From IMG/VR virus record IMGVR_UViG_3300037067_013258: a stretch of 20,000 nucleotides of DNA. One strand, written 5' to 3'. The translations under genes and the position numbers were made by a program. This stretch comes from an uncultured virus (IMG/VR IMGVR_UViG_3300037067_013258) (Duplodnaviria > Heunggongvirae > Uroviricota > Caudoviricetes). Below are positions 1 through 20,000 of this stretch, piece by piece (positions within the stretch are counted from its first letter, which is position 1; every line of letters begins with the position of its first letter). The notes beneath the pieces were generated by a model that saw only the letters and a list, made by a program, of their open reading frames with translations, did no database searches and had not been told where the DNA came from.

Positions 1-1
1 C

Positions 2-2293
2 CTTTGCCCTGTTGCGGTCAAGTTCTATTTTTTGTAAATCAGTTGCATTCAGGTCTTGTAATTGCTGTGTAGTTTTTTCAATGGATGCTTGCAATTTCTT
101 ATTTGAGTCAATCTCTTCAGAAGTTAAAGTAGTTCCTTCATTTATTGCTTTATTTTCTGCATTTTTAAGCTTTATAATTTCTGCTTGATCCTTAATCTTT
201 TTTATTAACTCTTTGTTGTTAAGTTTATTTAAATCAGATTCTTTAATTACACCAGCAGCTAGTTTTTCTGACAATTCAACTACAAGTCGTTCATTTGCAA
301 TTTGTTCAGCTCTTATCCTTACTTGTTTTGCAAGAGTCTCACTAATTGCCTCAACCTGTTCTATTTGTAAAGCTCCTATTGATACAGAAGCAGCCAATCC
401 ATTAATATAGTTCTGTAAACTTTTGTTTGACTCACTATATGCTATTTTTTCATTTGCTAGATTAGTATTTAAGGTTGTCACTCGATTATTTGCAGCTGTT
501 ATATAATCTTGTATGTTTTTTATTGCTTTACTTACAGCCATTGCACTCCCGTCACTTCCAGGAAGACCTATAGCTGGGGCTGTCATTCTGACACCTTTTT
601 TCTCTAAATCTTTTAAGTATTCCATCCATTTCTTATAATAATCAAGATCTTCTTTAGCCTTATTTAACTGTGATCCAAATGTTTCAATGGAGTCATTTTG
701 TTTGTTTTGTTCTTTTGTTAACTTTTCAAGTGCCTTTATATTTTTTTCAAGATTGGCAGTGGCATCCAGACTTGCAAGTTCCTTTCTATTCTGCAAAGTT
801 TTCTTTTCAGTTTCATTTAAAGTTTTTGTTTTGGTGTTCAACTCATCGTTTGCTTTCTTATATTCGTCTGTAGATGTTTTTAAAGCATCTGTATTTTCTT
901 CTAATCCTTTCTGTGCTTTCTGTAAATTTATTGTGTTGCTTATCCCCTGATTAAAAGCCCTGTATAACAAAATAGATCCAGCTGTTAATGCTGATATTGC
1001 ACCTATTGTGGCAACTATCGGGAGCATGGCAGCACCAATAGTGATACCAAGTAGAGCAGCAGCACCATTAACAACTGCAATTGATGCAGCCCCGGCAAGC
1101 AGCACCCCTATCAAAACCTTTAAAGGTGCGGGCAAATCTTTTACTTTAAATAGAAGGTCAGCAATAAAGTTATTTGCATCCTTCATACCAGGTGCAAATT
1201 CTTTTAATATTGTGTTGCCAGCTGCCTGCATAGCATTACCAACACGCTTTAAACTGAATTGCAAAGTGTCATTCTGGATAGCAGCAGCATTTGTTGCTGC
1301 ACTTGTACCGGTAACAACTTCAGTATACTTTTTGATTTCCCCTTCACCTGCTTGCAAAAGTTTTATCATGGCTGGCCCCGCACGGTCACCAAACACTTCC
1401 ATGATCTTACCACCATTACTTGCTATTGGTGATAAGTTCTTTATAATTTCTTGTAATCTGGTTACACCTTCTGTAGTGCTTTCAAGAGCCGGGTTAACCA
1501 TTTCAAAAGTAATGCCTAATGCTTTCAGTTTATCATTTGCAGGACTGGCAGCATTTGACAAATCGGCCAGCATCCCTCTTAATGCTGTCCCTGCCTGGCT
1601 GGCTTCAAAACCAGCGTTGTAAAGAATGGATAAAGTGCCGGTCACTTCTTCAATTGATATCCCAAAAGTAGCAGCAACCGGGCCAACATACCGCATAGAC
1701 GTTGCCAGCTTATCGATAGTTGCTTGCGATGCTGCACACCCGGCTGCAAATACATTTGCGACTTTGGTTGCATCCTTTGCCTCTAATCCGAACTGGCTTA
1801 TGGCAGCAGCTACAGTTTCACTGGTAAAAGCAAGGTCTGATTGTGTTGCACTTGCCAGAGCCAACACACCGTCAAGAGCATCAACCGATTGTGTGGCTGT
1901 AAACCCGGCACTTGCCAAATAGTACAAAGCATCGGCTGCTTGTTTACCGGAAAAGGCTGTTGCTTCACCGGCATCAATTGCAGCCTGTTCAAGCTTTTTC
2001 ATATCTTCTGCACTGCCTGTTGCCACTGACCGGACATTTGCAACAGACTGTTCAAACTCTGCGTAACCGGATACAAATTTTTTTATTGCCACACCAATGG
2101 CAGCAAACAAAGCAACGTGTGCTAAATTGATTTGTTGTAAATTATCACCTATTTTCTTTTTAGTGGTGTCCGATGATTTGCCTAATGCTTCACCCATTTT
2201 GTCAAAGCCGGCTTGTACCTTTTGAATATCACCATTTAAAGCATCGAGTTGAATTCTTATTTCACTGTAGATACTGCCAGCATCAACACCCAT
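2..2293 (-). CDS. Tail tape measure protein, TP901 family (3' end runs off the window; missing from the ORF track)
   Basis: ATG at 2293 directly after the TAG of the chaperone gene. Translation MGVDAGSIYSEIRIQLD...FEQSVANVRSVA...AFSGKQAADALYYLASAGF...LDGVLALASATQSDLA...KLATSMRYVGPVAATFGISIEEVTGTLSILYNAGFEASQAGTALRGML matches the TP901 tape-measure core. A hydrophobic stretch lies at ~970-1130 and the frame is open at the window edge. Confidence 0.95.
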   Translation of the reverse strand, partial: MGVDAGSIYSEIRIQLDALNGDIQKVQAGFDKMGEALGKSSDTTKKKIGDNLQQINLAHVALFAAIGVAIKKFVSGYAEFEQSVANVRSVATGSAEDMKKLEQAAIDAGEATAFSGKQAADALYYLASAGFTATQSVDALDGVLALASATQSDLAFTSETVAAAISQFGLEAKDATKVANVFAAGCAASQATIDKLATSMRYVGPVAATFGISIEEVTGTLSILYNAGFEASQAGTALRGMLADLSNAASPANDKLKALGITFEMVNPALESTTEGVTRLQEIIKNLSPIASNGGKIMEVFGDRAGPAMIKLLQAGEGEIKKYTEVVTGTSAATNAAAIQNDTLQFSLKRVGNAMQAAGNTILKEFAPGMKDANNFIADLLFKVKDLPAPLKVLIGVLLAGAASIAVVNGAAALLGITIGAAMLPIVATIGAISALTAGSILLYRAFNQGISNTINLQKAQKGLEENTDALKTSTDEYKKANDELNTKTKTLNETEKKTLQNRKELASLDATANLEKNIKALEKLTKEQNKQNDSIETFGSQLNKAKEDLDYYKKWMEYLKDLEKKGVRMTAPAIGLPGSDGSAMAVSKAIKNIQDYITAANNRVTTLNTNLANEKIAYSESNKSLQNYINGLAASVSIGALQIEQVEAISETLAKQVRIRAEQIANERLVVELSEKLAAGVIKESDLNKLNNKELIKKIKDQAEIIKLKNAENKAINEGTTLTSEEIDSNKKLQASIEKTTQQLQDLNATDLQKIELDRNRAK

Positions 2294-2294
2294 T

Positions 2295-2960
2295 CTATGC
2301 TACATCCTCATGATTTTTCCGTTTTTCATACAACAGCATAAAGGCACGCTTATCAATATCCATCTTGTTGAAATCTGTGAACATTCCAGTAATGTATTCA
2401 TGTGGTGCTTTATGCCATTTTTCAGCCAATACAGCAGCATTCAGAAGCATTTCTTCTGTTATCCTCTTAATGTCACTCCGGTTTAAATCCAGGGCATAAC
2501 AGAAGATACCGGACAAAAAGTCCTCTGGTAGTATTAGGTCAACCCATATGCGTTTTTTGTCAATTTCATCTTCTAATTGTTTACGCTGTAAATCAAAAGG
2601 CAACCCTTGGCATTTTAATCTTAACTCTTCCAGTTTCTTCTTTGTGTTAATGCACAATTCATTTGCCTGTACCATGTCCATTATCTGTCCGTATGTGGGC
2701 TGCACTAAAGACTCTTTGACAATGTTGTGCATGGTATTTGCATATTCAATAATCTCTTTGTTAGTCAATTTCTTTATCTGATTGATTCTGTCCTGCTCTG
2801 TTTGAATAAGTGAGAACTCACCACATGCCTGAATCTGTGTAGACGTAAGAAGTCTGCATTTCACCAGAGCAGGAGAACCATGATAATTTACTGCAATTAA
2901 CGGATATTGTGCAGCTTCGAGCCTGTCAATATCCGTTATAGTTTCTTTTTTGTTTCTCAT
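2295..2960 (-). CDS. Putative tail assembly chaperone
   Basis: Sits between the tail tube and tape measure genes; helical, charged 221 aa; TAATG overlap with the tail tube gene. Call is mainly from synteny. Confidence 0.65.
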   Translation of the reverse strand: MRNKKETITDIDRLEAAQYPLIAVNYHGSPALVKCRLLTSTQIQACGEFSLIQTEQDRINQIKKLTNKEIIEYANTMHNIVKESLVQPTYGQIMDMVQANELCINTKKKLEELRLKCQGLPFDLQRKQLEDEIDKKRIWVDLILPEDFLSGIFCYALDLNRSDIKRITEEMLLNAAVLAEKWHKAPHEYITGMFTDFNKMDIDKRAFMLLYEKRKNHEDVA

Positions 2961-3901
2961 TACAGGTTTGCCACATCCAGTGTTTCAAAATCAGCTTTGG
3001 AAAGCTCTTCTTCTTCTGTGTCACCATAAGCAACGCCTGCCGATGTTTTTGGAGCCATGCCGGTCAAGGTGTAAGGAACTTTCACCCATGATTTGCCCTG
3101 TGTTTCACTTCCCAGGTCAGCAACACCTTTCCAATATTTTGACCACAGATACCACAGGAAATCACTCTTTGCGTTTGCTCCCCGTGCATAGCAGCTCTGG
3201 AACGTCATCATCCAAAAATATGTTTTTGCTTCAGTGTCCAATGGAGCAACGTATACACCAAGCCCTGTAATTGGATCTACAGTGTAAGAACCGCCCTGTA
3301 AGATTCTTTTCACATACGGATCACATGCGGTGTCTGTCCAGGTGCCTTTCCATCCGAGACGTTTGGAGTCTGTGAAAATCCATGTCTTAAGTGCATTGGC
3401 ATCTTCCAATTCCAACTTTTCACCTGCCTGAATATCGGGAGAGATTTCCAGGGTTTCCGTTGTGTCAATTATGATAAACTTGCACCCTTTGCCCTGACCA
3501 ATCAAAGACAATTCAGCGGCAGCACCATATACCTGGACAAAGGTATGAGCAGCCCCGGTGCTTGTGTCTTCAATCATCAAATATCCTGTCACTGCTTCAA
3601 CAGTTGCCAAAACATCTGTGAAACCGGCAGCATTTATCAGCACTGCTAACTGTGCTGCCGTAACTGCTGTCAACACAACACCTGGAATACCACTGACATT
3701 CAAATTGAACGTCATTACAGTTTCAGTGTCAAAACGAATCGACAAAGGAACTGCTGCCGGTGTTGCATATCCTGAAAAGTCGAATGGCCCCGGCCCGCCC
3801 ACAACTCTGTCAGGCCAGGGAACAGTCAGATCATAATTTAATGGCTCTATAGCCATTAAAGGCTGTCCAAACCAGTATCTTGCATTAGTACTTCTTAACA
3901 T
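2960..3901 (-). CDS. Major tail (tube) protein with an inserted domain
   Basis: Strong SD (AAGGAG); 313 aa, Thr/Gly/Ala- and beta-rich; lies after the tail terminator and before the chaperone and tape measure. No sheath gene is present. Confidence 0.75.
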   Translation of the reverse strand: MLRSTNARYWFGQPLMAIEPLNYDLTVPWPDRVVGGPGPFDFSGYATPAAVPLSIRFDTETVMTFNLNVSGIPGVVLTAVTAAQLAVLINAAGFTDVLATVEAVTGYLMIEDTSTGAAHTFVQVYGAAAELSLIGQGKGCKFIIIDTTETLEISPDIQAGEKLELEDANALKTWIFTDSKRLGWKGTWTDTACDPYVKRILQGGSYTVDPITGLGVYVAPLDTEAKTYFWMMTFQSCYARGANAKSDFLWYLWSKYWKGVADLGSETQGKSWVKVPYTLTGMAPKTSAGVAYGDTEEEELSKADFETLDVANL

Positions 3902-3915
3902 ATCTTTTACACTCC

Positions 3916-4278
3916 TTACATATTACTAATTGCCACATTGGGCATTAAAAAAACCATTTCTTTACTTATCGTTAAATCATCACTCGTAACTACTATGTCA
4001 ACATAGTCATCTACCATCAACTTGTTTGAATTACCCCTGGATGTTATCGTTTCCCAGTTATTCAATAAATTCATTACTTCGATTTCCAGATAGTCATCAA
4101 GCCAGTCAATTTGTAAGCTCTGGAAGTGTGCAATAATTCTAAACAGTATTCCCCGGCTAACAGGATCAGGCTCTTGCTTAATCACTACATATGGTGGCTG
4201 GAATTGTAAACCAGAACCAAAATAAGTAACATTTTTTACTGTTCCAGTTTTCAACCTCTCTTCAATTTTAGTCAGCAT
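3916..4278 (-). CDS. Putative tail terminator / tail completion protein
   Basis: 120 aa with a PPYVVIK motif typical of lambda gpU / SPP1 gp17-like proteins; directly upstream of the tail tube gene. Confidence 0.6.
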   Translation of the reverse strand: MLTKIEERLKTGTVKNVTYFGSGLQFQPPYVVIKQEPDPVSRGILFRIIAHFQSLQIDWLDDYLEIEVMNLLNNWETITSRGNSNKLMVDDYVDIVVTSDDLTISKEMVFLMPNVAISNM

Positions 4279-4633
4279 ACATTTTTCTCACATCTGCTAA
4301 AAAGCGTCCTGCATAATGTTGCACAATTGGCCGTAATGATTCATGTTTTCGGTCATTTGCCAATTCCAGATAAACACCATAGTAAACACCATGTGCCAAA
4401 AACCAACCAACAGACCTCCCATCCCTGAATGCGTCAGAAAACACCCTTGCTGCCGCCTGTGCTGTTTGGTTATCCCAAAAATTACCAAAAGAATGTGGTG
4501 CCATTCTTTGCTGCATTTGAAAATTAAGCAAAGCCATTGCTGCATATTGCAAAGATATTCCATAAATCTGCGCCCGGCGTTTTTCATAAATACTCCGTAC
4601 CCGCCTTTTCACTTTTTCCACGTCTGGTTTCAT
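4268..4633 (-). CDS. HK97 gp10-like neck / tail completion protein
   Basis: WDNQTAQA...LAHGVYYGVYLELAN...LRP motif, resembling the W.DRTG...Y..YLE...LRP pattern of this family; position in the neck module. Confidence 0.75.
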   Translation of the reverse strand: MKPDVEKVKRRVRSIYEKRRAQIYGISLQYAAMALLNFQMQQRMAPHSFGNFWDNQTAQAAARVFSDAFRDGRSVGWFLAHGVYYGVYLELANDRKHESLRPIVQHYAGRFLADVRKMYAD

Positions 4634-4847
4634 CTATCAATACACTCCCTGATATGCTGTTTATAAGCATCATAGCCTCTTGCCTGGTTAACCATTCCTT
4701 ATTAAACATAATGTTGTGAATATAAGCAGCATCAATCAACACTTCTTCTTGCTGTGCAATATCTTTTTTAATCTCATCTGCTGCACTACCCGGTAAATCA
4801 AGCATATCCTTATCATCTGTTAAGTATTCATCTGTTAATCTCATCAA
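4584..4847 (-). CDS. Hypothetical acidic protein in the neck module
   Basis: 87 aa ORF with an ATGA overlap to the upstream gene; overlaps the downstream gene by 50 nt. Confidence 0.5.
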   Translation of the reverse strand: MMRLTDEYLTDDKDMLDLPGSAADEIKKDIAQQEEVLIDAAYIHNIMFNKEWLTRQEAMMLINSISGSVLIDETRRGKSEKAGTEYL

Positions 4848-5260
4848 GTGCTCCCTGTCTCATTTTCAGCAACCATAATGGGTGCCTGGTAACCTATAAT
4901 TTCACCAAAGGCAAGTAACGGATCAAGCAGTCCTATACACCACCTTTTGCCAAGGTAATCGACAATCGAATCCTCTGCATAGATTATTGTTTCCCAATCC
5001 ACCAAAAGGAACCGTGACATATTTGTCCCTAATCCTGCCGGTACAGCATCCGGCTTTAAGGGAATTCTGCTTTCGTGAGAAATTCTGCCTGTAATTGTAT
5101 GCTGCACAGCTGTACCAAAAGGGTTTTCTACCATTTGACCATGTCCATTATCAACCAATGGCAGGCGTTCAAGTATCAGAGTTTCCGGGTTTTCCAGAAT
5201 CACTTCCAACAGCCCCGCACGCTCCTGCGCAAGCATAAGTTCCCTATCCCCATTGGTCAT
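4844..5260 (-). CDS. Putative head closure / head-tail joining protein
   Basis: 138 aa beta-rich protein (LILER...DNGHGQ...D.I..LGKRW.I) resembling the SPP1 gp16 pattern; ATGA overlap with the adaptor gene. Confidence 0.6.
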   Translation of the reverse strand: MTNGDRELMLAQERAGLLEVILENPETLILERLPLVDNGHGQMVENPFGTAVQHTITGRISHESRIPLKPDAVPAGLGTNMSRFLLVDWETIIYAEDSIVDYLGKRWCIGLLDPLLAFGEIIGYQAPIMVAENETGST

Positions 5261-5754
5261 ACTTCACCCCCTGCAATTTCTGGATCATGAGTTGTGTACC
5301 ACTTCCCAGTTGTATTTAATGCAGCGGAATTATTGTTTGCTGTCAATTTCTTGTATAAGTCATTATAAAAAGCAAGCAAAGCACTCAGACTTGTATACTC
5401 TTTACTTTCAGCACCGGTTCCTGTTTTCACCAATAATCTTTTTGATGCTATCTGTGCAATAATAAGTTGTATCAACGAAGGCAGGGCAGCAGCAACACTA
5501 CCTGCACTTGTAATGTAAGCACCTATAGTTGCATCGGACAAGTACAATTCCTTTACTTTATAATCACCTGGTACAGCACCAGAGGTCTTGATAGTTGCCA
5601 TATAATATGTTGTACTCAAAACCTTATACACTGTTTGAGGTGTAGGGGTAGTAGGCAGACTCGAAGCGTCGGCAACCTGTGATATGGTAATGTACCCTGC
5701 TGGATCTGCAAGAGCTTGTCTAACCTGTGTTATTTGTGCAAATGTTACTGCCAT
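5257..5754 (-). CDS. Putative head-tail adaptor (SPP1 gp15 / HK97 gp6-like)
   Basis: N-terminal QVRQALADP, a YLSDATI motif and a G.ES.EY beta hairpin, as in connector proteins; first gene of the neck module. Confidence 0.65.
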   Translation of the reverse strand: MAVTFAQITQVRQALADPAGYITISQVADASSLPTTPTPQTVYKVLSTTYYMATIKTSGAVPGDYKVKELYLSDATIGAYITSAGSVAAALPSLIQLIIAQIASKRLLVKTGTGAESKEYTSLSALLAFYNDLYKKLTANNNSAALNTTGKWYTTHDPEIAGGEV

Positions 5755-6300
5755 TTACTCCACCCTATAGAACCAGCACCGGTTCTCACCTAATACAATT
5801 TTTTTACCAAACATTTCATCAACCGCTTTCTTTACTTCACCCTGATCTGGATGTGCATAGTCATGACCACTTATCCAGCCTCCCTTTTTCACTTTTGGCA
5901 GCCAGGCAACTATGTCATGCTTGCATCCTGCATATGAATGATCAGCATCAATGAACACCAGGTCAAGGGAGCCATCCGGGATATTCTTTGCCATTTCAGC
6001 ACTTTCACCCCGGAGAATCATGCACCGCTTTTTATACTGCCCTGCAATTGCTTTACAATTTGCATAAGTGCGGTCAAAGTAATCCTGTGCTTTTACCACA
6101 ATAGAAGCGTCACTTTTTGCATAGCTGCTTTCTACCGGAGGTTTTTGCCACCAATCAACCATATACAATATGAGCCCTGGATGTTTAATCAATAATTGCT
6201 TTGACAGTTTTCCATTATCAACACCAATTTCAGCAATTACCGGTGCTTTAATGTCCTTTACTCTTTTAAGTATTTCGTCCCACCGTTTTAATCCACTCAT
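5755..6300 (-). CDS. Class I SAM-dependent methyltransferase, Methyltransf_24-like
   Basis: Motifs AEIGVDNG, LYMVDWW, RGES, LDLVFIDADHSY, WLPKVKKGGWISGHDY and VKKAVDE. Confidence 0.9.
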   Translation of the reverse strand: MSGLKRWDEILKRVKDIKAPVIAEIGVDNGKLSKQLLIKHPGLILYMVDWWQKPPVESSYAKSDASIVVKAQDYFDRTYANCKAIAGQYKKRCMILRGESAEMAKNIPDGSLDLVFIDADHSYAGCKHDIVAWLPKVKKGGWISGHDYAHPDQGEVKKAVDEMFGKKIVLGENRCWFYRVE

Positions 6301-7766
6301 TTTCTTAAACCTACCTTTTCAATTATCGCATACTCCACTGTCTGTGGTTTTCTTCCGATACTTTTCGGCTTTGTAGCCTGTAAAAATTGATACACCTGAT
6401 ATTTGTTGTCACTCCATTGCATAATATAATCCGGTAATACTTTTCTGGTAAAATGAAAGGGGTCTGTGGGTGTTGCCTTTGATACCTCATGCTGTATAGT
6501 GTATTCTATAATTAAACGCCCTTTAGGTGACAATTGCTTAAGCCAGATTGGTATTGTTTCCATTGGATTGTATACATGGTCAAGGCAATTTGTAAAAACC
6601 ACATCCATCCTGCCTATCCAGTCAGGATTGACTTTATTAAAGTCCCATATAACTGTATGAGGGATATCCTTTAAATCAGGGCATATTTCAGTACCAAAGG
6701 CAGCACAGCCTTTAAGATATTTTCTAAACCATTTTTGCTCATCACCATTACGGGAGCCATGCACTAAAATAGTTTTTACATCGGGATTCAGACTTTTTAT
6801 CACTCCACAAAGATATTTAATATTCTCTTCCAGTTCCCATGTGGACTTTAAAGACGCTTTTTGTTTTGTGGCATTAATCTGTGCTTCCAGGTAAGCCCCA
6901 TAACCGCCTGCATAATGATAAAGATTTTCGTGCATTTCTCTTTCCTGAAGAGTAGAATTTTTAACTTTTCCAAACTTTTTGGGGTAGTTGATGATTTCTT
7001 TTTTAGTTATGCCTGCCAATGCTTCATACTTTTTCCATAACGCATAACACTTTTCCGTTTCTTTTGAAGTACGATCGTATAAACAAGCTTGTCGTAATTC
7101 TGATTTAATGTGAATGATGTACGCATCCTCATTAACCATAGGCCAGTATCCCCGGCAAAGATTGTAAATTGAACAGGGGATGTTCAACACGTGTGCTTGT
7201 TTATCGTTATGGTTTTCTTTATCAAAATAAAACCTGTCTTTAAATTCATTTATTACAGCACCAAAGGCCGCCTGATTCATGCCTGCATATTTCTTTATGT
7301 ACTTTGCATGGTAGGCATGATTTTTAAACATTTTCATATTTACATCTGCCCAAAGTTTCATGAAATCTTTTGCTTTTTGTGTGTTCTTTACAAACACCAC
7401 ACCGCCATTATAAGGCAGACTGCCAATGCTGTGTTTTGTGACAGCAACATCAAAGCTTTTATTAAATACAGACGACAGGTCTTTTAAAACAAGCATGTCA
7501 CAATCCATAAATACAATATAATCATTTGGGTGCTGCTCCATAACATTTACCCAATCATTTATTTTAACAGTGTTCGATATCATGCATCTTTTTGGGGTGC
7601 CGTGTGTATCGGGTGCAGGACGTTTATTCAGTATCACCTTTGCATTAGGATTGTTTGCTTTTGCACTACATTCCCATACCTGAGAAAGTACTGCATAAGC
7701 ATTTGATTCTCTAAAATCAAAAACATCTGCAAATAAAATAACTTCTGGTTTCTTTTCTTCAGCCAT
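6297..7766 (-). CDS. Glycosyltransferase (GT-A, DxD; GT34/GT77/GT8-like) fused to a C-terminal class I SAM methyltransferase-like domain
   Basis: N-half: IVFMDCDMLV (DxD), FDVAVT, YNGGVVFVKNT, GMNQAAF, IPCSIYN, IIHIKS. C-half: ILVHGSRNG.E, FGTEI, DVVFTNCLDHVYNP, WLKQLSPKGRLIIE. Likely start is ATG 7766 (TAATG overlap, AAAGGA SD) rather than 7775. No transmembrane segment seen. Confidence 0.8.
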   Translation of the reverse strand: MAEEKKPEVILFADVFDFRESNAYAVLSQVWECSAKANNPNAKVILNKRPAPDTHGTPKRCMISNTVKINDWVNVMEQHPNDYIVFMDCDMLVLKDLSSVFNKSFDVAVTKHSIGSLPYNGGVVFVKNTQKAKDFMKLWADVNMKMFKNHAYHAKYIKKYAGMNQAAFGAVINEFKDRFYFDKENHNDKQAHVLNIPCSIYNLCRGYWPMVNEDAYIIHIKSELRQACLYDRTSKETEKCYALWKKYEALAGITKKEIINYPKKFGKVKNSTLQEREMHENLYHYAGGYGAYLEAQINATKQKASLKSTWELEENIKYLCGVIKSLNPDVKTILVHGSRNGDEQKWFRKYLKGCAAFGTEICPDLKDIPHTVIWDFNKVNPDWIGRMDVVFTNCLDHVYNPMETIPIWLKQLSPKGRLIIEYTIQHEVSKATPTDPFHFTRKVLPDYIMQWSDNKYQVYQFLQATKPKSIGRKPQTVEYAIIEKVGLRK

Positions 7767-8452
7767 TACACACATCCTTTGAAATCATAATAATACTGTT
7801 CACCTTCGATAAAATTTATCTTGCCGCCAAGGTAACGAAAAATAGCGGTGCGTGAATGTTTGGGATGTTCAATAAATTCAAATACCTTTTTATTTGCATT
7901 CATCAAATCCCTTTGATACACCCTGGATTTATAATCATGAAAATCTTCATAAAAATAAAAATCCATAAAAAAAATTTTAGTCAATCCTGGTATAAAATAG
8001 GGTTGAAACATTTTAAGGATACAGTCTGTTATGCCTTTATCAATCCCGATATCGTCAATCAATAATTGTACAGGTTCCCAAATATATGCAAAATCCTTTA
8101 TGTTCTTTTTAAAATAAACAATATTTGCACCCGCATCCATAAAAGGCTGTAGGTTTTTTACAAAAGACGCCTGCAAATCTGTTGTTTCAACGTGTCTGCT
8201 TTTCAACCAAACCCTGTATTTTTCTTCGATTTCCCATTTATCAATGGCATATATCCTTGATGCTTTATTTCCAGCATCAATCAAGCCACGTGATAAAAAA
8301 GCAGTGGTGGAACCAAGGAAAGGAGCAATGTCTACTATGGCATTTCCTTGTTTAACTTCTTTAGCAGCGTTAAAAAGAAAACCCTTTATCTTACGCCCAC
8401 CGTTTCCCATTTCTGGTATTTTGTTTGCAAGTATTTTTATGTCTTCCATCAT
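7766..8452 (-). CDS. Class I SAM methyltransferase-like protein (paralog of 8453..9097)
   Basis: IVDIAPFLGSTT (variant motif I), IYAIDKW, LLIDD, FQPYFIPG and QRDLMNANK align with the upstream gene. Confidence 0.75.
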   Translation of the reverse strand: MMEDIKILANKIPEMGNGGRKIKGFLFNAAKEVKQGNAIVDIAPFLGSTTAFLSRGLIDAGNKASRIYAIDKWEIEEKYRVWLKSRHVETTDLQASFVKNLQPFMDAGANIVYFKKNIKDFAYIWEPVQLLIDDIGIDKGITDCILKMFQPYFIPGLTKIFFMDFYFYEDFHDYKSRVYQRDLMNANKKVFEFIEHPKHSRTAIFRYLGGKINFIEGEQYYYDFKGCV

Positions 8453-9097
8453 TTACCCTAAATATAAGAAAAAAGCTTCACTTGATTTGTCACCATTAGG
8501 ATTAACAATCCTGAATAAGTACTTGTAATGCTGCTTGTTTGCTTCCATGAAATCACGTTGGCATTCATACCCTTTACCTGGTTTCTTTTCCCAATAATGA
8601 AAATCGAGCAAACCCACAATTGTTTTTTTTGGAATAAAAAAGGGTGAAAATGTTTTCATGGTGTGCAAAAATGCATCCCTTTTCTTACTTGCATCATCAA
8701 CAAACAAACCGATTTTGCAATTTCCGTCATACTTGGCAGATTTAATGTCACCCCGGTGCATGATGAAAGGAATATCAAAAGGCTTTAAACTTTTCTGCAC
8801 CATTTCAAAATAAGACTTTTCACTCTGTAGTTCCACACCAAACTTAGCAGCTTTTTCAACCTGTGAAGTATATGTGATAAATCGGTCATACATATGCAAG
8901 GTGACATTTGTCTTGCCACTTTCTTTGACTCCCAGCATCATAGCAGCAGTACATGCACCGAGCCATGTCCCCACCTCTACAATCACCTGCCCGTCTTCCA
9001 CCTGTTGTGCATATTCACGTAATTTGTCTTTTACGGTCTGCCAATTCATAGACGGTATTTTCAAAGCTTTTTTTTCTAATGTTGCTATCAGCATCAT
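8453..9097 (-). CDS. Class I SAM-dependent methyltransferase, Methyltransf_24-like
   Basis: IVEVGTWLGACT (motif I), LHMYDRF, HRGDI, IGLFVDDASK; SD AAGGAG, so the start may be the second ATG at 9094. Confidence 0.85.
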   Translation of the reverse strand: MMLIATLEKKALKIPSMNWQTVKDKLREYAQQVEDGQVIVEVGTWLGACTAAMMLGVKESGKTNVTLHMYDRFITYTSQVEKAAKFGVELQSEKSYFEMVQKSLKPFDIPFIMHRGDIKSAKYDGNCKIGLFVDDASKKRDAFLHTMKTFSPFFIPKKTIVGLLDFHYWEKKPGKGYECQRDFMEANKQHYKYLFRIVNPNGDKSSEAFFLYLG

Positions 9098-9111
9098 ACA
9101 CTCCTTTTATA

Positions 9112-9139
9112 AAGGGCAGGGGTTTGCACCCCCACCCTT
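9112..9139 (-). terminator. GC-rich hairpin after the major capsid gene (weak terminator or mRNA stabiliser)
   Basis: Minus strand AAGGGTGGGGGT-GCAA-ACCCCTGCCCTT: 12-bp stem with two G-U pairs and a GNRA loop, followed by only a short U run and then the next SD. Confidence 0.6.
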
Positions 9140-9150
9140 AAGACCTTACA

Positions 9151-10410
9151 TTAGGTTTCCGATGTTGGTAATTCGATCTTTACTACGTAACCAAAGCCAG
9201 ACACATACTTTGTGCCAGCCAGATCACCGGAAGATCCCATCCACTCATCATAGTAACTGCCGTAACAATACCACCAGGCACGCTGTTCCTGTGTGAGAGT
9301 GAGCACGCTGCCTCTCCCCACTTCCTGTGTCAACGGTGCTTTGTTGATTGTGAAATACGGTGCTCCGGCTGTACCAGGCACTACCAGGTAGGCTGTGTTT
9401 GCAGGAACCCCATCAAAGCTGACAACCTCTTCACCCCATACCCACGAATCGCCCTTGTACACCAGGATATCATTGATGTCGATTGGTGAGAGGTTGATGA
9501 CTTTTGAATTTTCACCGCCTCTCAACTGCCCGTAAATAACCCGGTTGATAGCCCAGCTTGTTACCTCATCACCCATAATAAGCATGAGTCTCGGTGCAGG
9601 AATTGCTTTCCCGGTCTGCATGTCGAACAGCCCTTTGACACGTTTGTAGGCCTTCAGTATTGTGTTGTACACACGCTCATCATATGTGTCACCTTCAGTG
9701 TCAGCCGGTTCTACCTGTGACGTGTGCCAGGTTGCATTGATCAAAGGCCCCATTACAGTATCATTTCTTTCACCCCTGTGTGCCTGGGCAACAGCGTCAA
9801 ACACTTTCTGCATGGAAAATATGTCCAGGTCGAAAAGTACAGAATACAAATCCCGGTCAAATCCGATATCCAGAATCTTCAGGTCAATCGAGGATTTTGC
9901 ACCTGTTTTCTGTTGGATCAAAGGCACCTGCCCACCTGAAACGTATTTTTTGAACTTACCAGCAAAAGGCAACATTTCCCTGATTGGAAACGGGTTAGCC
10001 GCATTTGGCCTGGTCGATTCTGCCGATATAATACCCGTAATGTCAACCTCATCTGCCGCTCTCCGGGTTATGTCCATCATGATAGCCGGGAACAGCTCAT
10101 AATAGTCAGGGGGAAAACCCATTGTATTGGATTTCAATTCATTCTTTACTTTCTTGCGCAGGTGCTCGATCTTGTCCCATGCTTCCGCTTCAGTTTTTGA
10201 CCCTTTGTACTTTCCTTCACCAATGGAAAGTCTCTTAACCATTGGTTTTCCTGTACTGTCCTTCATAACATAATCTTCAGCATTCTGTTTTTCTGCGACC
10301 ACTTTTCGCGATTCGTCATAACCAGCGGAAATAAACACTTTTTGTTTATTCCGTCTTACGATTTCTTCCGGTGTCAGAATAATATTTTTAACTTCGTTAG
10401 GTGCTGTCAT
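9151..10410 (-). CDS. Major capsid protein (HK97 fold presumed)
   Basis: 419 aa; perfect SD AAGGAGG; follows the protease/scaffold and decoration genes and is followed by a hairpin. GGQVPLIQQKTG resembles the E-loop 'G..vp' pattern. Confidence 0.8.
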   Translation of the reverse strand: MTAPNEVKNIILTPEEIVRRNKQKVFISAGYDESRKVVAEKQNAEDYVMKDSTGKPMVKRLSIGEGKYKGSKTEAEAWDKIEHLRKKVKNELKSNTMGFPPDYYELFPAIMMDITRRAADEVDITGIISAESTRPNAANPFPIREMLPFAGKFKKYVSGGQVPLIQQKTGAKSSIDLKILDIGFDRDLYSVLFDLDIFSMQKVFDAVAQAHRGERNDTVMGPLINATWHTSQVEPADTEGDTYDERVYNTILKAYKRVKGLFDMQTGKAIPAPRLMLIMGDEVTSWAINRVIYGQLRGGENSKVINLSPIDINDILVYKGDSWVWGEEVVSFDGVPANTAYLVVPGTAGAPYFTINKAPLTQEVGRGSVLTLTQEQRAWWYCYGSYYDEWMGSSGDLAGTKYVSGFGYVVKIELPTSET

Positions 10411-10425
10411 CTACTCATCCTCCTT

Positions 10426-10854
10426 TTAGGTTGTTGGTTCTAATTCCCAAAATCTTTTTTTCAGGAATGCAAAATTGAGTGCTGTTGCTGTCTGTATTTG
10501 GCTCACATGCCCTACCATGTACCATCCGGCAACGGCCACACTGGAAAACATGCGTGTGGCCGTGTCAAACCACACTTCAGCACGAAGAGTCAAGAATGTG
10601 CTTCCGGCAGCGATTCTATCCGAACCCACTGCATAGTCAATCCCTTCTTCAATCGTACCATGACATTCTGCACCAATAGCAGCATCATCTTCAGCCGCCA
10701 ACACGTACGGCCCCACTATTTCCAGATCACCGGGTTCTGTTGCATGTGTTGCTGTAAAGTCAATATGGTTCTCACATCCAGGCCGACCAACTGTCACAAA
10801 ACCTGTGTAATTTGTTCTCACATCCTGATTTGCAGGCCAATCATTTAACACCAT
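10426..10854 (-). CDS. Head decoration / capsid cement protein (DUF2190-like)
   Basis: 142 aa, beta-rich (PGDLEIVG...AEDDAAIGAE...VWFD...VG.V); SD AAGGAGG; directly upstream of the major capsid gene. Confidence 0.6.
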   Translation of the reverse strand: MVLNDWPANQDVRTNYTGFVTVGRPGCENHIDFTATHATEPGDLEIVGPYVLAAEDDAAIGAECHGTIEEGIDYAVGSDRIAAGSTFLTLRAEVWFDTATRMFSSVAVAGWYMVGHVSQIQTATALNFAFLKKRFWELEPTT

Positions 10855-10865
10855 AGGTTACCTCC

Positions 10866-12338
10866 TTATTCCACTTTTTCAACAGGCACACTGTTGAAGC
10901 CTTCATACGGTTTGTCTGCTGGTTTCTTCTTGTCACCAACCACAACATTGATTTTGCTTTCACCGTCTGCAAACTGCTCTGCAATGGACTTGGCTACAAT
11001 GTCATTTTCTTTGAAGTTTTTCAAAGCAGCATCATAATCTTTGTCCAGTACATTACCGAGTTTCTCTCCCGCATACGCACGCAGGGCATTGGCTTTTTTC
11101 TCATTACCGATTGTCAGTTCCAGAAAGCCGAACTCTTTGTCCAGCCTGGCATTCCGCATAATGGAGAAATTCATTTTTACGTTTTCACGTAATTCTGTGA
11201 TTTCCTTCACCGGATTGTCACAACCTAATGCTTTCAAATCATTCACTGTTTTGACTGCATTTTTATGCACATCCGTTACAATTTGATCACTTACTCCAAA
11301 CACCTGTACTACTTCGGGGAATGTCAGGGTATTGGCTTTAAGTGAATCAATAATTTCTTGTTTTGTAGGCATATTATCCCCTTTATTATAAGATATATTA
11401 TCACCGGGAACCCCGGATTCTTTCTTGTCAATCAAACCTATCAATTCACTTGCTGTGTTTGATAGTTCATCCCAATCCTGTTGGCCTGCTCTGCTTGCAA
11501 CTGCACGTAAACCAGACCGGTACAACTTTCCATTTTTTCCAAAGACATATTTGTATCTGCCTTTTGTTTCTTCGTTATAAGCAGTGTCTTCCACAAAAAA
11601 CCATTTCTTGTAATTTGCCCAGTCATTATCACCGAGTATCTTGTCACTGTCTTCACCTGTGAATGACCAGGAACTGGCAGCATCGTACTTGCCTGAATTG
11701 ATCAAGCTTTTTGCATGTCTCACACTTGCGGTCATGATGCTTTGAGTTTCTGCTTTATTTTTTTTATGGTTTACCTTTTGTTTCATAGCACCTGCACCGT
11801 TATCAACTACGTCATTTCTTTCTGCACCTTCACTTGCAACTACATGCCATTCCCATTCTCTGTCTTCATTCATCCTTAATTCATCCCTGGTCATGCTTAC
11901 AAGGGAAAAATGGATCATGTTTGACCGGAATTCTTTTCTTAAGTTCCCATCACCGGGCAGCAAGTAATTTTTGAAATACACCTTTCCAGTTCCATCACCA
12001 TTTGATTTAACCAAGCCACCCACCAACAGCAGGTCAGTCTTGCCCCGTGCACCATATGAATGCCCCAATGCACTGCCTGCAAATGGTCGTTTTGTATTGG
12101 ATTCCAGAAAAGATTTGAAAAAGCTTTCATCATAGAAATAACCATTTGCTTTAATCGGAAAGCTGATTTCCTGTATGGCATATACCGGATTGTCCTCCGT
12201 TATCCATTCTTTAACGGCAGCTTCCGGTATAAGTGTTGGAATTGTTACCGGATCAATAATCAACTTCTCTTCATTATATTTCAAAGGCTGACCACAATTC
12301 AGCCTATGCATCTGTCCATGTTTTATTTCAGGTTTCAT
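10866..12338 (-). CDS. Prohead protease-scaffold fusion
   Basis: N-terminal beta domain with KANG..Y, candidate catalytic His (LGHS) and Ser (HFSLV); charged helical C-terminus; SD AAGGAG; sits between the minor head and capsid genes. Confidence 0.65.
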   Translation of the reverse strand: MKPEIKHGQMHRLNCGQPLKYNEEKLIIDPVTIPTLIPEAAVKEWITEDNPVYAIQEISFPIKANGYFYDESFFKSFLESNTKRPFAGSALGHSYGARGKTDLLLVGGLVKSNGDGTGKVYFKNYLLPGDGNLRKEFRSNMIHFSLVSMTRDELRMNEDREWEWHVVASEGAERNDVVDNGAGAMKQKVNHKKNKAETQSIMTASVRHAKSLINSGKYDAASSWSFTGEDSDKILGDNDWANYKKWFFVEDTAYNEETKGRYKYVFGKNGKLYRSGLRAVASRAGQQDWDELSNTASELIGLIDKKESGVPGDNISYNKGDNMPTKQEIIDSLKANTLTFPEVVQVFGVSDQIVTDVHKNAVKTVNDLKALGCDNPVKEITELRENVKMNFSIMRNARLDKEFGFLELTIGNEKKANALRAYAGEKLGNVLDKDYDAALKNFKENDIVAKSIAEQFADGESKINVVVGDKKKPADKPYEGFNSVPVEKVE

Positions 12339-12349
12339 ATAACACTCCT

Positions 12350-13432
12350 TTATGCTGCCACTTCAGCAAATTGACTATAGTATTCATTATACCAATTTTC
12401 GATATAAGGTACATTTTCACCATTACCCCATGCTTTCATGTCCTCTACAAATTGCTTCCTGTCCATCAATACAGGTTCTAATGTACATAGGCAGTTAGAA
12501 TGAGAATAGCCCGGCACATTCCCTATCAAATAAGGTGAATTGTGTGCATTATCAGGGCAACTACTCTTGCAAGGAAATGTAGAATTTCTCACCCATTTAA
12601 TCCATCCGGTGCAGGCCGGGTTAATCCTTGCCATATAAACAGCATTATCATGTAACCCTGCATAGAGTTCACTTCTTACTAACCGTAATGAAGGCCAGTA
12701 TATTTTCTGCCTTATCCGATTACGGAAAGCAGCAGTACCCCGTATCAAATCACCATACCTTTTCATTAACTTTTGGTACCCCTCATTCACATACACATTA
12801 AGGTCTTTTGATATATCCAGAATATCTCTATTCTCTGCAATTCCAGTTAATAGGACACGTTTGACGTCCTCATCAAACATATTGCCTATGCCCCATATAC
12901 GCTGGCTGTAAGAATATCCATCTTGAAATATCCTTCCTGCAATATTTGTCAGCAACTTATCCTTGACAGCTGAAAACATATTCATTATGCCATTTTCACT
13001 TAATGCACCACCCGATAAAATGATAACATCAATCAAATACTCACCATTTATTTTTTGTACAATACCACTACCTTTTTTAATTGTGTCAGGAACTATTAAA
13101 CTGATTTTATCTGCAATCTCTTGTCCCTTGTCGGTAATCGCTTTCTGCACGTTATCCCAATTAGAAATGCTTGCTTTCAATTGGTCGTCAATCATACCTT
13201 TCAACATCAACTTGTTTTCAACTGTATCTACACCTTTTTTTAACTGCTCTAAAATTCCTTTTAAACTGCTCATGGTTATTGGCGAATAGCCTTTTGCTTT
13301 GCTTAATTGACTGGTCACAGTTTCGATGGCACTACTATAAGCCATTTTGATTTCTCTTAACGCTCTTAAAGTAATCCGGGGAAACTGTTCTCTTGCCTGC
13401 TTAAGCAGGGCAGTGTATTCAGTGTTGGTCAT
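12350..13432 (-). CDS. Minor head / head morphogenesis protein (SPP1 gp7 / Mu gpF-like)
   Basis: YSQRIW, RLVRSE, WVRNS..C...C and HSNCLC (HPNCRC-type) motifs; ATGA overlap with the portal gene. Confidence 0.85.
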   Translation of the reverse strand: MTNTEYTALLKQAREQFPRITLRALREIKMAYSSAIETVTSQLSKAKGYSPITMSSLKGILEQLKKGVDTVENKLMLKGMIDDQLKASISNWDNVQKAITDKGQEIADKISLIVPDTIKKGSGIVQKINGEYLIDVIILSGGALSENGIMNMFSAVKDKLLTNIAGRIFQDGYSYSQRIWGIGNMFDEDVKRVLLTGIAENRDILDISKDLNVYVNEGYQKLMKRYGDLIRGTAAFRNRIRQKIYWPSLRLVRSELYAGLHDNAVYMARINPACTGWIKWVRNSTFPCKSSCPDNAHNSPYLIGNVPGYSHSNCLCTLEPVLMDRKQFVEDMKAWGNGENVPYIENWYNEYYSQFAEVAA

Positions 13433-14994
13433 CCAACCACCTCTTCCTGACCCTCATCATTTTCATCCGGCACCACTTCTTCTTTTTCAGTTTCACTGCT
13501 TTCAACCACACCCGCATTACTGCCATCCATATCGGCTATCATTTCAAAACTTGCATTTGTAAAAGCTTTGTGCTTCGATGTTTTCCCTATCATGCTTTCC
13601 CACTCTTCAAAAGTATCCGGTGTAATTTCCGGATACATTTTCACCCACAATTCATACACCTGCTGCAATGTGCCCGATGCATTATTGATAATGTTTCCAG
13701 TTGCCACAGTAAACTTATCCAGTATTTCAGACTTTGTAGTTTCGTCTAAAGCATCAAGTACGTTCCATTCAGCTGTAATCAGTGTCCTTTCACTGTTCAT
13801 TTTCAATATACTATACAGTGTTGCTATGGCTGAAAACAGTTTTACATAATTGTCAGTATGTTGATCTTGTTTTTGTTTTGTAAACTTAACGATCTGTCCT
13901 TTTGACTCCAATACACTGTTACGATTCCCAGGCACAGCACCACCCCAAAAGACCTCTGGTATTGGGGATCCCTCCATAATTTGCCAGAAAATTACCTCTA
14001 ACCTTTTATTGTATGCATCCAATGCACCGTCTGGGAAAACGTAATCGTCTTTTTCCTCAAACCGATTAACAAAAAAATCCCTTTCCAGAACATTTAACTT
14101 ATCAGCCGTTATGCCATTATTTCTTTCCCAATCCTCCGGCCCCGTATCACCCGGTGGTAATGTGTGAATTTGCTTTATAGTAAACTTGCCGAGGGCTTTA
14201 CTTGCAGCTAATTCCGTATCATGGTAATTTTTAGCATTTGGAATAAATGATTCATAATCTGAATGCCCCCGCACTTCATCTGCACCCCGATTATTAGCAA
14301 AGTTGATTGGCAAGATTCCCGTCACATTTTTATATGTAACGTCTTTCAATCCACTTATTCCGGCCTTATCCTGCCAGGCAATCTGCACCAATTCTTTTGT
14401 GAATACACGTATACGCCTTACATAAGTAAATTGATCACCGTCACCAATTGCTATTTGTATTTCTTCATCCGTTACAATCTTGACTATTTCACCAGTTTCA
14501 ATGTCCTTAATCGGTGAAAGGATGGAACTATCCGGGATAAACTCCATTATCACTTTTTTCAATGTACTGCTATATTTCGGCCATATCCAGGAATTGCCAG
14601 TAATGTGGCTCATTTTGTGATTCCATTCAAAAAACAACTGGTTTTTACTCACCCATTCTAAAAGTGCTTTTTCAATCACTTCATTCTCACATTTTGGTAC
14701 TGGTATACCCATTAACTGCACAGGGATGTCAATCGGTTTCTTAAACACAAATCCGGCTAACTTAAACCCCGGATATTCATTATGATATAATGACCACAAA
14801 AGTACTTGATTGGCTGTATATTGGTCTGTCCAGTCAACCTGGTTAGGCCTGGTCACACTTTGCCTGGTTACGGTGGATGTCTGTTCTTTCGGCTTAAACC
14901 AATCGAATGTTGTGTTAAGTTTTACTGCCATATCCTGCAATCGTTTAACTGTTTTTTCAAATGATTTTATCTGTAAGTTTTTTATCCACCCCAT
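13429..14994 (-). CDS. Portal protein (SPP1-like)
   Basis: 521 aa directly after TerL; ITGNSWI, LPINFANN...GHSDYE (G.SD.e motif), SPIPEVFWG; acidic C-terminal tail. Confidence 0.85.
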   Translation of the reverse strand: MGWIKNLQIKSFEKTVKRLQDMAVKLNTTFDWFKPKEQTSTVTRQSVTRPNQVDWTDQYTANQVLLWSLYHNEYPGFKLAGFVFKKPIDIPVQLMGIPVPKCENEVIEKALLEWVSKNQLFFEWNHKMSHITGNSWIWPKYSSTLKKVIMEFIPDSSILSPIKDIETGEIVKIVTDEEIQIAIGDGDQFTYVRRIRVFTKELVQIAWQDKAGISGLKDVTYKNVTGILPINFANNRGADEVRGHSDYESFIPNAKNYHDTELAASKALGKFTIKQIHTLPPGDTGPEDWERNNGITADKLNVLERDFFVNRFEEKDDYVFPDGALDAYNKRLEVIFWQIMEGSPIPEVFWGGAVPGNRNSVLESKGQIVKFTKQKQDQHTDNYVKLFSAIATLYSILKMNSERTLITAEWNVLDALDETTKSEILDKFTVATGNIINNASGTLQQVYELWVKMYPEITPDTFEEWESMIGKTSKHKAFTNASFEMIADMDGSNAGVVESSETEKEEVVPDENDEGQEEVVG

Positions 14995-14997
14995 GCT

Positions 14998-16350
14998 TTA
15001 TCCCTCATACTTGTAACCAGAATTGTCACGGGAAGACATACGCTTACGGAAATCAGGATCGAACACCCTTTGTGGGTTGTAAAAACAAAGCAGCAAAGCG
15101 TCTGCTTTGTCAGGTGATCTACCAAGTCTCTTTTTAAAGTCGGCCTTTGATTCTATGTGATATCTGTGCTCATGATCATACTTGTATTGTCTTCCACATA
15201 ATTCCTGCCGTAGTTGATTATCATTAGGCAATTGACATTTATCCAAAAATTGATTTTTAAATTCAAACCATAATTCAGTTGGCAAATCATGGTACTTATC
15301 TCTATTTATCGGACTCTGTGAAAAATTAACCGGGTTTACATTCATCCCCATACTGCGTAATTGGTCCCTTGCAGACGTTCCAATGCCCGTAGAATCAATA
15401 TTTATCTGCACTGTTTTATCTTTGTTAACCATCCCAGCAGCTTCATTGGCTATGGTTATTCCATCCATTTTGGATAATTCTTTATATTTGATTACTTTCA
15501 ACCCTTTTCTTAAGTACATTTGTGTTTTATCATCCCCAAAATCTGCCGGGTCAATCCCCAAAACCATTTGACCTTCAAAAACAATTTCCCTGCTCATGGC
15601 TTGATCCACAAGTACCCTGCTTATAACAGAATTCTGTCCTTGTTTCCTTGGCTGCCCGCCGTATTGATGCAGCCATTCATCATAATCCCTTTTTTTAAGC
15701 TCTTCTGATTCTTTTGGCAATTCAGTATCATTCCACCAGGGATTGTCCGCATTTTCAGGCTCACAAAATACAGCCAAAGTATCGCTTCTGTTTGAATTGA
15801 TAAATATTTCCATAACAGGATCATTGTCATTTTCAGGGTTAAACGTTATCCAGAATTGTGATCCGGGTTTACGTAATGTAGGCAGTATCATATCCCATGA
15901 TTCTCTGCTTATGGCACTTGCTTCTTCAATTCTGAACACATCAAAAGATTCATAGCTTTTCACCTGTTGTGAAGCACGTATGTCTTTTAATCCTCTGAAA
16001 ATATATGTACTTCCAGCAGGTGAAATAATCTTTTCATTCTGAAATTTCCATCCCGGATAACGAAGACGGTCTACTTGTAACATAATATCTTGATAAGATG
16101 ATTCTTTTAAACTTTCCTGTATTTCTCTAAAGCAAGCTATTCTTAATTTGCTTCTATGTGCTCTTTGAACTAAAAGTGAATCAAAGCTCCAAGTTTTACA
16201 GCCTGCACCTCTGCCACCATAGGCAACATTTATACGATGTTTACTACCCCTGAATTGTTCAAGTTTCGGGGATACCTTTTCTAACTCCTTTTGTTTGGTA
16301 AGGAATAAAAAAGCATTCTTTTCTTTTTCAGTTACAGGGGCACTACTCAC
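14998..16350 (-). CDS. terL: Terminase large subunit, PBSX / Terminase_3 type
   Basis: Walker A-like YGGRGAGCKT, CFREIQESLKES, FRGL, Walker B RIEEA, PTLRKPGSQFWITFNP, nuclease LGIDPADFGDD and RSPDKADAL. Probable start is GTG 16350 (SD AAGGTGA), in frame with the 16395 ORF-track start. Confidence 0.95.
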   Translation of the reverse strand: MSSAPVTEKEKNAFLFLTKQKELEKVSPKLEQFRGSKHRINVAYGGRGAGCKTWSFDSLLVQRAHRSKLRIACFREIQESLKESSYQDIMLQVDRLRYPGWKFQNEKIISPAGSTYIFRGLKDIRASQQVKSYESFDVFRIEEASAISRESWDMILPTLRKPGSQFWITFNPENDNDPVMEIFINSNRSDTLAVFCEPENADNPWWNDTELPKESEELKKRDYDEWLHQYGGQPRKQGQNSVISRVLVDQAMSREIVFEGQMVLGIDPADFGDDKTQMYLRKGLKVIKYKELSKMDGITIANEAAGMVNKDKTVQINIDSTGIGTSARDQLRSMGMNVNPVNFSQSPINRDKYHDLPTELWFEFKNQFLDKCQLPNDNQLRQELCGRQYKYDHEHRYHIESKADFKKRLGRSPDKADALLLCFYNPQRVFDPDFRKRMSSRDNSGYKYEG

Positions 16351-16864
16351 TATCACCTTTCTTTTGCTGATTATCAGCCATAATCCTTGATGCAAGTTCT
16401 TTTATCTGCTTTTCCCTCTCTTCATCTGTCATTTGGGTAAGTGCAAGGTTCTCTCCCATTTCACCAATTTCCACTTTATCAGCCATGCCAAGCCTGTTTT
16501 TAGCTGCAAAAATAACAAGGTTGTTATCGTGCCAATCTCCAGTTTTTACCTGGTTCCAAAAATGCCTACGAAACGAACATTTCCCAGCCGCACTTTTTTG
16601 CTCGTAAAATTGGGAAAAAGTCAACCCTGTAAGTTTTATGAGGTTTGATTCGATTGTTTTTCTATCCAATTTCATAACAGATTCAATTTCTTGTTGTGTG
16701 CATAATATTTCACATAATTCTGTAATAAGATTAATATCAAATTCTTTTTTTGGCCTTCCACCCTCTCCAGGCTTAGGGCCTTTGCCCCTGTTTTTTGTAA
16801 AATTGGCCGGCTTTCCTTTGACTATTTTTGCTTTCTTAACTGATTTTTTCTTTTCTTTTGTCAT
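16343..16864 (-). CDS. terS: Terminase small subunit
   Basis: GGRPKKE, an HTH-like CTQQEIESVM segment, GK.SFRR and IFAAKNRLGMADKVE are typical TerS motifs; overlaps TerL. Confidence 0.85.
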   Translation of the reverse strand: MTKEKKKSVKKAKIVKGKPANFTKNRGKGPKPGEGGRPKKEFDINLITELCEILCTQQEIESVMKLDRKTIESNLIKLTGLTFSQFYEQKSAAGKCSFRRHFWNQVKTGDWHDNNLVIFAAKNRLGMADKVEIGEMGENLALTQMTDEEREKQIKELASRIMADNQQKKGDSE

Positions 16865-16890
16865 ATTGTAGTACTCTTATACTACAATAT
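16863..16890. repeat. Perfect 11-bp inverted repeat over the terS -10 element and start codon
   Basis: ATATTGTAGTA-ctctta-TACTACAATAT. Confidence 0.85.
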
Positions 16891-16913
16891 AGCATATTTT
16901 TAGCAGTTGTCAA
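16886..16913 (-). promoter_or_regulatory. Sigma70-type promoter for the terminase/structural operon
   Basis: Minus strand TTGACA (16913-16908), 16-bp spacer, TG-C-TATATT extended -10 (hexamer 16891-16886). Confidence 0.7.
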
Positions 16914-16963
16914 CAGATATTATGTATATTTATACATAAAAGTTAAATAATTATACATTTTAA

Positions 16964-17458
16964 TCAAGTATCTGCAAACATTCCTATTCCAAGTATGTTT
17001 GAAATGTCAAAATCCAACACATTATCAAAATGTATCGAATCCGTATCTATTAAATCTTTTCCCAAATAATAATCATTCAACTCTGCTATTTCAGTATACG
17101 AAACACCTGAAGTAGCATAAAATGCTGATTCTCCTATATGTGAAAATATTATTTTTTCCCATTGCTTTTTGCTTTTATTGTAGGCCATAATAAACAGATT
17201 ATTTATCCAGGAAGGAAAATCCTTCTTTTCAAAATTCACACCTATCTGTATGATGTCTAAAAAAGCAAATATTGATATTTCCTTCTCTTCCCATGCTTGA
17301 AAATCTGCGTACACATTACTCACAATTACACTACTTTTACTCTTAAAACAATAAAAATCACCATATGTTTCAAGTGGCTGAAATAACTGAATAATCTTTT
17401 CAATCATTAAATTATAAAGGATTTCGTTTTTTGGGGATACTATCTTAAATGATTTCAT
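16964..17458 (-). CDS. Hypothetical protein
   Basis: 164 aa, AT-rich; ATGA overlap with the upstream gene. Confidence 0.6.
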   Translation of the reverse strand: MKSFKIVSPKNEILYNLMIEKIIQLFQPLETYGDFYCFKSKSSVIVSNVYADFQAWEEKEISIFAFLDIIQIGVNFEKKDFPSWINNLFIMAYNKSKKQWEKIIFSHIGESAFYATSGVSYTEIAELNDYYLGKDLIDTDSIHFDNVLDFDISNILGIGMFADT

Positions 17459-17976
17459 TCTAAATACTCATGCAAACCAAAATAAAAATCTAATGTTGCT
17501 GTATTCTGCCCCGGACACTTACACCTTGCCCAAACAAGGCTTCCTGCATTATGTCTTCTTGATTTAATATTAAAAAACTTTTCTGTATTAATTCCATCAA
17601 ACGTAAGCACTTTTTCAGTATATGTTTCATTCGATATTGCATCTGCACCACTTGCCCCAAAACCTATTTGAATAAAATAATCTGCATTTTTTTCATTCCC
17701 TGTCATCTGCAATTCGTCCAGATCCCATTTTGTCATTCCACTCTGCATTGGTGTATCATTTGAACCTAATATTTGCACCCATGTACCCCATGTGTCATTA
17801 CCAGCATCGATTTGAAAGGGGCTTACAGCTGTAAGAATATTGTCTGCTACATGTGTTGGTAAACTAGGGGTGACAGCTATTCCAAACCAACGTTCATTCG
17901 TATGTAAATGCTTTTCGATTTCCACAGTCTCTTCATATATTTCTTTTGCTCTTGTCGATTTTTCCAGACCTGGCAT
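17455..17976 (-). CDS. Hypothetical beta-rich protein (possible virion accessory)
   Basis: 173 aa; TAATG coupling to the upstream gene; Trp/Gly-rich beta pattern (WGTWVQILGS, VWARCKC, LDFYFGLHEY). Confidence 0.7.
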   Translation of the reverse strand: MPGLEKSTRAKEIYEETVEIEKHLHTNERWFGIAVTPSLPTHVADNILTAVSPFQIDAGNDTWGTWVQILGSNDTPMQSGMTKWDLDELQMTGNEKNADYFIQIGFGASGADAISNETYTEKVLTFDGINTEKFFNIKSRRHNAGSLVWARCKCPGQNTATLDFYFGLHEYLE

Positions 17977-18326
17977 TATTGTGCCTCCACTTCCATGACT
18001 ACTGTACCGGATACACGTACAAGCCTGATTGCTGATATTGGCCCTATAATTATGTCCTTATCCTCATTTGTCACAGTACCTAAATCTGTTAATGTACGTA
18101 ACACGGCATCCCCTGATGCTACCCTAGTTTGTCTTGTATTGCTTGTTTCAACGTAACAACTACCGGACGATGCTCGAATTCTGATAGTAGTTTGACTCAT
18201 TTTACCACTACCACTTGGCAGAGCCCATGTCTTGCCACCACTGCCTGTAGTTAATTTCTCTGAACAGGTATAGATCAACTGTGTTTCTGTTGATCGTGCA
18301 TCTAATGACATAAATTTTACACTCAT
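17976..18326 (-). CDS. Hypothetical small beta-sandwich protein (possible virion accessory)
   Basis: 116 aa, Ser/Thr/Gly-rich, ending GPISAIRLVRVSGTVVMEV; directly downstream of a consensus promoter. Confidence 0.7.
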   Translation of the reverse strand: MSVKFMSLDARSTETQLIYTCSEKLTTGSGGKTWALPSGSGKMSQTTIRIRASSGSCYVETSNTRQTRVASGDAVLRTLTDLGTVTNEDKDIIIGPISAIRLVRVSGTVVMEVEAQ

Positions 18327-18333
18327 GAAATGA

Positions 18334-18361
18334 ATATTATCACATTTTGATGATATGTCAA
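18334..18361 (-). promoter_or_regulatory. Sigma70-type promoter, probably leaderless
   Basis: TTGACA (18361-18356), 16-bp spacer, TG-A-TAATAT (hexamer 18339-18334); only 7 nt separate it from ATG 18326 and there is no SD. Confidence 0.65.
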
Positions 18362-18366
18362 GTATA

Positions 18367-18394
18367 AAATAAAAAAGCCGGAATAATCCGGCTT
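18367..18394 (-). terminator. Rho-independent terminator
   Basis: AAGCCGGA-ataa-TCCGGCTT hairpin followed on the minus strand by a U-rich tract (TTTTATTTT). Confidence 0.85.
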
Positions 18395-18502
18395 AACACA
18401 ATAGAACTACTTTTAATTACTACCTTCTGCACCTCCCTTATTTGACTACCAGAATTTGCGGTTTCTGCCTACCGATAACAACATACTTTAAAAAGTAACC
18501 TT

Positions 18503-18676
18503 TTATTTTTGTAATAATGCCATCAAGTACTGCTTAACAGCGTCATTATAAAACATACTTGGCTTTATGCCTGCACCAGGTGAAAGGGTGTCTTCATATT
18601 CCTTTAACAATTCCTGATTTTCGTCATTCAGTATAAAATTAACAGGCTTTCCCTGGATCTTTTTTGATTCTTTCAT
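18503..18676 (-). CDS. Ribbon-helix-helix-like DNA-binding protein, 57 aa (missing from the ORF track)
   Basis: SD AAAGGA; MKESKKIQGKPVNFILNDENQELLKEYEDTLSPGAGIKPSMFYNDAVKQYLMALLQK shows a VNFIL strand, a helix, a G-turn and an S...N.AV..YL helix. Confidence 0.7.
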   Translation of the reverse strand: MKESKKIQGKPVNFILNDENQELLKEYEDTLSPGAGIKPSMFYNDAVKQYLMALLQK

Positions 18677-18688
18677 ACAACCATCCTT

Positions 18689-18979
18689 TCACAAATAATT
18701 TAATGCTGCTTTTAATTGTGGGCAAGAAGTAAAGACGTCGTCTTTTAACATTTCATGCTTTATATAAATCTGAAATCCATCCTTTTTCATTATTGGTTCC
18801 TTTTCGGATTTCAGATTCCATTCCCTATTGTACTTTCTAATGCAGACCACAATTCGATTTATTCCCACAGCAATAAATTCCTTGTCACTACCACATTCTT
18901 TCATGATCTTTTGCTGCTCATCATAGCATTTAATTCTCAAATCAATCAAAAATTCCTTAACTTCAGTTTCTGTCATCAC
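18689..18979 (-). CDS. Hypothetical protein
   Basis: 96 aa; GGGAG SD upstream; co-oriented with its neighbours. Confidence 0.6.
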   Translation of the reverse strand: MMTETEVKEFLIDLRIKCYDEQQKIMKECGSDKEFIAVGINRIVVCIRKYNREWNLKSEKEPIMKKDGFQIYIKHEMLKDDVFTSCPQLKAALNYL

Positions 18980-18987
18980 ACAACTCC

Positions 18988-19200
18988 CTATTTTCTATTT
19001 TTTGGATTATCAGGGCATCCGTGATAATCATTATTTGCACAACTATAATAACTGTTAATCCAATCCATAGACTTTCCATCCATAGATTGTTTTTTATGTA
19101 CATATTTATGTGGAACAAAACAATCATATTTTTTACATTCTTTGCACACCACTGATACATTTATATATTTACCACTATATTTAACTCTAACTGTTATCAT
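18988..19200 (-). CDS. Small Cys-rich (possible Zn-binding) protein
   Basis: 70 aa with CKEC and C......GC; ATGA overlap with the upstream ORF. Confidence 0.55.
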   Translation of the reverse strand: MITVRVKYSGKYINVSVVCKECKKYDCFVPHKYVHKKQSMDGKSMDWINSYYSCANNDYHGCPDNPKNRK

Positions 19201-19406
19201 AAATCAATCCTTGACACTTTTTGCAATACAATTTTCATGCCATGTAGATAATTATGCCACATTTCCATGCAAGATAGCTGAGCATGGTTTTCACAGGATT
19301 TTGATAATGGACAACGACTGCATAACCCATAAGCAACATTTCCAATTCCTTCAGATAAAAAGTTTATCATTTCATTTGATAAAAACTCTATTTGATTATC
19401 TTGCAT
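19197..19406 (-). CDS. Small Cys-rich hypothetical protein
   Basis: Start re-assigned to ATG 19406 (SD AAGGGGG); contains CSRCPLSKSC...SC. Confidence 0.55.
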   Translation of the reverse strand: MQDNQIEFLSNEMINFLSEGIGNVAYGLCSRCPLSKSCENHAQLSCMEMWHNYLHGMKIVLQKVSRIDL

Positions 19407-19416
19407 AACATCCCCC

Positions 19417-19506
19417 TTACTTTCTTTTATCCCACCAACACAAAATGGCATAAACAATTACGGATGCAACAAATGCAATTATAAATATAAAAAAATGGTC
19501 TGCCAT
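19417..19506 (-). CDS. 29-aa single-pass membrane peptide (missing from the ORF track)
   Basis: SD AAGGA; MADHFFIFIIAFVASVIVYAILCWWDKRK; its stop abuts the SD of the next gene. Confidence 0.55.
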   Translation of the reverse strand: MADHFFIFIIAFVASVIVYAILCWWDKRK

Positions 19507-19520
19507 AAAGTAACATCCTT

Positions 19521-19548
19521 TAAAACAACCGGGAGGATCTCTCCCGGT
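19521..19548 (-). terminator. Probable intrinsic terminator after the pentapeptide-repeat gene
   Basis: ACCGGGAG-gatct-CTCCCGGT hairpin followed on the minus strand by TGTTTTA. Confidence 0.6.
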
Positions 19549-19589
19549 CATCACTAATTTTACTACCGCCAACGGCGGATTATTTTCAT

Positions 19590-20000
19590 TCACTCAAACC
19601 TTGGCACGTCAGTGCGGTGCATTTCATTGGCATACGGCTTTAAGATTTCCATAATTTTCTTTTCGTCATCTGACAAATCCGGCGCATTTTTTAGCATGTC
19701 GAATAAATGATAAGAAATTTGCGCCCGAAAACGCCTATCGGTAATCATATGCAAACTGCCACACCAAAGAGGGAGACAGGAAAAATCAAATTCCGCCCCG
19801 TTCAATTTCGCCCCGATCAATTTCGCGTTGTTCAATTTCGCGTTGTTCAATTTCGCCCCGATCAATTCCGCGTAGTTCAATTTCGCGTTGTTCAATTTCG
19901 CCCCGTTCAATTCCGCGTTGTTCAATTCCGCGTAGTTCAATTCCGCGTAGTTCAATTCCGCGTTGTTCAATTTCGCGTTGTAGGGAAAAACAATATTAAT
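19590..20000 (-). CDS. Pentapeptide-repeat protein (5' end probably outside the window)
   Basis: A(E/K)L(N/I)(N/Y/G) repeats followed by DFSCLPLWCGSL...QISYH; the frame stays open from 19970 to the window edge (INIVFPYNAKL). Confidence 0.85.
   Translation of the reverse strand: MNIVFPYNAKLNNAELNYAELNYAELNNAELNGAKLNNAKLNYAELIGAKLNNAKLNNAKLIGAKLNGAEFDFSCLPLWCGSLHMITDRRFRAQISYHLFDMLKNAPDLSDDEKKIMEILKPYANEMHRTDVPRFE
19791..19980. repeat. 15-bp coding tandem repeat, about 12-13 units
   Basis: Plus-strand units such as TTCAATTTCGCGTTG, TTCAATTCCGCGTAG and TTCAATTTCGCCCCG. Confidence 0.95.

Follow-up and report, generated by a model that had tools for sequence, protein, structure and literature searches.

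A glycosyltransferase-methyltransferase cassette in the head gene block of an uncultured phage: predicted glycosylation of virion protein C-terminal tails

The head gene block of the uncultured phage IMGVR_UViG_3300037067_013258 contains a cassette of four enzyme genes on the minus strand (positions 5755-9097 of the 20,000-nucleotide stretch analyzed here, referred to as the window). What do these enzymes modify: the phage particle, the host envelope, the phage DNA or a soluble saccharide? With moderate confidence, we predict that the C-terminal tails of virion proteins are O-glycosylated and that the attached sugar is then O-methylated more than once. If true, phage particle glycosylation would extend beyond the mycobacterial phages, in which it has been demonstrated.

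Gene organization

All four ORFs are present 3' of the major capsid gene and are translationally coupled (Table 1). The stop and start codons of MT_A and MT_B abut (TAA/ATG, 8453/8452), MT_B and the fusion gene overlap at TAATG (7768-7764), the fusion gene and MT_D overlap at ATGA (6300-6297) and the MT_D stop codon abuts the next start codon (TAA/ATG, 5755/5754). The preliminary description had claimed such a chain of abutting or overlapping codons, and every junction that it named is found in the sequence. The fusion ORF (6297-7766) encodes 489 aa when counted from the ATG of the TAATG overlap; a second open in-frame ATG is located upstream at 7775. No strong promoter or terminator was found within the cassette. 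The stem-loop between the capsid and MT_A genes has a predicted folding energy of -24.8 kcal/mol (z -2.28; 5 of 200 shuffles equally stable) and is a putative attenuator or mRNA stabilizer.

Table 1. Features of the cassette region in the window
Feature	Position	Strand	Evidence or remark
138-aa protein, ends ..ENETGST, candidate third acceptor	4844..5260	-	10/12 orthologs Ser/Thr-ended
Conserved 165-aa protein 3' of cassette	5257..5754	-	Orthologs hold same position in relatives
MT_D, Methyltransf_24, 181 aa	5755..6300	-	PF13578, E-value 5.8e-16
C-terminal class I methyltransferase domain of fusion, aa 288-489	6297..6905	-	Model and fold matches
Lys-rich disordered linker of fusion, about aa 256-287	6906..7001	-	pLDDT <50 for 261-286
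Glycosyltransferase (GT) domain of fusion, aa 1-255, GT-A, DxD (D88-C-D90)	7002..7766	-	PF03407 and fold
MT_B, paralog of MT_A, 228 aa	7766..8452	-	BLASTP vs MT_A
MT_A, TylF/MeT1-like sugar O-methyltransferase, 214 aa	8453..9097	-	AF2 model, Foldseek
Stem-loop, 12-bp stem, no U tract	9112..9139	-	Directly 3' of capsid stop; then AAGGAG and MT_A start
Major capsid protein, 419 aa	9151..10410	-	Profile A5 vs PDB 9gay_A
Capsid C-terminal codons T-S-E-T, past conserved core end 'LP', candidate O-glycosylation site	9154..9165	-	Alignment A5
Head decoration/minor capsid protein, 142 aa, ends ..ELEPTT, candidate acceptor	10426..10854	-	

The cassette had been placed between the capsid and head-tail adaptor genes. 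The capsid side of this placement stands: because profile A5 matches PDB 9gay_A ("gp49 major capsid protein"; E-value: 6.3e-17), the gene upstream of the cassette is identified as the major capsid gene. On the adaptor side, the 165-aa protein has no match in Pfam, PHROG or PDB, and its putative adaptor label derives from position only. Profile A7, representing the decoration protein, matches PDB 9gay_C ("gp48 minor capsid protein"; E-value: 1.5e-7), and phrog_122 ("head decoration") matches both the window protein (E-value: 0.0018) and its ortholog in the relative L016 (E-value: 1.8e-12). At the position of the 138-aa protein, the relative L179 encodes a protein with a Big_2 Ig-like domain.

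Glycosyltransferase and methyltransferases

The cassette content of one GT domain and four methyltransferase domains is supported by profile and fold matches. The GT domain has the conserved domain PF03407 (E-value: 3.9e-5; 24.2 bits, cut-off 22), and its D88-C-D90 motif is invariant across 27 homologs. In the structure model it has a GT8/GT77-like GT-A fold, with GlyE, PBCV-1 A064R domain 1, Skp1 alpha-GalT, the GT8 structure 3tzt, glycogenin, UGGT and LARGE1 as neighbors. Enzymes that glycosylate proteins or protein-linked glycans dominate the nearest solved folds. In the C-terminal domain of the fusion, the modeled secondary structure is of Rossmann type and the fold matches DnrK, RdmB and chalcone O-MT, while Pfam matches to Methyltransf_23/31 are sub-threshold; in the relative L008 this domain is encoded by its own separate gene.

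Of the four methyltransferase domains, MT_D alone passes the Pfam cut-off, bearing out the likeness to PF13578 suggested earlier, while the other three are below threshold. MT_A (AF2 model pLDDT 94.3; PF13578 E-value: 0.034, sub-threshold) is most similar in fold to MeT1 (6g80/6g7d; E-value: 9e-10, TM 0.72), with SpnH (4ce0), NovP (2wk1) and MycF (4x7z) also among its top Foldseek matches; all of these are sugar O-methyltransferases. MT_B shares 29% identity with MT_A (E-value: 7e-17) and retains all eight invariant residues of family alignment A2; its ortholog in L002 matches PF13578 with an E-value of 6.4e-4. These two proteins are paralogs of the MeT1/SpnH/MycF-like sugar O-methyltransferase type. 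MT_D has the conserved residues E-x-G, D49, D118-x-D120-H121 and G-H-D. The best PDB sequence match of its family profile (A3) is also MeT1 (6g7d; E-value: 0.0098), and alignments A2 and A3 match each other with an hhalign probability of only 7.5%. Mannosides are given as the methylation substrates of MeT1 in a passage of PMC9883506. The GT-A and sugar methyltransferase folds do not fix the acceptor.

Cassette position in related phages

Homologous GT and methyltransferase genes occur in 25 contigs (window included) of this phage clade, always within the head block. In 18 contigs they follow the capsid gene, in three they are located at or before the portal gene, in two they separate portal from head-morphogenesis genes and in two they separate head-morphogenesis from protease genes. 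Among these approximately 25 metagenomic contigs, cassette composition varies, and identity to the structural proteins of the window is only 30-55%. A survey for linkage to structural genes had been proposed; every related contig examined that has a cassette carries it within the head block, and a GT homolog is present in 12 of 12 viral contigs found using the capsid protein alone. In other lineages, the cassette is located between GpA-type terminase and lambda-type portal genes (L009) or 3' of a T4-type terminase gene (L018 and L038). The cassette is both conserved and mobile within head modules.

C-terminal tails of head proteins

In cassette-bearing phages, the decoration protein ends in Ser or Thr in 16/16 cases, the capsid protein in 20/25 and the 138-aa family in 10/12, compared to 11/133 in nine other structural families. 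The usual form of the tail is an acidic "..ET". Terminal Thr is found in 19 of 25 capsid orthologs, following an extension of two to eight mostly acidic residues. Among 63 capsid family representatives with a recognizable 'LP' core end, tails reaching at least three residues beyond 'LP' end in Thr in 18/36 cases and shorter tails in 1/27. The cassette is directly downstream of the capsid gene in 18 of 19 cases with a Thr tail, versus none of nine without the Thr tail. This co-occurrence of the cassette with C-terminal Ser/Thr tails on head proteins is new.

The 57 such ends in 24 cassette-bearing contigs comprise 46 Thr and four Ser, compared to no Thr and two Ser among 13 ends in five relatives without a cassette in view (Fisher p ~9e-7, for hand-coded residues and uncorrected for shared ancestry). 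Three of these relatives (L120, L180 and L181) have terminase to tube in view and two (L151 and L152) are partial. In L120, L180 and L181, Pfam detected no other GT or methyltransferase within the head block, and the decoration-like protein is longer (232-270 aa) in all cassette-free relatives. As these relatives may form a single branch, the co-occurrence could reflect one or few evolutionary events. The same tail type is found in two other phage lineages having homologous enzymes. Tails in the separate lineage L018 are ..AIT (decoration), ..ADEET (capsid) and ..VIDET (Ig-domain protein), and the L014 capsid protein ends in ..GDGQT. Terminal Thr could instead be conserved for capsid assembly.

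Proposed model and alternative targets

In the proposed model, the cassette would be expressed late and act as a soluble unit that builds a glycan on proteins of the phage particle itself. Using a nucleotide sugar supplied by the host, the GT-A domain of the fusion would O-glycosylate Ser/Thr at the very C-terminus of virion proteins; candidate acceptors are the head decoration (..EPTT), major capsid (..LPTSET) and 138-aa (..ETGST) proteins. The fused and three free methyltransferases would then O-methylate hydroxyls of this sugar using S-adenosylmethionine as donor, and the stem-loop 3' of the capsid gene may reduce expression of the enzymes compared to that of the capsid protein. The predicted acceptor tails fit virion glycosylation. 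The identities of acceptor and sugar, the choice of this sugar as the target of O-methylation and any benefit to the phage are inferred. The shielding against glycosidases, antibodies or capsid-sensing defences put forward in the preliminary description is speculative.

An unlikely alternative is that the target belongs to the host, being either a glycan of the cell envelope or a protein of the cell surface (lipo-oligosaccharide, teichoic acid, capsule, S-layer, pilin or flagellin), which could be modified for receptor masking, exclusion of other phages or keeping progeny off debris. Relatives' cassettes include phosphonate-synthesis, LicD, APS-kinase, UDP-sugar-dehydrogenase-like and ATP-grasp genes. 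Of these additions, LicD, PEP mutase/cytidylyltransferase with TPP decarboxylase, TupA-like ATP-grasp and APS kinase point to the envelope, as such genes are mostly familiar from the decoration of cell-envelope glycopolymers. Stand-alone GT homologs also favor this target, as they have a K/R-rich C-terminal tail where the fusion has its Lys-rich linker (at least five K+R in the final 15 residues in 18/23), and such tails are said to mediate membrane association in some GT8 enzymes. Furthermore, a distant GT relative in a Rhodospirillales MAG (hhalign probability 93.7%, E-value: 1.9e-7) is accompanied by a Methyltransf_11 gene and another GT copy; the group is flanked by FlaF/FlgK/flagellin genes on one side and a TPR protein gene on the other and looks like a flagellin-glycosylation island, which counts in favor of the proposed model as well. 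However, the window cassette is coupled within a late head operon and lacks a strong internal promoter or terminator. A crude Kyte-Doolittle scan of its four proteins found no hydrophobic 19-mer above 1.6, and a Pfam scan of the 24 window ORFs found no sugar-nucleotide synthesis, flippase or polymerase genes, in agreement with the original view of a soluble system; the lack of a membrane segment, flippase or polymerase argues against an envelope target. Integrase families are absent from 100 ORFs of three near-complete relatives, making lysogenic conversion unlikely. Envelope modification would also leave both the restriction to the head block at four insertion points and the matching Ser/Thr tails unexplained.

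Hypermodification of the phage DNA with a glycosylated, possibly methylated, base to evade restriction is improbable. Complete relatives encode true DNA methylases (N6_N4 and C5) in the replication block, outside the cassette, and the cassette methyltransferases resemble Methyltransf_24/TylF, not C5 or N6 DNA methylases, although the MT_D family is labeled "DNA methyltransferase" in PHROGs. A cultured cyanophage homolog adjoins a 2OG-Fe(II) oxygenase, as DNA modification might predict, but the TET/JBP family is absent from the window ORFs and from 100 ORFs of relatives, and a thymidylate-synthase homolog is absent in five relatives (four at least 97% complete by CheckV). We know of no DNA role for LicD, PEP mutase or APS kinase, which counts against this target. 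Passages of bioRxiv 10.1101/2023.12.21.572611 cut both ways: 5hmC is glycosylated by phage GT-A enzymes related to LPS/teichoic-acid enzymes, in clusters also found beside terminase/structural genes, but ~65% of GT-containing contigs have no base-modification partner.

It is very improbable that the product is a soluble methylated sugar or oligosaccharide made off the virion in the infected cell, like mycobacterial methylmannose polysaccharide or a small-molecule glycoside: although free oligomannosides (MeT1) or antibiotic sugars (SpnH, NovP and MycF) are the substrates of the closest solved kin of MT_A and MT_D, and glycogenin-like GT8 enzymes can build chains, such a product has no obvious use in a late head operon and would leave the co-occurring C-terminal tails and head-block position unexplained.

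Comparison with known systems

GlyE of S. pneumoniae, Skp1 alpha-galactosyltransferase, glycogenin and PF03407 share the DxD motif, GT-A fold and soluble architecture of the GT domain, whereas identity to these GT8/GT77-type retaining GT-A protein glycosyltransferases is 10-13%. Similarly, the TylF/MycF/NovP/SpnH/MeT1 family shares a conserved SAM-motif glycine and acidic residues with the cassette methyltransferases, and resembles MT_A in fold (TM 0.66-0.73) with 11-16% identity.

Chlorovirus PBCV-1 modifies its capsid glycan with A064R (and A061L), and A064R, like the window fusion, joins a GT-A domain to a C-terminal methyltransferase. The likeness proposed earlier is upheld by the A064R domain 1 structures 2p72, 2p6w and 2p73, which give some of the strongest fold matches to the GT domain (E-value: ~4e-8, TM 0.67-0.70 on target). 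BFVD entry M1IF74 (638 aa), a putative A064R ortholog judging by its length only, aligns across the whole fusion model. However, the fusion lacks the middle second GT domain of A064R, no sequence-level match between the two was found, and the glycan on which A064R acts is N-linked and belongs to a eukaryotic virus.

The DNA-hypermodification clusters described in passages of Pyle et al. (bioRxiv 10.1101/2023.12.21.572611) also combine phage GT-A enzymes with further genes for sugar modification, in some cases close to terminase/structural genes. Unlike these clusters, the cassette neither contains nor adjoins a 5mYOX/TET, thymidylate-synthase homolog or cytosine methylase gene.

The closest known systems are those of Che8 and Corndog. 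Freeman et al. 2023 reportedly found virion O-glycosylation in the actinobacteriophages Che8, Corndog and Myrna. The window's phage belongs to a different clade, with genomes of 32-51% GC. The GT-methyltransferase fusion has no sequence match among 50,697 phage records at an E-value of 1e-3, MT_A has a single weak match, to mycobacteriophage Boilgate (24% identity), and the Che8 GT gives only a low-TM fold match at rank 21. The ratio of GT to methyltransferase is also inverted, with one GT and four methyltransferase domains here. The preliminary description knew of no characterized bacteriophage system with this make-up, but overlooked the Cluster O mycobacteriophages, whose enzymes modify capsid and tail tube according to a passage of PMC11600133 (citing Freeman 2023). 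As in the window, actinobacteriophages have soluble GT and O-methyltransferase genes within the head-gene block (PMC4351075). In mycobacteriophages, capsid and tail-tube subunits carry their glycans at the C-terminus according to a passage of PMC12619734 (citing Freeman 2023), and here it is the C-terminal Ser/Thr tails of capsid-associated proteins that track the cassette.

Organization of the head-gene block

The window corresponds to the structural half of the genome of a siphovirus-type phage, and every gene is on the minus strand. The 419-aa protein is the major capsid protein: PDB 9gay_A, "gp49 major capsid protein", is matched by a profile built from 13 orthologs (E-value: 6.3e-17). The 142-aa protein encoded before it is a decoration or minor capsid protein, with matches to 9gay_C, "gp48" (E-value: 1.5e-7), and phrog_122, "head decoration". 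The terminator-like hairpin and the sigma-70-like site downstream of it, the best in the window, may mark where one unit stops and the late operon begins.

Features of the window and of related contigs or loci (L-numbers) found by the searches
Feature	Location	Strand	Assignment or remark
Pentapeptide-repeat protein, 126 aa	window 19590-19970	-	PF00805, E-value 4e-12; window edge, upstream of structural genes
Terminator-like hairpin	window 18375-18394	-	clean, with T run
Sigma-70-like site	window 16886-16913	-	TTGACA, 16 nt, TATATT with TG
Large terminase	window 14998-16395	-	Terminase_3, E-value 4.8e-26
Portal-sized gene	after large terminase	-	
Head-morphogenesis gene	after portal-sized gene	-	phrog_1657, E-value 1.5e-45
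Protease/scaffold-like gene	window 10866-12338	-	ortholog matches head-maturation protease phrog_94, E-value 1.8e-46
Decoration protein, 142 aa	window 10426-10854	-	
Major capsid protein, 419 aa	window 9151-10410	-	
MT_A	window 8453-9097	-	cassette methyltransferase
MT_B	window 7766-8452	-	cassette methyltransferase
GT-MT fusion, 489 aa	window 6297-7766	-	cassette glycosyltransferase-methyltransferase
Lys-rich linker of GT-MT	window 6906-7001	-	disordered
MT_D	window 5755-6300	-	cassette methyltransferase
165-aa protein	window 5257-5754	-	
138-aa protein	window 4844-5260	-	
Four small genes, then tube-like gene	after cassette	-	gene order
Tape-measure protein	last in gene order	-	PF10145, E-value 2.2e-39
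APS kinase	L004:7391-7963		E-value 9.5e-42
UDP-glucose/GDP-mannose-dehydrogenase-like proteins	L007:8330-9091; L013:931-1812; L015:14230-15000		short (253-293 aa), N and central domains only
TupA-like ATP-grasp protein	L019:13443-14312		
PEP mutase, TPP-enzyme and LicD genes	L017:11088-13332; L150:1929-3191; L016:12749-13372; L017:14810-15391		all in head-gene block
Ig-like protein	L179:11742-12392		Big_2 domain, Thr end; position of the window's 138-aa gene
Long terminase, 789 aa	L016:3017-5386		split tblastn match
Long head-morphogenesis proteins, 628-642 aa	L011:3977-5863; L016:6822-8750		
LexA DNA-binding-domain protein	L013:4756-5490		within head block
Putative flagellin-glycosylation island	L041:4325-14683		Rhodospirillales MAG
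MT_D homolog, Synechococcus phage ACG-2014f	L177, NC_026927.1:28798-29352		annotated "DNA methyltransferase"

The preliminary description had placed a cassette of four coupled enzyme genes directly after the capsid gene. This observation is confirmed, and all of the gene junctions that it named are found in the sequence; the glycosyltransferase gene forms part of a translationally coupled chain behind the capsid gene. Its "head-tail adaptor" label for the gene following the cassette is a guess from position, because the 165-aa product has no family or structure match and its profile has none in PDB and PHROGs. A consensus scan finds no strong promoter or terminator within the cassette. The capsid stop codon and a strong AAGGAG site before the first enzyme gene flank a 12-bp stem-loop (-24.8 kcal/mol, z -2.28), which lacks a U tract.

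Base composition does not mark the cassette as foreign: its genes have 33.6-41.6% G+C, inside the 29-47% range of the other genes (window 38.9%). The cassette seemed lower in G+C in a 1-kb profile, but the per-gene outliers are instead the capsid and decoration genes.

Glycosyltransferase and methyltransferases

GT-MT is modelled as two domains separated by a disordered Lys-rich linker (pLDDT 83.7). The glycosyltransferase (GT) domain matches PF03407, a GT77/GT8-like family of nucleotide-diphospho-sugar transferases (24.2 bits, gathering cut-off 22; E-value: 3.9e-5), a precomputed assignment shared by most of its homologs, and its DxD motif (D88, C89, D90) is invariant in 27 sequences. Residues 1-255, mostly with pLDDT above 90, form a GT-A fold with Foldseek E-values of 1e-8 to 1e-7 to GT8 and A064R structures. 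Among solved structures, those closest in fold are GlyE of S. pneumoniae, domain 1 of PBCV-1 A064R, Skp1 alpha-galactosyltransferase, a GT8 protein, glycogenin, UGGT and LARGE1. Residues 288-489 match the folds of class I O-methyltransferases of the DnrK/RdmB type. The fusion is retained in homologous proteins P0001, P0002 and P0004 (the last from contig L002), while in L008 the methyltransferase (MT) domain is a separate gene.

A basic C-terminal tail is found in 18 of 23 stand-alone GT homologs (among P0005-P0029), with 5-10 K/R and almost no acidic residues in the last 15 positions; in the window fusion, the Lys-rich linker takes its place. The basic tail or linker may contact membrane, nucleic acid or the acidic acceptor tails discussed below, and that it faces such acceptor tails is speculation. 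Complex prediction pairing the GT domain and the decoration protein scored 0.01, which is uninformative on binding either way.

The earlier count of one GT and four MT domains stands, although three of the four MT calls are based on fold or paralogy with only sub-threshold Pfam matches. MT_D is a clear Methyltransf_24 member and the only one of these proteins to reach the gathering score of PF13578 (59.7 bits against 26.3; E-value: 5.8e-16); MT_A and MT_B score 15.5 and 12.7 bits. The MT_A model (pLDDT 94.3) is most similar to sugar O-methyltransferases, namely MeT1 of Mycobacterium hassiacum (E-value: 9e-10, TM 0.72), SpnH, NovP and MycF. MT_B is a paralog of MT_A (29% identity, E-value: 7e-17) in which the eight residues that are invariant in the family alignment are all conserved, and it is assigned to the sugar O-methyltransferase type by this paralogy. 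The best PDB sequence relative of MT_D is again MeT1 (E-value: 0.0098), which methylates methylmannosides at the 1-OH (PMC9883506). The MT_A/B profile has no meaningful match among PDB sequences, and hhalign joins the MT_A/B family to the MT_D family with a probability of only 7.5%, such that their kinship is based on fold and weak Pfam matches. As TylF/MycF/MeT1-type enzymes, MT_A, MT_B and MT_D are predicted to carry out SAM-dependent methylation of a sugar hydroxyl.

PHROGs gives the MT_D family the putative label "DNA methyltransferase". The sole homologs of MT_D in cultured phages (37% identity) belong to cyanomyoviruses, where they adjoin a 2OG-Fe(II) oxygenase after the tail-fibre genes and bear the same annotation; given the Methyltransf_24 fold, this may be too specific.

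Cassette placement in related phages

Homologs of the GT-MT protein are metagenomic only (29 with E-values of 1e-3 or better). In 50,697 phage records, the window has no near or protein matches and GT-MT gives no tblastn match at 1e-3. Single-protein scans of viral contigs with GT-MT or the capsid protein found no matches, and alignment queries were needed. An alignment-based scan of IMG/VR returned 37 loci, 20 of them strong, and mapping of the window proteins on these defines a single phage clade, with structural proteins 30-55% identical to those of the window and genomes of 32 to 51% G+C. Further members came from four scans (capsid protein, metagenomes, terminase and tail-less capsid proteins). 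The terminase-based scan, aimed at cassette-free relatives, gave 80 loci (L066-L145), nearly all with the terminase alone in common and one useful (L120). The terminase is mosaic: several of these loci are 43-52% identical in terminase with no other head protein common to the window. The long terminase of L016 and the long head-morphogenesis proteins suggest inserted elements. A fragment with 87% identity has been binned with an Ignavibacteria MAG, and the host is probably non-actinobacterial.

GT/MT homologs occur on 25 contigs including the window (near-identical L004 and L005 counted as one), and the linkage to structural genes holds in all 25, always within the head-gene block. Four insertion places are used: 18 contigs have the cassette behind the capsid gene, L015, L051 and L154 have it at or before the portal gene, L013 and L179 between the portal and head-morphogenesis genes, and L016 and L017 between the head-morphogenesis and protease genes. 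The number of GT paralogs per cassette ranges from one to three and that of MTs from one to four; L002 has the exact four-gene order of the window at 34-61% identity. In other lineages the cassette is also in the packaging/head block, flanked by a GpA-type terminase and a lambda-type portal in L009 and after a T4-type terminase in L018 and L038.

The GT family is rare in species-representative bacterial genomes (four loci, one of which, L038, is a phage-like region). L041, from a Rhodospirillales MAG, encodes two copies of a distant GT (hhalign 93.7%, E-value: 1.9e-7) and a Methyltransf_11 protein between FlgK/flagellin/FlaF and a 559-aa TPR protein, and looks like a flagellin-glycosylation island. 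Across 401 genomes of the class to which this MAG belongs, the family gives four weak partial matches, inside larger proteins.

C-terminal tails of virion proteins

The C-termini of all structural families were compared across unique contigs. Ser or Thr is the last residue in 16 of 16 decoration proteins (Thr in 12), 20 of 25 capsid proteins (Thr in 19) and 10 of 12 138-aa proteins (Thr in 9), as opposed to 11 of 133 proteins (Thr in 5) in nine other structural families pooled. The capsid tail is a mostly acidic appendage of 2-8 residues beyond the conserved core end "LP"; its terminal Thr is conserved and the residues before it vary. Among the 63 of 150 capsid-family cluster representatives with a recognisable "LP" end, tails of at least three residues end in Thr in 18 of 36 cases and in Ser in 5, compared with Thr in 1 of 27 shorter ends.

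The tails co-occur with the cassette. It lies directly downstream of 18 of 19 Thr-tailed capsid genes and of none of nine tail-less ones. Where it lies elsewhere in the head block (L016, L017, L154 and L179), the capsid protein is tail-less and the proteins at the decoration and 138-aa positions still end in Ser/Thr. L120, L180 and L181, viewed from terminase to tube, have no GT/MT by tblastn or Pfam; together with the partial contigs L151 and L152, in which no cassette is in view, they have no Thr and two Ser among 13 such ends. The 24 cassette-bearing contigs have 46 Thr and four Ser among 57 ends (Fisher p ~9e-7 against the cassette-free contigs, with hand-coded residues and shared ancestry ignored), a statistic weakened because the cassette-free relatives, all with a longer decoration-like protein (232-270 aa), may form one branch.

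There are partly independent replicates. L018 has a terminal Thr on its decoration (phrog_122), capsid (PF25209) and Ig-domain proteins, with "..DEET" and "..IDET" as the last residues of two of these. Thr ends are also found on the capsid protein and several neighbours in L014 and on the tube protein in L019 and L020. The Ig-like domain in L179 hints that the 138-aa family is exposed on the particle. Ser/Thr ends on these virion subunits would be compatible with an acceptor there.

Accessory genes

The cassettes of relatives contain further genes, including an APS kinase, short dehydrogenase-like proteins, a TupA-like ATP-grasp protein, LicD (L016 and L017) and other class I methyltransferases. 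L017 also encodes a cytidylyltransferase-PEP mutase fusion with a TPP (phosphonopyruvate-decarboxylase-like) enzyme, and a 62% identical copy directly follows the capsid gene in L150. The PEP mutase, TPP-enzyme and LicD genes suggest phage-made phosphonate- or phospho-substituted glycans. A full-text literature search combining PEP mutase, phage and capsid found no paper describing such genes.

Proposed model

The preliminary description interpreted the cassette as the source of a methylated-glycan virion coat, a plausible but unproven reading that the comparative data strengthen. Enzyme types, linkage to the head block and the tail-cassette co-occurrence are shown by the data; we infer the acceptor, sugar and methylation target as follows. 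Judged by position, the enzymes would be produced late, alongside the virion proteins. The GT-A domain would transfer a sugar from a host nucleotide sugar to the terminal Ser/Thr tails, and the four MT domains would then O-methylate the attached sugar. We consider such virion-protein glycosylation with methylation somewhat probable.

Rather unlikely, by comparison, is modification of the host envelope or a host surface protein. Such a role would agree with the envelope-type accessory enzymes of the relatives and with the basic GT tails, but leaves the tight coupling in the head operon unexplained and does not fit the Ser/Thr tails. In addition, no membrane parts were found, and no integrase family is present in 100 ORFs of three near-complete relatives. 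By Pfam, those ORFs and the ORFs of the window also show no 5mYOX/TET-type or thymidylate-synthase family, a thymidylate-synthase homolog (PF00303) occurs in none of five relatives, and the true DNA methylases of the relatives sit in the replication block; hypermodification of DNA is improbable, despite the real precedent of phage GT-A enzymes (bioRxiv 10.1101/2023.12.21.572611). Synthesis of a free methylated saccharide, to which the genomic context lends no support, is very improbable.

If the virion proteins are indeed glycosylated and methylated, the product might, as a bold guess, be a permethylated monosaccharide. A hexopyranose linked via C1 has four free hydroxyls, which matches the one GT and four MT domains of the window and L002. 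A broader joint reading, which we regard as unlikely when taken whole, is that a widespread environmental phage clade and at least two other lineages use a portable tag (a short acidic Thr-ended tail on capsid, decoration and neck proteins and in some cases on tube proteins) that guides a glycan factory, encoded by the phage and evolving fast, to the surface of the particle. Here, four MT domains acting on the four free hydroxyls of one sugar would leave a hexose cap that is hydrophobic and O-methylated throughout; relatives would instead use decorations with a phosphonate, a LicD-type phospho-substituent, sulfate or an amino-acid-amidated uronic acid. Phages of non-actinobacterial hosts would thereby have a variable coat resembling an O-antigen.

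Comparison with known systems

To our knowledge, phage particle glycosylation has been demonstrated only in a few mycobacteriophages, and Freeman 2023 reportedly found little evidence for it among phages at large. The window locus and about 25 relatives would extend the trait to another clade of environmental phages, one that is diverse in GC content and uses other enzyme families. The terminal Ser/Thr tails represent a concrete sequence tag that can be tested with peptides and might allow glycosylated virions to be predicted by sequence alone. Virus coats of unusual chemistry are hinted at by the variable accessory genes for phosphonate, LicD and the activation of sulfate, and such coats could affect adsorption, stability or recognition of the phage particle. 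A search of the literature since 2023 on GT and MT with "virion glycosylation" found no description of the clade.

The suggested likeness to PBCV-1 A064R ("glycosylation of the major capsid") is borne out, with 2p72, 2p6w and 2p73 matching the GT domain (E-value ~4e-8, TM 0.67-0.70 on target). Both proteins have GT-A and MT domains on one chain, an echo in fold and layout. Unlike the three-domain A064R, however, the window fusion consists of two domains and a disordered linker, with no second GT domain, and PDB sequence searches give no match to A064R at E-values up to 10.

The closest known systems are the virion glycosylation cassettes of actinobacteriophages. In Corndog, an O-methyltransferase, two glycosyltransferases and a putative N-acetylglucosaminyltransferase are encoded between the genes for portal and protease (PMC4351075), and these enzymes are said to modify both the capsid and the tail tube (PMC11600133). 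Mycobacteriophage virion glycans are placed on C-termini (PMC12619734, citing Freeman 2023). The window locus has no sequence-level homology to Che8 or Corndog, and in fold the Che8 GT Q855A2 matches only at low TM (0.22-0.26). Judging from its genes, the window locus would work in the same way as the actinobacteriophage cassettes, but with the opposite enzyme ratio and in another phage clade.
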